Virus record (IMG/VR): IMGVR_UViG_3300025282_000024
Strand: one strand, 5' to 3'
DNA from: a virus
DNA: 64,000 bases
A program made the translations under genes and the position numbers. Position 1 is the first letter of the stretch, and every line of letters begins with the position of its first letter. Of the stretch, positions 1 to 64,000 are shown one piece after another. The notes beneath the pieces are model-generated. The model was not told the DNA's origin. It did no database searches and saw only the letters and a program-made list of their open reading frames with translations.

Positions 1-54
1 AGCCATGGCATCTCTCACTAGTTGATAAAGTTTACCTTTTGACAATTTCTCCAT
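1..54 (-). CDS. 5' part of a hypothetical protein running off the window (MEKLSKGKLYQLVRDAMA...)
   Basis: ATG at 54, open to position 1, purine-rich GAGGA upstream; N-terminus resembles the MKLTKxxLxxII leader family. Confidence 0.4.
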   Translation of the reverse strand, partial: MEKLSKGKLYQLVRDAMA

Positions 55-77
55 TCATTTTTTTCCTCATGTGTTTA

Positions 78-356
78 CTATGTCATATGGACTCCATAAA
101 CATAGTTTTCTAATACTAAATAGTAAGTTTCTTTGTTTAATACTATTTCTTGTACCATTGTTTCATCTACAACAATCTTCTTATTCTTGCAGTCTAAAAC
201 CTTTTCGCAGTCATCTGACGCGTCAATTACATTATACACTCCATGAGCAGATTTTTTAGCAATTTTATAATCATCAGGAACTAAAATACAAGAGTCTTCT
301 TTCTCTGGTTCTTCAGCCCTCTCGATTAACAGATATCTATTAACAGGCTTAAACAT
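78..356 (-). CDS. groES: GroES/Cpn10-like co-chaperonin
   Basis: MFKPVNRYLLIE...ILVPD...ETYYLVLENYVYGV matches the Cpn10 pattern (kPl.drvlv; gi.lpd; ey.il.e.dilav); start moved to ATG 356. Confidence 0.7.
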   Translation of the reverse strand: MFKPVNRYLLIERAEEPEKEDSCILVPDDYKIAKKSAHGVYNVIDASDDCEKVLDCKNKKIVVDETMVQEIVLNKETYYLVLENYVYGVHMT

Positions 357-636
357 TAGAAGCTCCAAACTTCTTTTCAATAGCGCTGAACATCTCATTT
401 AGATCATCCATATCAGCACCTTTTTCATAGAGACGAAAAGCTTTTACTGCGGCCCAAATATCATCTTTAGTCAACCAGCCATTTTCAATATATTCCTTTC
501 GGAGATCTTTTTTCTGTTCCTTATATGGTTCGATTGCCTCTTCAATCGCTAACATTGATTTAAGATACTTAACAACATATTGATCCCTTTCCTCTTCTTG
601 AGTTAAACCATCATCCACTAGCTTTAAATTATTCAT
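349..636 (-). CDS. Small helical DNA-binding protein, T4 DsbA/GapR-like
   Basis: 95 aa; IEEAIEPYKEQKKDLRKEYIENG...AVKAFRL coiled pattern typical of DsbA/DUF2312; SD GAGGA. Confidence 0.45.
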   Translation of the reverse strand: MNNLKLVDDGLTQEEERDQYVVKYLKSMLAIEEAIEPYKEQKKDLRKEYIENGWLTKDDIWAAVKAFRLYEKGADMDDLNEMFSAIEKKFGASNV

Positions 637-644
637 GTTTCCTC

Positions 645-2507
645 CTATTTAATTTCACATGCACCGCCAGCGCAAGCTAATTCGCCGGCAAGATTAGTAT
701 TATCTTCATGTTCTACTACATGAGATAAATCGATTTTTTCTAGGTCCGTCACCAAATTTTGGTATATTTCTTCTGTGCAATCCTCGAAGGGAGATTGTTT
801 ATACGACCCTCCATCATGAGGAAGAACACTCAACCCGTTATAATATTTGCGGTTTTCCCACATCCATTGTTGTACAGCGTCCCATTCCTCTTTTTTAATG
901 TTTATTGTGGCAGAGACATTGTGTGAATTCTGCCCTCTTTTGTGGCCATTCCCTACCCACTCCCGGCTAATCTTTTTAACCCTTTCTAAGAGATCTAAAG
1001 CTTGCTCATGTCTTGTGATTGCTCCAGTGGGCGCCTTTTGTGGTATGCTAATCACTGCTGTATCGTGTGGTCTAAAATATTCATCCTCTATTAATTTGGG
1101 ATGCATAATCGATAAATAAGTGTAAATCGCTTCGTTCTTCCCCACTCGAATTCTCCGAATATAATAATCATTGTGCCAGGCATGGATCCCGCTTGATGTT
1201 CCCAGCGTCAAAGATGTGGTACCGGCTGGTTTCACGCAAGTAGTTCTGCGAGCCGAGTTTATACCAATTAATTTTGCTACTCGTATGTTCTCTTCTTTAA
1301 CAATCCGAGCAGCTTTTTGTATGTCTAATTTTAAAACTTTTCCAGAGGCGATGCCTGTCATACTAACTCCGATCAGTGCATCTTTTTCAGTGCTTTTTTT
1401 CCAAATGTCACGCAGATAATGAAAATCCGTATAACTAGCTTGTAGCGTCGCAATAAAAGTTGCAGCCTTACATCTTGCCTCGTACTCTTCCTGTGTATCG
1501 ACATCGCTGGCATTAATTTCTGTAAGATTACAAAATTGGAAAGGGCGCAATCCAATTTCACAACAAGGGTTGGTACCCCAATCTTTATCATTCGTAAAAT
1601 AGAAACCTGGCTCGCCGGCTCGACTAGCTTCAATCCGCTCCCACAACTCTCGAAAATATTCTCTTGTGATACGATGACGCATCAAAACTAGGGAATTATT
1701 TGCTCGGCCTCTCTGTGGATTTTTTTCCCACCACGTTCCTGTTTTGGCCGCTATCATTTCATCATCATCCGCACTAAAGAGGGAGATGAGCGCAGCTCTT
1801 CGGATTCCTCCTGCCAAAACCGCATCCGCAATATGACAAATTATATCATGCACTTCAATAGGTTCAAGTTGATCTCCCCCTTCTTTAAGTTGCAAGATCC
1901 CCTCAATCTTTACCAAACATTCTCTAAGTGGTTGTGGCCCAGGAGCTTGTCCTCCGGAGGTTACCAAAAGGGCGCCCTTTGGACGAATGTCACTGAAATC
2001 GAAACGCAGGCGAGGGCCTCCGAAAAAATAACTTTTCATTAAATTTTTAACGGCATCGGACCAGCCTTCAATTGAATCTCCAACTAAATATCGGCGCGTT
2101 CGATTCTTATTCGGCTTTTTTATTTCTGGAAGTGCCTCGGTGTGGTGCTTTTGTACACTGTAGCCGACGCCCGTTCCCCCCAATAAAAGAAACATAACTT
2201 CTCCAAATGCGCGCTCATCGTCAATAGGCAAATATGCACAATTAAATATTCTATTAGGGGCTACCTCTATTGGTTTCCCTCCAAATTGCATAGAACGCAT
2301 CGAAGGTAAAACTTTTTTAGCATAAACATATTTATATGCTTCTCTAATTTCTTCCGTTAAGGCCGGATATTTCTTCATGTGCATTTTGCGATTGCGAGTA
2401 ACTAACTCTTTCCAAGTTTCTCTTCTATTTTTCTCAGGAAGATACCGTGCATATTTCATATGAACAGTGATATCTGATAAGATTTGTGTTGCAGTGTCTA
2501 TTGTCAT
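645..2507 (-). CDS. nrdJ: Class II (adenosylcobalamin-dependent) ribonucleotide reductase
   Basis: FNCAY, TNPCCEI (thiyl radical motif), CNLTEIN, TTCVKPAGTTS, C-terminal CAGGAC; no ATP cone. Confidence 0.92.
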   Translation of the reverse strand: MTIDTATQILSDITVHMKYARYLPEKNRRETWKELVTRNRKMHMKKYPALTEEIREAYKYVYAKKVLPSMRSMQFGGKPIEVAPNRIFNCAYLPIDDERAFGEVMFLLLGGTGVGYSVQKHHTEALPEIKKPNKNRTRRYLVGDSIEGWSDAVKNLMKSYFFGGPRLRFDFSDIRPKGALLVTSGGQAPGPQPLRECLVKIEGILQLKEGGDQLEPIEVHDIICHIADAVLAGGIRRAALISLFSADDDEMIAAKTGTWWEKNPQRGRANNSLVLMRHRITREYFRELWERIEASRAGEPGFYFTNDKDWGTNPCCEIGLRPFQFCNLTEINASDVDTQEEYEARCKAATFIATLQASYTDFHYLRDIWKKSTEKDALIGVSMTGIASGKVLKLDIQKAARIVKEENIRVAKLIGINSARRTTCVKPAGTTSLTLGTSSGIHAWHNDYYIRRIRVGKNEAIYTYLSIMHPKLIEDEYFRPHDTAVISIPQKAPTGAITRHEQALDLLERVKKISREWVGNGHKRGQNSHNVSATINIKKEEWDAVQQWMWENRKYYNGLSVLPHDGGSYKQSPFEDCTEEIYQNLVTDLEKIDLSHVVEHEDNTNLAGELACAGGACEIK

Positions 2508-3874
2508 TGATTTCCCCTTTTTTTCCTATAATTTTTGTATTTTTCTTGTAAGGTCTGTTCTTGTTTTTTCACTTCGTTTTTTCTCACTTCATCAAAAGTT
2601 TCAATCTGGGGAAGTACATCAATTTTAACATTAGAAGTGTCCATAAAAATGGGATATATTAAACCATCAGGGCCATTTCGATTCTTAGCAATAAAAACCC
2701 TACCCCCATTACTATTTTTATGTTGAACTGTCCGAGAAATAGAAAAGATAAAGTCTGCCACAAAACATTTGTTAAAAGCTTCGGATATCGCCTCCATTGT
2801 AATTACTTCAGCATTTAAGCCGGATCGATTCGTCTGAGAAGCTGTCCAAACAGGACAAGAATTAATTTGAGCTAAACTTCGTAGCTCTTCATAAATAGAT
2901 TCCAACTGGTGTCTTTTCTCATCATTTTTTAAATTTGAGCGTAATAAATCTCCGTAATCTACAATGATCATATCAACAGAAATTTCCTGTTGTTGTAACT
3001 TCTCTAAATGATTGCGAAGTGTGTCAACTTTTGCAGATTTTGTTGGATATTCTTTAACAATTAATTTTCCAGAAATATCTTTAATCTCATTATAAATCTC
3101 CTCTTTTCGATTGAAGAGTTCTCTCAGGGGAATCCCAGTAATACAACTATCATATCGAGAGGCAACAATTGTGTCTGATAACTCCAAAGTATAGTGGATT
3201 ACTGTTTTGCCTTCTTTAAGAGCTTGGGCTCCTAAATGCACTAGCGCCATTGATTTACCGGCGCCAGTGGGTGCAATAACGACACCTAGCTCTCCATTGC
3301 CAATACCCCCTTTGGTTAGATCATCAAGCACTTTCCACCCTGTTGTAACCGGATCTCTAGACTTTAGTTCAAACCTTCTTTCAAAATCTTCAATATACCG
3401 ATAACCATCATCGTTGTCGTTGCCCAGTTTCATCGCGTTGTTTATGAGCTTTTGGATATCGTCAAAAGAAGATTTTTTGAGGAGAGGCACTGACTTTAAT
3501 ATTGCTTCTTTTAAGACTTGTTTTTTACAAAAGTCTACAGCCACATCTTTTATATATTCTTCATCCTGCACATCAGTCCGAGACATCCTTGCAAAAAAGT
3601 CTCGTATCTGTTTTATAATTAACTCATTCTCATTAGCTAACTCCGTTCTGAGGATGGTACCCATAATTGATTCAGAGGGTTGGCGCGCATACTTTTCCTT
3701 ATAATGAAAAACTAATTTTACAAAAACTTGAAGATACTTAAACTCCAAAAAATTAATGTCTAGCACCTCTTGCATCTGATCGGCAAAAGTGCGGCTGCTA
3801 AAAATCAATTGACATAAATTTTCTTGAAATGGTTTCCCAAATTGAGAAAAATCTTCTTGTTCTGCATAGTTCAA
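2504..3874 (-). CDS. DnaB-family replicative helicase (T4 gp41-like)
   Basis: Walker A APTGAGKS, YTLEL, IIVDYGDLL, TASQTNR, KNRNG; TTG start preceded by extended SD GGAGGAGGTGAT. Confidence 0.92.
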   Translation of the reverse strand: MNYAEQEDFSQFGKPFQENLCQLIFSSRTFADQMQEVLDINFLEFKYLQVFVKLVFHYKEKYARQPSESIMGTILRTELANENELIIKQIRDFFARMSRTDVQDEEYIKDVAVDFCKKQVLKEAILKSVPLLKKSSFDDIQKLINNAMKLGNDNDDGYRYIEDFERRFELKSRDPVTTGWKVLDDLTKGGIGNGELGVVIAPTGAGKSMALVHLGAQALKEGKTVIHYTLELSDTIVASRYDSCITGIPLRELFNRKEEIYNEIKDISGKLIVKEYPTKSAKVDTLRNHLEKLQQQEISVDMIIVDYGDLLRSNLKNDEKRHQLESIYEELRSLAQINSCPVWTASQTNRSGLNAEVITMEAISEAFNKCFVADFIFSISRTVQHKNSNGGRVFIAKNRNGPDGLIYPIFMDTSNVKIDVLPQIETFDEVRKNEVKKQEQTLQEKYKNYRKKRGNQ

Positions 3875-3901
3875 CTATCACCTCCTCCCGGTGTGTACAA
3901 T

Positions 3902-3928
3902 ATTATAACATTTCTTTGGCACTGTCAA
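3902..3928 (-). promoter_or_regulatory. sigma70-type promoter upstream of helicase
   Basis: TTGACA-N15-TATAAT with TG extension (or N17-TAATAT). Confidence 0.6.
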
Positions 3929-3930
3929 GA

Positions 3931-4191
3931 CTATAAAGAAAAGACAGTAAATAGAAAGATAGACAACAGAGCGGGGAGAAGTATTCTTACAAAAACCGCC
4001 CACCCTAAAAGTCGTTTAGTTTCACTGTTTTTTTTGGCCACAAAGTATAACACAATTAATGTTAGTGCGTTCCAAAAACCAATCTTGCCTATCTTTTCCA
4101 TTTCCACATTTTCCATATTAATCAGTTGATGGATGGCGATAGTGCGGCTGAATAGCCTCTTTGCGTATATCATATTCTTTGAGAGCCACAT
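3931..4191 (-). CDS. Hypothetical membrane protein (true start probably downstream, ~4116)
   Basis: Two hydrophobic segments in the C-terminal 55 aa; N-terminal part overlaps the upstream ORF. Confidence 0.45.
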   Translation of the reverse strand: MWLSKNMIYAKRLFSRTIAIHQLINMENVEMEKIGKIGFWNALTLIVLYFVAKKNSETKRLLGWAVFVRILLPALLSIFLFTVFSL

Positions 4192-4369
4192 CTACAGCAA
4201 AATTGATCAGTGTCTGTTCAATATGTGCGATAGGGCATTTCATGTGCGTTGCCAATGCCCGGACTTTATCCCAATCTTCCCTGTTAATAGCGGCCTGAAT
4301 TTTCTTGACTGGCTGCCGCCTCATATTTTTGAAATACTCTACTAAACTTTTATCTGAATTCTTAAACAT
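4118..4369 (-). CDS. Hypothetical protein
   Basis: ATG 4369 with SD AAGGA; the longer ORF-track start (4480) lies inside tRNA-Leu. Confidence 0.6.
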   Translation of the reverse strand: MFKNSDKSLVEYFKNMRRQPVKKIQAAINREDWDKVRALATHMKCPIAHIEQTLINFAVDVALKEYDIRKEAIQPHYRHPSTD

Positions 4370-4402
4370 ATTTTTTTTCCTTGTATTTAATTTTTTAACT
4401 AA

Positions 4403-4486
4403 TAGCTGAAGAGGGACTCGAACCCTCACGCCCATATGGACAAGGGATTTTAAGTCCCTTGCGTCTACCAGTTCCGCCATTCAGCC
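4403..4486 (-). tRNA. tRNA-Leu(TAA)
   Basis: GGCTGAA/TTCAGCT acceptor, D loop GGAACTGGTAGAC, anticodon arm AGGGA-CTTAAAA-TCCCT, long variable arm, GGTTCGAGTCC T arm; CCA not encoded. Confidence 0.95.
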
Positions 4487-4501
4487 ATTTATCATTAACT
4501 C

Positions 4502-4530
4502 ATCATAAACCATATTTGTTCATTTGTCAA
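4502..4530 (-). promoter_or_regulatory. sigma70 promoter for tRNA-Leu
   Basis: TTGACA-N17-TATGAT. Confidence 0.75.
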
Positions 4531-4540
4531 GAGTTAAAAG

Positions 4541-4580
4541 CACCCCCGGCATGATTCGAACATGCGACCTACGGATTAGA
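4541..4580 (-). pseudogene. Orphan 3' half of a tRNA-Arg(TCT)
   Basis: TCT-AA-TCCGT-AGGTC-GCATG-TTCGAAT-CATGC-CGGGGGT-G: anticodon, variable loop, perfect T arm and acceptor 3' strand; no 5' half adjacent. Confidence 0.8.
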
Positions 4581-4953
4581 GCAGCGCTTTGGCTTTCGCA
4601 TGCTCTTCTCTGTGGCAATTTGCACACAAACACAAACATTTATCTAGTTCTTTTTTTACATTTTCATTAAAAGCTGTTAATCTTGCTTTAGAAATAGCAA
4701 AATCTTTTTTATCCGTGTCCTTATGGTGAAATTCTAACACCCCATAATATTTATTATAACCGCATCGCTCACATTTGCCACCTTTATATTCAACACATTT
4801 TTGTTTAAACTTTCTTTGTCTTTCTACGGTTTGTTGATTAGTACATCTTTTACAATAAGGCGACAAATCATTTCCAGATCGCCTGCGATAAAATTCATCT
4901 TTTGTCTTTGTTTTATCGCACCTTTTGCATAATTTTATTTTATGAATGGGCAT
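4576..4953 (-). CDS. HNH endonuclease with N-terminal zinc finger (free-standing homing-type)
   Basis: CxxC...CxxC, then GGKCERCGY...LEFHH...CLCLCANCHREEH; SD GGAG. Confidence 0.85.
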   Translation of the reverse strand: MPIHKIKLCKRCDKTKTKDEFYRRRSGNDLSPYCKRCTNQQTVERQRKFKQKCVEYKGGKCERCGYNKYYGVLEFHHKDTDKKDFAISKARLTAFNENVKKELDKCLCLCANCHREEHAKAKALL

Positions 4954-4980
4954 TTTGGCATCTCCAACAATATATATTAG

Positions 4981-5052
4981 AACCCCTAGCTGGATTTGAA
5001 CCAGCGTATGACGGTTTAGAAGACCGTTGCCTTTCCACTAGACTATAGGGGC
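4981..5052 (-). tRNA. tRNA-Arg(TCT)
   Basis: GCCCCTA/TAGGGGT acceptor, ACGGT-CTTCTAA-ACCGT anticodon arm, GCTGG-TTCAAAT-CCAGC T arm; CCA not encoded. Confidence 0.9.
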
Positions 5053-5065
5053 TTATCATGTAACA

Positions 5066-5094
5066 ATTATACCTCACTTAGATTTGAATGTCAA
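5066..5094 (-). promoter_or_regulatory. Perfect-consensus sigma70 promoter for tRNA-Arg/HNH
   Basis: TTGACA-N17-TATAAT. Confidence 0.88.
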
Positions 5095-5103
5095 CCTTTT
5101 GTC

Positions 5104-5127
5104 CAAAATAAACAATCGTTTATTTTG
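5104..5127. repeat. Palindrome CAAAATAAAC-N4-GTTTATTTTG upstream of the -35; second copy at 5682-5705
   Basis: Perfect 10-bp inverted repeat; ~35-bp direct repeat with 5671-5708. Confidence 0.75.
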
Positions 5128-5160
5128 CTTAATAAGTTATAACGGCCAAATCGTCAAATG

Positions 5161-5589
5161 TTATCTTGACACTTTTGGATCAGGAACAATAAGAACGACG
5201 GGCTCTTTCGAACTCCACATTGGGCCGACCTTAAATCCAGCGTCCTTGAACTTTTGTGTGATCTCATGCGACATTCTTAACCCTGCGATAGATGCCAGTT
5301 TAGTCATCTCATACTCAGAACGAAATACCTGATATTCGCCCGGAGAATACACCGGATCATGTTCTATGTCAAGTTCAAAATTATCTTTGGTAACATTGGG
5401 GAGATTGTATACAATATCTTCGATCTTCTGAATATTGGGATCTTTGTCTCCTTCAATTGCACCCTGTGTGGCAGCAGCTTGAGCAACTGCTAAAACATCT
5501 TCAAGGTCAGTATCACCATCGCTGTCGATATCTGTATCTGCTTCTTTTACAAACTTACTCCAGTTTTCCATTATAAGTTTATGTTTCAT
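5161..5589 (-). CDS. Acidic hypothetical protein, possible internal head protein
   Basis: MKHKLIMENWSKFVKEA leader, D/E-rich body, CTATTTAA motif just upstream. Confidence 0.65.
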   Translation of the reverse strand: MKHKLIMENWSKFVKEADTDIDSDGDTDLEDVLAVAQAAATQGAIEGDKDPNIQKIEDIVYNLPNVTKDNFELDIEHDPVYSPGEYQVFRSEYEMTKLASIAGLRMSHEITQKFKDAGFKVGPMWSSKEPVVLIVPDPKVSR

Positions 5590-5619
5590 ATATTAAATAG
5601 TCTCCAATAAGAGAAAAGT

Positions 5620-5639
5620 TGGTGGAAATGGCGGGATTC
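5620..5639 (-). other. tmRNA/tRNA 3'-end-like fragment GAATCCCGCCATTTCCACCA
   Basis: Resembles the ssrA 3' terminus (..GAnTCCCGCCnnCTCCACCA) ending in CCA; the rest of the gene is absent. Confidence 0.4.
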
Positions 5640-5807
5640 ACAAACTTACTCCACTTAACTCTAAGTGTAAACCTTTTGTTCCAAAATAAACAATCCTTTA
5701 TTTTGCTTTGTTGTTAGTAAAGGATTGTTTATTTTCATTTCTCTTCCTTATCGTAAAAAAACTTAGTTTTGGCTTTTAGCAGTTGGTATTCTTGTTCGTT
5801 CATTTAT

Positions 5808-6014
5808 CTATCTCTCGCAAGTTACGATCTTATAATCCTTGTAGAAAAAAACTCTTTGACCTTCGCGAGGAATACAGACAGACTCAGCGATAGAAACTGT
5901 AGAATATTTTACTATCCCCCTTTTTTCATATTTAATCACAGCAGCATCGCCATCGATTTGATGAACAACTCCCAGGAGGAGCAAAAATAACATAAAATTA
6001 ATTGATTTTTTCAT
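5808..6014 (-). CDS. Small hypothetical exported/membrane protein
   Basis: N-terminal hydrophobic signal-like segment; overlaps the cysK 3' end. Confidence 0.5.
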   Translation of the reverse strand: MKKSINFMLFLLLLGVVHQIDGDAAVIKYEKRGIVKYSTVSIAESVCIPREGQRVFFYKDYKIVTCER

Positions 6015-6861
6015 TATAACAACTTAAATATCGTTCGCCCCGGTCACATAAAAATGTGACCACAATGCCAGGCGGATTATTGTTTTTAACCCATTTTTCT
6101 GCAGCCAATATATTTGCTCCAGAGCTTATACCCACCAAAAGGCCGTTTTCTTTGGCAAGACGACATGATCTTTCTTTGGCTTCTTTTGTTGTTATTTCTA
6201 TTACATTATCAACTTTTGACATGTCACATAAGAAGTCATCACCATCGTTAATGCCTTGTATTCCATGGGTTTCTGCTGGTTCGGACGGCTTCACAAGAAC
6301 TGTTTTCATATCTGGAAATTTCACCGACAAAAAATTATGACAACCCATAATAGTACCGCCGGTTCCAGACCCAGCAATCAAAGCAGATATGTTTTCAGGT
6401 ACCTGTGTGAGTATCTCTCTGGCTGTCATTGTTTCGTGGCACTCAGTGTTATGTTTATTACTAAACTGCATTGGAGACCAATAGGTGCCAAAGTTATGAA
6501 CGAGCTTATCCCTTCTTTTTATCGCGCTTTTAAATGCATTATCACCAACTTCAATAATTGTGGCTCCAAACATTTTCATCATTTTTTTTCGCTCGGCGCT
6601 CATGTTGCGAGGCATAATAATAATACAATTATATCCATACGCAGCTGCAAACATAGCAAATGCAATGCCTGTATTCCCAGAAGAAGCCTCAACTATCGTA
6701 TAACCCTTTCTTAAATCACCAGATTCTTCAGCTTTCTTTATTATATAATATGCCATCCGATCTTTAATAGATCCTGAAGGATTAAAAGTCTCTAACTTCG
6801 CATATATTTTATCACTTATCTTGATAAGTGGTGTGTTTCCAACACACTCATGAATAGTCAT
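5998..6861 (-). CDS. cysK: Cysteine synthase / O-acetylserine sulfhydrylase (PLP), auxiliary metabolic gene
   Basis: VGNTPL, KLETFNPSGSIKDR (PLP lysine), EASSGNTG, GSGTGGT, HGIQGI, GISSGAN, DRGERYLS. Confidence 0.93.
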   Translation of the reverse strand: MTIHECVGNTPLIKISDKIYAKLETFNPSGSIKDRMAYYIIKKAEESGDLRKGYTIVEASSGNTGIAFAMFAAAYGYNCIIIMPRNMSAERKKMMKMFGATIIEVGDNAFKSAIKRRDKLVHNFGTYWSPMQFSNKHNTECHETMTAREILTQVPENISALIAGSGTGGTIMGCHNFLSVKFPDMKTVLVKPSEPAETHGIQGINDGDDFLCDMSKVDNVIEITTKEAKERSCRLAKENGLLVGISSGANILAAEKWVKNNNPPGIVVTFLCDRGERYLSCYNEKIN

Positions 6862-6867
6862 AATATT

Positions 6868-7827
6868 TTATTTATTTCCTACAACAATTTTTCTGAAAGA
6901 TGTATAAAGATCATTCCAGTTTGTTTTTCCTATGCCATCTTCCAGCATCATACCATTTGTAGAAGTTTTATTAAATGTTAATTCAGTGTCCCTGATTATA
7001 GATTTTATTTTAGTTTTATTCTGAACTGAAATACTTGGAGCATATAGCTGCATCAACTGATAATTTTCCTTAATGATTGGTTCACTCTCAACAATGTTTT
7101 GATATGCTTTTAAGGTTGAATTAGCATTCGCGCAGAATTCAACCACCTTGTCAATGCCATATGTCTTTTCTTCTGCAAGGAATGGCAAACGCTTTGCAAC
7201 GGTTGCCAATCCAATTCCCGGGACTCCATCTAAATTATCGCTCTTATCTCCCACAATTGCACGGGCCAGCGCAAAATTTGTTGGATGAATACCAAACTTC
7301 TCAACAATATTTTTTTTGTTTAATATTTCTTTTTGAGTTGGCCTATAAAGGACAGTTTCATTATCAAGCAGTTGAAAGAAGTCTTTATCGCTTGAGACAA
7401 TTACTTTTTGCCAGCCCCAAAAACCAGGATGTTGTGCAATAAAAGAAATTACATCGTCTGCTTCTGAACCGTCTGAAACTAACTGAGTTATTGGGAAATT
7501 ATTTAGATATTCAACAAGCCGTATTTGCTGCCAAATCTTATTTTGAAGTTCCTCTTCCTCAGTAAGATTTTTAATATCTCGATTGAGACGTAAGGGTTTT
7601 CTCCCTTCTTTATAGTTTTTGTTGACAATCTTTCTTCTTGCGCTGCCACCTTTACCATCCCAACAAATAATAACCCTATCAGGATTAATCTCACGACAAA
7701 GTTTTTGCAGGATTTTAAGAAACCCAACAGTTCCACCAATGGGATCTCCATTCGTAGATAAACTTGGGTTAACAATATAAGCCCTCAAAAATTGATTGAG
7801 GGCGTCAATAATCATTACTCTCTTCAT
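6868..7827 (-). CDS. 5'-3' exonuclease / flap endonuclease (T4 RNase H, PolI N-domain family)
   Basis: IIDALN, WDGKG, YKEGR, EADDVI, SSDKDFFQL, GDKSDNLDGVPGIG (H3TH). Confidence 0.92.
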   Translation of the reverse strand: MKRVMIIDALNQFLRAYIVNPSLSTNGDPIGGTVGFLKILQKLCREINPDRVIICWDGKGGSARRKIVNKNYKEGRKPLRLNRDIKNLTEEEELQNKIWQQIRLVEYLNNFPITQLVSDGSEADDVISFIAQHPGFWGWQKVIVSSDKDFFQLLDNETVLYRPTQKEILNKKNIVEKFGIHPTNFALARAIVGDKSDNLDGVPGIGLATVAKRLPFLAEEKTYGIDKVVEFCANANSTLKAYQNIVESEPIIKENYQLMQLYAPSISVQNKTKIKSIIRDTELTFNKTSTNGMMLEDGIGKTNWNDLYTSFRKIVVGNK

Positions 7828-7834
7828 GAAGAGT

Positions 7835-7863
7835 ATCCTACCAAATTAAATCAGACTTGTCAA
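7835..7863 (-). promoter_or_regulatory. sigma70 promoter, likely leaderless transcript
   Basis: TTGACA-N17-TAGGAT, 7 nt before the ATG, no SD. Confidence 0.65.
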
Positions 7864-7871
7864 GACTTTTT

Positions 7872-8225
7872 TTACTTTCTACGATTAGCTACAGTCTGGG
7901 CGCCTTTGGCGAATGCCGCTCTCCTTTCGGTGGTTTTAGTGTAATCTTTAGGATTAGCTAAAACCTTCTTAGCAAATGGTTGAACTCCCATGCCAGCTCT
8001 GTCTGCCTGTTTCGTAAAAGTGCCTTCAGTGCCTTTCTTTTCTATCTCATCGGCAGCAGCAACAAAGCCCTCGTCATCCTCTTCCATAATTGCACGGTCA
8101 GAGATGCCCTCTTGGTCTTTCGCAGCTGCGTCGGCTATGCCGGTTCCAATGCTCTCCTCATCCTCCAAAACAATAGCTAATTCTTCTTTAATAATTTGTT
8201 TGAGTTGTTGTTTTGTTAGTTTCAT
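7872..8225 (-). CDS. MKLTKQQLK-leader family protein 1
   Basis: Leader MKLTKQQLKQIIKEEL; acidic middle, basic C-terminus. Confidence 0.75.
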   Translation of the reverse strand: MKLTKQQLKQIIKEELAIVLEDEESIGTGIADAAAKDQEGISDRAIMEEDDEGFVAAADEIEKKGTEGTFTKQADRAGMGVQPFAKKVLANPKDYTKTTERRAAFAKGAQTVANRRK

Positions 8226-8237
8226 TATGGTTGCCTT

Positions 8238-8558
8238 TTAATAATAATCTGGTTGTTCGTACTCGTGGCCGAGCATCTTAGCCCAGTCTTCTACGGCGCT
8301 CGAAAGCTGCTCACTCATAAAATTATCCCAATCATTATGAGGAACATTATTTTTCCAGCCTTCATACTCGTGATGTCTATCATTTAGCTCATCAAATATT
8401 TGTACAATTGAAATTTCTTTTCCATCAAGTTCAACAGTCACATCCTTATAATCTTCTGTATATGCAGTCAGCCCATTAGCGGTAACTATCTTTTTTTTCA
8501 ATGTTGCGTGAAGCTCTTCTTTAATAAGTCGCTTAAGTTGTTGTTTTGTTAATTTCAT
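8238..8558 (-). CDS. MKLTKQQLK-leader family protein 2
   Basis: Leader MKLTKQQLKRLIKEEL; unrelated C-terminus. Confidence 0.75.
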   Translation of the reverse strand: MKLTKQQLKRLIKEELHATLKKKIVTANGLTAYTEDYKDVTVELDGKEISIVQIFDELNDRHHEYEGWKNNVPHNDWDNFMSEQLSSAVEDWAKMLGHEYEQPDYY

Positions 8559-8563
8559 TGTGT

Positions 8564-8956
8564 TTATTCCTCGAATGGAAAGCCGATTGCTTTTCGTTCA
8601 GCTGTAGCCTTCTCTGTCCCGTGCCCAACAAGGTTCTCGATCATATTAGCTATTCTAAAGATAGTTAATTCTGTCGCTTTCGCATAATCCTTAACTTGAC
8701 CTACCAGACCTCCAATACCTCCACTAGTATGTTTAAACCCAAGAGGATCGCCGGATCGCTGTGTAGGAAGCGGCCCTTTTACTTTTTTAGGTTGCGCAAT
8801 ATTTAATACTCTTTCTTCTAAAGCTTTTGCAGCGTCATAAGCAGATCGCACAGAATCCCGCATTTTAAGCTCACCAGCTTCAGTTAATAGCTCAGATTGC
8901 GCATATTCCAGTTCTTCTTTAATAATTCGTTTTAGTTGTTGTTTTGTTAATTTCAT
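8564..8956 (-). CDS. MKLTKQQLK-leader family protein 3
   Basis: Leader MKLTKQQLKRIIKEEL; unrelated C-terminus. Confidence 0.75.
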   Translation of the reverse strand: MKLTKQQLKRIIKEELEYAQSELLTEAGELKMRDSVRSAYDAAKALEERVLNIAQPKKVKGPLPTQRSGDPLGFKHTSGGIGGLVGQVKDYAKATELTIFRIANMIENLVGHGTEKATAERKAIGFPFEE

Positions 8957-9001
8957 TATACGTTGAATCCCTTGGCTCTCATGGCCATGTTTTGTCCTAT
9001 T

Positions 9002-9388
9002 CTAGAAATGTATTTCTTCACTAGACTCCTCCTCGGGAGGCTCCAGTTCGCCTTCGTCGTCCCCAAACTCTTTATCCAAAATATCTTCAAGATCATCTGA
9101 ATAAAGCGACGATTGATCCACAAAATTATCTAAAGTGGCCTGCAAAACTTCTTTGACCTGTCCCCTTGCATCTTCTTTTGTAAGCGGTCCATATTCGTCA
9201 GGCTTATCTTTGTAGTGGTCAATCACTCCGAAAGTTACATCTCGGAAGGCGTCGCGTAAGTCGTCAAGCGCAGGATCAAACCCTTTATGTGCCTCGTCGC
9301 TGGCATCAAAAGAACGTGGAGGCTCCTCCCCTATACGCTCTAACTCTTCTTTAATAATTTGTTGTAATCTCGATTGTTTTAGTTTCAT
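9002..9388 (-). CDS. MKLTKQQLK-leader family protein 4
   Basis: Leader MKLKQSRLQQIIKEEL; very acidic; CTAATTAA motif and SD AAGGAAGG upstream. Confidence 0.75.
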   Translation of the reverse strand: MKLKQSRLQQIIKEELERIGEEPPRSFDASDEAHKGFDPALDDLRDAFRDVTFGVIDHYKDKPDEYGPLTKEDARGQVKEVLQATLDNFVDQSSLYSDDLEDILDKEFGDDEGELEPPEEESSEEIHF

Positions 9389-9432
9389 GGCTTATCCTTC
9401 CTTAATACTATTAATTAGTAAGCAAAAAGAGT

Positions 9433-10539
9433 TTATTCCCGTTCTTCATAGAAAGATTCTGCTGAACCTGTACGGTCATCAAACTTCATAATAATCTCTT
9501 CGTCCATGATCTCTAAAACTCTTTGCCTAAACTTAGGATCTTCAAGTTTTTTCTTCCAACCAGAGCTTTGAAATTTATCAAATGTACCATCGTTATAAGT
9601 AAGAGCAAACCAGGCGCCACTATTATTTAAGTGTTGTGAACCCTTAATCGCGTCAAGCCAACTTTCTTCATCTTGTACTCCGATTTCATCTCCCCATAGG
9701 ATCTTAAAATTACATTGTCTACCGGCTGTCCCGAATCGTGATTTTTCAAGTTTTACCTTGACCTCTGAACCGATTCGAAAGCCTTTATCATCTGTGATGA
9801 AAGAAGCCTTTGCTTTACGCCCTGTGAGCCACACACGCAACGAGTAGGCATAAACCATAGCTTTACCCCCAGGCGTCATATAAGGCGTTGTGAGGGCCTC
9901 TGAGGGGCGCCTGGTGATGTTTGTTTTAAGCTGGTTCAAAACAAGAAACGTCGATTGACTATTCGCAATTGGAACTGTCAGCTTTGACATGCCTTTTGCA
10001 AGAATTCTGGCCTTAACGGCCATCGACGAAAGAGGATTAAAATCTCCTTCAATATCTGAGATTGCTGGTGTCAACGCTAGTGAATCCCAGATAAAAAGCA
10101 TCTTGTTTTCGTTTGACCCAAGAAGCTCTTCAATTGTCTCAAGCACAAATTCTACAGATGTTGCCTGTACATATAATAGATCATCAACATTACAGCCAGT
10201 TTTCTCTAAGAACCCCGGATCAATTGCGGACTCTGAATCAAAATAAACCACATCAATCCCCATATTCTGGGCATTAGCGGCTACCTGCGCTGCCATATAT
10301 GATTTACCAGTTGACTCCAAACCCGCTATTTCAACAATTTTTCCAATTGGGATTCCTGCGCGCTGGCCTCGACAAATAATACTGTCAAGCCATCTCGACC
10401 CTGTAGGAATCCATTCTTTTACAATTGTTGGACTACCCTCATTTAAATTATGTGCCACGTTTAGTCCCGCTTTCTTGTTGATAAGTTTGCGCATATCTTC
10501 AATAGAAAGCTTGCCAGCAGCTTTTTTAGTTTTAGTCAT
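9433..10539 (-). CDS. recA: RecA/UvsX recombinase
   Basis: IPTGS, GLESTGKS Walker A, FDSE, WDSL, NQLK, TPGGKA, KSRF. Confidence 0.93.
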   Translation of the reverse strand: MTKTKKAAGKLSIEDMRKLINKKAGLNVAHNLNEGSPTIVKEWIPTGSRWLDSIICRGQRAGIPIGKIVEIAGLESTGKSYMAAQVAANAQNMGIDVVYFDSESAIDPGFLEKTGCNVDDLLYVQATSVEFVLETIEELLGSNENKMLFIWDSLALTPAISDIEGDFNPLSSMAVKARILAKGMSKLTVPIANSQSTFLVLNQLKTNITRRPSEALTTPYMTPGGKAMVYAYSLRVWLTGRKAKASFITDDKGFRIGSEVKVKLEKSRFGTAGRQCNFKILWGDEIGVQDEESWLDAIKGSQHLNNSGAWFALTYNDGTFDKFQSSGWKKKLEDPKFRQRVLEIMDEEIIMKFDDRTGSAESFYEERE

Positions 10540-10567
10540 TATAATATTTTCCTCCTATATTAAAAGT

Positions 10568-10603
10568 TGAGACATTTATAAACCCACGTCTTCCCTGTGG
10601 TTA
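10568..10603 (-). ncRNA. Putative cis-regulatory pseudoknot, copy A (upstream of recA)
   Basis: AACC-ACAGGGA-AGACGT-GGGTTT-ATAA-ATGTCT-CA; homologous to 11599-11634 with compensatory stem changes. Confidence 0.55.
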
Positions 10604-10607
10604 AAAA

Positions 10608-11519
10608 CTAATTTAATAGATTAGAAGTCTTATTTAGCTTAACAATTCTTTGCTTATGTTTAAGAGAACAACCATTAGGCACAGTAACCCTTCGATAATC
10701 CACAATTAGCCCATGAGCAATAGACTCTCCATGTTTATGGTGGACTCGGCCTCCCTTGGTTTTATAATCAGAGGCAGCATTATACTGGGTATGGATTGCC
10801 ACATAGGTACTAAACCAAAGTTTAAAGTCCTTGTCAACGGCAGAGCCATCATTGAAAGACGGATGCAACTTGAATAGAAGTGTAGTACCCTCCAAAAGCT
10901 CACCCTGAATCTTTTCATCGTTGGACCACGCTCTATCTAAAAGCTCAGAAGCTAGTTTTACGTTAGCTAAACCATGTTTTACGCATCGGTTAAACGCTCC
11001 AACGGAGATGCGCTTTGAATTTGGGGCGCCCACAGTGCCAAATTCGTCAGGAGAACCATAAACGCTTAAGCCAGTATAAACAAGCTGATTTTTAATCTCT
11101 AGCGCTTTCTGGTCTTGTGCAAGTACTTGGTGCACAAAAACTTCATCTTTGTTTGCACTCTTGCGGTTTGACCAGTTAACTTCATAGAAAAGCTTGTGAT
11201 ATTCCTGTTCGTTTTTAACATCGATACGATAACAAGGCATCTTGGTACGATTTGGAAACACGACTCTGTACATTCCTCGGCGGTGATCACCATCTAGAAG
11301 ATATTCGTCACCATTAGGAAACACAGCAATTGTGGGGGGAGTAAACTTTGACCAGTCAAAACCATTCTTAAGATATTTCTTAAGTTGACTGCTCTTTGTT
11401 TCACGATTAACCAGACTCAATATCTCCACCCCTACTTGGCCCGGTTGGCCCGGCCTTCCAAAAATATTGATGTCATTAACTTTTAGAGATTTTGTATCTC
11501 CAACTAAAAAATTACTCAT
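10608..11519 (-). CDS. ParB/Srx-like N-terminal domain protein
   Basis: FDW..F.PP.IA....EYLLDGDHRR motif of ParB-N/DUF6551-like proteins; SD AAGGAGG. Confidence 0.6.
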   Translation of the reverse strand: MSNFLVGDTKSLKVNDINIFGRPGQPGQVGVEILSLVNRETKSSQLKKYLKNGFDWSKFTPPTIAVFPNGDEYLLDGDHRRGMYRVVFPNRTKMPCYRIDVKNEQEYHKLFYEVNWSNRKSANKDEVFVHQVLAQDQKALEIKNQLVYTGLSVYGSPDEFGTVGAPNSKRISVGAFNRCVKHGLANVKLASELLDRAWSNDEKIQGELLEGTTLLFKLHPSFNDGSAVDKDFKLWFSTYVAIHTQYNAASDYKTKGGRVHHKHGESIAHGLIVDYRRVTVPNGCSLKHKQRIVKLNKTSNLLN

Positions 11520-11598
11520 AATTATTCCTCCTTATGAATAGCATCTAAGGTTTCGAGGCCAATTGGACTTATACTAGGCACCTTATCGCCTAAAAAAA

Positions 11599-11634
11599 TG
11601 AGGCATCTGTAAACCCATGCCTCCCTGCGGTTTA
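11599..11634 (-). ncRNA. Putative cis-regulatory pseudoknot/terminator, copy B (downstream of ssb)
   Basis: TAAACC-GCAGG-GAGGCAT-G-GGTTTA-CAG-ATGCCTC-A followed by T7. Confidence 0.55.
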
Positions 11635-11638
11635 TAAA

Positions 11639-12403
11639 TTAGCTGCCAAGAAGATCTGCGAAAGCTTTATCCACGGAAGTCCCACTAGTGGCTTCTTTCT
11701 CGGTGCCACCATCATATTTGGTGGTTTCGGTGGAATTCTCTTCGGGATCTCCATCTCCCAACAAAAATTCATCTAGCATTCCCTGAACTTCTGCAAAAGA
11801 TTTTCGGCTAGCTGCAAACAATTCATCAAAGTCCGGTACAGACTCCAAAAATTCACGGCATCTCTCAGGCTCTTTACAAAGCGTTGAACTACGGCGGCGC
11901 GGCGTAATCTGAGTTACTGGAAAGGTTGCGCCAGCTGGCTTTCCATAACCAAGGACAAGATCAGTCCCCGCTTCAGCATCGGTAATGTCTCCATATTCCG
12001 GATTAAGCACAAGATTCAAGAGAGTTTCATAAACGGTTTTACCGAAACCCCAAACTCGAACCCCTTTATCTTCTTCTCCGCGCACAATAACTGGCGCAAA
12101 GAAACGCTGACGAGCAGAAAGCTTTTTCGCCATTCTCTTACTATCTTCTGTGCCTTCCTGCCAAAGCTGGCGCACAAAAGAATCCAACGGACAATCTTCG
12201 CCAAAGTTTCGCTTTGGACTCAAGAAGCCGGGATTATCTCCAACATTATAATGGAACCAGTAATCCTTGAACGGATCTCCATCTTCAGTAGGAACAATAC
12301 GGATAGTTTGTTCCCCATCCTGCGGGCGCCAAAAACGATTGTTGCCCCCTTTACTTTCAAGAGCATTTTTGCGCTCTCTCATTTTCTTCATATCAATAGT
12401 CAT
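11639..12403 (-). CDS. Single-stranded DNA-binding protein (T4 gp32-like)
   Basis: FWRP.DG..TIRIVP, WFHY, CP, VRVWGFGKTVY, YGDITD..G.DL; acidic tail ending FADLL; located upstream of recA. Confidence 0.82.
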   Translation of the reverse strand: MTIDMKKMRERKNALESKGGNNRFWRPQDGEQTIRIVPTEDGDPFKDYWFHYNVGDNPGFLSPKRNFGEDCPLDSFVRQLWQEGTEDSKRMAKKLSARQRFFAPVIVRGEEDKGVRVWGFGKTVYETLLNLVLNPEYGDITDAEAGTDLVLGYGKPAGATFPVTQITPRRRSSTLCKEPERCREFLESVPDFDELFAASRKSFAEVQGMLDEFLLGDGDPEENSTETTKYDGGTEKEATSGTSVDKAFADLLGS

Positions 12404-12455
12404 TTTTTTCTCCTTTTAGTCAGCGTGATGACTCTCTCACGCTGCTGATTTTATT

Positions 12456-12484
12456 ATAATACTATAAATTGATTTCTTTGTCAA
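12456..12484 (-). promoter_or_regulatory. sigma70 promoter for ssb, with an 8-bp 5'UTR hairpin (12421-12444)
   Basis: TTGACA-N17-TATTAT; CAGCGTGA-N8-TCACGCTG just before SD AAGGAG. Confidence 0.7.
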
Positions 12485-13328
12485 GTCTAAAATTATCATT
12501 TTGTACCACAGAACTATTCAATAAGCCATAAATATAAGGTGTATCATAGCTTGTTGAATAAATCCCGTAGCTGACCTTTATTTTATCATACTGTTTCAAA
12601 ATTTTAAGCTGTTCTGAGATATTTTTCATTAAAGTGCCATCAGTTTTTAACATTTCTTCAGGCACTCCATAATAATAACATTTATCTCTGGGGATGTCAA
12701 GATCAAAAAATAATTTTTCTTCCCCTCCTTCATATGAAACTAAACTGAAAGTTGATATCCTAGCAGAATCCAATGTCTCATCAAAAGTGTCAATTTCAGA
12801 CTTAGAATGTTTAAAGACGTTAATCATATGCATGGTAGAAGATATTAATTCGTTCATTTGAGTGTGTATTTCTCGTAAGGGGACGTCCCCAATTATTTTA
12901 GACAACTCAACATTATCAACTAGATAAATTCTTTTAAAAAGCCCTGACCGTGCGTATTCTTGTAATACCCCAAAAATTACATTATTGTTTTTTACTTTTA
13001 GCGCAGGGAGCAAAGAACAATCTGGCCGAGCATACAAAACGCTTATATTACATTTGTGTCTTATCTGTTCCAATATTCGCAGGCTAGCGGCAGATATTTT
13101 TCCACAGCTAGTAATGAACAAGACATCCCCCTTCACATATCTAAAAAATTTTTTAAAGCTTGGACACTTCTTTTCGTATTCTTCTAAAGTTTTAAATTCC
13201 GGAAAATCAAAACAATCCTTTGAACTTTGTAACCCTTTATTGATTTTATATATTTTATATTGAGGGTACTTCGAAAAGCTAGCAGCAATATTACATCCAG
13301 CAGTTCCTAGACCGATGATCGTTTTCAT
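12462..13328 (-). CDS. Divergent tubulin/FtsZ-like (PhuZ/TubZ-type) protein
   Basis: IIGLGTAGCNIA (T1 loop), later LVDN and MNELI elements; GGGTG signature degenerate. Confidence 0.6.
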   Translation of the reverse strand: MKTIIGLGTAGCNIAASFSKYPQYKIYKINKGLQSSKDCFDFPEFKTLEEYEKKCPSFKKFFRYVKGDVLFITSCGKISAASLRILEQIRHKCNISVLYARPDCSLLPALKVKNNNVIFGVLQEYARSGLFKRIYLVDNVELSKIIGDVPLREIHTQMNELISSTMHMINVFKHSKSEIDTFDETLDSARISTFSLVSYEGGEEKLFFDLDIPRDKCYYYGVPEEMLKTDGTLMKNISEQLKILKQYDKIKVSYGIYSTSYDTPYIYGLLNSSVVQNDNFRLDKEINL

Positions 13329-14509
13329 GTTTTACTTTCCACCATTTCACCAAAATTTTTGCCATGGGAAACATTTACTTTAAAGTGGCCCAATTCAGTA
13401 TCCGCAAATAATTCTTTTATTTCTTGAATTATGTTCTCGTCATCATGGTGTAAATCAATTACAAGAGAGTCATGCAAACAAAAAGCAATATTAGATTTTT
13501 TATCTTTTAAATATTCCCATACTTTAATCATTTGGCGTAAAAATAGGTCAGCAGCCGTTGACTGAATAATATAATTTAATGCATGGTGATCATCCGAATC
13601 AATTATTCTATTAAAAAAGGTTGTCACTTGGCCTTCGCTGTAGTACTTTTGTACCACAAAATCTCTATCATATTCTTTATTTAAAACATAATCTTTAGAT
13701 TCAGGATTATAAAGCCAAGCAAAAACTCTCTTCTTAGCTTCTTCTCTTGTGTTGGTATTCTTAAAAACGTGCCTCATATTCCAATCGTGAATGTCTTCTT
13801 TCGGCTGATCCTTCCCTGAAAGGCTCATCATAACACGAAGCTCGGCTGCGTTATAGTCCATTTCTAAAAATGAATGGTTATTGGGCTTTAAAATCTTACG
13901 ATAACTCTTGTGTAACGTAAGAATAGGAAACTGCGTCGCCGTCAGTCTCCCCGTTTTAGTTCCAGACATGTTATAACATATATAAGGTTCCGTTGCCTTA
14001 AGTTTTTTAAGAAATTGTCTGACCTTAAAATCATATCTCCTGTTTCTCATTGAACTTAAATCAATATTTAATTTTCTATTTTTTATCTCTGTTAAAATCT
14101 TTGCAATATTAACTCTAAAGTCATAATCATCTGGCTTTTTATAGTTTTTAAACACATGAGCTGATATTTGATTTTTGATCTTTCCATACTTTAATAGTAT
14201 GTGTACAGGAAGCAAATCAAAATAACAATAATCGTTTAAATTCAATTTAACTTCTTTTGTTGAAGTGTGGAAAGCTTTCAGCTTATGTCTAATTAATTCC
14301 CACTCATCAACTAGTTGTGGGGGGCATGCTTCAGTTAAAGACTGCCCCCCACAATAATATTTGGCGTATTGAATTGTTGAAGCCGGCATACTTTCAGAAT
14401 AATCCCACGTGTGAGTGAGACTCTTTTCAGGAAGCTTTTTTGTATAAAGCTCTTCGTCAACATATACTGCAAGACAATCTTTTTTGTCATCAAATGTTTG
14501 AAAAATCAT
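13325..14509 (-). CDS. Compact family A DNA polymerase
   Basis: TKTGRLT, motif A EMDYNAAELRV, motif B REEAKKRVFAWLY, ALNYIIQSTAAD, motif C LHDSL. Confidence 0.82.
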   Translation of the reverse strand: MIFQTFDDKKDCLAVYVDEELYTKKLPEKSLTHTWDYSESMPASTIQYAKYYCGGQSLTEACPPQLVDEWELIRHKLKAFHTSTKEVKLNLNDYCYFDLLPVHILLKYGKIKNQISAHVFKNYKKPDDYDFRVNIAKILTEIKNRKLNIDLSSMRNRRYDFKVRQFLKKLKATEPYICYNMSGTKTGRLTATQFPILTLHKSYRKILKPNNHSFLEMDYNAAELRVMMSLSGKDQPKEDIHDWNMRHVFKNTNTREEAKKRVFAWLYNPESKDYVLNKEYDRDFVVQKYYSEGQVTTFFNRIIDSDDHHALNYIIQSTAADLFLRQMIKVWEYLKDKKSNIAFCLHDSLVIDLHHDDENIIQEIKELFADTELGHFKVNVSHGKNFGEMVESKT

Positions 14510-14566
14510 TTCTACCGTGCTTACCTTCTGTTCATATCTTATCTTTGGCGGTGAATTTATTCTGGA

Positions 14567-15952
14567 TCACTCTGCATCTTCAGGATCAATCTTGCCAGAG
14601 GTTTCTAGAATCTCAGTAAGGGTAATCTCCGTTGATTCATCCTCAACCTCACCATATAGTGTCACTTTAACAGGTTCCTCATAAGAATGCAAGCCAGAAG
14701 TTACACTTTTTCCAAAATATTTTATACGACGAGGATATGGAGCCCCATCCTTCGTAACATATATGTTTGATTGTTGTGTAAAGCCTTCTAGAAGCTCTAA
14801 TGCTTTTTCAATTCCTTTTTTGCTGTTAGCTCGTAAGATTTTTTTTAATTTAACTTGGTGTTGTCTTGCAGTAAATTCTTTTTGACTCTCAATCAAGCGA
14901 ATATTAAAATAATAAGGTAAGAAAAAAGAATCTGGATAATTTTTCTGAAAGTCATTATCAAAATCATCTGAAATATCTTCTAAAAATCCCTCCTTAGGGA
15001 TTGTTTTAAATTGACCGCTGGCCACATCTGCCCAGGTAGGAGGGGCACAATTTTTAATAGTATGTAGTATCCCAAACCATGTGGTATCGGCATCGAGAAC
15101 CATGGATTTATATGCATACCACATTCTAGCTTTAAAGTCATCATAAGAATAGAATTCAGACCTGTAAAAATAATCCTTAAATACGGCACCATCTTCATAA
15201 GAAGTTCCAAAAGCGGCCATATAGTTGGCAGTAACAGGATGATCCATATTAACAGCCAATCGCCAAGGACAATTCTTATCGACATAAAAACCAAAGGCTG
15301 CAGCTAATCTTGCATAATCAGTAAAAGCCTCTTTAGAAAGATATTCATCATCTTTTAAAGCGTCATCATCCATTGCCACATCTGCAATTTCAACTATTAG
15401 GCCACTAATGGCATGAGGACAAAGGGGGGACATTATAAATCCAGTTCGAGATACTGGAAATATATTTTTTATGGTAGAAGTATAATTAACAAATTCTTTC
15501 ACAAAATCGGGAAAAGTTCTTATTCGACTTTTTCGAGACGCTATAACATACTCATTTATAAAAGTATCATAAACATTATCCACAAAGTGTTCTTGATAAA
15601 GTTTGTGCATGTTCTTTGTGGCGGAGCGAGGGACAAAACCATTGGGAAATAAGTTTGCAAACCGCTGAGTTTTTGTGCGGATATTGAAATCTATTACGTC
15701 CTTAAGATCAACAAAAGCTTTTGTAGCAAAATCATGAAGTAATAAAAGCCCTTGGCCCGGAAGTTGAGTCATATTAATTTCTGTAGGATAGATCGAATGT
15801 CCCTCTTTATCAACTTTTCCATAAAAAGGCTTTTCGTAAATCATATCGAGGGGAACGGGGTCATAAATTGTAAAAGCCTTTTGCTTATAGTCCAGCCTCT
15901 CCTCAAACATTTGAGGGTTTGATAAATTATTTTTGGCTTCAAAACGACTCAT
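14567..15952 (-). CDS. Hypothetical protein (last gene of tail/baseplate block)
   Basis: 461-aa ORF coupled to the upstream gene; no recognised motif. Confidence 0.7.
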   Translation of the reverse strand: MSRFEAKNNLSNPQMFEERLDYKQKAFTIYDPVPLDMIYEKPFYGKVDKEGHSIYPTEINMTQLPGQGLLLLHDFATKAFVDLKDVIDFNIRTKTQRFANLFPNGFVPRSATKNMHKLYQEHFVDNVYDTFINEYVIASRKSRIRTFPDFVKEFVNYTSTIKNIFPVSRTGFIMSPLCPHAISGLIVEIADVAMDDDALKDDEYLSKEAFTDYARLAAAFGFYVDKNCPWRLAVNMDHPVTANYMAAFGTSYEDGAVFKDYFYRSEFYSYDDFKARMWYAYKSMVLDADTTWFGILHTIKNCAPPTWADVASGQFKTIPKEGFLEDISDDFDNDFQKNYPDSFFLPYYFNIRLIESQKEFTARQHQVKLKKILRANSKKGIEKALELLEGFTQQSNIYVTKDGAPYPRRIKYFGKSVTSGLHSYEEPVKVTLYGEVEDESTEITLTEILETSGKIDPEDAE

Positions 15953-18924
15953 TTCTTAGCCTGCCACGATTTTCTGTAGAGGCTGATATCCTCATCAGAC
16001 ATAAGCGAGCCGGGAAGGCTTCTGCGAATTTCTTCATCACTTGCATGCCGGGCCGCGGCAATGAGCGCTTTTTGTTTCGCATCGGCCATTTTTTTCAGGC
16101 GCTCCTGTTCAGCTAGTGATTTATCTTTAAGTTTATCAACGGCGGCGTCTTTGTTTTTTGCAAGCACGTGATCGGGAATCTGTAACACGCCTCTTATTTT
16201 TGTTTCCCAGGAATCTGCTCTAAAATTATTATCAACGGCCGTAACAATATAATAGCCCCCGTTTAAAATCCCCTCTTTCCAAAAATGTCCCCCACTTATT
16301 AAATCAGTGTTGACGTAAAACATCTGGCCAATAAAGAAAAAAGGATTACCAACGAGCCTCAATTCACAAACAAACTTAGAAGGTTGAATAATGCCCTCGC
16401 GTGAACTTTGGGCTCCTCCTGCTTGTCCATTTCTCATCAAGGCGGTTGAAAATAAAGTGTTTCCTGCTTGAGTAAAATTAATCGTTTTGAGGACTCCTCG
16501 ACGCGGACCACCCACAAAAAAATGAAATATTCCCCTTTCAAGATCTTCGGCCATATTTCCATTATATATTGATTCCCCCTTTGCTGCAATTTTTCTTTGT
16601 GCATGTAAAACAAATGTATTAGAAGTGTTTGCAATAGATGTCGTCTGTAATGTGTTTAATGATGTTTTAGGTACAGTTTTATCATCAAATGCGCGAAGCT
16701 GGATAGTGTCTCCTGCTTTTTTTAAGGGCTCAGATGGAAGATCCACAGACGTTATATCCATTTTAAAACTCACAGGAAGTAATGACGCCTGAGTGAATTC
16801 AGCAGCCTTACCAAATACTCCTTGAGTTTTGTCCATTATAAATTTGATGAGATCAAAAGTAAATTGCAAAAGGGGATAAACAGCCCTTCCGGTACCAACA
16901 ATCTTTTGGGCAACAAAAATATGAAATATTTCTAGAGAGATTGGAAGATCATATAAGCTCATTCGAGTGGCAGTTTCATCGTTGCGAGGAATATCATATT
17001 CCCCCAGCAATACTTTGAAATTTGGCGCGTCTTCCGCCAATCTTTTTCCAAAATTGCCGTTTTCCAGAATAACAGTCAGCAAATCACCAAGTCGGAAAAA
17101 ATACATTTTTTCACCTTTTTTATAGGCCGGTGTGCCCACTGTTTCCCACAAGTTTGCATCGCCGTGTTCGGTTCGTTGCCTTTGTGTTCTCCCTTTTAGG
17201 CTGCACCCCCTTTTGTTTCCTCCCGGGCGAAGCATATCTTTGGCCTTCTCTTTTGGCGTAAGAGGCTCAAGGGATGGCGCAAGGCGAGGATATAGAGTTG
17301 ACAAAAGCGCCGCGGCGTGGGACAGCATGGGGGCCCCGGATGTCTCGGATCCCGGGCTTGGGACCGCACCTCCTCCGGGCTTTTTTACTTTCTTTTGAGC
17401 CCTCTTGAGCTTTTTTTGATCCTTCTCATCGTGTGAGCCTCCAAATTTTTTAACTGCATCAAGAAGATTTGCATAATTTCCAAAATTAGAGCCGCGGCCG
17501 GTAGGAATCCAAGCCAATTTGCAGTCATCCCTCAGTTTCTCCACATACGAAAACATATGTTTGCCTTTTATACTGTTTTCATACTCTTTTATTTGTTTTC
17601 TTACTCTTCTAATCTCCTTCCTGAGTTTCCGAAGCGCTTTCTGACTAGCTCTTTTTTCCAGAGCTTTTCTAACCTTGGCCACTTTTCTTGCATTTTTTCG
17701 TTCTATTTCGCTCCTTTCCAAAAGGGATCCCTTAGTCCTCGTGGCCTGCTGTAGAGCTTCAAGCTGCGACTTCCCTTGGCGACCGGTCGCCTTATTATAT
17801 TTATTATAAGCGGTGGCTAGCTTGTCTAAAGCATCTTTAACCTTTGGATAAGTGCCCTTTGCGTCCTGTCGTGCCCCAATAGAAAGTCGAGCTTTTTTAA
17901 GTTCTTCCATCGCTCTTTGAATTGCTAATATATCTCTAAAACTACCTTCAGCGCCTGATGATTTGCCTTTAAAGCCGGATCCCGCAAAGCTATTTTCCAG
18001 CTCACGAATTTTCTTTTTAAGCCCATCCAGAGTTTTATCTCTCTCGTTTGCAGCAACAGCGGCCATTAAAATATCGGCACCAGAAAAAGTCGCCTCAAGG
18101 GCACCTTTATATTTGGCCGTAAGAACCAATGAACCATCTTCATGGAATTCCATATTATGAGTATAAAGATCGGCAGCAATTGAAACTCTGCTCTTTCGTA
18201 CTGCTTCCACAAAACCATCCGGCATATCTCCCTTTAGCGGGTTCTCCGGATTCATTGCCCAACCTAAAACAAGCCTTACTCTAAACGATCTTTTGGTTTT
18301 TCTCAAAGACTTCGGAAACCTAATTAAATCTGCAAATTGCATTTGTGTTTCGCCATCGTTCAAGGTGCCCAATGGCTCAAATAATGTTTGAACGTCATTA
18401 AAAAAATATTTAACTGTTATATCCAAAACATTTGCGGAGACTGGGTTTCGGCCGCGGCCTTCCATCTTAATATCAACTTGTTGAATTCCGGCTTCTCTGC
18501 CCCTAAAAAGTTTTCCGGATGCTATAGCGGCCTCGTGAAAATCATGAAAGTTGGAGAAAGCACCGAAAGGAAAAGCATGTTCTTCAAGATCTTTTTTCGT
18601 CGACGCATCGTTGTGTATATACACTTTAAATAATTCAATATGAGGAACGAGCTGGCTGTAATCTAGAGAAGTGCCGTTAAAAAAAGAGTGCAGACTCTTG
18701 TTTGTGGTAAGCAAATTAACTAAAGAAGTGCCCTGAGCTTTGGGCATTGCTAATTTTTTAATATAGCCGCTTTGAGAGTGTTTTGCACGAAGTGGTCCAA
18801 TCAGTTGATCTGCGCCGACCATTAAATAGCCTTGTTTCCACCATGGCTTACGCGTATTCTGCTCATAAATTCGATTAGCCGATTTGCCTTTTGGTGGCTT
18901 ACAATCTTTAGCGGTAGTCGCCAT
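15949..18924 (-). CDS. Large baseplate hub-like virion protein
   Basis: 991 aa; C-terminal LVGNPFF.IGQ..YV...GGYYIVTAV.N.F..DSWET resembles the hub (gp27/GpD) C-terminus; position after tape measure and LysM genes. Confidence 0.55.
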   Translation of the reverse strand: MATTAKDCKPPKGKSANRIYEQNTRKPWWKQGYLMVGADQLIGPLRAKHSQSGYIKKLAMPKAQGTSLVNLLTTNKSLHSFFNGTSLDYSQLVPHIELFKVYIHNDASTKKDLEEHAFPFGAFSNFHDFHEAAIASGKLFRGREAGIQQVDIKMEGRGRNPVSANVLDITVKYFFNDVQTLFEPLGTLNDGETQMQFADLIRFPKSLRKTKRSFRVRLVLGWAMNPENPLKGDMPDGFVEAVRKSRVSIAADLYTHNMEFHEDGSLVLTAKYKGALEATFSGADILMAAVAANERDKTLDGLKKKIRELENSFAGSGFKGKSSGAEGSFRDILAIQRAMEELKKARLSIGARQDAKGTYPKVKDALDKLATAYNKYNKATGRQGKSQLEALQQATRTKGSLLERSEIERKNARKVAKVRKALEKRASQKALRKLRKEIRRVRKQIKEYENSIKGKHMFSYVEKLRDDCKLAWIPTGRGSNFGNYANLLDAVKKFGGSHDEKDQKKLKRAQKKVKKPGGGAVPSPGSETSGAPMLSHAAALLSTLYPRLAPSLEPLTPKEKAKDMLRPGGNKRGCSLKGRTQRQRTEHGDANLWETVGTPAYKKGEKMYFFRLGDLLTVILENGNFGKRLAEDAPNFKVLLGEYDIPRNDETATRMSLYDLPISLEIFHIFVAQKIVGTGRAVYPLLQFTFDLIKFIMDKTQGVFGKAAEFTQASLLPVSFKMDITSVDLPSEPLKKAGDTIQLRAFDDKTVPKTSLNTLQTTSIANTSNTFVLHAQRKIAAKGESIYNGNMAEDLERGIFHFFVGGPRRGVLKTINFTQAGNTLFSTALMRNGQAGGAQSSREGIIQPSKFVCELRLVGNPFFFIGQMFYVNTDLISGGHFWKEGILNGGYYIVTAVDNNFRADSWETKIRGVLQIPDHVLAKNKDAAVDKLKDKSLAEQERLKKMADAKQKALIAAARHASDEEIRRSLPGSLMSDEDISLYRKSWQAKK

Positions 18925-18935
18925 TCACTTCTCCT

Positions 18936-19271
18936 TTATTCTTCTTTAAAAATATTTATTATTCGTTCAATTGGACGTGGTATCATTACCAAGTCTCCCG
19001 AATCAAAATCAGACTCTAAAGGCTTTTGATTAAACCATGGGATAATCCACCACAAAGTAGAATCGCCATAGTATTTAGCTGCTAACTTATAAAAACGAGA
19101 ACCGACTCCCCAGTATTCTTCATCATAATCCAGATCAGCAGTCCACGTAAACTTTGCGGTAGCATATTGATCTATATAATTAACATCCCTAGAAGAAAAT
19201 TGACGCACGTACCTCGGATTTGAGTTACGAAAAATTTCCCGGTTTTGATATCTTGAAAATTTATATCCCAT
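18936..19271 (-). CDS. LysM-like baseplate protein (gp53/tail X-like)
   Basis: RFYKLAAKYYGDSTLWWIIPWFN...GDLVMIP. Confidence 0.7.
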   Translation of the reverse strand: MGYKFSRYQNREIFRNSNPRYVRQFSSRDVNYIDQYATAKFTWTADLDYDEEYWGVGSRFYKLAAKYYGDSTLWWIIPWFNQKPLESDFDSGDLVMIPRPIERIINIFKEE

Positions 19272-19299
19272 TAATTATTCTCCTTGTTAACACGGTGTC

Positions 19300-20223
19300 T
19301 TAAGCAACCCCCGATCCCAAATTGAAGCGTTTTAAGGCTGATTTTGCGCTAGCAACTTTGACGCGAGCCTTGGCGCCTGCTGCGGGTGGTTTTGGTGGGG
19401 TGGTTGCTTTGGTTTTTACCTTTGGAGTAGTGCCGCCGGCCGGCTTCGGCGGGTCTTTTGGCTCTGGACTAGTGCCTGCAGGCCGTTTGGGGCTCGTCTT
19501 CTTAGAGCCGGTTGATCCTTTACTCACAACTCCGGTATTATATGGAAAATTCGGTCCATATCCGTCCTCACTAAAAACACTTTTGTCGCCAACGGACGTC
19601 CAACCGACAGACTTATCGTGTATTACTTCAAAAGAAAAGCCAACTTTTACTTCGCGGGGGAGCGCTCGAATTGTGTCTTCTGGCCCCTGTCCTCCATAGG
19701 CCATGTTTCTAGCTAGTTTTCCAAGGCCGTGAGAAAATCCAGTAATAAAGCCGGTCAAGCCCTCGCCTGTATCTTCCCCAGTATGAGAATAACTACCAAA
19801 ATATTGTCCGTATTTAATTCTAAAAAAGGGAGGTGCTTTTAAAAGTGCTTGGCTACCTGCGAACCCAGAGATCCCCACCCCTGAGACTCCCGGATGACCC
19901 ACCTTTTCATATGCCGGATATAACATTTGTGTTATCTCATTAATAGTTTGAATATTGTCAATTACGCCGTCCATACCATCAAAATAATGGTGAGCCTGGC
20001 ATGAAAAATTTATTCTCATTGTACGAGCAGTATGTGCATATGTGGCAATGGGATCCATTCGTCCATATACATTTTCTTTCTTATAAGAAGGGGAAAACTG
20101 TTGGCTTACCTGCAAATTTTCCACCGGGACAGCGACGCCTGGATGCTTAATATGCAAAGGTATAATCCAAAGCGCCTTATAGGCTCTCTTTCTATTATTT
20201 CTAGAATATTCTGGTTTTCCCAT
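19300..20223 (-). CDS. Tail tube initiator/baseplate protein (gp48/54-like)
   Basis: VYGRMDPIATY..T.R, PPFFRIKYG, LPREVKVGFSFEVIH; position downstream of tape measure. Confidence 0.55.
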   Translation of the reverse strand: MGKPEYSRNNRKRAYKALWIIPLHIKHPGVAVPVENLQVSQQFSPSYKKENVYGRMDPIATYAHTARTMRINFSCQAHHYFDGMDGVIDNIQTINEITQMLYPAYEKVGHPGVSGVGISGFAGSQALLKAPPFFRIKYGQYFGSYSHTGEDTGEGLTGFITGFSHGLGKLARNMAYGGQGPEDTIRALPREVKVGFSFEVIHDKSVGWTSVGDKSVFSEDGYGPNFPYNTGVVSKGSTGSKKTSPKRPAGTSPEPKDPPKPAGGTTPKVKTKATTPPKPPAAGAKARVKVASAKSALKRFNLGSGVA

Positions 20224-20241
20224 TAGTTAAATCCCTCTATT

Positions 20242-22356
20242 TTATTGTTGAGCGTTGAGGCCCGTAATCGCTTCTGCTACTCTTTGTCCATCAATATTTA
20301 AATTAACTTGAATCTTTTTATCATTAATCCTTTGTAAAGCTGCCGTAAGCTGGACCATCCCTGCGTTATCTTGGTCGGCCCGGGCGGCCGTGTGACTTTG
20401 CATTTTAGCCAGAGATTGTTGTTGGGCAGGCGGTGCAGTGCCAACACCTGGGTCGCGGTCTGGATTGCCCACCACAGGTGACTCTCCCTTTCCTTGCGCG
20501 TGTCTAATGGTCTCTTCAGTGAACATTTGTACTGCGAACCCTGTTTTCCCAAAAATACCCAATTTAAGCAGCTCTGCTCCAATACTCTTAACAAGCCCAA
20601 ATGTACCCTGTAAGGTGCCATCAAAAGTCGCAAATTGTCTCTTTAACACATTAACTTTCGTGTTAGCCGCATTCAACGTCCCGACAACAACACTCCCCAT
20701 CGTCTTTTTAAATATATCCCCCATCTTCAGGATCTGTAAATTCACATTTCTCATCAGGCTGTTGGTGGCCTTGAAAGCTTTGCTCATTAAAAGGGCGCTT
20801 TGCTTGGAGGCTGTCAGTTGTTCAGTTATAGAAGTAGATGCATTTTTAGCTGCGTTGCTGAGTTGAGAATAAGACGCGCCCTGAGTATCAATTGATTTTG
20901 TTGTCGAATCAATATCTGTCTGCGTGCCAGAAAACATTCTAGAGGCTGACTGCACATCTGTTCCGATGGCCTTTGCAATTGCCTTTTGCTTGAACCTGTC
21001 CATCTGGTTGAATGTTTCGCCACTTTGGGTCATCATGTCTTTAAGCATTTCAATACGCTCGGACTCAGTGGCATTTACAAGATCAAGAGTGTTGAGATAA
21101 GGGCCGCCCATCATTGCATTTAAGTCACCCACAGCGCTAGCGGCTTCCTCTATATTATCAAACTGGCTCGCAACAGACATGACTTTGCCCATTTCCACCC
21201 CGGTGACCGCAGAAATTGCAGAAAGTTTCTTGAATTCTTCTCTAGCCTTGGGAAGAGGATAAGCAGCTAAATGTTCCATTGCGGCGCTAAAATTATTTGC
21301 AATAGTATCGGCACTCTGTCCAGTAACACGCCCAATATTAACCAATTCTGCGCCAAGCAATTTACCTTGTTTAATTATGCCTGAGCGTCGATATGTTTTT
21401 CCTATGACATCAAGGGCTTTACCAAAATTTTCGGCCCCCAAACCAACCTTACTAAATCTAAAGCTCATTTCTGTGAGCCCATCAACAAGTCTTGTATTCT
21501 GCTTGCGATTGGTACCCATCAACATCCCATAAGTTCGTGAAGACTTGACCATCGCTGTCATCGAGTCAGACAAATTTTTGATAGTGGCGCCAAGCATTCT
21601 GCTGCGCTTTTGCATGTTGATGAGCCGACCACTAAGATTTTTAGTTGCATTGTCGCCCCGTATCACCCCACCGGTAAATTTAGCAAAACCAGCGGTAACA
21701 TCACTTAACTCAAGATACAGCGTCTTCGCTGCCGTCAGAACCGTGCTAAAAAAATCCTTCACACCAGGAATTTTACTTGCGGCAAACGCAGCGGCAAATG
21801 AGCCGGCTGTGGCTACAAAATCGCTTTTTGCAATAGCATCGAGGCCCTTTGCGGCAGGTCCGAGAATCCCTCCAACTGCACCAGTTAAACCGGCTCCAAC
21901 CGCGACGGTGGCGCTTTGAAGTTTTTTAGCCGTGTCTATTTCTTGATTGCCAAGCGTTAGTCTTTTTTTGCTTTCTTCGGTGTTTTGTTTATTTGTTGCT
22001 AAAAGAGCTTCCTGGTGTTTTTGCAGAGCTAACGTTGCTTTAACAAGCTCGGCATTAACCTTCTTCTGCTGGTCCGTAGAATTTTTTATAAGGAGCAAAG
22101 CCTTCAAACGCGTTTTAGCAGCCTCAGAAGCTCGATTTTCATCATCAACCAAGCCCCCATAAGCCTTTTTCAAAGCGTCTGCTAGTGCTTTTTGTTCCCC
22201 AATACCAGCTTGCAAGTTTTTAAGAAAAGCGGCTGCAGCCTTATTCGCGTTATCAGCACTACCCGCAACACTTTTTAAAGTCTCGGCAAGTTTGGCTAAA
22301 TCCGCTTTTTCTAGCTGCTCAAGTAGCTGTTTTAAATTGGCTGGTGTCTCCGCCAT
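20242..22356 (-). CDS. Tail tape measure protein
   Basis: 704 aa, Ala/Lys/Gly-rich helical; follows tube and chaperone genes. Confidence 0.75.
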   Translation of the reverse strand: MAETPANLKQLLEQLEKADLAKLAETLKSVAGSADNANKAAAAFLKNLQAGIGEQKALADALKKAYGGLVDDENRASEAAKTRLKALLLIKNSTDQQKKVNAELVKATLALQKHQEALLATNKQNTEESKKRLTLGNQEIDTAKKLQSATVAVGAGLTGAVGGILGPAAKGLDAIAKSDFVATAGSFAAAFAASKIPGVKDFFSTVLTAAKTLYLELSDVTAGFAKFTGGVIRGDNATKNLSGRLINMQKRSRMLGATIKNLSDSMTAMVKSSRTYGMLMGTNRKQNTRLVDGLTEMSFRFSKVGLGAENFGKALDVIGKTYRRSGIIKQGKLLGAELVNIGRVTGQSADTIANNFSAAMEHLAAYPLPKAREEFKKLSAISAVTGVEMGKVMSVASQFDNIEEAASAVGDLNAMMGGPYLNTLDLVNATESERIEMLKDMMTQSGETFNQMDRFKQKAIAKAIGTDVQSASRMFSGTQTDIDSTTKSIDTQGASYSQLSNAAKNASTSITEQLTASKQSALLMSKAFKATNSLMRNVNLQILKMGDIFKKTMGSVVVGTLNAANTKVNVLKRQFATFDGTLQGTFGLVKSIGAELLKLGIFGKTGFAVQMFTEETIRHAQGKGESPVVGNPDRDPGVGTAPPAQQQSLAKMQSHTAARADQDNAGMVQLTAALQRINDKKIQVNLNIDGQRVAEAITGLNAQQ

Positions 22357-22426
22357 GTTGCAAATACCTCAAAATAATATACACCTATAAATAGTTAAAT
22401 AAAGGAAAATCCATTAATATTTGATT

Positions 22427-22616
22427 TTAACGGCGATGAGCTTCTTTTTCAGCTTCAACCTCTTTTTCTTTTTGCTCTAGTAATTTATCGAAATACCACT
22501 TGCGAAGACCAACAGGCAAATTATACAATTCTACAAGAGACCAATTACTATAATATTTCATATAGAAAAATTGCTCATACACATTTTGGATATACTCGTT
22601 AGTTAGACCAAAAAAA
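22427..22616 (-). CDS. Frameshift-accessed C-terminal extension of the tail assembly chaperone (GT-like)
   Basis: Open frame FGLTNEYIQNVYEQFFYMKYYSNWSLVELYNLPVGLRKWY with no SD/start of its own; entered at a T7 run. Confidence 0.6.
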
Positions 22617-23465
22617 GTCCGCACTAAGCGGAACCTCCAAAAGGTCCGAATGACCGCAATGAGAACATGTAAAATCATGTTTCAGATCTAAGTTGGGCAC
22701 CAACTTATCATAAGTTTTTCTTATATATCGCGCCTGGAGGGCCGGCAAAGAATTTATAAAACCATTTAAAGAATTTGCGTCTGCTACCCCATTCACAGAA
22801 ATAATAAAAGCTCTTAAAAAATCAGTCATAGGGGTTTCTGGAAAGTTGCGCTTTTTCTTGTGTTCTGATATTTTATTAATGGCCTTTTCATCATGGCCCG
22901 TTAATAATCTAGCCTCAATTACAAAATCGGTTGTTGGGAGAGGAATTAAAAAAGTATTATTATCAGTTAAAGTAATATTTTTACTCTCCAAATATTCTTC
23001 AGTCGCTGAGTGAGATTGTAGGGCGCCCAAGTCAAATTCATATTGTTGTTTTTCTTCACAAGAAGGGCATGTGGCATTAGTTTCATATGTGGTGCCATAT
23101 CCATGCGCTCGTGCAGAAATAATAAGCGCATTTTTATCCCCCAACAACAGATCATCGACTCTCACATGTTTATTTATGATAAGGCTCTCAAGTAGTCTTT
23201 CAAGGGCCAATCCTTTTTTTAACAACGCCTGTGAGGTAAGAATATCTTCCTCTTTGGTGGTCATATGCTTCATTTCAATAACGCTTTCGTTATGAAGGGG
23301 GTGGTTGGGTGGATAATATCTACCACCGCTTGGTAGCTCAACAAATTCAGTTGGCGTAATAAAATTTAAAACTTGGGGTGGTGGAGTTGACATACTTTCA
23401 GGTGAACGTGATGACACATCCGGCACCGCATGCGGGCCAAGACGGCCTTCATTTCTACTGCTCAT
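22599..23465 (-). CDS. Tail assembly chaperone / baseplate hub assembly protein (T4 gp26-like, two CxxC)
   Basis: FVELPSGG.YY, MTTKEEDIL, L..GDKNA, CPSC, CSHC, C-terminal DFFW. Confidence 0.75.
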   Translation of the reverse strand: MSSRNEGRLGPHAVPDVSSRSPESMSTPPPQVLNFITPTEFVELPSGGRYYPPNHPLHNESVIEMKHMTTKEEDILTSQALLKKGLALERLLESLIINKHVRVDDLLLGDKNALIISARAHGYGTTYETNATCPSCEEKQQYEFDLGALQSHSATEEYLESKNITLTDNNTFLIPLPTTDFVIEARLLTGHDEKAINKISEHKKKRNFPETPMTDFLRAFIISVNGVADANSLNGFINSLPALQARYIRKTYDKLVPNLDLKHDFTCSHCGHSDLLEVPLSADFFWSN

Positions 23466-23518
23466 ATTAAACCTCTCTTATCTCTTAAATATAACACACC
23501 GGTGTTAATAATTTAAAT

Positions 23519-24316
23519 TTATTTTTTTTCAGGGCTAAGACTCTTTTGGAAATTGGCGTCGCCAATATTCATCGTCTTGGCAAACTTTTTTGCTTCTTTG
23601 TCAAGAAAGGTGGAAATAGGTTTTTTGGCTTTGTCACTTAGGCCCACTCTTTCTAGACGACTTTCTAAAAGTTTGTCGCCCCACGTGCTTTCATATGAAA
23701 AGTCCTGATAATTAAAACCTAAATCAATGGTACCAAAGCCAGATCCTTGATAATTAATCGATGAAAAATTCACAGAAGTTAAAACTGGCCTTTCTATTAT
23801 CCATTGGCCCACACTCTGTCCTTTATTATCAAATTCAATAATATTAAATCTTGGAGGATTATCTTTCATGGCCATTTGTATTTTTTCAGGCTTCGCAAAT
23901 CCGTCCTGCTTTATGGACGACATCTTTTTATAATATTGGGCAGTTTTTCCCTGAAGTGTTAAAGAAGCTTGAATGGCAGCTGCCGTATTAGCGCCTTTAT
24001 TATGATTTACAACGTCTATTAATGTTACCTTTAAAGGTTTTGTGTTATAGCCCTGCGTGGGATATTCAATTCTTTGAAAGTCTCCAGTCTCTAACTGGTA
24101 TTCTGCAGTTATGGTTTCAATCCTAGAATAGCCCGGGCGATCAAAAGATCGAACCAAATATGGCTCTATATTTTGCAAACCATCTCCCCCAAAAATAAGA
24201 TCAGGAAAAATCAAAATAGCTTCATATATTCTCTTTGGCCTAGCTTCGTTGCTAGACCAAAATTGAAAAGCTTTTGGATTAAATGCTACAGGTTTTGTGT
24301 TATCAAAAATGCCCAT
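23519..24316 (-). CDS. Tail tube-like protein (second paralog)
   Basis: FWSS...PKR..., W....P....VNFS.INY, resembling 24335..24952. Confidence 0.6.
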   Translation of the reverse strand: MGIFDNTKPVAFNPKAFQFWSSNEARPKRIYEAILIFPDLIFGGDGLQNIEPYLVRSFDRPGYSRIETITAEYQLETGDFQRIEYPTQGYNTKPLKVTLIDVVNHNKGANTAAAIQASLTLQGKTAQYYKKMSSIKQDGFAKPEKIQMAMKDNPPRFNIIEFDNKGQSVGQWIIERPVLTSVNFSSINYQGSGFGTIDLGFNYQDFSYESTWGDKLLESRLERVGLSDKAKKPISTFLDKEAKKFAKTMNIGDANFQKSLSPEKK

Positions 24317-24334
24317 AAAATAGCACCACCTTAC

Positions 24335-24952
24335 TTATTCAGTAAAACCGAGTTCGCTTTGGTATTGTGCAATTGTGGCTGCCTGATTCATGCCGTTAAC
24401 CATGATTTGCTCTGGAATTGGTTGGTCCGGAGAAGCTGGCGCTCCTTCATATTGGGCCCAATCATATCTAAGAGTCATCTGGATATTGACCATCGTGTCA
24501 TTTTCGTAAGACAATTCTCCAAAGTTCACACCGGCAACCCACGCATTGAAGAGTGTCCATTTTTCAATGGCATTCCCTCTCGCGTCAATTTGTTGCAGGC
24601 TCGGAACTCCCAGAGCTTGAACGGCGTCTCTTTTACTAAAAGATCTTTTTGCATCTTCTTGAGTACCAGGAATGGCATAACCGGAAGCTTGAAGAGTTTT
24701 AACTATAATGGCAGATGCATCTGGAAAGACAGGATCAACTAGGCTTACTTGCATCTCTTGCCACTGAATTCTTCCAGGGAAGTGAAAAGTGTGTGCCACA
24801 AATTGATGCTGTACGGATTCAATTGTAAAATTTGGTTTTCCTGATGTTTTAACAACATAAGTGGGAATTTGATTCAAGACCAGAATCCACCTATAGCTTC
24901 TTTTCGGATCCACCGAAGTAGAATTCCAGAATTGTTCATTTTTGATTGTCAT
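24335..24952 (-). CDS. Tail tube protein (gp19-like)
   Basis: DPKRSYRW, FPGRIQW, DPV.PD, WTLFNAW...VNFGELSY, LRYDWA; directly after sheath. Confidence 0.85.
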   Translation of the reverse strand: MTIKNEQFWNSTSVDPKRSYRWILVLNQIPTYVVKTSGKPNFTIESVQHQFVAHTFHFPGRIQWQEMQVSLVDPVFPDASAIIVKTLQASGYAIPGTQEDAKRSFSKRDAVQALGVPSLQQIDARGNAIEKWTLFNAWVAGVNFGELSYENDTMVNIQMTLRYDWAQYEGAPASPDQPIPEQIMVNGMNQAATIAQYQSELGFTE

Positions 24953-24998
24953 TAGTTAAAATCTCCTCTTCTATTATAAATAGAACTAAATTAAATTT

Positions 24999-27900
24999 TT
25001 AATCCTCAAAAGATGCTCCCGTATTTGTAATAATGAAATCAATGGCAATATATTCAATTGAACGTGCAGGTTTAATATAGATTTTTGCATACATAATGTT
25101 TCTGTCTATAAGATCTGGAGTGGTGGTTGTCTCGTCGAGAATAACCTTATAATCTGTTAAGCCTAGGCCAGCTTTCACATCTGCCAAGAACGGCTCCACT
25201 TTAGATTTAAACCGTGTCCAAGTCACCTCCACATTCTGATCGAACAAAATAGTTGCAGCAAATCTAGAAACTTGCTTCTTCAAGTAAATAAGAAGCCTTC
25301 TCACGTTGATTCTATCAAGCGCCGAAGCCCCTACTTGCAAAGTTTTCTGACCGAAGATTACAATCCCTTCTGCTGGGAAAGAAGCAATCGGGTTAATTTG
25401 ATTCTCATAAAGCCGATCCCTTTGCTTGGAAGTGAGTTTCTCCTCCACGCTGACGACGGGAACTCCGCCGGCTCGATTGGCACTTAAACCTCCGCGAGTG
25501 AAACCTGCCGGAGCAAACCAAAGTTGAGAATTAGCCTCACCGTAGGACATTGCGCCGATGGCAACGACTGACGGAGGTGCCCAAAGTGTAACACCATTAA
25601 TGGTATCCCTAATCTGGACCCATGGATAATAAGCACATCCGTAACTACTATTAACCTGAAGATTGTTTCTCTTTTCACTAACAACAGTCTTTACTTTCCC
25701 TCGACGGGCCACTCGCGTGCCATCCGACTCGGAAGGAGGCTGGTAGCCACCTTTAAGATCAATGACTGCCAGGGCGTCCCCTCTGTTTTCACACATATCT
25801 ACTAATTTATTATTAAGTGTGTTATAAGTGAGACCAGGCATCGATGCCACATTATATTCTACAACTTCGGGGTCACTCAGGGAATCCATCGCGACCGTAA
25901 CAGAGTTATAAGGAGCATCTGTTGCTTCTGTAGAGTCAGAATCCCACTGAGAATTCCTAAAGGGATCACTTTCTCTAATATTTAAGCCGTCAGCTCCACC
26001 ATGTAAACAAGTCGTGAATTGTTTCCAGCCGGCTGTGTCACCTCCATAATTATCATCAATAACATTTAGATAATTAGGTAACGATGGCCCAGCGACGGTT
26101 GCAGCTTTGGAGCCGGTATGTGCAGTATAGGAAGTTCCGTTCACACGTGAACCAGATTCATATACGGCATTTGCAGCATAGCTCGCGACTGACGTCGCGA
26201 TCGTAATGGCCGAATTTCTAACATCATCTAGTGTAAAAATCCACGAAGCCTCAGTGAGCCCGGCAGTTGCATCCCAACTATCAATGTCTTCACATCTCGT
26301 TCGGAGTACATCAATAACACTATCATCAAAGCGAGAGCTGTTATATGTAGTATCTACCCCAAAATAAGCATCTTTAGGGTCTGCCAGCGCAGAGCCTTCC
26401 GACGAACTCCCTCGCAATCTTAATTGCGGGAATTTAAATCCAGCTTTGGGGCTGGAGCCAGTGGGAGAGTAGAGCAGCGCCTTATTGGTCGCGGCTAAGG
26501 CGCCGGCTGAAATCGAAGCGGTGCTATCCAGCGTACTGAGCATCGGATCAGCAACGCCAACGCTTACAAAAGCGTCGGTCGCGCCGGCAAGGGCAGCCGC
26601 TAGCGGGTCTGTTTCGAAATAGCTTCTAAGGTTACCCGAAGCTGCGGTTCCCCATCCGACATAACGAACGGGGCCATAAACACCATAGGGAATGCTTTTT
26701 TCATTAACCGTGGCGCGTTGTACATCGCTGTGTGCCTCTACGTAGACATAATTAGAAACGTTTTCAAAATCTCCGAAAGTTCTATATCTTCTATCCGTGT
26801 CATCCCATTGAACAAATTTATCACCAATTTTTCTAGCTACGTAATTGCTAGAAGCAGGGTCCAAAGTACAATTATTGTATTGTTCTAAAATAACTGGAGC
26901 AGCGTCGATATCGTTAATAGCTCGAACTACAACAGTAAAGCTTCCATATTGATTGCTGTCAAGAGGGTCTGCTGCTCTAAGATCTCTAATACCCACTTTA
27001 ACCTTGCGCTGTGTTTCTTCACCCAGTTCACGGCTACATAATCTAAAAAGTTTTTGCATCTTTTCTGGGTTATAGGTACCTGGCACGACGGAGCCCGCGT
27101 CGACGCTTCCTCCGCCGGTGGTGGATAAATCTTGAGAAATAAACCATCCCGTCTTAGCAAATTGCTGTGTCGGACTTTTGGTCGGCGACATTGTAAAATT
27201 ACCATGGTCCTCGGTTTCATCTGGAGAACCCACTCTCATGAGGGCGCCCCAAGTGTTGTTAGCCACAGATCCCGATATTCCTAGGGCTCCAGCGTTAGGG
27301 AAGGTTCTTAAATTACCCTCAAACGATTCTCCAAGCCAATAATTTATATTATTATCAGCGCCGACAACATCTGAATTTGTTTTAATTGGGTTTGTATTAA
27401 ATACCTTTCGAATAAATCGAGGGGAGTCCGGATTAAAATTAAAAGCAGACTCAACAACAATATTATCACTCGAATCTCTAATTGTAGCCTTAAATGTCAC
27501 GCCAGTGTCGACGGCCCTATAAAACGTAAAAGCAGAAGCCGTCGCCGCGTTGACAGTGGAAGCGGTCAGCGCCAAATTTCCAGTAAGCTGAATACTTCCG
27601 TTTGTCAAGTACCAAATAGCGGCTAGGGTACCTGTCATCAGGTTTGCGTCTCCGAAAACGGGGAAAGTGTGCGATCCCGACTCGAAAGCGGAGGCCGTCA
27701 GAGCGGTCGCTGCACTTGGCCCCTCACATACAAAGAGCCCATATGCACCATTATTGGACGCGGGGGCGGCACTTGGGGCCACACTATCGGCAGTCGCCCA
27801 GCCGGCATATGCGGTGGAGGCTGCGGCAGCTGCATTTGTTTGTCCCAGTAGTCTAACTACAGTTATAGGAGAGTTATTGCGTAGCCAAGCCTGGGCCGCA

Positions 27901-28154
27901 TATGCTGCATATGTTGGGGAAGTATAATTTCCGTATCGGAAAACGTCACCGCCGGCACCTCCGGGAATCGGGTTACCAAAAACTTCTACAAATTCTGAAA
28001 ATGAACTAACTTGTACGGGCTTTAAAGCAGGCCCTCGCTCCAACCTTCCAATAACAGCGGGCCCAATGGCAGCTGGTAAGGCGGGTAACTGAGAATTATC
28101 AATTTCATTAATAAAAATTCCCGGTGATATAAACTTAAATTTCTTGTAAGACAT
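24999..28154 (-). CDS. Contractile tail sheath protein (gp18-like)
   Basis: SPGIFINEID, YYPWV, PPS, WFAPAGFTRG, INPI, GQKTLQ, LDRINVRRLL, IYIKPARSIEYI. Confidence 0.95.
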   Translation of the reverse strand: MSYKKFKFISPGIFINEIDNSQLPALPAAIGPAVIGRLERGPALKPVQVSSFSEFVEVFGNPIPGGAGGDVFRYGNYTSPTYAAYAAQAWLRNNSPITVVRLLGQTNAAAAASTAYAGWATADSVAPSAAPASNNGAYGLFVCEGPSAATALTASAFESGSHTFPVFGDANLMTGTLAAIWYLTNGSIQLTGNLALTASTVNAATASAFTFYRAVDTGVTFKATIRDSSDNIVVESAFNFNPDSPRFIRKVFNTNPIKTNSDVVGADNNINYWLGESFEGNLRTFPNAGALGISGSVANNTWGALMRVGSPDETEDHGNFTMSPTKSPTQQFAKTGWFISQDLSTTGGGSVDAGSVVPGTYNPEKMQKLFRLCSRELGEETQRKVKVGIRDLRAADPLDSNQYGSFTVVVRAINDIDAAPVILEQYNNCTLDPASSNYVARKIGDKFVQWDDTDRRYRTFGDFENVSNYVYVEAHSDVQRATVNEKSIPYGVYGPVRYVGWGTAASGNLRSYFETDPLAAALAGATDAFVSVGVADPMLSTLDSTASISAGALAATNKALLYSPTGSSPKAGFKFPQLRLRGSSSEGSALADPKDAYFGVDTTYNSSRFDDSVIDVLRTRCEDIDSWDATAGLTEASWIFTLDDVRNSAITIATSVASYAANAVYESGSRVNGTSYTAHTGSKAATVAGPSLPNYLNVIDDNYGGDTAGWKQFTTCLHGGADGLNIRESDPFRNSQWDSDSTEATDAPYNSVTVAMDSLSDPEVVEYNVASMPGLTYNTLNNKLVDMCENRGDALAVIDLKGGYQPPSESDGTRVARRGKVKTVVSEKRNNLQVNSSYGCAYYPWVQIRDTINGVTLWAPPSVVAIGAMSYGEANSQLWFAPAGFTRGGLSANRAGGVPVVSVEEKLTSKQRDRLYENQINPIASFPAEGIVIFGQKTLQVGASALDRINVRRLLIYLKKQVSRFAATILFDQNVEVTWTRFKSKVEPFLADVKAGLGLTDYKVILDETTTTPDLIDRNIMYAKIYIKPARSIEYIAIDFIITNTGASFED

Positions 28155-28233
28155 ATGCTGTTCTCTCCTTTAAACAGGGGGTGCTATTTCTTTAATAAAT
28201 AGTAGTACAATAAAGCAAAAACCTTTTTTAATC

Positions 28234-29139
28234 TCAATCTCTATAAAATCCACTTTTTGGATCAAAGTCTTGTTTATCGTCCAAAATAACGCGCTCTCTA
28301 GGTATTTTAACCTCAACTGCATTTTCCGTTTTAATAATTCGAGGGCGCTCTTGATTTTTGCCCTCTCCAATAACATATCCCAACACTTCAAAATTAACAA
28401 CTGTTTGAAAAATTCTCTCTTCTTGATCGAAAGAAGAGATATTATTGTTTTGTGATAGGTCGGATTGTAAAAAAGTTTCATATGTGTGGCCATCGCGCTC
28501 TATCAAAAAAGAGTTTATATGGCCACCCAATGTAACAAAGGGTTGTAACATCTGATTCATGTGCTGTTGATAGTTCGCTTGTAACGTTACTTGATACCCA
28601 ATATTCACATATACAGGTTGTGGTACCGAAAGTGTTTCTATTACCACTTTTTTATTTCTCTTCTCCGTAAGAGGATAATAAGATTGACGTCCCGGAGTTC
28701 GATGCACATTATTAAATTTTTTCTTATTTTGTGCAATTGCAAAATTGTTTGTTTTATCATTAACTATCCTTTTAGATACTACAATTCGGCCTCCTCTGGT
28801 GGGATCAGTAAACTGTGTTGGTGCGCCAAAAAATTTACCTTTTTTAACGAGGTCTCTTGTCATAGATGTTCTTTGAAGGCTTATAACAGGGTAAATTAAC
28901 GTACCATCTAAACTAAATCTGTCTTTATTTTCTTTCGAAAAATAAGACCGCTCGGGGGATGCCCAAATTATATTAACTTTTGTCCACCCCTTGTTGGTAT
29001 TGGCTCTGATTTGTAACTTATCCTTAACAAAATCATAAAATGCGTAATCAATTGTTTCAAAGTCGGAAGGGTTCAAAAAAGCTTTATCTAGGAGGTTATT
29101 TTGCTTTTCTAGAACTTTAGAATCACTATCAGTTGCCAT
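28234..29139 (-). CDS. Tail completion/terminator protein (gp15-like)
   Basis: ETIDYAF, W.SPER, PVISLQR, P.PVYVNI.Y; located between neck and sheath genes. Confidence 0.55.
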   Translation of the reverse strand: MATDSDSKVLEKQNNLLDKAFLNPSDFETIDYAFYDFVKDKLQIRANTNKGWTKVNIIWASPERSYFSKENKDRFSLDGTLIYPVISLQRTSMTRDLVKKGKFFGAPTQFTDPTRGGRIVVSKRIVNDKTNNFAIAQNKKKFNNVHRTPGRQSYYPLTEKRNKKVVIETLSVPQPVYVNIGYQVTLQANYQQHMNQMLQPFVTLGGHINSFLIERDGHTYETFLQSDLSQNNNISSFDQEERIFQTVVNFEVLGYVIGEGKNQERPRIIKTENAVEVKIPRERVILDDKQDFDPKSGFYRD

Positions 29140-29641
29140 CGAAAGTCCCCTCCCTTGCTTTTATGCACTTAGCCTCGGCTTCGAAAATGCGCTCTCGACC
29201 CTCCCACGCTTGGCCAAAAATTTGTCGAGGATAGTTTATAGTGGCAATTTCAAATAAGTCTTCACCATATAATATAAAATCACCTTCACGAATATATAGA
29301 TCCTGATCTTCTGTTAATCTTCTTCTATGAAATTTTACTGTAAGGGAAAGTCGTTTATCAATACCTAAATTATTAACCGTAGTTGTATAACCCTCCCAAG
29401 TAACCAAAACATGAACTCTAATTGGAGATAAAAAGCTCTTTTGTATGGCCTCTCCGTATAAAGGGTGAAAATTAGTATGTTCCACACTAATAGGGTAATA
29501 AATTATTTCTTGTCCAATGACGCGTTCAATTAATTCATCATTAACTTGCTTAACTAAATTTCTTTCCTTCTCTCCTAAAAATAAAGGAGGAGGAGGAGAA
29601 GCTGGTTGTGACCATTTAGTTTTGTCTGTTGGGTCTGCCAC
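29129..29641 (-). CDS. Neck/head-closure protein (gp14-like)
   Basis: ELIERVIGQ.IIYYP, HPLYGEA, REGDFI; GTG start. Confidence 0.65.
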   Translation of the reverse strand: MADPTDKTKWSQPASPPPPLFLGEKERNLVKQVNDELIERVIGQEIIYYPISVEHTNFHPLYGEAIQKSFLSPIRVHVLVTWEGYTTTVNNLGIDKRLSLTVKFHRRRLTEDQDLYIREGDFILYGEDLFEIATINYPRQIFGQAWEGRERIFEAEAKCIKAREGTFDGN

Positions 29642-29645
29642 TTAT

Positions 29646-30944
29646 TTACCCCACAAAAACCTTTAAAGGTATTAATTTATTAATTGTGTTTACGGCTTCC
29701 ATAAGGGTGGCATCTTCTGCCATCAGTTTAGTGTAGGTTAATTCATCCAGAGTTGTTCTTAATTCTTCTCTTAGTTTTTCTTGCTCTGTCTGTGCTTGGG
29801 TTAAAAGTGCGGGGCCGTCGAGGGTCACACTTTCGCCCGGAATTGGTATGGTTGTAAATTTACTTCTAATATTTCCTAAAGTTTCTTTCGAAAGAGACAA
29901 AGCAAACCTTCTAATCCATTGTTTGCCTATTGCATTAATATTTTCATAAGGCAGATTTTCATAGGGAAGGGTATTCATGTTATTAATACCCTCAATCCCT
30001 GATTTTCCGCCGCGCCCCGAAGTGTCGCTTTCTTCCCAAGGATCAGAGTCAACAAAAAATTCTATCCAATATTTAGAAGGGCCCGCTTGATAGGCATCCG
30101 GAAAAATACGAAGTCTATTATTCTTGATTTCGTAGGAATACTGTGAATTTCTTGTATAAATCGCATCCTCAAAAGCCATAGATTGCGCTTTATTCTGCCA
30201 TGTTGGTATGATTTCAAATGTTGAATCATCAGCCCACTGTCCATAACTAGCCAAATTCCCAACTGTATTTATGCCCCCATAATACCCATAAAACCTCCAC
30301 ATGGCCTGGGGCGTTTTATAAAAAACTCTTGTTATATTAATTCGTTTATCGCCCACTTGACCAAAAAAAGGAAGTGACGCAGTGCCGGCTGCAGAAGAAG
30401 ACACTATCTGTTGCAAATCATAATCTTGTCGACCCGATACTGCATCGAAGGAAGCAGAATAAATGGCTACCTCTCCGCCGAAACCAACTTCTGTAGAAAC
30501 TCCATAACCCACGCGTCGAGAATAAGCAAACTCAAACCGTGGAAATTTCAAATTAATATTTTTGCCCGCAAGGGAATCTCCAGTCTGGAGTTGCCCATCA
30601 TGATCAAATGTTCCGGTGGTTGCGCCTAGAAGGTCAGAAAGTGCATTTTTAGCTTGATGAATATTAAGAATATAAGAATATTCCAAAACAGATTCTTCAT
30701 AAGAAGCATAGATATTATTATCAGTTAATTCAATATCTAATACGTCCCCACCTAGCTTTTTATACGTATAGGATACTTGCTCTGCGGCGCCAGTACAAAA
30801 ATATTGAGAAAATAGCGCAGATGTTGTATTGGAATATAATCCAAAAGGCAAATTAGCATTATCTTCAACATCGGCTGCTAGGCTGCTTGTCGTTAAAACA
30901 ACAGCACTCATTTGTGAAACAGGATTTAAAGTAGGCAATGCCAT
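29646..30944 (-). CDS. Neck/head-tail adaptor protein (gp13-like)
   Basis: KKLGGDVLDIEL, QWIRRFALSLSKETLG.IRSKF..IP.PG..VTLDG. Confidence 0.75.
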   Translation of the reverse strand: MALPTLNPVSQMSAVVLTTSSLAADVEDNANLPFGLYSNTTSALFSQYFCTGAAEQVSYTYKKLGGDVLDIELTDNNIYASYEESVLEYSYILNIHQAKNALSDLLGATTGTFDHDGQLQTGDSLAGKNINLKFPRFEFAYSRRVGYGVSTEVGFGGEVAIYSASFDAVSGRQDYDLQQIVSSSAAGTASLPFFGQVGDKRINITRVFYKTPQAMWRFYGYYGGINTVGNLASYGQWADDSTFEIIPTWQNKAQSMAFEDAIYTRNSQYSYEIKNNRLRIFPDAYQAGPSKYWIEFFVDSDPWEESDTSGRGGKSGIEGINNMNTLPYENLPYENINAIGKQWIRRFALSLSKETLGNIRSKFTTIPIPGESVTLDGPALLTQAQTEQEKLREELRTTLDELTYTKLMAEDATLMEAVNTINKLIPLKVFVG

Positions 30945-30997
30945 TCATTTGGTCTCCTACCAATAAATAGTTAAGACGAAGGTAAAAAAACTAAATG

Positions 30998-31237
30998 TTA
31001 GTTGTTTGTTGGTTTTTTACTTTCAGCGGCCCTTAAATCAGATTGAAGCTTAGTCGCTTTAGGGGCTTTCTCCCGTTTCTTCCCTTCAGGGGGAGTTGCC
31101 ACTGACGCTTCAACTACCTTTTTAGGCTTTGGACGTCGCTCAACAACTTTCGGCTTTGGTGCTGTCTTGGGCACCACAACAACTGTATTCTTTTTTCGCG
31201 CCTGGATAAGGCGTAATCTTTTCTTTTTTCTACCCAT
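30998..31237 (-). CDS. Small highly basic protein
   Basis: 79 aa K/R/P-rich; SD AAGGAG and CTATTTAT motif upstream. Confidence 0.6.
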   Translation of the reverse strand: MGRKKKRLRLIQARKKNTVVVVPKTAPKPKVVERRPKPKKVVEASVATPPEGKKREKAPKATKLQSDLRAAESKKPTNN

Positions 31238-31342
31238 GGGAAATCTCCTTTATATAAATAGTCACTAAAACCCAAAATCTCAAAAAATTGGAGGCGTCAA
31301 ATTTTTGACCAACTCGGTTTTTAAAAACAGTTTGTTTTGTAT

Positions 31343-31375
31343 AAAAAACCCCGGCTTCTTAAAAAGAAGCCGGGG
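31343..31375 (-). terminator. Intrinsic terminator after major capsid gene
   Basis: CCCCGGCTTCTT-ttt-AAGAAGCCGGGG then T6. Confidence 0.88.
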
Positions 31376-31402
31376 CTTATAATTAACCTAAGTTAATTTA
31401 GC

Positions 31403-33229
31403 TTAAGAGCCAGACTCACCAAGCAATCCACGTATAACCACAAGGCCATACATATCAGGACGAACCATCTTCTTGGCGTAGCGGGTCATGACACCCTTAC
31501 GTGGCACGAAGTCTTCCGTACCAAAGATGGTAGGCGTGACTTGCAACGGCACATAAGGAGCATATACATAGCCACTCTCAAGGAAGCTATTGCCCTTACG
31601 ACCAACAAGAACAAGGTTGCGCGGGAAGTAAGGATCGATGTAAACATCGTATTTCTTACTAATTTGGCCAACCTTAAGTGCCCCAGCGGTTCCCTTAGAA
31701 TCATCAACGGTAACGCTTGCGCGGAAACCAGCAGTGAATTCAAGGATAGAAGCAACTTCTGGTGACGTGACCAAGAAATTAGCTCCGCCGCGCAGAGTTT
31801 TTCGGTGGATTTGCGCCGACACATCATTAACTGTCTCTAGGAGTGTCTCATACCACTCAGAAACAGTACCTGTAAAGTCGGGAGCTGCCGTATTGGCACC
31901 CACTTCTGCACCAGTTGTTCTCTCCACAAAAAGACCGGGTGACCGAGACCAGTAATAAGTACCAGCTTTGGCCTCCTTAATGAGGTCTTCAAGGATCTCG
32001 CGGTCAATCTCTAGAGCAATTTGCTCAGAAAGAATCGACGTAAGCTCGACCTCCGCATCAAGATTATGATAAGCATTAAGATCTTGACCAAGTTCGGGGC
32101 TCCACTTTGCCTTGAGCTTTTTGGTGATCGCCGTGACGGACACGGAATCGACCTTCAAGTCAATCTCAGGAATACCGACATTGTTTTCCAATCCCCAGCT
32201 ATCTCTACCAACTACAGCACCAATTGCATTAGTGGTACCAGCAGCAGGTGTACCTGCAAAATCATCCGTAATGGGCCAAGAGAAATTGCAGCCAGCGACC
32301 GCTTGCATTGAAGCGCTGACGGTTGCACCTGAACCTCCGCCTGTTTCCAAGCCGACCACACGCAGCACTCTGTCACTAGTAGTACCCGAAAGGGTCGTCA
32401 AGCGGCGCGCCTGTTGCGCCGTAGCATCGAACATGCCGGCGCCGGCGTTGGTGATGGTGCCCGAAACCACAAAAGCAATCAAATCAGTAAAATTAAATTG
32501 ACCTTGATCCCCCGTGGCAAGCAGAGTATAGTCCGCGATGGCGAAACTCGTACCAGTTCCGGCCGCGCCGGAGACCAATGCGGGATCCCATTGAAGCGTT
32601 CGGTTAATATCAGCTACTGTCATCGTGGTTAATGCGTCAGCAGCGTCGAGTACCGCAGTACCAGCGCCCCAGGTTCCGGAAGCAATGATTGCACAGCCCG
32701 CGGTGTCGTTGGGGCGAAGAACGGCCGAACCAGTTGGGGACGAGTATCCATTGTTCAAATTATAAAAACTCAACGAAGAATTCGCACCAGTAAGATCAAC
32801 ACCGCCAGTGATAGCCTGACCAACTCGACCTCCACCATAGAGTGAGGTATTTTGATTCTGAGCCAGGCGGAATGCGTTAGCGTCCGCGCCAGGCGCAAAC
32901 GTGAAATCCATAAAGAAAATGAGTCCCGATGGGAGACTCATAGGTTGAACACTAACGAGTTCATTGGCGATTAATCCGCCGAAAACACGACGAACAATTG
33001 GGAACGCAACGGCTGCAAAGCCCTCAACGTCTCCGGCGGCCATCGTGGAAGCCTCACGAAGAAGCTCCTTTGCTTGGTTCTCAAGAAGACGAGACATATT
33101 CTGTTTCGCAGTCTCCGAGCCAAGACCTTCTAGAAGTCCGGTTTTACCCCACTTGTTAAGTAAAGCATCTCCTTCCTTTTTCATATCGCGTTTAACGATA
33201 CCTTCTGTTAATTTTTGAAGTATAGACAT
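31403..33229 (-). CDS. Major capsid protein (gp23-like)
   Basis: FPIVRRVFG.LIANELVSVQPM..PSGLIF, KKLKAKWSPEL.QDL.AYH.LDAE.EL, EIDREI, GYVYAPYVPL, GVMTRY. Confidence 0.96.
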   Translation of the reverse strand: MSILQKLTEGIVKRDMKKEGDALLNKWGKTGLLEGLGSETAKQNMSRLLENQAKELLREASTMAAGDVEGFAAVAFPIVRRVFGGLIANELVSVQPMSLPSGLIFFMDFTFAPGADANAFRLAQNQNTSLYGGGRVGQAITGGVDLTGANSSLSFYNLNNGYSSPTGSAVLRPNDTAGCAIIASGTWGAGTAVLDAADALTTMTVADINRTLQWDPALVSGAAGTGTSFAIADYTLLATGDQGQFNFTDLIAFVVSGTITNAGAGMFDATAQQARRLTTLSGTTSDRVLRVVGLETGGGSGATVSASMQAVAGCNFSWPITDDFAGTPAAGTTNAIGAVVGRDSWGLENNVGIPEIDLKVDSVSVTAITKKLKAKWSPELGQDLNAYHNLDAEVELTSILSEQIALEIDREILEDLIKEAKAGTYYWSRSPGLFVERTTGAEVGANTAAPDFTGTVSEWYETLLETVNDVSAQIHRKTLRGGANFLVTSPEVASILEFTAGFRASVTVDDSKGTAGALKVGQISKKYDVYIDPYFPRNLVLVGRKGNSFLESGYVYAPYVPLQVTPTIFGTEDFVPRKGVMTRYAKKMVRPDMYGLVVIRGLLGESGS

Positions 33230-33267
33230 TGTTTTTTCTCCTCCTTTATATGTAATGAAATTAAAAT

Positions 33268-34653
33268 CTAGTCTTTAATCCCGGCAAGAGCTTTCATTCT
33301 CACCGTAAAGGGATCTACCCTTTTTTCCTCTTTACGAGGCATAAAGGCTGAAGAGCGTTTAGTCACAACTTCGTTCAGTGATTTTGGCTTACGACTAAGC
33401 GTATTAGCTCCCACTGCACTTTGAAGAGTTTCATATATAATTTTTGCTTCTTCAACTGTTTTTGCATTCATAATAGTTTCGACAATTCTATCTTTTTGTC
33501 GCTCATTCAACGAGGCGCTATCTAGAACACGGTTCTGGTATAACAACTTAGCATTTGTTAAGTTGGTTTCATTAAGCTTATCTTTAAGCTTATTAATGAC
33601 TGTGCCATATTTTTGTAATTTTTCCTCCAACAAACGGACTTTTTTGTTGAGTGTTTTTTGTTCTGTAATGAGAGTTTTATTCTTTGATTTTAAAGAGCGG
33701 CTCTCCTGTTGAAGCTGGACACTCTCATATGCCTCATATGCTTCATACATAGCATCTGGCGTGTCGTCTTCTTCCAGAGTATCCTTTTTGAAGTGGCCCT
33801 CATACGTATCATCGTCGTCATCTCCCTTGAGGCCCGACATGCCGGTATTTTTATCAGCCTCTTCTTCTAGGGTCTCATCAGCTTCTTCAAATATTTCGTC
33901 ACTCTCTTCTAAGAGAATATCCTTAATCATCTGGACGAGATTTTTTCCCTCCTTGACGTAATCTTTACCTTTGCCGGTATCAGACTTATCTCCCTTCCGC
34001 GATCCATCATCATGGGTGCCTTTGTCTGTTTTAGAATCTTCACCTGCTTTCCAGGTATAGTCTTTTTCGCCCCGATGAGTTTTAGACTCATCGCCCTTCC
34101 GCGATCCATCATCATGGGTGCCTTTGTCTGTTTTAGAATCTTCACCTGCTTTCCAGGTATAGTCTTTTTCGCCCCGATGAGTTTTAGACTCATCGCCCTG
34201 AGAGGCGCCTGTTCTTCCTGCTCCCGTCTCTTCGAGAGTTTCTTCCAATTCTTCTTCATCTAACACAAATTCTTCCTCCAAATATGCTGGATCTACGTCA
34301 TCTTCTTCTAACTGATGCCTAATTGACTCTTCTAATCTATCCAGATCAATGCTAACAAACGTGTCATTAGATGTAGTTGACGCATAAGGCAATTGATCAA
34401 CCACAAATTTGCCATTGTCTTTGGTGTTTTTAGGGGCTTCCAGGTCGACTGTTGGCGCGGCAGGTTCTGTGGGGGGAGCAGCACCAAAAAGGTCATCCAT
34501 TCCCTCCATTCCTTCCTCTTGTTCCAGAATCATATCAACAGCTTGCTTAATGTCCTTCGAAAAATGTTCTACAATCTTCTCTTCTGCGCTTTGGCGGGCT
34601 GCCTCTTTTAATGATTCAGCATCGACAATAGCCTGCTCTAACATGTGGGACAT
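33268..34653 (-). CDS. Prohead core/scaffold protein (gp22-like)
   Basis: Acidic coiled coil directly upstream of MCP; L.E.NL.NAKLLY; C-terminal RMKALAGI. Confidence 0.8.
   Translation of the reverse strand: MSHMLEQAIVDAESLKEAARQSAEEKIVEHFSKDIKQAVDMILEQEEGMEGMDDLFGAAPPTEPAAPTVDLEAPKNTKDNGKFVVDQLPYASTTSNDTFVSIDLDRLEESIRHQLEEDDVDPAYLEEEFVLDEEELEETLEETGAGRTGASQGDESKTHRGEKDYTWKAGEDSKTDKGTHDDGSRKGDESKTHRGEKDYTWKAGEDSKTDKGTHDDGSRKGDKSDTGKGKDYVKEGKNLVQMIKDILLEESDEIFEEADETLEEEADKNTGMSGLKGDDDDDTYEGHFKKDTLEEDDTPDAMYEAYEAYESVQLQQESRSLKSKNKTLITEQKTLNKKVRLLEEKLQKYGTVINKLKDKLNETNLTNAKLLYQNRVLDSASLNERQKDRIVETIMNAKTVEEAKIIYETLQSAVGANTLSRKPKSLNEVVTKRSSAFMPRKEEKRVDPFTVRMKALAGIKD
33992..34199. repeat. Perfect 102-bp tandem duplication (34 aa x2) inside the scaffold gene
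   Basis: Unit starts at 33992 and 34094; GDESKTHRGEKDYTWKAGEDSKTDKGTHDDGSRK twice. Confidence 0.95.
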
Positions 34654-34746
34654 AGTTCGCTCCTTTTAAAAACGGTTTTCCATCAATAATTAGTAGACCA
34701 TAGGTGAAAATGCCCTTTTTATTGTTGAATGTTTAAAGACAAACAT

Positions 34747-35169
34747 TTAATCCGTAAGACCGGAACCCGTCAAAGCATACATCCGCTCTGTAGCGATGTT
34801 TGTTAAAGAGCCGTAAACTATAAAACCACTAGTGGCATTTAAAGAGTGGATCCATATTTCTTTACATTTAACATCAAAGGTGAAAGTCGTTCCCGCGGCG
34901 GAAATACCTAGGAGATGTCTCCCCGTGATGACGCCGGCGTCTGATCCAGTTGAATTAAAAGTGATACCAATCGCAGGATTAGAACCAGAGGCCATGACAG
35001 TTACTGATTTGGTAACAAATGGAAATACAACTTGTTTTTCTTCGCCGGCGTACATGGCGCCCGAACCGGTTAAATAGGGGTGTCCGGAAGCCTGATAAGA
35101 CCCAACATTTCTTAAACCAACTCCATGCGCTGGATAACTAATAAATTTACTATCATCAATCTCTGCCAT
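34747..35169 (-). CDS. Putative virion (head decoration-like) protein
   Basis: 140 aa, G/S/T-rich beta-type composition, in head module, SD AAGGAG. Confidence 0.55.
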   Translation of the reverse strand: MAEIDDSKFISYPAHGVGLRNVGSYQASGHPYLTGSGAMYAGEEKQVVFPFVTKSVTVMASGSNPAIGITFNSTGSDAGVITGRHLLGISAAGTTFTFDVKCKEIWIHSLNATSGFIVYGSLTNIATERMYALTGSGLTD

Positions 35170-35188
35170 TTTTTTCTCCTTCCTTTAA

Positions 35189-35416
35189 TTAGTTGCCTGA
35201 TTCTTTAATCTTTTGATTATGAAGCTTTTCTAAAACCTTTTTTCTTCGCGCTTTTTGTCGGCGCCTTTTGTCAGAGGGCTTTTGATACCTCATATGTTCC
35301 CTATAAAGATCAAGAATTTTACTATTCTTTACTTTTTTCATGAATCTCTTGATCATCGTTCCCGGGTGTTCTTTTTTATTTCTTGGTCGAACCTCTACAT
35401 TAATTACTTTTCCCAT
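35189..35416 (-). CDS. rpsU: Ribosomal protein bS21 homolog
   Basis: V.V......MIKRFMKKVKNSKIL..YREH.RYQKPSDKRRR matches bS21 (alrRFkr..k.gil.e.r.r..yeKPs..rr). Confidence 0.82.
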   Translation of the reverse strand: MGKVINVEVRPRNKKEHPGTMIKRFMKKVKNSKILDLYREHMRYQKPSDKRRRQKARRKKVLEKLHNQKIKESGN

Positions 35417-35427
35417 ATTATCCACCC

Positions 35428-35871
35428 TTAAATTAATTTATTCCACTTTGTATTGCTCAAAGCCATGATACCTGAAATATCTACTCCGGGATCGCCGGGA
35501 TCGACATCCGAAAGAGGACTATGATTCGGGGCGTTGTTCAAATCGCCTCCCGCTGACAACGGTTCAACGCCTTCAAATATTTCTGTTCCAAATCCAGCAG
35601 CATCTAAAACTTTTCGTTTGTGTTCCTTTAACATTCTTCTCTTCTCTTCATCAAATTCCGCCCTTTGTTGCTCCAAAAATTCTTCTCGATGGGCTGGCGC
35701 GCCGGGCTCAGGTTTTTGTGCTGCACCATGGTATGTTTCTGTTAAGAGAGGCTTAAATCCAGCTATAACTTCAGAAATAATACTAGATAAAACACCCTCT
35801 TCCAATAAAGCTTCTTTAACACATTGTTTAACCAACGGTTTAAGGATTTGTTTTAATTCTGATTTTTTCAT
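35428..35871 (-). CDS. Hypothetical head-module protein with MKKSELKQILK leader
   Basis: Leader related to the MKLTKQQLK family; LLEE/LLTE sites. Confidence 0.65.
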   Translation of the reverse strand: MKKSELKQILKPLVKQCVKEALLEEGVLSSIISEVIAGFKPLLTETYHGAAQKPEPGAPAHREEFLEQQRAEFDEEKRRMLKEHKRKVLDAAGFGTEIFEGVEPLSAGGDLNNAPNHSPLSDVDPGDPGVDISGIMALSNTKWNKLI

Positions 35872-35874
35872 TTA

Positions 35875-36510
35875 TCACCTTGTAAAAATATTATTTAGTG
35901 CGCGGTTAATCCTATCACCTTTTGTAAAGATTTTTGACAAACCTTTTCCTAAGCCTTCGTACATCTTAACTTTTTGGTCTAGTATATAGGCGTTTGGAGC
36001 AGAAGGCTCACTTACAGCATCAAAACATATTAACTGAAGATCATCTTGAACCATTTGTGCTCCGGAGCCTTTTGGGCACGGGCCCAAGGATCCTAGGGCC
36101 CTAGAAGAAAAGCCAAACTTGACGCCGCTGTTATAAAGGCCCTCCAAAATACCGCCGGAAGGCGTTTTTAAACATTGTATAATCCCATTAACATCATCGC
36201 CCTCCCACCAAATTCTAACAACTTTGTGAGATGCATTTTTAAGATTAATCACACTATCATCTGGATGGTCACATTCGCCAATTGCTCTTCCTTCGCTCAC
36301 CATCTTGGCATAATTTTCAATTTCCCTTTCTAAGACTGGTCGGCCATAGACACGGCCGTTCCCATTTTGCACATCGCATTGTTGTAGTTTTGCTGGAAAC
36401 AGCAAAAACCCATTGTTGATTAGCTTTTTTTCACCTTCGTTTAAAAGGTCTTTACATCCGCGTTCATCACATTTTAACTCGTAGTACTCTCTTAAAAGCG
36501 TCTTTGACAT
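35875..36510 (-). CDS. Prohead protease (gp21-like)
   Basis: NGNGRVY, GECDHP (His), SHKV, FSSRALGS (Ser), FDAVSEPSAPNAY. Confidence 0.92.
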   Translation of the reverse strand: MSKTLLREYYELKCDERGCKDLLNEGEKKLINNGFLLFPAKLQQCDVQNGNGRVYGRPVLEREIENYAKMVSEGRAIGECDHPDDSVINLKNASHKVVRIWWEGDDVNGIIQCLKTPSGGILEGLYNSGVKFGFSSRALGSLGPCPKGSGAQMVQDDLQLICFDAVSEPSAPNAYILDQKVKMYEGLGKGLSKIFTKGDRINRALNNIFTR

Positions 36511-36518
36511 TATATTTT

Positions 36519-36605
36519 TTACCTTTTTGCGGCTGCTAACCGCTTGATACTAGACCCGCTACAGCAGCGCCGAACGGGTTGTAATTTCCATTTCTTAATC
36601 AACAT
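36519..36605 (-). CDS. 28-aa micro-protein MLIKKWKLQPVRRCCSGSSIKRLAAAKR
   Basis: SD GAAGGAG ahead of the ATG; fills the gap between the DUF1360-like gene and the protease; below ORF-track cutoff. Confidence 0.5.
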   Translation of the reverse strand: MLIKKWKLQPVRRCCSGSSIKRLAAAKR

Positions 36606-36924
36606 TACAATCTCCTTCATTTTTATAAGTTATTTTAAACCCAAAATCATTCACTAAAACACCTAACAAATAACTAGTACCAGAACTTAAAGATCCCAGT
36701 ATTAACCCATTTGTGACACTATATCCAAAGGTAAATAGTTCCGTATACTCATTAATTCCAAACAAAAACACCCCAACCCAAAAGCCCATACACATGGGAC
36801 AATGGAACAACATGCCTAGGCCCCCTAGGGCGTTTTTCGATGGGCGAACCTTATTAAAAATCGACCCAAAAATTAGTATTTGAGTCATCCCATACGCAGC
36901 AAGAACAAAATATAATAAATCCAT
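36595..36924 (-). CDS. Membrane protein, DUF1360-like
   Basis: Three hydrophobic segments with LFHCPMCMGFWVG. Confidence 0.6.
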   Translation of the reverse strand: MDLLYFVLAAYGMTQILIFGSIFNKVRPSKNALGGLGMLFHCPMCMGFWVGVFLFGINEYTELFTFGYSVTNGLILGSLSSGTSYLLGVLVNDFGFKITYKNEGDCNVD

Positions 36925-36941
36925 TTAGGCCTTTTTAATTA

Positions 36942-37547
36942 TTAAAATCCGCCGCGGCCGAAAAGACCATATTGGGCTGGGTACCCTGTATATTGATTAA
37001 TGGTACCTTGGTGCGGTTCATGAGGCACTTCACCAAGCTCAGTTGAATCTTTGTCATTAGGATCAAGAAGATCTTTTTCAAAGTCAATTTCGTATTTTTG
37101 AACTGCAAGGTAGTGGGGCTTTTCTTCTAAAAGAAACGCAACAACTGTATATAAAGACATTTGAATTGGATCAACCTTGGCTGGTTCCAACGGTACCAGA
37201 AGTGTCCCCTCCAGTGAGCCAAACACATTTCCGCCATGCACAGAAGAAGGGTCTACTACTCCACTTCTAGTTAGATGTTCGAACAATCTAGATTGAGTTG
37301 CATATACATGATCACCATATTGATTTTTGGAAAGCGCCAAAACTTTGTTTTGAGAAGGTGATAAAACAATATCTATCTCAGGGTGGTCAATTATTAATAT
37401 ATTGCCGTCCATTGTTTTTCTAGCTTTTAAATTAACTTTTGCAGCAATTGGATTTTCAACTGTGACTTTGAAACTAGCAACGGGTGGAGGGGGTACATCT
37501 AGTGTAAAACCCTTATTATCAACTATTTTTACAGTGATATCAGCCAT
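36942..37547 (-). CDS. Hypothetical protein (head module)
   Basis: 201-aa ORF abutting its neighbours. Confidence 0.7.
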   Translation of the reverse strand: MADITVKIVDNKGFTLDVPPPPVASFKVTVENPIAAKVNLKARKTMDGNILIIDHPEIDIVLSPSQNKVLALSKNQYGDHVYATQSRLFEHLTRSGVVDPSSVHGGNVFGSLEGTLLVPLEPAKVDPIQMSLYTVVAFLLEEKPHYLAVQKYEIDFEKDLLDPNDKDSTELGEVPHEPHQGTINQYTGYPAQYGLFGRGGF

Positions 37548-38363
37548 TTAGCTTTGTACCTCTTTAACAACTAATTGAACTTTTAAAATAGATTGTAACA
37601 TATCTTTGTCTATGGGCTTCGTGCTAAAAGATTCTAAAAGTGCCGCGAGCTTTCCCATCTTTTCTTTCATTATACTGTCATTTTTTAGCTCTTCCAAGCC
37701 ATATGACTTTTTTACAACTTCTTTCAGTCTATAAATTTCTTCGTTTAAATACATTTTTAAATCTACACCATTGTCCAAAAATGAAAGAATATACTTATTG
37801 AGTAAAGTTTTTTGACTTTCTGTTAATGTTGCACCATATTGAGAATTAAATCGGCCGATAAATTTACTCACAACTAAATTATTTATTTTATCATTTTTAG
37901 CCATGGCTTTTGTTCTGTTGGCAATCTTAGACAGAATCCTTTCTTCCAAGAGGACGCGATGCTTGATATTAACATCTTCTCCAAATATTTGAGAAATGGT
38001 TGCAATGTCTTTATAGTTTGGAACAAAATTAGAAAACACAGATTTTGATATCTCTTTGTTTATTTTCTTAATAAGCGCGCTTTGCTCAGAAAAAATCTTT
38101 TTTTCATCTAATTTCTGATATTCTTTCTTTGTTTCTTGAATCAGCTTCTCTCCTATTCTAGAAGAGACGCCCTTTGTTTCCAATAGTGTTTTGAAAAGTC
38201 TCAACTCTTTTCCAATTTCACTTTTAGCAGTAAATGTTTCTTTTATAATCGCAATTACTTTATCTCTAACATCAGTATTTTTGTTTATAGTGCGCTTTAC
38301 AACCTCACGAACCAATGCCTCATAAAGAAAAGCTGTATTTCTCTTTTTATTATGTCTCGACAT
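37548..38363 (-). CDS. Hypothetical helical protein (head module)
   Basis: 271-aa ORF, HNKKRNTAFLYEAL start, overlaps portal end. Confidence 0.7.
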   Translation of the reverse strand: MSRHNKKRNTAFLYEALVREVVKRTINKNTDVRDKVIAIIKETFTAKSEIGKELRLFKTLLETKGVSSRIGEKLIQETKKEYQKLDEKKIFSEQSALIKKINKEISKSVFSNFVPNYKDIATISQIFGEDVNIKHRVLLEERILSKIANRTKAMAKNDKINNLVVSKFIGRFNSQYGATLTESQKTLLNKYILSFLDNGVDLKMYLNEEIYRLKEVVKKSYGLEELKNDSIMKEKMGKLAALLESFSTKPIDKDMLQSILKVQLVVKEVQS

Positions 38364-40359
38364 TATCTTTGCTCTCCAAGCTGCTTATTAAATTTCTTAC
38401 TGTAGTATTCGTTTCAAACAATTTTTGTTCTTCGTCATTATAATTAGTCTCTTTAGACTCATAAATACCTTTTCCAAGCCCAAGCATTTCCTCTGCGCCA
38501 TCAGGCAAGTTCATCCGCAACTGTCTCTTGGGTAGCGTAGCAAATTCATGGCCATCTTTTGCTTTCATATTTCTCTTTCTAGCTCCACTTTGGCGCTTAT
38601 CAGCAGGAGTCGGGGTATACCACCCTTTTGATCTCTTTGACTTTGTTTGCTTAACTCCCCCAAAGGCGCTTCTTTTGACTTTTGCCTTAACCCATGCAGA
38701 ATCATCATCACGCTTGCCCGGGGCGGCTAATAAGGAGGTGTCCGCGTCGCCTTCTTCAGTCGTGGGCGGTGCCTCTTCTTCACCTCCCATCTCTAAATCC
38801 ATTTCGCCACCTAAATCGTCCTCCATGCCGCCGCCCATGTCAGCCAATTCTTCGCCGCCGAGGGCGCCCATATCACCTCCTCCGGGGCCCATGGCTTCTT
38901 GTCCTAACAGTTCTATAGACTGAGCAAAATATTTATCGTAATAAAGTTCTCTTTGATTTCGTAGGAATTCCTCCTCAGACATGTCAAACAGATTTCGAGC
39001 AATCCAGCGCTTGCTAAAATATCCCTCCGCAGCTTGGCCAGCGACACTAAATTTAGTATTCCAGTGTTCTAGTTCTTGAAGCTCGGAAATTTTAGATGGA
39101 TTGTTCAATTTAATTTTAAACGACAACAAATCATCTCCTCTATATCCTATAGTATAAAGATGAATAATACCAACCTTTTCTAGCTCAGTTGTAACGGATC
39201 TTTGAAGTCTCTGAATGGTTCTAGCAAATCTAATATCTTTTTGGGCCAAAGTAGCTTTGTCTTCATCAGCACCTTCTGAGCGAGACAGATAAGATGCTGG
39301 CACTTTAAGCGCTGAAAACAATTTATCTCTTAAATATTTAACATCGTCAATATCTCCGGTATAGGTGCCCCCTGGTAAACTTACAATTTCTGTGCCCACA
39401 CCTCCGCGAGTGGGGATAAAATAATCTTCCTCAATAGACATTGGGTTGTATCTTAAGTCAACCCTTCCTGTATCTTGATCAACAATTTGATTGCGTTTCA
39501 TCGAGGTGATAACACGCTGCATGTATTGCTCGACATCTTGGGGAGGGATATTCCCAACATCAACTTTAAACACCCTACGTTCTGGCGCTCTCACAATTCT
39601 ATATGCCATCATTGCATCTTCTAAAAGAATAAGCTGACGCCAGATTCTTCTCGCTGAATCTAAAACCGACGTCCCATATGGAGCGAACTTATCATTGCCA
39701 AGTATTCTAAAGTGTCCCATTTGCCAGTTTTCGAAAGTGACACCGCCGGAATTCCATTGATATTGTACATAATTTGGATTTGTTTTGTCTTCGCCCTCTA
39801 ATCTTTCTATTTGGTCGGTAGGAAGTCCAATAACTTGTTTGATTCCCGTGTTCGCATCAATGTCTAAATAAAGATAAAAATCTCCGTACTTACACATTGT
39901 ACGACACCAACCAAATAAATTAAATTCTATATTTAAAACATTAAAATATAAGGTATCTAAAATTCCTTTTATCTCTTCGTCATGACAATCAACATCAATT
40001 ATCTTTTTTATGCCAGTGTGTGTTGTCATTTCATCAGCGTAAATATCTAACGAAGAAGCAATTTCAGGCGTGTACTCCATTTGATCAAAATCCGAATATC
40101 TCTGCAGTCTAGACTGCGTACCCATCATATATGAAGAAAAATTATCAAAAGGATTATATCCAATTCTTTCAAATTTTTGACCCGCAACATCCTTAAAGGT
40201 GGTTGCATATTTGTCTAATCGGTTGCGCCTTAGTTGTCGAGTATTCTGAGACCGGTAATTAATCAAAGGTCCAGAGAATAATTTTGTTAATCTTCTGTAT
40301 AAATTTGAATCTGGATTTTTTGGGTTTTTGGTGCTTTTTACTTTTTGACTTGGATCCAT
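38350..40359 (-). CDS. Portal protein (gp20-like)
   Basis: PEIASSLDIYADE, EDAMMAYRIVRAPERRVFKVDVGN, EDYFIP.RG, LPGG, DDVKYLRDKLFSALKVP. Confidence 0.95.
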   Translation of the reverse strand: MDPSQKVKSTKNPKNPDSNLYRRLTKLFSGPLINYRSQNTRQLRRNRLDKYATTFKDVAGQKFERIGYNPFDNFSSYMMGTQSRLQRYSDFDQMEYTPEIASSLDIYADEMTTHTGIKKIIDVDCHDEEIKGILDTLYFNVLNIEFNLFGWCRTMCKYGDFYLYLDIDANTGIKQVIGLPTDQIERLEGEDKTNPNYVQYQWNSGGVTFENWQMGHFRILGNDKFAPYGTSVLDSARRIWRQLILLEDAMMAYRIVRAPERRVFKVDVGNIPPQDVEQYMQRVITSMKRNQIVDQDTGRVDLRYNPMSIEEDYFIPTRGGVGTEIVSLPGGTYTGDIDDVKYLRDKLFSALKVPASYLSRSEGADEDKATLAQKDIRFARTIQRLQRSVTTELEKVGIIHLYTIGYRGDDLLSFKIKLNNPSKISELQELEHWNTKFSVAGQAAEGYFSKRWIARNLFDMSEEEFLRNQRELYYDKYFAQSIELLGQEAMGPGGGDMGALGGEELADMGGGMEDDLGGEMDLEMGGEEEAPPTTEEGDADTSLLAAPGKRDDDSAWVKAKVKRSAFGGVKQTKSKRSKGWYTPTPADKRQSGARKRNMKAKDGHEFATLPKRQLRMNLPDGAEEMLGLGKGIYESKETNYNDEEQKLFETNTTVRNLISSLESKDNVET

Positions 40360-40364
40360 CTATT

Positions 40365-41951
40365 TTATCCTTTTAGTAACCATAGAAACTCTTTCATTTT
40401 TTCTTTTTCATCGATAGCTTGTTCAAACAGCTCTGTTTTTCGAGGTTTTTGCATTCCTGGTATTCTAGAATCAATATGAGTTTTATTTGTCATTATACAA
40501 TTTATAAACGCTTTTTTATACTCTATCTCTCTTTTATTTTCAATAAGTACCGTATCTCTTACCCAACAACCAATTGCACATGCCATAATTAAATCATCAT
40601 TATAACCTCTTTGTGCTTCTGGCTTACCGTTCCTCCAAATAAAAGTATCTAACTCATTAATTAGCCTTCTAGAATAAATAGTCAACATTTTGTTTCTTAT
40701 ATATTCTTCGAACTTAGCAACAATTAAGGGCCTTGTTTTCAAAGAAGTGGTAAATCCGGCAATTGCAGAAGAGTGAGTTTCGGCTTGGTATTGATCAATA
40801 TAATCATGAGAAGATTTAATCGAGTGATATAAATTTGGATATTCCTTATCTTTTAATTTATCCAACACTGCATAGCCAACGCTATTATTTTCTACCACCA
40901 CCATCGCATTTCCGTATTCTCGGCCCGCGCTGAAAACTATCTCCGAAAACAAATCAAGTGTTACTTTCCCCTGATATTCAGCAATAATTTCCATAGTTTC
41001 TAACTTAAAAATATGAAAAGTGCTTGAATCTGCGCCATCTCCGCGAGCCACATCTGCTACCAATAAATAAGAATTTCCAGGCTGCGCCTCTTCCCAGATC
41101 CAATAGTTCCGATCAAGCCCTGTTCTGTATTTTGGCTCCTGAATATTCTTTTTTAAGTATTGTATATCTCCACCATCAATAACGGTTTCACCAGACGTAT
41201 TGAAATTACATTCATACTCTTGAGCAATTTGTCGCTTGCTCATATTTTTAGTTTCAGTTTCAAACCACTCTTGATCTCTATCCGGATGTATATCCCAATT
41301 AAGCTTTATTGGAAAAAATTCATTTTGGCCAGCTTCAGCTTTAATATACGCGTCGTGAAACCAGTCACCCACGCCATTTGGCGTCGAAAGAGCCACGCAT
41401 CGACCACCTGTAGAAATTGTGGGGTAAAGACCAGTCCACAATTCAGATAAGTTGTCGATATGTGCTGCCTCATCAATAACCAATAACGACAATGATTCTG
41501 AGCGGCCGGCATCGCCGGATGTTGAAGATGCTTTTACTTGAGACCCATTACTTAATTCAAAGGAATTTTTGTTATCAACATCAATACTAGCAATCTTTAA
41601 CCAGTCAGGCAAGTGTTTAATAATTCCCTTAACTTTTCGCACAAGATTTGCAGCTGTATTTAATTTTGTCGCCACAACAAGAACATTTTTATCGCGATGG
41701 AATAACAGCATCCAGGCAACATAAGCACCCACAATTGTAGAGATACCTAACTGTCTTGCCTTAAGAATAACTGTAAATCGGTAATCATTAAAGTCATTTA
41801 AAAGGGCATCTTGGTAATCATATGTTTTAAACGGGATCAGGCCATGGCCAGGGTGTGGTATTTTTGCGTAGTTTCTTATGAAGTATCGTGAATCTTTGCC
41901 ACACTTTACCACTTCTTTTAATATTTCTTTCTTTGTTAATTTGTATCCCAT
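40365..41951 (-). CDS. Terminase large subunit (gp17-like)
   Basis: YDYQ, KARQLGIST (deviant Walker A), VIDEAAH, STPNG, QEYEC.F, DVARGDG.D, DDLIMA. Confidence 0.95.
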   Translation of the reverse strand: MGYKLTKKEILKEVVKCGKDSRYFIRNYAKIPHPGHGLIPFKTYDYQDALLNDFNDYRFTVILKARQLGISTIVGAYVAWMLLFHRDKNVLVVATKLNTAANLVRKVKGIIKHLPDWLKIASIDVDNKNSFELSNGSQVKASSTSGDAGRSESLSLLVIDEAAHIDNLSELWTGLYPTISTGGRCVALSTPNGVGDWFHDAYIKAEAGQNEFFPIKLNWDIHPDRDQEWFETETKNMSKRQIAQEYECNFNTSGETVIDGGDIQYLKKNIQEPKYRTGLDRNYWIWEEAQPGNSYLLVADVARGDGADSSTFHIFKLETMEIIAEYQGKVTLDLFSEIVFSAGREYGNAMVVVENNSVGYAVLDKLKDKEYPNLYHSIKSSHDYIDQYQAETHSSAIAGFTTSLKTRPLIVAKFEEYIRNKMLTIYSRRLINELDTFIWRNGKPEAQRGYNDDLIMACAIGCWVRDTVLIENKREIEYKKAFINCIMTNKTHIDSRIPGMQKPRKTELFEQAIDEKEKMKEFLWLLKG

Positions 41952-42511
41952 TATACCTTAACATTACTAGACTTTTTTGCTCCAGAATATTTTGGTTTAC
42001 CAGTTTGAAGCCACTTTTCAACAGCAGCTCTAAGCTTATCTTCTGCTTCTCCGGGGGAATTAACGCCTACGGCCTCTGTGTCTTTAAGGCCACCAATAGT
42101 ATAAACTTTCTTAGCCTGACACCAAGTCCTGATCTTAGACATATTTTGTAAAAGAACATCACAGGGCCCATCAGCCTTTAATGTCAAAGCGTCGCCAGTA
42201 ATTTTCTTATACTCTTTCTTTAAAAACTTAGCGATGTCAGCATAGGTCTGCTCAATTTCGCTATCCAGTTTGGTGTTGTGAAAAGACTTTATTGGCAACT
42301 CTGATTGATAAGTAACAATAAGTTTGGGGCCTGAGATACGCACCTTAAAACCATCGATTACCCTGGAGTCATTAATGGCACAACCATTTTCACGGGCAAG
42401 ACCGACTGGTTTATCTTCACCATCCACCACAAATCTTTTATCATGTGAGCCATCGTAAGCGTTGGCTGCAGCCTGATTTATTCCTTTTATAATTTCGTAT
42501 ACAGATGCCAT
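41951..42511 (-). CDS. Hypothetical protein
   Basis: 186-aa ORF coupled (TAATG) to terminase. Confidence 0.7.
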   Translation of the reverse strand: MASVYEIIKGINQAAANAYDGSHDKRFVVDGEDKPVGLARENGCAINDSRVIDGFKVRISGPKLIVTYQSELPIKSFHNTKLDSEIEQTYADIAKFLKKEYKKITGDALTLKADGPCDVLLQNMSKIRTWCQAKKVYTIGGLKDTEAVGVNSPGEAEDKLRAAVEKWLQTGKPKYSGAKKSSNVKV

Positions 42512-42514
42512 TAT

Positions 42515-42838
42515 TTATTGCTCCTTTTGTATGGGTTCTGATTTTAGGCCAGCCGATTCAAGTGCATGCTTGATATCGTCTAGGGAAACATGCGACTTAT
42601 TTTTAAATGCACTTTCAATAACCGACAGTATCTTCGCCTTGTCTTCTTCTGGTAATGTTAAAGTTCTAAGGTCAGCCGGTGGCTCATCTTTTGTTTCAAT
42701 GTCTTTTGTTTTATCTTCAATCGGAGGAGGCCATGGCTTTTCCTGTGACTCTTCTTCTTCTGTTTCCTCTACATTTTCATGTAGAAAATAGCGGGGGTCA
42801 ATCCGTCTTGTGTTTTTTCTAATCACGCGTATTTTCAT
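42515..42838 (-). CDS. Hypothetical protein with basic leader and acidic body
   Basis: MKIRVIRKNTRRIDPRYFLHE then E-rich. Confidence 0.6.
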   Translation of the reverse strand: MKIRVIRKNTRRIDPRYFLHENVEETEEEESQEKPWPPPIEDKTKDIETKDEPPADLRTLTLPEEDKAKILSVIESAFKNKSHVSLDDIKHALESAGLKSEPIQKEQ

Positions 42839-43214
42839 TTTTTGGTCTCCATCCGTCTAGCCACCGCTCTTCATTAAATTCAACATATTGAATATAACAA
42901 TTAAAGCAGCAATCAAACTTGTTCATATATAAATCGTCTTTTAACTTAAAAGAATATATTCCACATCCAGAACACTTTCTTTTATTTTCCTTAGTAATTA
43001 GATTCTTTGAAAGGAAAAAGCCGTCTTTTTCAACTTTCTCTTTTTGTGCATCTTTTTTATAAAACTTCTTAACTTCCTCAAGATATTCTTTTTCTTTTTC
43101 GTCAGTCCAAAAAGACTTGGGGTTAACAATTGTTTCTGCACCATATTTCTTAACCATGGCCTTTTCAATTCGTGCTATTTTATTTAAATCTTCTTCGTCT
43201 GCCACAACTGCCAA
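42819..43214 (-). CDS. Hypothetical zinc-binding protein
   Basis: CSGC...CCFNC, C-terminal RWLDGWRP; start uncertain (TTG). Confidence 0.6.
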   Translation of the reverse strand: MAVVADEEDLNKIARIEKAMVKKYGAETIVNPKSFWTDEKEKEYLEEVKKFYKKDAQKEKVEKDGFFLSKNLITKENKRKCSGCGIYSFKLKDDLYMNKFDCCFNCYIQYVEFNEERWLDGWRPKNENTRD

Positions 43215-43266
43215 CCCGGGTTGAAAACGTACTTATATTATAAGTTATAAAACAAATATTTTTAAC

Positions 43267-43297
43267 AAAAAAAAGGAGGGAGACAAGCTCCCTCCTT
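43267..43297 (-). terminator. Intrinsic terminator after tail fibre gene
   Basis: GGAGGGAG-cttgt-CTCCCTCC followed by T8. Confidence 0.85.
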
Positions 43298-43317
43298 CCC
43301 AAGAAAAAGTAAATTAA

Positions 43318-46140
43318 TTACTTCTTGTTAATCTTGGCTTGAAGAGCTTTAATCTGTGCAGATTGCTCTTGAATTGCAGAAACAAGTACTGCAGTCAAGC
43401 GACCGTAATCCACACCGAACATGCCTTCTTCAGTACCATGAACAGCTCCTGGAATGACATCCTTCATATCCTGAGCCAAGAAACCGAAGTCTCTCTGACC
43501 ATCTTCCTTCCATGTGAAGTCGACAGCTTTAAGAGAATTAACAGTTTTGAGGGCATTTCGCATAGGCGAAACCTCTGACTTAAGTCTTTCATCCGAGAAG
43601 GTTACGAATGCCGAGGCGCGAATCTTGTTGATATTATTCGTGCCGGCGCTGCCGTTTCCAACATCAATCGCATAGTCAGTAGTGGCGTCTCCACCCATAC
43701 GAACAGTCTCAGTGCCACCATCTTTGATGATTAGCGCATTCTCAGATGCATCCCAAAGGACCTGATCATTTGCGTTAGTACCATAAAATATAACGTCTAG
43801 GCCGGAAGTGCTTGCACCGACTGTAACACGACCAGACAGCTGAGTGGCACCAGACACGTCAAGTGCACCATTAATATCAACTGTTGTACAATCCATATTA
43901 ATATCAGTTGTAGCCGCAAGATCAAGATCTGCAGCCGATGAAGCTTTAATGTATTGACTTGAGTCATTAAACTGAATCGCCATTGTGGAATTCAAGAGAA
44001 GACCAGTGTCAGCAACGTGAGTTAGGCTGACATCAGAATCAGCGCCAAAACCAAGCTTCGCACCATCTGAGTCTAACTCTAAGTCGTCACCAACATACAA
44101 GTCTGCAGCCACAGAAGCACCACCAGCAACGGTAAGAGCGCCTGACGTGGTACTAGAAGCCGCTGTAGTAGCAGTAATTGCAACTTGCTGTGAAGAGTCA
44201 ATTGTCATGGCAGTCGTTGTACCGTGCGCTGCACCAACACCGATCTCAAGCTTATCAGTACCATCATCAAGACCGATACGATAATCCTGAGCATTGCCGT
44301 CGAATACCAAGAAAGTATCTTCGGCGCCTGCATCACCAATGGTGAGCTTCGGCGTCGTGCCCTTAACGATAACGCCGGCTGCGCCGACATTCATATCAAT
44401 GCTTCCATCAGAAGTAAGATCAAGCGCGCCGTCAGCACCAGAATTGATGCCGACTCCGGAATCTCTGAATGTAATCGCCATGGCGCCATTCAGAAGAAGG
44501 CCCGTATCAGCAACGTGAGTGAACGAAACATCTTTATCTGCACCGAAGTTAAGAATTGCGCCGTCAGATAAGAGATCCAAATCATCACCGATAACAGCAC
44601 TCTTAACAACACTCAAACCGCCGTCAGTCTGTAAAGAACCGTCAGTTGTAGAAGTGGCTTCAGTTGTGTCGTCAGTTTTGAGTACGCCCCCTGACGTGGT
44701 GGCGCCTTGAACTACAAGAGTCGATGCGAGCGTGCAAGCGCCAGAACCAGAAATAGTGGTTGCCTTTAATGTAGACTGCGAAGCCGCTCCGATGGCAGTA
44801 CCATCGATAGCGCCAGAGTCAATATTGACATTGGTCATTGCTTCATCAGAGAAGTTGACAGCACCTGCCTGCTCATAAGCGCCAAGCTTGGTAACAGTCA
44901 AAGTATCAGTTGCAAAAGTAAAATCCGAATCGTCAATAAGAAGCCCGTTTGTGCTAGCAAATGGAACTCGACCGCTTGTTAAACTATCAGCAGTAAAAGT
45001 TGAGGCACGCAAGTCGTAAGCTCCAATATCAATATCAGCGGTCGCGGTAATCCCAGCCGTTGTAAGGGCCGTAATAGTTTGCGAAGTGGCTGTACCACCC
45101 ACAACACCATTAATAGCAGGAGCTGTTAAAGTCTTGTTGGTAAGAGTCTGCGTGTGGGCGTTAAACGTGAACTCATCAGCGCCGGTGAGCAATGGAAGCG
45201 TAACCGTTCTATCAGCAGTAAGTTCGCTGCCCGCAAACACATACTGATGATCAGAGGAGGCGTCATTGATTTGAGGTGTGGTTAATACGGGACTCGTTAG
45301 AGTTTTATTGGTAAGAGTCTGTGTACTTGTAGTTCCCACGAGCGGGACCAGAGTACCTACGATACCAACTTCCCAGAGATCCGTGGTCTCGTTCCACTGT
45401 AAAAGGGCGTCGGTCGAGCCATCACGGCCAACTTGGATACCAGAGTTTGCGCCGGCAGCTGCCGAACCATCGCTGTAGTTAAGCTGCATGATCGGATCTT
45501 CTACCTGTACAATTGAAGTGTCAAGAGTAGTTGTGGTACCTTGAACGGTAAGATCACCAGTAAGAGTCAAGCCAGTGAACTGAGGACTGTCGCCAGTTCC
45601 TACGCCCATACTTGTTCGAGCGGTTGCGCCACTTTCGTAAGCAAAAGCTCCAGCGCCGGTTGCAACGATGAATTCCCCATCAACACTTGCTGCGCCTAGA
45701 GTATTTAGATCTTCGAGAACTCCGTTGACATTGACTGTAAGGGTCTGACTGCCAGCGACGGTCGTGAGGCCGGTTCCTCCTGCGATATCGAAGGTCTGGC
45801 TATCAAGGTCGACGGCGCCCGTTCCGGAATCGCCTTGGAAGTCGAGGTCTGAATCTCCGACCTTGGAATCGACGTAAGCTTTAATTGATTGTTGTGTCGC
45901 AAGAGCGGTGGCAGAATCGGACGACATATTGTCCTGGTCAAGAACGGACGTGACTTCGGTTGAGCTATTAAGGTTAATTGCGGGGGTTAAGATACCCACG
46001 AGCGTTCTTACACGTTCGCTGGCGTCAGAGCCTGTGAGATAGATAGAGCCACTAGTGGCCGGGGCGGTGTTAGAATCACCATCGTAGTTTTGTAGGTCAA
46101 TATATGGACCATATTGGGTAACAGATGCGGGACTAGACAT
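43318..46140 (-). CDS. Tail fibre with C-terminal intramolecular chaperone (peptidase S74)
   Basis: G/T/S/D-rich, TQTLTNKTLT x2, ~65-aa internal duplication; C-terminal SDERLK...GFLAQD...VDYGRL..VLV.AIQE. Confidence 0.88.
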   Translation of the reverse strand: MSSPASVTQYGPYIDLQNYDGDSNTAPATSGSIYLTGSDASERVRTLVGILTPAINLNSSTEVTSVLDQDNMSSDSATALATQQSIKAYVDSKVGDSDLDFQGDSGTGAVDLDSQTFDIAGGTGLTTVAGSQTLTVNVNGVLEDLNTLGAASVDGEFIVATGAGAFAYESGATARTSMGVGTGDSPQFTGLTLTGDLTVQGTTTTLDTSIVQVEDPIMQLNYSDGSAAAGANSGIQVGRDGSTDALLQWNETTDLWEVGIVGTLVPLVGTTSTQTLTNKTLTSPVLTTPQINDASSDHQYVFAGSELTADRTVTLPLLTGADEFTFNAHTQTLTNKTLTAPAINGVVGGTATSQTITALTTAGITATADIDIGAYDLRASTFTADSLTSGRVPFASTNGLLIDDSDFTFATDTLTVTKLGAYEQAGAVNFSDEAMTNVNIDSGAIDGTAIGAASQSTLKATTISGSGACTLASTLVVQGATTSGGVLKTDDTTEATSTTDGSLQTDGGLSVVKSAVIGDDLDLLSDGAILNFGADKDVSFTHVADTGLLLNGAMAITFRDSGVGINSGADGALDLTSDGSIDMNVGAAGVIVKGTTPKLTIGDAGAEDTFLVFDGNAQDYRIGLDDGTDKLEIGVGAAHGTTTAMTIDSSQQVAITATTAASSTTSGALTVAGGASVAADLYVGDDLELDSDGAKLGFGADSDVSLTHVADTGLLLNSTMAIQFNDSSQYIKASSAADLDLAATTDINMDCTTVDINGALDVSGATQLSGRVTVGASTSGLDVIFYGTNANDQVLWDASENALIIKDGGTETVRMGGDATTDYAIDVGNGSAGTNNINKIRASAFVTFSDERLKSEVSPMRNALKTVNSLKAVDFTWKEDGQRDFGFLAQDMKDVIPGAVHGTEEGMFGVDYGRLTAVLVSAIQEQSAQIKALQAKINKK

Positions 46141-46302
46141 AATTTAATTTCCTCCTTTGGTAGTTATGTTTATCATCTTCTCTAGAATATAAAGAAGTGC
46201 ATTTTATTTCCACAATCAATAAAGATTATGGAAAGCCCCACTCATATTGGTTGGGTGGGAGCAGCATAACTAGGGAGCAGCACCTCGTTTTTACTAAAAA
46301 TA

Positions 46303-47229
46303 TTAATTATTTTTTTTATTAATTAATTTATTTTTTAGATCCGCAACTGTCGTCTGTAGGCTAAGTATTTCTTCTTGTTGGGCTTTCACTGCCTCGACAA
46401 GAACTGGAACTAATTTGGTGTAGTCCATCCCATGAGCCTCTATATTTTCTTTTTTCCACTCAACAATCTCTGGCATATGCTTGCCAACATCTTCTGCAAT
46501 AAAGCCAATATCTTTTCTATTATTACTCTTCCAGTTAAATGTAACGCCCTCAATCTTGCCTAGGATATCAATTGGGCTCTCGATCTTAGATATATTATTT
46601 TTAAGAGCAACAGAGGAATAAGTTACAAACGCGTTGGCCTTTATTCTCCCTGTTTCATCTGCGGTGTCTGGAAGTGTGATTCCATGACTAACGCTAGCGC
46701 GGCTTAAATTACCTATGCCCAGCATTCCAGGCATTAATACTTTTGATGCTTGTAATTGGAGGCCCGTATTTGACCCAGAAATAATAAGATAGTCAGAAGA
46801 CGCCTCGTCGTATGTTATATAAGCATCAGCGTTTGTTCCAAAATTTATTTTTACATCGTCGGCTACTTTTAAATTAGAGCCATCGTAAGTAAAAGTTGAG
46901 ATGGCACCAAATTGACCATTATTATTAAACTGTAATTGAGTGTCTGCGCCGGCTGGTGTGTGAGAGGCAGTTAATTGAGACACCTGAATTTTTTTAACAT
47001 TGTTCGAATCATTGGCGTCTGCGAGTAAAAGCAAATCAGTCCCACCAACAGTGATATTGGTGCCATCGGTAGCGTCGTTAATATCGACCGCCAATGTTAT
47101 ATCACCGCGAGAGCCCCCACCAGATAAGCCATTACCAGCAGTAATAGCTGTGATATCGCCCTCGCCTTGCGCTGTTTTAGTTATGATGCGCATTAGCTGA
47201 TCCATTGATAAATTAGCTGGCCTAGGCAT
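46303..47229 (-). CDS. Short tail fibre/spike with S74-like chaperone domain
   Basis: QLQFNNNG.FG; C-terminal YSSVALKNNI...GFIAEDV...PEIV...MDYTKLVPVLVEAVK. Confidence 0.78.
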   Translation of the reverse strand: MPRPANLSMDQLMRIITKTAQGEGDITAITAGNGLSGGGSRGDITLAVDINDATDGTNITVGGTDLLLLADANDSNNVKKIQVSQLTASHTPAGADTQLQFNNNGQFGAISTFTYDGSNLKVADDVKINFGTNADAYITYDEASSDYLIISGSNTGLQLQASKVLMPGMLGIGNLSRASVSHGITLPDTADETGRIKANAFVTYSSVALKNNISKIESPIDILGKIEGVTFNWKSNNRKDIGFIAEDVGKHMPEIVEWKKENIEAHGMDYTKLVPVLVEAVKAQQEEILSLQTTVADLKNKLINKKNN

Positions 47230-47235
47230 CTTATT

Positions 47236-47700
47236 TTACTCCTGTGGTCTCACGGCATAAACAACCGCTATAGTTAGTGCGATTCCAACAATAATGCCCC
47301 CGGCAGTCCACCAAATTGTATAGTCGCGCTTTTTGGCAGCAATCTCAGTCAAGCGTTCAATTTCTTTATTTTTAATCCCAAGTAGTGTTTTATGTTTTTC
47401 CTGTAGTGAGGCATAAGTAACTTTTTGAGTCTCTATAATTAATTGCAGGCGGGCGGTTTCTTTTGCTAGTTCATATTTCAGCTTAAGCTGCCATTGCTTT
47501 TCAGAAAAGTTTCTATTTGTCAAGAGGCTAGCCGCGGCAATACTATTTAAAAGCACCCCAGAATAGGGAGCAGGCTGTTTATATCTCAATCCTGTTATTC
47601 TTCCTTTGGGGGGAAGCAACGGTGTTACCTCTGCAAAAACAATCGTCGGGACAAAAGTCACACAAATCATTAAAAATAAAACTAGTAACTTATTCAACAT
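47236..47700 (-). CDS. Exported protein with C-terminal membrane anchor (putative spanin partner)
   Basis: Signal peptide ..TIVFA|E, coiled coil, C-terminal TM WWTAGGIIVGIALTIAVVYAV. Confidence 0.5.
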   Translation of the reverse strand: MLNKLLVLFLMICVTFVPTIVFAEVTPLLPPKGRITGLRYKQPAPYSGVLLNSIAAASLLTNRNFSEKQWQLKLKYELAKETARLQLIIETQKVTYASLQEKHKTLLGIKNKEIERLTEIAAKKRDYTIWWTAGGIIVGIALTIAVVYAVRPQE

Positions 47701-48091
47701 ATTCTAGCCCATATTTCTCTGCTAAAAGTTTTGCCAGCTCATCTGGCTTCTCATCATATTTTTCTACAAGATTTTTAATTTCTTTTTTCTTTTCTTTATC
47801 CAACTCTAGATTGTCTTTCTTATACTTCTCTTCTAAGTCGGTAACTATTTTGCCATAGTTTTCCAGAATTTTATCTTTTTTCTTGGTTTCTTGATCGTGA
47901 ATATCGTTAATGGCATCTATTTGTTTTTTATAGCTTTCGGTGCGCGTTTCTAAAACTTTCATCGCATCGTCTTTTCTTCTAAAGAATATCCACAGAACTA
48001 TAGTGTATATAACAATTAATGGAGCTTTCCAATTATGTTTAAGCCATGCCCAACATTTCTTTAAAAAAGTTTTTATGGCCAACCAACTCAT
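47690..48091 (-). CDS. N-anchored coiled-coil protein (i-spanin-like)
   Basis: One N-terminal TM followed by a charged coiled coil; TAATG-coupled to the upstream gene. Confidence 0.5.
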   Translation of the reverse strand: MSWLAIKTFLKKCWAWLKHNWKAPLIVIYTIVLWIFFRRKDDAMKVLETRTESYKKQIDAINDIHDQETKKKDKILENYGKIVTDLEEKYKKDNLELDKEKKKEIKNLVEKYDEKPDELAKLLAEKYGLEYVE

Positions 48092-48285
48092 TATTTGCCG
48101 TGCCTCCATCGAGTTGCAATATCTGCAAGACCTTCAATCCCAATATATGCTAAAGAAATGGCAACCCAATCTTCGCTAGCTAGTGAATCTCCAAATATCA
48201 TTAAGCACGTGGCAGTCACCCAAACCATGAGCTTTCTGGATAGTAATTTATTTAGCCCTTTATCAATAATTTGTTTAGTCATCAT
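48091..48285 (-). CDS. Putative holin
   Basis: 64 aa, two TM segments, LSRKL motif, basic C-terminus, MM start. Confidence 0.5.
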   Translation of the reverse strand: MMTKQIIDKGLNKLLSRKLMVWVTATCLMIFGDSLASEDWVAISLAYIGIEGLADIATRWRHGK

Positions 48286-48296
48286 AATACACCTCT

Positions 48297-48473
48297 TTAT
48301 GTTGTTACCGTGTAGGCCGGTGTCGTTATTTTACCTTTTATGGTGGGGGCTCCAACGTTATTCAAAAAAAACGGCACCTGCTTTACGCTGATGTCGTGAT
48401 CATTATTATTAGTAAGGTTTAGAATCTTATTAATAGTAAAAGTGGAACTAACTTTTTTATTTGGTTGTGCCAT
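48297..48473 (-). CDS. 58-aa hypothetical protein (MAQPNKKVSSTF...)
   Basis: SD AGGAG; fills the intergenic gap; below ORF-track cutoff. Confidence 0.55.
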   Translation of the reverse strand: MAQPNKKVSSTFTINKILNLTNNNDHDISVKQVPFFLNNVGAPTIKGKITTPAYTVTT

Positions 48474-48482
48474 AGTTTTCTC

Positions 48483-51400
48483 CTAAATGTTTATATGTGC
48501 AAATCCCTCTTTTTTATCAATAACAATTTGTTGGTCTACACAATCTTTCAAGCTGTCAAGATGAGAAATCAAAATAACAGTTTTAAAGTATGACTTAATT
48601 AGTTCTAAGATGGAAATAAATCCATCCATATTATCTGCGTCCAAGGCAGTGCCGGGCTCGTCTAAGATAAAAACATCTGATTTCGGCAGACTAGAAACTG
48701 AAAGAAGTGCCAATCGAATTGCCATAGCAGCAATAGTTTTTTCTGCTCCGCTACCCATTTCAATTGGGCGTGGTTCATGCTTGGGGTGTTTAATAAAAAT
48801 TTTCATATGTTTACCATCATTTTCAAAGAAGACTTCAAAATCAACAACGTTTGCTAAAACCTTTGCAATTTCATTATTAATAACTGGAAGCTTCTTTTTA
48901 ATAATATCATATGATATACCATTCGTATGCATGCATCTCATAAATAATTCATAAGCTGAATAATCCTCTCTAAGACTTTGTAGTTCTTCTTTTTGTTCTT
49001 TAAGAGATGTAAGCTTCTGCTCTAGAGAGCCATGTTCTTTATAAAAACCCATAAGAACATTTTGACACTCTTGCAATTCTGCCTCCTTCTCTAAGTAAAC
49101 TTTCTTTGCTTTTTTCAATTGTCTAATAAAGGATCCTTTATTTTCAATGATGTCTTTATTTTCGTAATAGAGTTGTTTTTGTTCTCCCAGGGAGACAATT
49201 TCACCATCAATTGATTTCAAATTAACTTCACTGCGCTCAATCTCAACTTTTATCTTAGATATTTCAAGCTCTGAGGACTCTTTTTTATCTACAACCTCTT
49301 TATACTTTTTAAGATAAGTTTCGATTTGTTCAGGATTTAAATCTTTTATTTCTTTGTCGAGGATTGTAGATTTTTTAGCGAGCAGTTTAGCATTGTCAGC
49401 AAGACCCGGCATACTATTAAAGGCACTATGAGCATCACAAATAAATTTACAATCAGGAAACTTACTTCCGCAAGGCACCTCTTTTAAAAGACTAATTCTC
49501 TTTTCTTTAGCTTCTTTCTCCTTCTCCAAGAAGCTTATTTCATCAGTAATTGTTTTAAGAGTTATTAATTTTTCAGCAACTTTGCTTTGTTTTTCATATA
49601 AATCCTCTGTATTAAAGTTTGAAATAAAATTATCAATTTTCTTGACAAGATTTTCTTTTTCTTTGAGGCTCTCCTGAAAATTAACAATTGCCGCAGTGAT
49701 ATCTAAATGTTGTTTTTCTTTTTCATTGAGCAATGCGATGACTGCTTCTATATCAATTAAGTCTGTGGGAATAGAGTCAATTGATTTCTGAATTTCATCA
49801 ACACTAGTTTGAGTGTCTAATAGTTCTTTTTTAATTGTTTCACAACTTTCAGAATGATCGCGAGTTGCAGCTTCATTAAAAATGATTTCTTTTTCTACAT
49901 TGAAAATGTCATCATCAAATTCTTGTCCTTCAAGTCTTTTGAGGGCCCCTCGAAGATCAGTGGCGTCTTCTTTGGCTAATTTAAACTTCTTGTCAAACAT
50001 CTCCAAATCAAGAAATTTTGCGAGTATTTCTTTTCTTCTTGTTGATCCCTCACTAATAAATTGTAATGCACCAAGCTGAGAAGACATAGACGTCATTAAG
50101 AAATCGTCTAAAGTTCCAAAGTGTTTTCTTATGATCTTGTCTGTTTCGTTTCTAGTGGTACCATTTAAACTTTGAGTCTGCTCAGTTACTGTATCATAAC
50201 ACTCAAAGTTTAAATCCGTTTTGGCCTCTACAGTTTCATCACCCTTTAATTTCTTTATATATTTATCGGCTTTTCTTTCGATAGTGTATCGTTTGTTTCC
50301 AACCGAGATATGGACTTTTCCACTTCCTGACTGCTTGTTCTGGTTGATAATGTTGAGGTTTTTCCGCTCGTTTTTGCTAGTAGAATTAAATAAAGTAAAC
50401 AAAACGCTGTCAATAATACTAGACTTGCCAGAAAAGTTTTTACCAAAGATACCCACGATTCCAGAGAGCTTTTGAAAGTCGACTATATTCCCCTCACCAT
50501 AATTAAAAAGATTATCCCACTCAAGCCTTTCAAGCTTCCAATTAATATTTCTGCCTACTTCTTCATTTTCTTCTACCACTGTATTATATTTTGAATTAAG
50601 TTTTAAGGCTCTTTCAACCAATTCTTCATCTGGCTGAAAATCTTTAATATATTCTCTTATAAATTCTTCTTGTACAGCAACGTCTCTCAGATTATCATTT
50701 GCTAGGCCGTCAGCAAACTCATCAATATTTCCTCTCTCGCCAGAAGCTCTATTCAAAAAAGTAATACTTTCTGGCTTAAAGCGATGCTTTGCAACCTCAA
50801 CTGCCTTTTTCATAATGCTTAGAGGTAAATTATTGTTTGAAACCAGGCGCACTCTGGCACCTTTGGGGATCTGAATCTTGTTTGGCATTCTCCCTTTTGG
50901 AGTCAGCTCTATTGTGATAAACGGTTTTGGGTTTTTAAGTACATGATGCGTGCATGTAAAATCATCTTTGTCTTTAATTTCCCAAATCAAAAACCCTTTA
51001 TCATTTGTTTCTCCGTGATTCTGTTGTATCGTTGAACCAGCATAACGAATTCTGCCAGCATGATCTAAAATTTGGTCTGTTTTGTGGATGTCTCCCAAAA
51101 AAGCAAAATCATGTCCTTGAAAAATTGATATATCATCTTCCCCATGCTCCATAATCCACCCCAAATCAGTGCGGCTATTACAAATAGCACCATGATAGAG
51201 AGCAATCTTAATCTTTGTATCGTCGGAAGGTAATACCCAATTATCGCGATCGAACACGCTAAGAACATTAAAAGTGAAATTTTCATCTAATTTGGTCTCC
51301 CCGCTATTCTTTAGCAGAAACAGATCTGGGTGATCTAAGGCTTCAACTATCGGCGTGATAGCATCTTGTCTGCTGCTGTTTTTAAGGTTCCCATCATGAT

Positions 51401-51635
51401 TCCCCAGAATTACATAAGTAGGGGCAATAGATGCTAAAGACGATAAAAAGCTCGAACACAAATCAAAGAATTCCGGCGACAGTTGTGTTTTGGTGTGTGC
51501 AATATCTCCACAATGAACAATGTAATCAACCTCTTCTTCACGCAATTTATCATAAAGTTGTTCGAACACTTCTTTGTATTCGTAATGATATTTTAAATTT
51601 TTGATGTGCGTATCTGCAATGTGTGCAAACTTCAT
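48483..51635 (-). CDS. Fused Mre11/SbcD nuclease - Rad50/SbcC ATPase (gp47-gp46)
   Basis: N-terminal DTH, GD, GNHD, YHG, LGDIH phosphoesterase motifs; Walker A GKNFSGKS; coiled coil; GSGAE signature; ILDEP; ISH. Confidence 0.9.
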   Translation of the reverse strand: MKFAHIADTHIKNLKYHYEYKEVFEQLYDKLREEEVDYIVHCGDIAHTKTQLSPEFFDLCSSFLSSLASIAPTYVILGNHDGNLKNSSRQDAITPIVEALDHPDLFLLKNSGETKLDENFTFNVLSVFDRDNWVLPSDDTKIKIALYHGAICNSRTDLGWIMEHGEDDISIFQGHDFAFLGDIHKTDQILDHAGRIRYAGSTIQQNHGETNDKGFLIWEIKDKDDFTCTHHVLKNPKPFITIELTPKGRMPNKIQIPKGARVRLVSNNNLPLSIMKKAVEVAKHRFKPESITFLNRASGERGNIDEFADGLANDNLRDVAVQEEFIREYIKDFQPDEELVERALKLNSKYNTVVEENEEVGRNINWKLERLEWDNLFNYGEGNIVDFQKLSGIVGIFGKNFSGKSSIIDSVLFTLFNSTSKNERKNLNIINQNKQSGSGKVHISVGNKRYTIERKADKYIKKLKGDETVEAKTDLNFECYDTVTEQTQSLNGTTRNETDKIIRKHFGTLDDFLMTSMSSQLGALQFISEGSTRRKEILAKFLDLEMFDKKFKLAKEDATDLRGALKRLEGQEFDDDIFNVEKEIIFNEAATRDHSESCETIKKELLDTQTSVDEIQKSIDSIPTDLIDIEAVIALLNEKEKQHLDITAAIVNFQESLKEKENLVKKIDNFISNFNTEDLYEKQSKVAEKLITLKTITDEISFLEKEKEAKEKRISLLKEVPCGSKFPDCKFICDAHSAFNSMPGLADNAKLLAKKSTILDKEIKDLNPEQIETYLKKYKEVVDKKESSELEISKIKVEIERSEVNLKSIDGEIVSLGEQKQLYYENKDIIENKGSFIRQLKKAKKVYLEKEAELQECQNVLMGFYKEHGSLEQKLTSLKEQKEELQSLREDYSAYELFMRCMHTNGISYDIIKKKLPVINNEIAKVLANVVDFEVFFENDGKHMKIFIKHPKHEPRPIEMGSGAEKTIAAMAIRLALLSVSSLPKSDVFILDEPGTALDADNMDGFISILELIKSYFKTVILISHLDSLKDCVDQQIVIDKKEGFAHINI

Positions 51636-51741
51636 ATTTATCCTATTAAATCCTTACGCATGCTTAAGCTAGCGAGCCCAACAGTCAATGATCTGGTTTG
51701 AGAGTCACTTTTATTGATCGTGCTTTAATATGCATATATAC

Positions 51742-51771
51742 ATAATATCACATTTTTTCATGTGTTGTCAA
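51742..51771 (-). promoter_or_regulatory. sigma70 promoter for the Mre11-Rad50 gene, with a spacer palindrome
   Basis: TTGACA-N18-TATTAT with TG extension; CACAT-N6-ATGTG in the spacer. Confidence 0.6.
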
Positions 51772-51784
51772 CAGTTTTTTTATT

Positions 51785-51810
51785 GGTGGGTAGAAAAAAT
51801 TCTACCCACC
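51785..51810. terminator. Stem-loop downstream of hsp20
   Basis: 11-bp GGTGGGTAGAA/TTCTACCCACC stem; lacks a U tract on the sense strand, so termination is uncertain. Confidence 0.5.
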
Positions 51811-51819
51811 ATATTATCT

Positions 51820-52251
51820 TCACTTAATTCCAATTTTAAAAGGTTCTGCCTCTGGTCGTGGAGGTACCTCCAAACGTAACAGGCCATCTTCAAATTGAGC
51901 CCTCACACTCTTAAGATCTAAATTATTGTCATAATTGACATAGGTCTTGTGAAAAGCTCGACGGGCAATTCTGCGAGACTTAAAGTTCGGCGTCTCTTCA
52001 TCACCGTGCGAATCTGATGAGACATGAATCTCCATCTTTTCAGGTAGAACTTCAACATGCAAATTCTCTTTTTTAAACCCAGCAAGTGCAAATTCCATAA
52101 CCGTGTTTCCCGAATCGTCTCGATAAATATCTGCGACGGGATAACCTTCGGTGGTGCGCTGCAGCCAAGTGTTTGGCATTGAATTAAAAATGTCATCAAA
52201 AACGTTCCAGCCAAGAACGCTAGTTCGGTAGCTACTAATTCCAGTACTCAT
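51820..52251 (-). CDS. Small heat-shock protein (Hsp20/IbpA family)
   Basis: YPVADI, EFALAGFK.E.L.V, RRIARRAF, A.FEDGLL...P, I-G-I tail; start moved to ATG 52251 (SD AAGGAG). Confidence 0.9.
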   Translation of the reverse strand: MSTGISSYRTSVLGWNVFDDIFNSMPNTWLQRTTEGYPVADIYRDDSGNTVMEFALAGFKKENLHVEVLPEKMEIHVSSDSHGDEETPNFKSRRIARRAFHKTYVNYDNNLDLKSVRAQFEDGLLRLEVPPRPEAEPFKIGIK

Positions 52252-52310
52252 ATTTTTTCTCCTTTTTAAGCAAGTACAAGTTAAACATCCCTTAAGGCAA
52301 TATTTAACCC
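52252..52310 (-). promoter_or_regulatory. ROSE-like RNA thermometer in the hsp20 5'UTR
   Basis: CUUGCUU pairs with SD AAGGAG around a bulged G; preceded by a second hairpin. Confidence 0.65.
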
Positions 52311-52316
52311 TACACA

Positions 52317-52344
52317 AGTATAACAACTAAAATTAATTTGTCAA
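52317..52344 (-). promoter_or_regulatory. sigma70 promoter for hsp20
   Basis: TTGACA-N16-TATACT with TG extension. Confidence 0.7.
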
Positions 52345-52345
52345 G

Positions 52346-53278
52346 TTATATTTGCATTATTTTTTGTATCAACAGCGTTGATTCGTCAAACAGCATTGCA
52401 GCACTCTTCTTGATTTCAAACTCTTTTTTTGTCATGCTGCCAACATCTTCATATTCAGAAGTGTCTATCTTATAAACTTCCACACCATACGAATTCAGCA
52501 CGTTAACGATGCTTAGAGCCTTCTTCTCGGCATCTTGGTCCAGTGCCATGTATATGCGATTAGAATGCGTTAGAATGGCCTTAAATAGCCGAGAGCGGCT
52601 ATTGAGAGTTGACCCAAGAAGGGGAATAGAGTTGTCTGCATTCACTGCATCAAAAGCCCCTTCTACCAAAGTTACTGGTTTTTCCCAATCAATCGATAGT
52701 TCATTAAATACGATGTCCTTTGAAACTGGAGGATTTTTATACTTTAGCCAATCCTGTCTATAAGTCCTAGCAATGAAATAGTTGCAATATCCATCCAAGT
52801 TAAAAGAGGGTATAATAATTCTGTTTTTATATTCACCTGTTTCACAATAACCAATTTTCCACCTCAATATATCATAACTTGTCACACCACGTTTTTTAAG
52901 ATATTTTAAGGACTCTCGTGATGATGTGGGCAAATTTTTGTTGGCGAGGCAGATATATTCTGATGGTAGAGAAATCCTCTGCTCTTGCTCGAAAACCCCC
53001 TCTGCTTCAAAAAGATTGTCAAATTCTGATATATCCACTCGTTCAAAAAAATTGCTCCATGCTTTTCTGTGATTATAGTTTCCAAATCTTTTAACAAGGT
53101 AGAAAATATTTCTCCCACTAGTATCACACACCCAACATTTATAAGAATTCTTGGAGATGTTTACCGACATCTTTTTTTTATGATGATTACAAAAAGGGCA
53201 CGAAAACAAGCACTCCTCATTCGAGCGATAAAAGTCTCCTAAAATCTCTTGTAATATTTGAATCTTTTCAGAATCCAT
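52346..53278 (-). CDS. DNA primase (DnaG-type, gp61-like)
   Basis: Zn finger CPFC.H...CWVC, RIIIP, KYKN, TOPRIM VEGAFD, ALDQD. Confidence 0.92.
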   Translation of the reverse strand: MDSEKIQILQEILGDFYRSNEECLFSCPFCNHHKKKMSVNISKNSYKCWVCDTSGRNIFYLVKRFGNYNHRKAWSNFFERVDISEFDNLFEAEGVFEQEQRISLPSEYICLANKNLPTSSRESLKYLKKRGVTSYDILRWKIGYCETGEYKNRIIIPSFNLDGYCNYFIARTYRQDWLKYKNPPVSKDIVFNELSIDWEKPVTLVEGAFDAVNADNSIPLLGSTLNSRSRLFKAILTHSNRIYMALDQDAEKKALSIVNVLNSYGVEVYKIDTSEYEDVGSMTKKEFEIKKSAAMLFDESTLLIQKIMQI

Positions 53279-53284
53279 AAAGAT

Positions 53285-53313
53285 AGCCTAACAGAAACAA
53301 TACAAGAAGTCAA
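53285..53313 (-). promoter_or_regulatory. sigma70 promoter, likely leaderless primase transcript
   Basis: TTGACT-N17-TAGGCT with TG extension, 6 nt before the ATG, no SD. Confidence 0.55.
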
Positions 53314-53825
53314 GAACTTTTAAGATATGCTGCCTTCGCAATAACCCAACTATCGGCCTTATCATAACAATGTGGCTTGACGTTATTAAATTTTGTATAT
53401 TCTATTTGAATTTTAGGAACATTGTCTAAAATATATTCAATGACAACTTGTTTTGCTTTTGTTCCTCGTGGAACTGTAATACCACAAAGTTTTCTGGCTG
53501 ATGTGGCCGCTATATATTCCGGCTCAACTTGTAGTATTCCATATACCAACCACGACACCACGCCATTAAAACGAGCAAGAGTTGAAAGAGTTTTTGCAGA
53601 TGAGAATCCAGATCTAAAAGACTGGAGAGATTGCTCGATATATACCCTTTCGATTCCCGAATGTTTGTTACAAAGCTCTTTAAGATGTTGCTCAACATAT
53701 TCTACCTTCTTGAAGAAATTTTTAAATTTTCTAGTATCCCAGGCCTCATTATAAACAATATTGCCTTCTTTGTCAAGTACTGTTGCACCAGTTATACTGG
53801 TGGAGATATCTAATCCTAAAATCAT
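53310..53825 (-). CDS. RuvC-like Holliday junction resolvase
   Basis: ILGLDISTSITG, VYIEQ, K, D.ADS acidic tetrad. Confidence 0.82.
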   Translation of the reverse strand: MILGLDISTSITGATVLDKEGNIVYNEAWDTRKFKNFFKKVEYVEQHLKELCNKHSGIERVYIEQSLQSFRSGFSSAKTLSTLARFNGVVSWLVYGILQVEPEYIAATSARKLCGITVPRGTKAKQVVIEYILDNVPKIQIEYTKFNNVKPHCYDKADSWVIAKAAYLKSS

Positions 53826-55034
53826 TTATATATCTAATTTAACTTTAAAAGTATATGCGAGGGTCTCAAGCTTTTTAACTGGTGTTGCTAACTTAACAGT
53901 ACCAATTAATTTTCTTTGATCATCGAATATACCTATTGTACTAATAAATGTTTGTTTTTTAAAGGAAGAAGAATAATTGCATATAGAACCGCTGATGGTG
54001 TTCTTGATTGGTATAGAGTCATTCTCCGAAAAAGATGCACTACCATACTGGTATAAGGGTGCCGCAGACGAACTGGCATATAATTTATATGTAGGGTTGC
54101 TAGAATGATTTAGCAAGCCTTTTGGCGCAGTCATATACATATCTAATGTCGTCACCTCATTTGTTCCACGAAACTCCATCCTATAGCTCGCGGATGGAGC
54201 GAGGCCGCTATCGCCACTGTCATTTGCGCCGGCAGCAAAATCACACCATCTTGCTTGCCGCGTTGCATAGGTAAAATTATATGTTGCTGGCGTCAAATCC
54301 CAACTTCCTGTCAATAGCGCAAAGCCCTCATTATATAAAACGACGCCGGCTACGAGTCCAGAACCGTTTGTTTGAGCATACGTATCGCCAGCAGTTTGTA
54401 TTAATTCTCCATTTTTGTTTTTATCTGTTAATTGTGCTACAAGGGCACCAGAAATATAAAATTGTAGATTAACTGATCCGGGCTTTATTCCGCTATCAAA
54501 AAAGATTGATGGAATACTCACTAAATTAACTTCTTGTGTACCCTTATCTCCGTAAGAAGACGAAAAGGCATACTGATCAGTCAAATAAGTATAATAATTT
54601 AATGTGTTTTTCAGCCCTGAAACATGTGGTCGCGTTGTGCCAACTGCAAATCGTTCTCTACTGATGCTTGCAGAAAGAGGATATGAACCAGTTAAAACGT
54701 CACCATACTCATATGAAGTATTATATGTAGCATCAGTAACGGTGCCAATAGAATTAAAACCACCATCCTTAGTGGTAAAGGGAAATATCAACGCTTTGAC
54801 ACCAGAACCAACTTCCGGATCATAAGTGTGGGCGCTACTGTCCCGGTCGATATTTAGTTCATATAAACTAACATGGCCAGTGGGGACCATGGTATCATTA
54901 TTATTATATGCACCGCTAATCGCACTTAAAGAGTTTAAATAAATATTGCCACTTATAACATCAAAAACATACTGCGGGTGTGTTTTTAAAGTGTTACGAA
55001 GAATATTTTTGTCTTCAAGCTTATAGTATGGCAT
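53826..55034 (-). CDS. Putative virion/baseplate protein
   Basis: S/T/G-rich; C-terminal FISTIGIFD....IG..KLATPVKK, paralogous to the next gene. Confidence 0.6.
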   Translation of the reverse strand: MPYYKLEDKNILRNTLKTHPQYVFDVISGNIYLNSLSAISGAYNNNDTMVPTGHVSLYELNIDRDSSAHTYDPEVGSGVKALIFPFTTKDGGFNSIGTVTDATYNTSYEYGDVLTGSYPLSASISRERFAVGTTRPHVSGLKNTLNYYTYLTDQYAFSSSYGDKGTQEVNLVSIPSIFFDSGIKPGSVNLQFYISGALVAQLTDKNKNGELIQTAGDTYAQTNGSGLVAGVVLYNEGFALLTGSWDLTPATYNFTYATRQARWCDFAAGANDSGDSGLAPSASYRMEFRGTNEVTTLDMYMTAPKGLLNHSSNPTYKLYASSSAAPLYQYGSASFSENDSIPIKNTISGSICNYSSSFKKQTFISTIGIFDDQRKLIGTVKLATPVKKLETLAYTFKVKLDI

Positions 55035-55039
55035 AACAT

Positions 55040-56131
55040 TTAATAATCCAACCTCACGCGCAGAGTTAACTCATTGCTTGGAGTTTTCTTTAATGGCTCA
55101 GACAATTTAGCAACCGCTAAGAGTTCATTATTTGGCGAGTAAAGACCAATAGTTGTCAAATAAGACACTGGTTGTGCAAAAGGATTGTTTCCTTTAACTC
55201 TAATTTTACTAGCTGACAAATAAGTTGGATTAGAAGAATAATTATAATCTCCCGTGTTAGCTCGACAGAAATAAATTGTTGAATTAAGTTCTGTAGTATT
55301 ATTATATTCAATGTTAACAAGCCTATTTCTTAATCCATCGGCAAAAGTATCGATACTAGATTGTGATAATACGCTCCAAATCTCAGCTGACGTTCCTGGA
55401 ATGCCAAAGTAAACACGACTTCTGGGCGCAGTACTCACTGTCGAGGATCCTGTGGGATATGTGGAAAATATATAAGGGCTGATTACTGCAATGCCGGCTT
55501 GGTAATAAACATGCCCCACGGCTGAATCATTATTTGGCGTTGCAGATGAAGTATAGAGTAGGCCATATTCACCAGTGGGTGAATTCACAAGGAAGCTCGA
55601 TGATGCGCCATAATCCGATATCGTCATCGCGCCGGTCATTGAGGATCCATTGTCGGTTCCCGTCAAGAAACTCATAGAGAATGTGCCTTTCTTAATTTCG
55701 TCTTTAGTCAAAAGTCGAGCAAAATTAACGAAAACCGCCTCATTGAATTTTTCATCACCGGTCTCGTTTAAATTTCCGTTTTTATCAAAGGGTTGAATAT
55801 TTCCGCTAGTATCATAAGGAACCAAAACTTGAGCCATTTGATCATAAATATTCCTTTTCTTTGTATATTGCGCGGCGGTACTAAAATCAGCACTAGTAAA
55901 GTTAACAGATTCAGCGCTAATACCAACAGTAATATCAAAAATATGATTTGCAGAAGAACTTAAATAAGGATAATCATATACTGACTGAAACATGCCATGA
56001 GCATATGTTTTAATATTATTATCAGAATAAGTTCCTGAAGCAATCGTACCAGTAACTGGAATTGCCTCGTGAAGTAGCGTTCTTGTTGTCGCCACATCGT
56101 TATTCAAAAGTGTCTTAAATGTAGTTGCCAT
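55040..56131 (-). CDS. Putative virion/baseplate protein
   Basis: YNYSSNPTY, YLTTIGLY..NNELLAVAKLSEPLKK...RVRLDY. Confidence 0.6.
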   Translation of the reverse strand: MATTFKTLLNNDVATTRTLLHEAIPVTGTIASGTYSDNNIKTYAHGMFQSVYDYPYLSSSANHIFDITVGISAESVNFTSADFSTAAQYTKKRNIYDQMAQVLVPYDTSGNIQPFDKNGNLNETGDEKFNEAVFVNFARLLTKDEIKKGTFSMSFLTGTDNGSSMTGAMTISDYGASSSFLVNSPTGEYGLLYTSSATPNNDSAVGHVYYQAGIAVISPYIFSTYPTGSSTVSTAPRSRVYFGIPGTSAEIWSVLSQSSIDTFADGLRNRLVNIEYNNTTELNSTIYFCRANTGDYNYSSNPTYLSASKIRVKGNNPFAQPVSYLTTIGLYSPNNELLAVAKLSEPLKKTPSNELTLRVRLDY

Positions 56132-56146
56132 GTTTTTCCTTCCTTT

Positions 56147-57121
56147 TTATTGCTTTTTGACAAAACGAACTGGTATGTCGATTCTGTATCCTGTTGTTGC
56201 CCCAGTAACTCTAACAATAGTATCAATATAATAGAACGTTGTGGCGTCAGGTGCACCCACCGCAAATGTGCTACCAAGCCTTTCAAATAAGTAAGTGCTA
56301 GTTCTCAAATTGGTTGAAGCTTTTATTTTAAAAGCGCAATGTGTTCCTCTTGGGCCAGCAATTGCCGTATTAATAAGGTCATTGGTAACTTGATCAGTGT
56401 CGGCGGCAAGAGGAGCTACATCAGTACTTTTCACAAAATCACCAGTCGACAAATAATAGCTAGCAACATTATCATCATCTATAAAAGAAAACGCTGTGGT
56501 TTTGCCAACCGTTTGTCCACCATCCAAAGTCTGCGGATCTGCAGTCGTTAGCGAGCCCAGCCTATTATCTATTTCTACAATGTATTGATTTTCCTGTAGC
56601 TCTGCGTCGATCTTATAAGCATTAGATATCTCTGTTGTGTTTAGCCCCTGATCAACGCGGATATTTGTAATTTTGTCAGATGGCTTGGCTCCCGGGTCAT
56701 TCCCTGGAATATAATTACCTAAAGCATTATTTGCAAATAATGTTGAGGTTGCCGCATCTACAGACACAACAAACGATCCGGACCCAACATTGGAATTCCA
56801 TTGTGTAAAATTCATCTTCTGATTTAATGCAACAACTGGCAAGTAAAGAATATTATTATTTGTTAGCGTAATCAGCTTAGATTTCATATTTGCAGTGTTG
56901 TTAGTAAAAGCTTCTAAAACCGGTGATTGGAGAATTTCTATATCGTAATAGGCAGAGCCGCTACTATTCGTCGCGTCGTAATTGCTATAATCAATTTCAT
57001 CATCTCCAAACGCATATTTTGTGATTCTGAAAGAACCATCGCCCTCGGCCAATCTTTTTCGACCCGCATCCGTTAGTACCGCATCCAATATGATATCGCC
57101 ACTATTATCTAAATATGCCAT
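56147..57121 (-). CDS. Putative virion/baseplate protein
   Basis: MAYLDNSGDIILDAVLTDAGRKRLA...ITKYAFGDDEIDY; CTATTTAA motif and SD upstream. Confidence 0.6.
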   Translation of the reverse strand: MAYLDNSGDIILDAVLTDAGRKRLAEGDGSFRITKYAFGDDEIDYSNYDATNSSGSAYYDIEILQSPVLEAFTNNTANMKSKLITLTNNNILYLPVVALNQKMNFTQWNSNVGSGSFVVSVDAATSTLFANNALGNYIPGNDPGAKPSDKITNIRVDQGLNTTEISNAYKIDAELQENQYIVEIDNRLGSLTTADPQTLDGGQTVGKTTAFSFIDDDNVASYYLSTGDFVKSTDVAPLAADTDQVTNDLINTAIAGPRGTHCAFKIKASTNLRTSTYLFERLGSTFAVGAPDATTFYYIDTIVRVTGATTGYRIDIPVRFVKKQ

Positions 57122-57181
57122 AATAATACTCCTTTTCCATAATTAAATAGTTACTTTTTGTTGTTTTTTCAATTCTTTATT

Positions 57182-60100
57182 TTAACATTTTCCTGAGCTG
57201 TGTATATTTGGCTCGCCACTTGAAGATTCATTTTCTTTTTGAATTTTAGCAACATCCTTCACAGTTAAATTCAAATCAAATTTCTTACCCGTCTTTTTAC
57301 TTGTAAATCTAAATTTAAATGTTTTGCCCCACACTGATTTATCCAGCTCAGGATCTCCAATCATTTTATCCAAGTCGCCACTATTAACTAGCCCAACTGA
57401 ACCATCCTTATAATTTTCTAAAGCATCCTCGTCAAGAACTCTTTGTTCCATGGTGGGCCCAATTCGAATATATTTCATAAAACTCTTTGTAGGATCATTT
57501 GCTTTTTTATCTTGCAACTCATTCATGAAAAACATTTTAAATATTGTATAAGGGGCCTCGCCATCTTTGTCTACAATTCTAGCCAAATATACTGGGGATG
57601 GATTAGAATAATTGCCATGTGTATCTATTTCTCTAAATATGTAATAATAATCTTTATTTGTTTTTAATGTATCATCGATATACCCAAGATTTGATAGACC
57701 TTCACCAACAGCCGCTATTCTTGTTTCACTAGTCGGCGTAAAGTCTTGATATGATTTGGGTTTTTTATCAATTCTTAATATTTCTATAGAGCCACAAAAG
57801 TCATCTCCAGAGTAAGTAATTGGCCCCTTCATTTTTCTCTGGTTTATTCTTGTCTTAACTTGTGTGGTTTCTTCATCTTTGTTCATGAGAATATGAGTTT
57901 TTCCCTCATTGCCTCCAACTCCAGGTACCAAAACTTTATCAAGAGATATGGGATATAAATCATATTCTCCAATATTAAAATTACAATTTATTAATACTTT
58001 GTCAGTTTCCCCATATAACGGCAGGAATGATACATCTGGAAATATTGGTGGCTTATCCCAAACCAGTGTTGTTTCGAGAGATGTCAAAAAATAAGATGCT
58101 TCGTAATTTGTGGCTTTCTCTCCCGGAAGATAAACAGTATTGTTGGCAGACGCAATTGTATTATAATACGGAACTCTAATTAAATGTACGTCTGGTTTAT
58201 AATTGTAGTATAAATCAAGACCTTGGCCTGGGAAAAGAAAATTCGGCCCACTTATGACTTCACTTTGATATTGTGTGCCAATGACAAAAGTGTGTGCATA
58301 AACTTGATAGTAATACCCCTTATCATATTTAACTTGTGTGTCAATATATTTTGCTGTATCGATGCCTGGAATATTTGGAATGAAAAAGCTTTGTATAAAT
58401 GATTTAGTTTTTGTATTGAGTTTTCCTGGGTTGGGGCCGCCCACCGGAGCATAAGAAAAATTCTCACCGGTCTTTTCTTCTTCAGAACTGCCCACGCTAT
58501 TGCCTGGAGAATATGGTGCTTCTTCAAAATCAGCATCTGTCCAAGCTTTATATTTGACAACTTCATAAAATAAAACTTCAGAATATGCTTTTTTGCCTTG
58601 ATATATATCTTTTACGCTTCTTACTCTTTCATTAATAAATTTATTTATTTTTGTCTTTGCAGCTATCCATTTTAAAAACGAGAGGGGAGCACCAGCAGAT
58701 TTAGGAGGAGCTTTTCCAAAAACAACAGGTTTTAATATGCTGATGTCGTCAGACAATACCCCTCCTTTTAATTTTTTTAATTGTGCGATATAGTCAGCAC
58801 CGCTACCTTCATTATTTATCCAATCATAATATTGAGGAGGGAGGCCTGCAAAATTATTTGCTAGCCTCTTCATCGTGTTTTTTGCCCATTCTCCATCGGT
58901 ATGGTATGCAGGGGATGCATCTAAATCCAACAAAAGGTCAGTTTCTAGAAAATCATTTAACCAAAGATGCAACAATGTTTCGTTAAACATTGTATTTTGT
59001 TCCGGTTGTACATCTCCTTTCACAATTTGATTATCTTTTCTTATTACACATGTTTCATTCAGGGTGGTCGATGCATAAAGTGTAATATCGTCATAAAATT
59101 TTTGGACTTTTTCAGTAAGCGCGTCTTCGCTAGCGTTACAAACGGTGTATGTGGCCGCCATAACATTTTGCATAAAAATATCAGTTAAGCCGCTCTCATA
59201 CAAAACGTTACCTACATAGCCGCTGTTGGCCATCGGTAAATTAATATCGACATAAAAGGGAAACATCTTTTTTAATTTATCTGCCTCATCTACAAAATCT
59301 TTCATTTTATATGCAGAGACGCCAACAACATTGTATTTCTTTTCTTTAATTGAATATTGAGAACCTTTAATGCCCCCCTTATAGAAGTTGGTACCACACG
59401 CATCTCCGGTATTATATTTATCGAAGGCGCCGCATGCAGGCTCATTTAATGTGCCCATAGTGCTTACCCAAGAGTTTAAATAATCAGCAATATTTTTAAC
59501 TGGTCCATTATTTGTATCTTGTTTCTTAGTACCTACAGACAGATATTGTCCCAAAGTGCCAGCTAAGAATTTATAGGTCGCAGGAGCAACTGGGATCGGT
59601 GGCCACGTTTGGTCTTCGTAAGGGCCATCAATATATAAAGAACCATTTTCTTTTTTACAATATTTAAACAGATCGGTAGGCATCCATGAACCCTGGTCAG
59701 AATAACGAAAATATTGTTCTTCAGAAATTTGATCATAAATCAAGGCATATATGTTTGGAAGAAGCTGTTCTGGTATAGGCGACAAATCGGCATCGCTAAC
59801 ATATGACTCATGAGGCACTTTTATTGGCATATTATCTGAGGTAGGATAATCAGAAATTGCTTTCTCATAGGGCAATAAATAAAAATTATAATGACCTTGA
59901 ATTTTCACTGGAGATGATAATCCCAGATCCTCGCCAACGTTTGCTTGGTATGCGTTTTCTAGAAATGGCTTTTTAATTTCAAAAGTCGCATCTCTATATG
60001 AGTGGCCGCTGTAGTTTTTTGGAGCAAGTATACTCAAAGCATCATTATTGTCGGGGTCAGGGGCAGACAATTTTTCCCATTTCTCCCCGTTCTCATTTCC

Positions 60101-60886
60101 ACTAAACTGTTTTAAGTTTTCGAAAGCAGGATTGTCCCCAGCATTATAAGTTTTAAGGCGAAGGAGTTCGTTCATCAATAGAAGTCTAGATTTATATTGG
60201 CCCGCCTGGTCGGGCCCGGGCTTGTGAAGCTTTGAGGAAGAATATAATCCGTTTTTCCATGCAGCCGAATTATTGTCTGCAAAAGATCCCAACGACTGAA
60301 GATCGTATGTATTAGATGCATGAGGGGCGCCAATACTAAGGGCACCAATTGGGGACTTTTCTACCAAATAAGATATTTTAGCGGCTGCTCGAAGCGGATC
60401 CGCAGTATCTGAGGGGGCCGGCGGATTAAAGATATCTACCTGATCGCTATTTTTATAACGTGTTTTGTTTTTTAGCATAGGAAAACCGCCCGGGAATTCC
60501 AATTCGCCTGCTGCCTGTTGCGCAACATCAAAAGCAACATATTCAAGAGAAGCAACATTTTCTGGATCCACAGACATATTCCATGGAAACCATGACTCCG
60601 CAAGGCCCGGAGGAACTTTCCAACCTTTTTTCCATGGAAAGGTTGCGAAGGGCCCTTTTACGTGGGCGGCGCCGGCGGCAGAAACAAGTGAATAATCTCC
60701 ATATATTTCGCCCACCGTTTCTTCGGGGTTGCCTCCCTCAAGATTCATAGTTCTAAAGGGCGTATTAAATGGCACCACCAATATAGTAGATTGTGGGGAC
60801 TTCATAGAAGAGAGCTGATTATCAGGTTTCTCAAAAAGATCAACCTCTACCATTTCGCCTGTTTCTGGGTCTTTGTACCAAGCCAT
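57182..60886 (-). CDS. Large hypothetical (probably virion) protein
   Basis: 1234-aa ORF; C-terminal YYYIFREIDTHGNYSNPS is FN3-like. Confidence 0.7.
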   Translation of the reverse strand: MAWYKDPETGEMVEVDLFEKPDNQLSSMKSPQSTILVVPFNTPFRTMNLEGGNPEETVGEIYGDYSLVSAAGAAHVKGPFATFPWKKGWKVPPGLAESWFPWNMSVDPENVASLEYVAFDVAQQAAGELEFPGGFPMLKNKTRYKNSDQVDIFNPPAPSDTADPLRAAAKISYLVEKSPIGALSIGAPHASNTYDLQSLGSFADNNSAAWKNGLYSSSKLHKPGPDQAGQYKSRLLLMNELLRLKTYNAGDNPAFENLKQFSGNENGEKWEKLSAPDPDNNDALSILAPKNYSGHSYRDATFEIKKPFLENAYQANVGEDLGLSSPVKIQGHYNFYLLPYEKAISDYPTSDNMPIKVPHESYVSDADLSPIPEQLLPNIYALIYDQISEEQYFRYSDQGSWMPTDLFKYCKKENGSLYIDGPYEDQTWPPIPVAPATYKFLAGTLGQYLSVGTKKQDTNNGPVKNIADYLNSWVSTMGTLNEPACGAFDKYNTGDACGTNFYKGGIKGSQYSIKEKKYNVVGVSAYKMKDFVDEADKLKKMFPFYVDINLPMANSGYVGNVLYESGLTDIFMQNVMAATYTVCNASEDALTEKVQKFYDDITLYASTTLNETCVIRKDNQIVKGDVQPEQNTMFNETLLHLWLNDFLETDLLLDLDASPAYHTDGEWAKNTMKRLANNFAGLPPQYYDWINNEGSGADYIAQLKKLKGGVLSDDISILKPVVFGKAPPKSAGAPLSFLKWIAAKTKINKFINERVRSVKDIYQGKKAYSEVLFYEVVKYKAWTDADFEEAPYSPGNSVGSSEEEKTGENFSYAPVGGPNPGKLNTKTKSFIQSFFIPNIPGIDTAKYIDTQVKYDKGYYYQVYAHTFVIGTQYQSEVISGPNFLFPGQGLDLYYNYKPDVHLIRVPYYNTIASANNTVYLPGEKATNYEASYFLTSLETTLVWDKPPIFPDVSFLPLYGETDKVLINCNFNIGEYDLYPISLDKVLVPGVGGNEGKTHILMNKDEETTQVKTRINQRKMKGPITYSGDDFCGSIEILRIDKKPKSYQDFTPTSETRIAAVGEGLSNLGYIDDTLKTNKDYYYIFREIDTHGNYSNPSPVYLARIVDKDGEAPYTIFKMFFMNELQDKKANDPTKSFMKYIRIGPTMEQRVLDEDALENYKDGSVGLVNSGDLDKMIGDPELDKSVWGKTFKFRFTSKKTGKKFDLNLTVKDVAKIQKENESSSGEPNIHSSGKC

Positions 60887-60890
60887 TTAT

Positions 60891-61100
60891 TTAGTAGGCT
60901 CCTCCATCATCATTTTGCATGTCTACGGGGTTAGTACCATAGCTTTCCTCATCAACGCCAATAAAATCAAAGCTAGCCATTTGTTCTTGAAGGCTTTTAT
61001 TGGTTTCGGGAACATCAAACATGAAGCCGGTGCAAACATATTCTGCTCCCATTTTCGCAAGCTCTTGCGGATTTTTTAAGTTTACTATACTCAAAGCCAT
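60891..61100 (-). CDS. Small acidic hypothetical protein
   Basis: SD AAGGAG; fits the gap between two large genes. Confidence 0.6.
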   Translation of the reverse strand: MALSIVNLKNPQELAKMGAEYVCTGFMFDVPETNKSLQEQMASFDFIGVDEESYGTNPVDMQNDDGGAY

Positions 61101-61115
61101 TTTTAAACTCCTTTT

Positions 61116-63998
61116 TTAAAAATTGTAATTATCAGTGTTTGGGCTAGCTTGCTGGGCCTGATTCATTTCATTATCTGCGGCGTCGTTGACGGTAGGTTGC
61201 AGGGGCTCATTAGCATCAACTTCTCCGATGCCACCTACTGAAGGCGATAAATCTTTTAAAGATGTATCAACCATTTGCATTCCCGGCGCTCCAGCTGATA
61301 TTTTTTTGTCTGGAAACTTATCTATATATGCATTGCTTGCCAAATTTTCTATTTGATGTTGTGTAGTGAGAAGAAAGTGCCCATCATATACTTGCATATC
61401 TAAAACTTCATATGCCTTTGTGTTAAAAATATCATATTTCCTTTTAACTAGCCTACACAACAAATGAACACTAGAGCCTTTAGCCGTTGCCTGATCGACA
61501 GCTGCATTTATAGCATTTAATTTAGTAAGAGTCAGCGGCTCCCATATGGGGGCTTTCGCGGATGCATTAAACACTTCCTCATATTTTTTAGCGTTACCGT
61601 CTGGATTTGAAACGGATTTGGGAATATCTTTAACTCCCTCATAGCCAGCCAAATATTGCACTTCTACTACATTCATATGATTAAACCAAAATTGACCAAA
61701 CTTATCTATTTTTAGATCCTGATTTTGAATATCTTGGTTTGAGGGAACAATGCCAGCTGGCTTTTCATAAAGCTGTGGGTTGCCCCCATGTAAATAATAA
61801 CGAAAATCTGGATTTACTTGAAGCTCTTCGGCAGGAGAAACAAAGTTCTCCAAAGAAACCCTGCTTTCAAGGTTAAGATTCGCAATAAGAGCTAGCGCCT
61901 GGAAAGGTAATTCTTGAAGTTTTCCTGCGGTGTCACCCAGAACTTGCATGTAGAGGGTATCCAAAAAGACACCACCCACCCCAGGAGATTTATGAGCGAA
62001 TATACTATTATATAAGTTATTCACATATTTATATAAAATGCTTTTTTCTAACATAGGATCGAAAGAACCCAGTTTCGCATCTAAAACTGTTGGGGCAATA
62101 AAAGTCCCGTTAATCAAAGATAACAATAATTTTTCTTGACCATAATTTTGAGCCCATGGCACGTGCATAATTTTTAGTAGTTGATCTGATGGCATTGCAT
62201 TCTCTAAGTTTTCAAGCGTAGCATTACTTGGTAACGGATCATTCACACCACTATCCCAAGAAAATTGTTCATTGGGGGCGCCTTCAGCGTCACCTATTAA
62301 TTTATTTTCACTTGCGGCCAAATCAGTAGCTGTTAGTGGATCAACAACAGAATCTTGAGGAAAATATATTCCCCTATATGCCAAGGTTTGATATTCCTTT
62401 AATATTCTTTCCATCTGATCGTTGATACCCAAACTTCCATCTATTTTATCATCCGGCCCATATCCTAATTTATGGTCGGAGTTTGTATCGCCATATAATC
62501 CCATTTTATATCGAAGTATATTATTAACAACCATCCAATATTCATTCTCATTGTTGGACTGATGATCAACAATATATTTAGGCAAATGAGTTCCGCCAAT
62601 TGGAACCTTAAGGTGCATACCAATCGAAGGCATGAGATTTAAATTCAACTTTTGGTTTGATTGTGGGCCATGATAAGCTGGAATTTTAACCGGCAAAACA
62701 AATGGCCCTCCATTAAAATTTGGAAAATATTGATTAAATTCATTCAGGCATCGCGTTATATAATTATTAGATAACATCGCCTTAAGCCCAATTTGAGCTG
62801 TTGTCTTATTAGGTAAAGGAGAGGGCGTTGTCCCAACCAAAAAGTCATATCCTCCGTCAGAATGTGTGGTGTGCACCAGTTCTGTCGGTTTTTTAAAAGT
62901 ATGTTCTACTTTGATTTTTTTTGTTGGAGAAGAGTGTAGAGGCATGCCTCCGAAAGCTTTTGGCTCAGGATTAGAAAAAGAATGTACTTTAGGAATCTGT
63001 ACAGTAGAATATGAATTAATAATTGATTTTATTTTGTCAGCTACTAAAATTAATATTTCGCTAAATACATTAAAAGATTCCGGGCTTCCGGTATATACGT
63101 CTAGGAGGTCGGTCAAATCCTCAACTTGAAACATTGGCTTTTTTTGTGCAAGCATTGAAAAACTCTTAACAGCTTCAGCTGCGCTAATAATTGCGCCATG
63201 AGTATTTAGTGTGGACCACCCCTCTTTTTCAAATGTCTGTTGTGCTAACTTGGTAAACTGACCGGTCTGAGAATTGAAAATAGTATTTTGCCCAAATGAG
63301 CTGTGGATCGGATTGTAACCACCGTTAGCAAAACTAACCATAGGCTTCAATTTACTAATTGCAAAAGTAATTTGATTATAAAAATTGAAAAAATAATTTA
63401 ATGTTGGGTCAGTTACTTCAACCTCCAAAGAATATTCAAAAACTCCACGACTTATATTTTGAATATCATAATCTGTAAAAGTATAATAGGTTATGTGGGA
63501 TGCATTTGCGGCGCTGTTAGAAGTAGAATTTTCTATCTTTACTGGAGCCAGCGCTGATTTTACGGGGGGATCATATTCTAAAATAAGCTCTTCTTTTTTA
63601 ACATTAGCATTCCCCAGCTGTCCGGTATAATATATGTTAGGGAACCCATCATATATTAATTTTCTACCCGTATCATTGACCACATCACTTGAACCAACGG
63701 TGTCAACTCTTTTTCTATAAATCTTAAAAGATTTTATATTTGGTACACCATTATTAACTAAAAAGCCGGTCGCAAAAGACCCTCCGCCCAAGTTCGATAA
63801 TTTATCTAAAAGGCTTGGCATCATACAATATTTTTTTATTAACTTTCCCCAGTCAATAGAAAATAATAATTTACTTTGTCTTTTTGTATTGACTGTAGAT
63901 ATTAAATCTCCGAAGCAAGCCAGGTTACTAAAATCAGCAGCGGCGACTTGTGTGAGTTGATTATTAACATAATTCCCCCCAAAGATAAGACCTTTTTC
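61116..63998 (-). CDS. Large hypothetical protein, 5' end beyond the window
   Basis: The frame of 61116..63824 stays open to the window end (EKGLIFGGNYVNNQ...). Confidence 0.7.
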   Translation of the reverse strand, partial: EKGLIFGGNYVNNQLTQVAAADFSNLACFGDLISTVNTKRQSKLLFSIDWGKLIKKYCMMPSLLDKLSNLGGGSFATGFLVNNGVPNIKSFKIYRKRVDTVGSSDVVNDTGRKLIYDGFPNIYYTGQLGNANVKKEELILEYDPPVKSALAPVKIENSTSNSAANASHITYYTFTDYDIQNISRGVFEYSLEVEVTDPTLNYFFNFYNQITFAISKLKPMVSFANGGYNPIHSSFGQNTIFNSQTGQFTKLAQQTFEKEGWSTLNTHGAIISAAEAVKSFSMLAQKKPMFQVEDLTDLLDVYTGSPESFNVFSEILILVADKIKSIINSYSTVQIPKVHSFSNPEPKAFGGMPLHSSPTKKIKVEHTFKKPTELVHTTHSDGGYDFLVGTTPSPLPNKTTAQIGLKAMLSNNYITRCLNEFNQYFPNFNGGPFVLPVKIPAYHGPQSNQKLNLNLMPSIGMHLKVPIGGTHLPKYIVDHQSNNENEYWMVVNNILRYKMGLYGDTNSDHKLGYGPDDKIDGSLGINDQMERILKEYQTLAYRGIYFPQDSVVDPLTATDLAASENKLIGDAEGAPNEQFSWDSGVNDPLPSNATLENLENAMPSDQLLKIMHVPWAQNYGQEKLLLSLINGTFIAPTVLDAKLGSFDPMLEKSILYKYVNNLYNSIFAHKSPGVGGVFLDTLYMQVLGDTAGKLQELPFQALALIANLNLESRVSLENFVSPAEELQVNPDFRYYLHGGNPQLYEKPAGIVPSNQDIQNQDLKIDKFGQFWFNHMNVVEVQYLAGYEGVKDIPKSVSNPDGNAKKYEEVFNASAKAPIWEPLTLTKLNAINAAVDQATAKGSSVHLLCRLVKRKYDIFNTKAYEVLDMQVYDGHFLLTTQHQIENLASNAYIDKFPDKKISAGAPGMQMVDTSLKDLSPSVGGIGEVDANEPLQPTVNDAADNEMNQAQQASPNTDNYNF

Positions 63999-64000
63999 AG

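Follow-up and report, generated by a model that had tools for sequence, protein, structure and literature searches.

A probable homing cassette with a complete tRNA-Arg(UCU) gene and an HNH endonuclease gene in the anticodon loop of a phage tRNA gene

Introduction

Homing endonuclease genes normally spare their host, being located inside self-splicing introns or inteins, or between genes. MobE, a free-standing HNH homing endonuclease gene of Aeromonas phage Aeh1, reportedly lies inside the host gene nrdA and splits it in two, and the two protein pieces are said to come together as a functional enzyme. Insertion of integrative elements and prophages into tRNA genes relies on a tyrosine or serine recombinase with an identical core sequence and restores the tRNA gene as a hybrid. 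Synthetic 'cleave-and-rescue' and 'home-and-rescue' drives, engineered with Cas9 in insects, combine a nuclease that destroys the wild-type allele with a recoded, uncuttable copy in the target.

The tRNA cluster of phages T4 and T6 contains segB, a free-standing homing endonuclease gene of the GIY-YIG family, whose product cuts within the tRNA genes of relatives lacking SegB and drives the inheritance of neighbouring tRNA genes (PMC2330249). In T6, tRNA-Tyr and segB have been amplified together as one segment (PMC13096335). The HNH enzymes F-TflI/II/IV of phage T5 are likewise cited as located within the tRNA cluster (PMC2330249).

Here we describe a locus in a viral DNA sequence of 64,000 nucleotides (IMG/VR record IMGVR_UViG_3300025282_000024), which is referred to as a whole as the window. 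The locus is probably the right-hand part of a homing cassette that lies in the resident tRNA-Arg(UCU) gene (type A) of a marine phage and is spread by HNH-driven homing. At the DNA level no close relatives were found among cultured phages, only tRNA and HNH fragments being matched, and the helicase encoded in the window is at most 40% identical to cultured-phage helicases, the nearest being that of Microcystis phage Mel-JY01. Related metagenomic contigs are designated below by L numbers.

Results and discussion

Organisation of the locus

All features of the locus lie on the minus strand, in the order sigma-70 promoter, intact tRNA-Arg(UCU) gene (type B), gene for an HNH protein of 125 aa, and 3' half of a tRNA-Arg(UCU) gene. 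The same order, with the 3' half beginning at the anticodon and the HNH stop codon lying in the anticodon loop, had been read from the letters in a first-pass annotation, and all of it was confirmed. The left part of the cassette (5053..5122), delimited by the promoter scan and by alignment of cassettes, consists of a conserved leader and a perfect sigma-70-type promoter, TTGACA-17-TATAAT, matching at 12/12 positions (5094..5066). Its -35 hexamer is at 5094..5089 and its -10 hexamer at 5071..5066, the end of the latter being 13 nt from the tRNA gene. From about position 5122 onward the window aligns with the cassettes of L012, L093, L095, L086 and L098.

The type-B gene (4981..5052), which is the replacement tRNA of the cassette, is followed by a spacer of 27 nt (4954..4980), in which sequence reading revealed a GGAG ribosome-binding site 9 nt 5' of the ATG; in more distant cassettes (L097-L101) the spacer is longer and includes a hairpin. 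The HNH gene occupies 4576..4953 and ends with the stop codon TAA at 4578..4576, which coincides with tRNA positions 36-38. The orphan 3' half (nt 34-73; 4541..4580), assigned to the invaded type-A gene by its T arm and its identity to type-A genes, overlaps the final 5 nt of the HNH ORF.

Outside the cassette, a neighbouring promoter with 11/12 matches (4530..4502) precedes a tRNA-Leu(UAA) gene (4487..4402), detected by ARAGORN and the Rfam tRNA model, and this region (4402..4530) is common to the HNH-less relatives L002 and L003. On the opposite side lies ORF142 (5161..5589), also on the minus strand, which was found by ORF calling and matched no Pfam, PHROG or NCBIfam family. In the closest HNH-less relatives its position is taken by a KamA-like gene, a promoter and the 5' part of a type-A tRNA gene; the type-A 5' half of the window has been removed by the arrival of ORF142 or by an associated deletion. 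A candidate remnant of this half at about 5150..5130 gave an unconvincing alignment and is not claimed.

The carried tRNA and the HNH protein

The type-B gene was called by ARAGORN at 5052..4981 and scored 64.1 bits (E 4e-13) against the Rfam tRNA model, the gathering score of which is 29. AGA is the commonest Arg codon in the long ORFs of the window, comprising 40% of Arg codons. With a cloverleaf above the threshold and an anticodon matched to codon use, type B is predicted to be a functional tRNA. A nearly identical gene accompanies the HNH gene in L012, L092-L096, L098 and L086. The anticodon loops of types A and B are identical and therefore lend no support to the suggestion, made in the first-pass annotation, that tRNA alleles are swapped against host anticodon nucleases. 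Since the closest HNH-less relatives, L002 and L003, have no tRNA-Arg(UCU) gene at all, rescue by the carried tRNA would be helpful and not essential.

The product of the HNH ORF, which is freestanding and has its own ribosome-binding site, matched phrog_2255 'HNH endonuclease' with an E-value of 3e-33, as well as five further HNH PHROGs, and consists of an N-terminal zinc ribbon and a C-terminal HNH core. Residues C61, C64, H76, H77, C110, N112, C113, H114 and H118 show little or no variation among 19 homologues, and all of them are retained in the window protein, including the catalytic His...Asn...His motif and two CxxC zinc-binding pairs. The gene is intact, with a complete set of catalytic and zinc-binding residues. 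Searches of Pfam and NCBIfam (E <= 0.1) and of PDB sequences (E <= 1) gave no match. For the AlphaFold2 model (mean pLDDT 85.7) Foldseek returned no match at E <= 0.001; in VIA-align comparisons, model residues 49-123 aligned weakly to the HNH domains of Cap5, Gme HNH, McrA and Cas9 (Z 2.4-3.3), and residues 2-43 matched the zinc domain of Hpy99I, a beta-beta-alpha-Me enzyme, with Z 6.1 and an rmsd of 1.6 A over 42 residues.

The orphan 3' half

The orphan half (4580..4541) contains, in order, the anticodon TCT, the bases AA, a 5-nt anticodon-stem strand, a 5-nt variable loop, the T arm, a 7-nt acceptor strand and the discriminator base. The T arm is perfect and has a canonical loop, and tRNA homology stops at position 33/34. 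When both strands of the 64-kb window were scanned for a strict T-arm motif, it was found at three places only, the two tRNA genes and the orphan. Related phage contigs contain intact tRNA-Arg(UCU) genes of 75 nt; the orphan is identical at 34 of 40 positions to their 3' halves, and at 27 of 40 to the intact tRNA of the window itself. The intact type-A gene of L178 has an anticodon arm matching that of the orphan. The rarity of the motif in the window and the 34/40 identity to type-A 3' halves show that the orphan is no chance match. The same junction is present in L097 and L098, and homologous junctions are found in L012 and L092-L096. The arrangement occurs in at least 10 independent metagenome assemblies and is therefore no assembly artefact.

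Filled and empty alleles in related phages

In three relatives (L012, L093 and L095) the cassette is framed by both parts of the invaded gene: upstream of its promoter stands a type-A 5' half that stops at nt 33, and after the HNH stop codon comes the 3' half. The acceptor strands of the two pieces are complementary. The HNH-less allele, which the first-pass annotation had proposed to look for as a single tRNA-Arg gene, was found in L203 and L172, where one intact type-A tRNA gene stands at the position of the L012 cassette. The flanks of L012 are 99.3% (272 nt) and 98% (392 nt) identical to those of this empty site, so that the cassette is a presence/absence polymorphism at an otherwise near-identical locus. 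L012 has 572 nt in place of the 6 nt at positions 34-39 of the empty allele; tRNA and ORF account for 451 of the 572 bases, and the promoter is included as well. Neither a tyrosine nor a serine recombinase is encoded in the insert, which contains only the tRNA and the HNH ORF. An intact type-A gene without adjacent HNH is also present in L004-L009.

In the single empty/filled pair compared, the substitutions linked to the cassette all fall within 12 nt of the insert on the left and at the adjoining nt on the right. They are common to L012, L093, L095 and L193, and their clustering near the insert is suggestive of a short co-conversion tract in this pair. In L193 the same 5' half precedes a longer ORF, with the end of the record 60 nt further on. 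A degenerate copy of the loop hexamer is found at each junction of L012 and may reflect target-site duplication, microhomology or chance: the right-hand copy consists of the last Leu codon and the stop codon of the HNH gene, and the tail of the HNH protein is homologous also in copies located outside tRNA genes (L099).

Cassettes with 80-95% identity were found in at least seven distinct genomic surroundings, and in every case the gene occupied was a type-A tRNA-Arg gene. They form a decay series in which both halves are complete in L012, L093 and L095, the 5' half is truncated in L092 and L098 and absent in the window, the HNH gene has an internal deletion in L086 and L087, and the 3' half is reduced to 8 nt in L098. 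Such a series is typical of homing endonuclease genes.

Proposed mechanism of spread

The mobile unit is a cassette of about 570-590 bp, comprising a short leader, its own promoter, a complete type-B tRNA-Arg(UCU) gene and a free-standing HNH gene. It is inserted in the anticodon loop of the resident type-A gene, somewhere between nt 33 and 39, the exact join being hard to place where the HNH stop codon and loop positions 36-38 are the same bases. The resident gene is split by the insertion and would thereby be killed, and the carried type-B tRNA would take over its function. In the proposed mechanism, the HNH protein would cut or nick type-A alleles that co-infecting relatives still have in uninvaded form, in or close to the anticodon arm, and repair of the break from the invaded genome would copy the cassette in. 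The two tRNA halves, with their highly conserved D-arm and T-arm sequences, would serve as homology arms, while the split target and the divergent carried tRNA would escape cutting. The anatomy, the position of the insert within the gene, the empty and filled alleles and the recurrence with other tRNA types are observed; cleavage of type A, resistance of type B and spread via double-strand-break repair are what we infer. The first insertion may have arisen by illegitimate or microhomology capture.

The left homology arm is short, consisting of 33 nt of tRNA and any shared upstream DNA. The 5' half of the window was lost later, when the upstream region with KamA, promoter and 5' half was replaced by ORF142; homing from the window copy would therefore need other homology on the left side.

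Recurrence of the arrangement with other tRNA types

The succession of 5' piece, intact tRNA gene of matching type, HNH gene and 3' piece is seen again where homologous HNH genes adjoin tRNA genes for Arg, Met, Glu, Pro and probably Val. An orphan T arm is located within 60 nt after the HNH gene for 14 of 129 non-identical homologous HNH genes, compared with an expectation of 0.0075 per locus. These loci represent separate lineages, namely Arg (twice), Met, Glu, Pro and probably Val, and in each lineage the intact tRNA just upstream of the HNH gene is of the same type as the orphan. At eight loci, belonging to five lineages, the region upstream of the intact tRNA also contains a matching 5' piece, the acceptor strand of which is complementary. 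Across genomes, identity among HNH orthologues linked to one tRNA type is 81-85%; among paralogues of a single genome it is 40-44%.

This recurrence bears on the most serious alternative, in which the cassette is a passenger: conserved tRNA sequences, which are mosaic joints in phage genomes, would allow it to spread by ordinary homologous recombination, and the HNH gene would mark a boundary or have another role, such as cutting the DNA of competitors, and would not encode a site-specific homing enzyme for type-A genes. The tRNA arrays of these phages are indeed highly mosaic: L001 diverges from the window upstream of 5610, L002 differs from it between 5815 and 4574, and the HNH tails are recombinant between cassette subtypes. 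Nuclease genes are also known at exchange boundaries (PMC10448857). However, plain recombination between tRNA genes is expected to produce hybrids and not a foreign insert in the anticodon arm, and it does not account for the same arrangement in six lineages and five tRNA types, with orthologues tied to one type. Spread as a passenger is therefore considered unlikely.

Other explanations of the split gene

A second possibility is that complete type-B and type-A tRNA-Arg genes once flanked the HNH gene, and that a deletion took the end of the HNH gene together with the 5' half of type A. It draws on distant homologues, which are located directly before an intact tRNA-Arg gene (L099 and the L014 type) or directly after one (L100), with the HNH stop codon at the homologous protein position. 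Yet a deletion leaves unexplained why a type-A 5' half stands upstream of the promoter and the type-B gene and ends at nt 33, where the 3' piece begins, and it accounts neither for the empty site with identical flanks nor for the matched 5' and 3' pieces in other lineages. It is already contradicted for copies of the L012 kind and is very improbable as a general explanation.

The first-pass annotation had proposed a minimal mobile unit composed of a replacement tRNA half and the HNH gene, which would produce a hybrid tRNA and displace the old 3' half, as integrative elements do. In the window this would explain an intact tRNA, an HNH gene and an orphan 3' half without an orphan 5' half. It was also noted there that the 5' half of the intact tRNA nearly pairs with the orphan, with one mismatch in each of the two stems, which inspection showed to be correct. 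The pairing is not kept in L012, where each stem has two mismatches; as it is not conserved in relatives it carries no weight, and it reflects general tRNA-Arg likeness. The intact tRNA has not been assembled from an old 5' and a new 3' half: it is full-length and type B throughout, and it accompanies the HNH gene together with a promoter of its own. Moreover, type-A 5' halves are found upstream of the promoter in L012, L093 and L095, and the empty site is a complete type-A gene with no type-B 5' half. What stands of the earlier proposal is an integrase-free, HNH-based unit that invades tRNA-Arg at the anticodon loop; its composition has to be revised, since the insert carries a promoter and a complete type-B tRNA, and replacement of a half is extremely unlikely.

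Production of a functional type-A tRNA, by splicing out of the insert or by joining of the halves in trans, is barely credible: bacterial tRNA genes are known with group I introns in the anticodon loop (PMC3984707), and 10 of 11 close copies have kept the 3' half in good condition, but no Rfam intron family was matched in the window or L012 even at loose thresholds, the insert is occupied by a promoter, a tRNA and an ORF, the 5' half is absent in the window and truncated in L092 and L098, and bases near the junction are mutated.

Invasion of the type-A gene by a homing cassette remains the preferred explanation. It may be extended, tentatively and with slightly less than even confidence, to the phrog_2255 HNH family as a whole, which would then have radiated as natural 'home-and-rescue' drives directed at phage tRNA genes. 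Every sub-lineage would attack the anticodon arm of one tRNA type and carry a divergent, uncuttable copy of it, sometimes with its own promoter, and insertion would make the tRNA halves universal homology arms. If this is true, such drives would be a main cause of the turnover of tRNA alleles, of duplicate isoacceptors and of 'pseudo-tRNAs' in phage arrays, and the cassettes would also act as weapons between co-infecting phages.

Comparison with known systems

A literature search, with most subscription journals outside its coverage, found no paper on an HNH cassette carrying a tRNA or on a split tRNA beside a homing endonuclease. The cassette is probably a free-standing homing endonuclease gene in a new form.

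With SegB it shares a free-standing endonuclease gene inside a phage tRNA array. SegB differs in belonging to another nuclease family, in recognising a T-arm motif with relaxed specificity and in being located between tRNA genes and not inside one; the text consulted describes no split target with a carried replacement of the same type. HNH genes in the tRNA arrays of T5 (F-TflI/II/IV), Felix O1 (ORF44/45/47) and PAK_P2 (gp175) are similar in location. Felix O1 ORF45 and PAK_P2 gp175 are homologues of the window protein, with 44-47% identity, and are also located after a tRNA-Arg(UCU)-like gene. In six genomes of cultured phages inspected (Felix O1, PAK_P2, two Vibrio schizoT4-like phages, VCPH, MS02, ZPAH1, CRP22) homologous HNH genes adjoin tRNA genes, but no flanking halves of a split tRNA were seen.

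In contrast to MobE and nrdA, the cassette abandons the broken gene and brings a separate, complete copy. It resembles integrative elements in the displaced partial tRNA copy beside the insert and in the retention of one working tRNA, but it has no recombinase and its working tRNA is wholly foreign. Like group I introns with homing endonucleases, it occupies the anticodon loop and neutralises the damage to the host gene; it does so with a spare gene and not by RNA splicing, no ribozyme having been detected.

The cassette points to a third way in which homing endonuclease genes may limit harm, namely by breaking the target gene and supplying a working, sequence-divergent spare. For annotation, orphan tRNA halves adjoining HNH genes are to be regarded as scars of invasion and not as genes. 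If the cleavage specificity is confirmed, such cassettes would provide a mechanism for the tRNA fragments, duplicate isoacceptors and richness in HNH genes of phage tRNA arrays; tRNA genes would be attractive targets, offering conserved recognition sequences and homology arms in mosaic genomes; and a set of small nucleases (about 120 aa) with tRNA-gene specificities would become available. The cassette follows the logic of the synthetic cleave-and-rescue and home-and-rescue drives and differs from them in being a natural phage element, for which both cutting and immunity are presumed. Confirmation of the specificity would make it a natural counterpart of the engineered cleave-and-rescue drives.

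Organisation of the tRNA-Arg locus

All genes of the cassette region of the window lie on the minus strand. ORF142 (5589..5161) is followed by a perfect TTGACA-17-TATAAT promoter (5094..5066, 12/12 matches in a promoter scan) and an intact 72-nt tRNA-Arg(UCU) gene (5052..4981; called by ARAGORN, Rfam tRNA score of 64.1 bits), which a 27-nt spacer containing a GGAG ribosome-binding site separates from a 125-aa ORF (4953..4576) matching phrog_2255, 'HNH endonuclease' (E 3e-33). The final 5 nt of this ORF overlap an orphan 40-nt 3' half of a tRNA-Arg(UCU) gene (4580..4541, tRNA positions 34-73), comprising the anticodon, A37 and A38, an anticodon-stem strand, a 5-nt variable loop, a perfect T arm, the acceptor strand and the discriminator; its positions 36-38 form the HNH stop codon. 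A second promoter (4530..4502) is located 3' of the orphan, followed by tRNA-Leu(UAA) (4487..4402) and a DnaB-type helicase gene. A strict T-arm motif occurs at only three sites on both strands of the window, in the two tRNAs and the orphan. The first-pass annotation had described this layout from the sequence alone, and the tRNA and profile calls and the T-arm motif count bear it out in all details. The listed 120-aa ORF at 4118-4480 (minus strand) starts within tRNA-Leu; since its first ~27 residues are translated tRNA, its true start is probably the internal Met near 4369.

At 39% G+C the window is AT-rich, with AGA as its most frequent arginine codon (40%). No helicase of a cultured phage exceeds 40% identity to that of the window, and related contigs reach 190 kb; the source is a large, uncultured marine phage. 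Nine related viral contigs retrieved via the helicase (related contigs and fetched loci carry L numbers) contain two sequence types of tRNA-Arg(UCU). Type A is 75 nt in length, with a long canonical D arm; L004-L006, L008 and L009 have an intact copy at the corresponding genome place and no HNH gene adjoining it. Type B, of about 72-73 nt, differs from it in the D arm, variable loop and T stem; this is the type of the window's intact tRNA-Arg, and it also stands alone in L007. The orphan, identical to intact type-A genes at 34 of 40 positions versus 27 of 40 for the window's own type B, is assigned on this similarity as a type-A 3' half. Between window positions 5610 and 2501 one contig, L001, matches the window at 99.9% identity, but upstream, where ARAGORN calls a tmRNA gene (L001 1815-2117), the two are unrelated; the alignment places another recombination joint just upstream of ORF142.

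Filled and empty alleles of the type-A gene

By HNH protein search, viral and metagenome contigs from at least 10 independent assemblies were found to contain close copies of the cassette (80-95% identity). In L012, L093 and L095 a type-A 5' half extending to nt 33 is followed by a leader of ~95 nt, the same promoter, the type-B tRNA, the HNH gene and the type-A 3' half, and the acceptor strands of the two type-A pieces are complementary. A pattern search with the 5' half identified an uninterrupted type-A gene in L203 and L172, whose flanks are 99.3% (left, 272 nt) and 98% (right, 392 nt) identical to those of L012. In place of 6 nt of this empty allele (positions 34-39), L012 has 572 nt. The anticodon arm of a resident tRNA gene is interrupted by foreign DNA that brings its own promoter, a whole tRNA of the resident's type and an HNH gene, and empty and filled alleles coexist. 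They differ at few positions, all within the 12 nt directly preceding the insert or at the single nt following it. Other filled copies, whose outer flanks are different, share these differences, a pattern that would be left by a short co-conversion tract.

Another viral record has at its end (L193 12707-12810, IMGVR_UViG_3300025122_000164) the same type-A 5' half, likewise split and with identical near-junction bases; behind it lie a ribosome-binding site and the beginning of a longer ORF, readable for 60 nt to the record end. The leader of the L012 cassette looks like a decayed start of this ORF.

At the left join tRNA homology extends to nt 33 (to nt 39 when a degenerate loop-hexamer copy is included), and at the right join it begins at nt 34 in the window, L097 and L098; by homology, the insertion point is placed in the anticodon loop between nt 33 and 39, possibly with a short target duplication. 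Since the final two HNH codons (Leu and stop) are homologous in copies outside any tRNA, such as L099, where an intact tRNA directly adjoins the HNH stop, the cassette end and the loop may share the TAA at positions 36-38 as a microhomology.

Decay of the cassette and relatives without it

Aligned, the close copies form the series expected of a selfish endonuclease gene after invasion. Both halves are full in L012, L093 and L095, the 5' half is cut back in the D arm in L092 and L098, and no convincing 5' remnant was found by alignment in the window and L001/L091. The HNH gene is reduced to its last 46 codons in L086 and L087 and the 3' half to 8 nt in L098, and L097 has the same HNH/3'-half junction with another upstream tRNA-Arg type.

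Both the cassette and a functional tRNA-Arg are missing from the closest HNH-less relatives of the window, L002 and L003. They contain a dead type-A gene with nt 1-15 fused to nt 40-76 (L002 5281-5330; also in L003), upstream of which a promoter and a 436-aa radical-SAM KamA-like gene stand in place of the window's ORF142 and cassette. The 3' end of this deletion lies at most 1 nt from the cassette junction (window 4575/4574), which makes an independent deletion less likely than a scar left by a lost cassette or a misrepaired cut.

In more distant cassettes (L097-L101) a conserved hairpin and then an A/T-rich box are located about 20-60 nt upstream of the HNH start codons. These elements, which may regulate HNH expression, are deleted from the window's 27-nt spacer.

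The HNH protein

The window protein is accepted as a putative HNH nuclease on its motif and PHROG match; searches of Pfam, NCBIfam and PDB sequences gave no match. The CxxCGY...FHH...KC..LCANCHREEH core is invariant across 19 homologues and intact in the window copy. In a confident AlphaFold2 model (mean pLDDT 85.7), the zinc ribbon at the N-terminus matches its counterpart in Hpy99I, a beta-beta-alpha-Me enzyme (Z 6.1), and the C-terminal half gives weak HNH-domain matches (Z 2.4-3.3).

Recurrence of the layout in other tRNA types

Nearly all of the ~160 fetched homologous HNH genes sit in tRNA arrays. An orphan T arm begins at most 60 nt after the HNH stop in 14 of 129 non-identical loci, with 0.0075 expected per locus given how often such orphans occur in the rest of these loci. 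The 14 loci belong to two Arg lineages (the window clade and the 518-kb contig L066), a Met lineage (L077), a Glu lineage (L078, L081 and L082), a Pro lineage (L076 and a second copy in L078) and, probably, a Val lineage (L076). The type of the orphan is matched in every lineage by that of the intact tRNA directly upstream of the HNH gene. Immediately before this tRNA, L012, L095, L066, L077, L081, L082, L076 and L078 have a 5' piece that pairs perfectly, through its acceptor strand, with the 3' orphan. The Arg and Met lineages have the HNH stop at tRNA positions 36-38; those for Pro and Glu are broken within the 3' strand of the anticodon stem or lack the entire anticodon arm. Between genomes, HNH orthologues associated with a single tRNA type share 81-85% identity; paralogues within one genome share 40-44%. 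The recurrence across lineages, each time with a tRNA of the orphan's type, argues that the layout is a property of the HNH family and not an accident of one locus.

The same phage group also has a different HNH-type ORF of 172 aa with a helix-turn-helix-like tail (L004 4854-5372), whose start lies within tRNA-Met or just behind it, showing colonisation of these tRNA arrays by several endonuclease families. Orphan T arms with acceptor-like 3' ends also recur in phage tRNA arrays at L049 1842 and 4847, L051 4847, L056 1853, L060 2339, and L209 1367 and 1489. They are preceded by a shared CAGCAA...AATCTT-like motif, with D and anticodon arms absent, and may represent a family of tRNA-like small RNAs.

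Origin and possible spread of the cassette

A serious rival explanation accepts the structure as real and attributes its spread to general recombination at tRNA sequences, with the HNH gene as a passenger; the repeated, type-specific association of HNH and tRNA genes speaks against it. The first-pass annotation had proposed a mobile unit of HNH gene and replacement tRNA half, with the second 3' half displaced (a half-replacement or hybrid-tRNA model), and had suggested seeking an HNH-less allele. That allele was found in L203/L172, and this empty site, together with the stranded type-A 5' halves, contradicts half-replacement, as it does the origin of the orphan by deletion between tandem tRNA genes. 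Reading the insert as an intron or split tRNA is opposed by an Rfam search, which finds no ribozyme, and is inapplicable to the window, which has no 5' half.

In the most probable reading, the HNH enzyme would cut uninvaded alleles near the anticodon arm, and the break would be repaired from the invaded genome. The two tRNA halves, conserved in D arm and T arm among otherwise mosaic genomes, would serve as homology arms. Neither the split target nor the divergent tRNA carried by the cassette would be cut, and this tRNA would compensate for the lost gene. Because no terminator was found at the window locus, the tRNA, HNH gene and orphan are predicted to be transcribed as one from the cassette promoter, with the tRNA excised by the usual processing enzymes. 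The window copy, having no left arm within the tRNA, may no longer home efficiently.

Comparison with known systems

Integrase elements leave partial tRNA copies, and cleave-and-rescue drives exist as engineered systems; in phage Aeh1, nrdA is reportedly split by a homing endonuclease gene. SegB of phage T4, a free-standing endonuclease encoded in the tRNA cluster, cuts tRNA genes at a T-arm motif and drives inheritance of the tRNA region (PMC2330249), and HNH enzymes of the T5 tRNA cluster are cited in the same paper. In T6 a tRNA-Tyr and segB unit is amplified under defence pressure (PMC13096335), and bacterial tRNA arrays are accompanied by HNH genes (PMC8421152).

The HNH homologues of cultured phages, including Felix O1 ORF45, PAK_P2 gp175 and that of Vibrio phage MS02, likewise follow a tRNA-Arg(UCU)-like gene but, unlike the cassette, show no split tRNA in the six genomes inspected. 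Such genes are unannotated directly upstream of ORF45 in Felix O1 (L207 1404-1482; NC_005282.1 25951-26029; Rfam tRNA 31.7 bits) and of gp175 in PAK_P2 (L208 1109-1183; 38.7 bits); ARAGORN is silent on both, and the Felix O1 gene, at least, has an apparently unusual D region and a long variable region. Free-standing endonuclease genes in phage tRNA clusters are known; a search of a literature library found none that inserts into a tRNA gene with a complete same-type replacement aboard.
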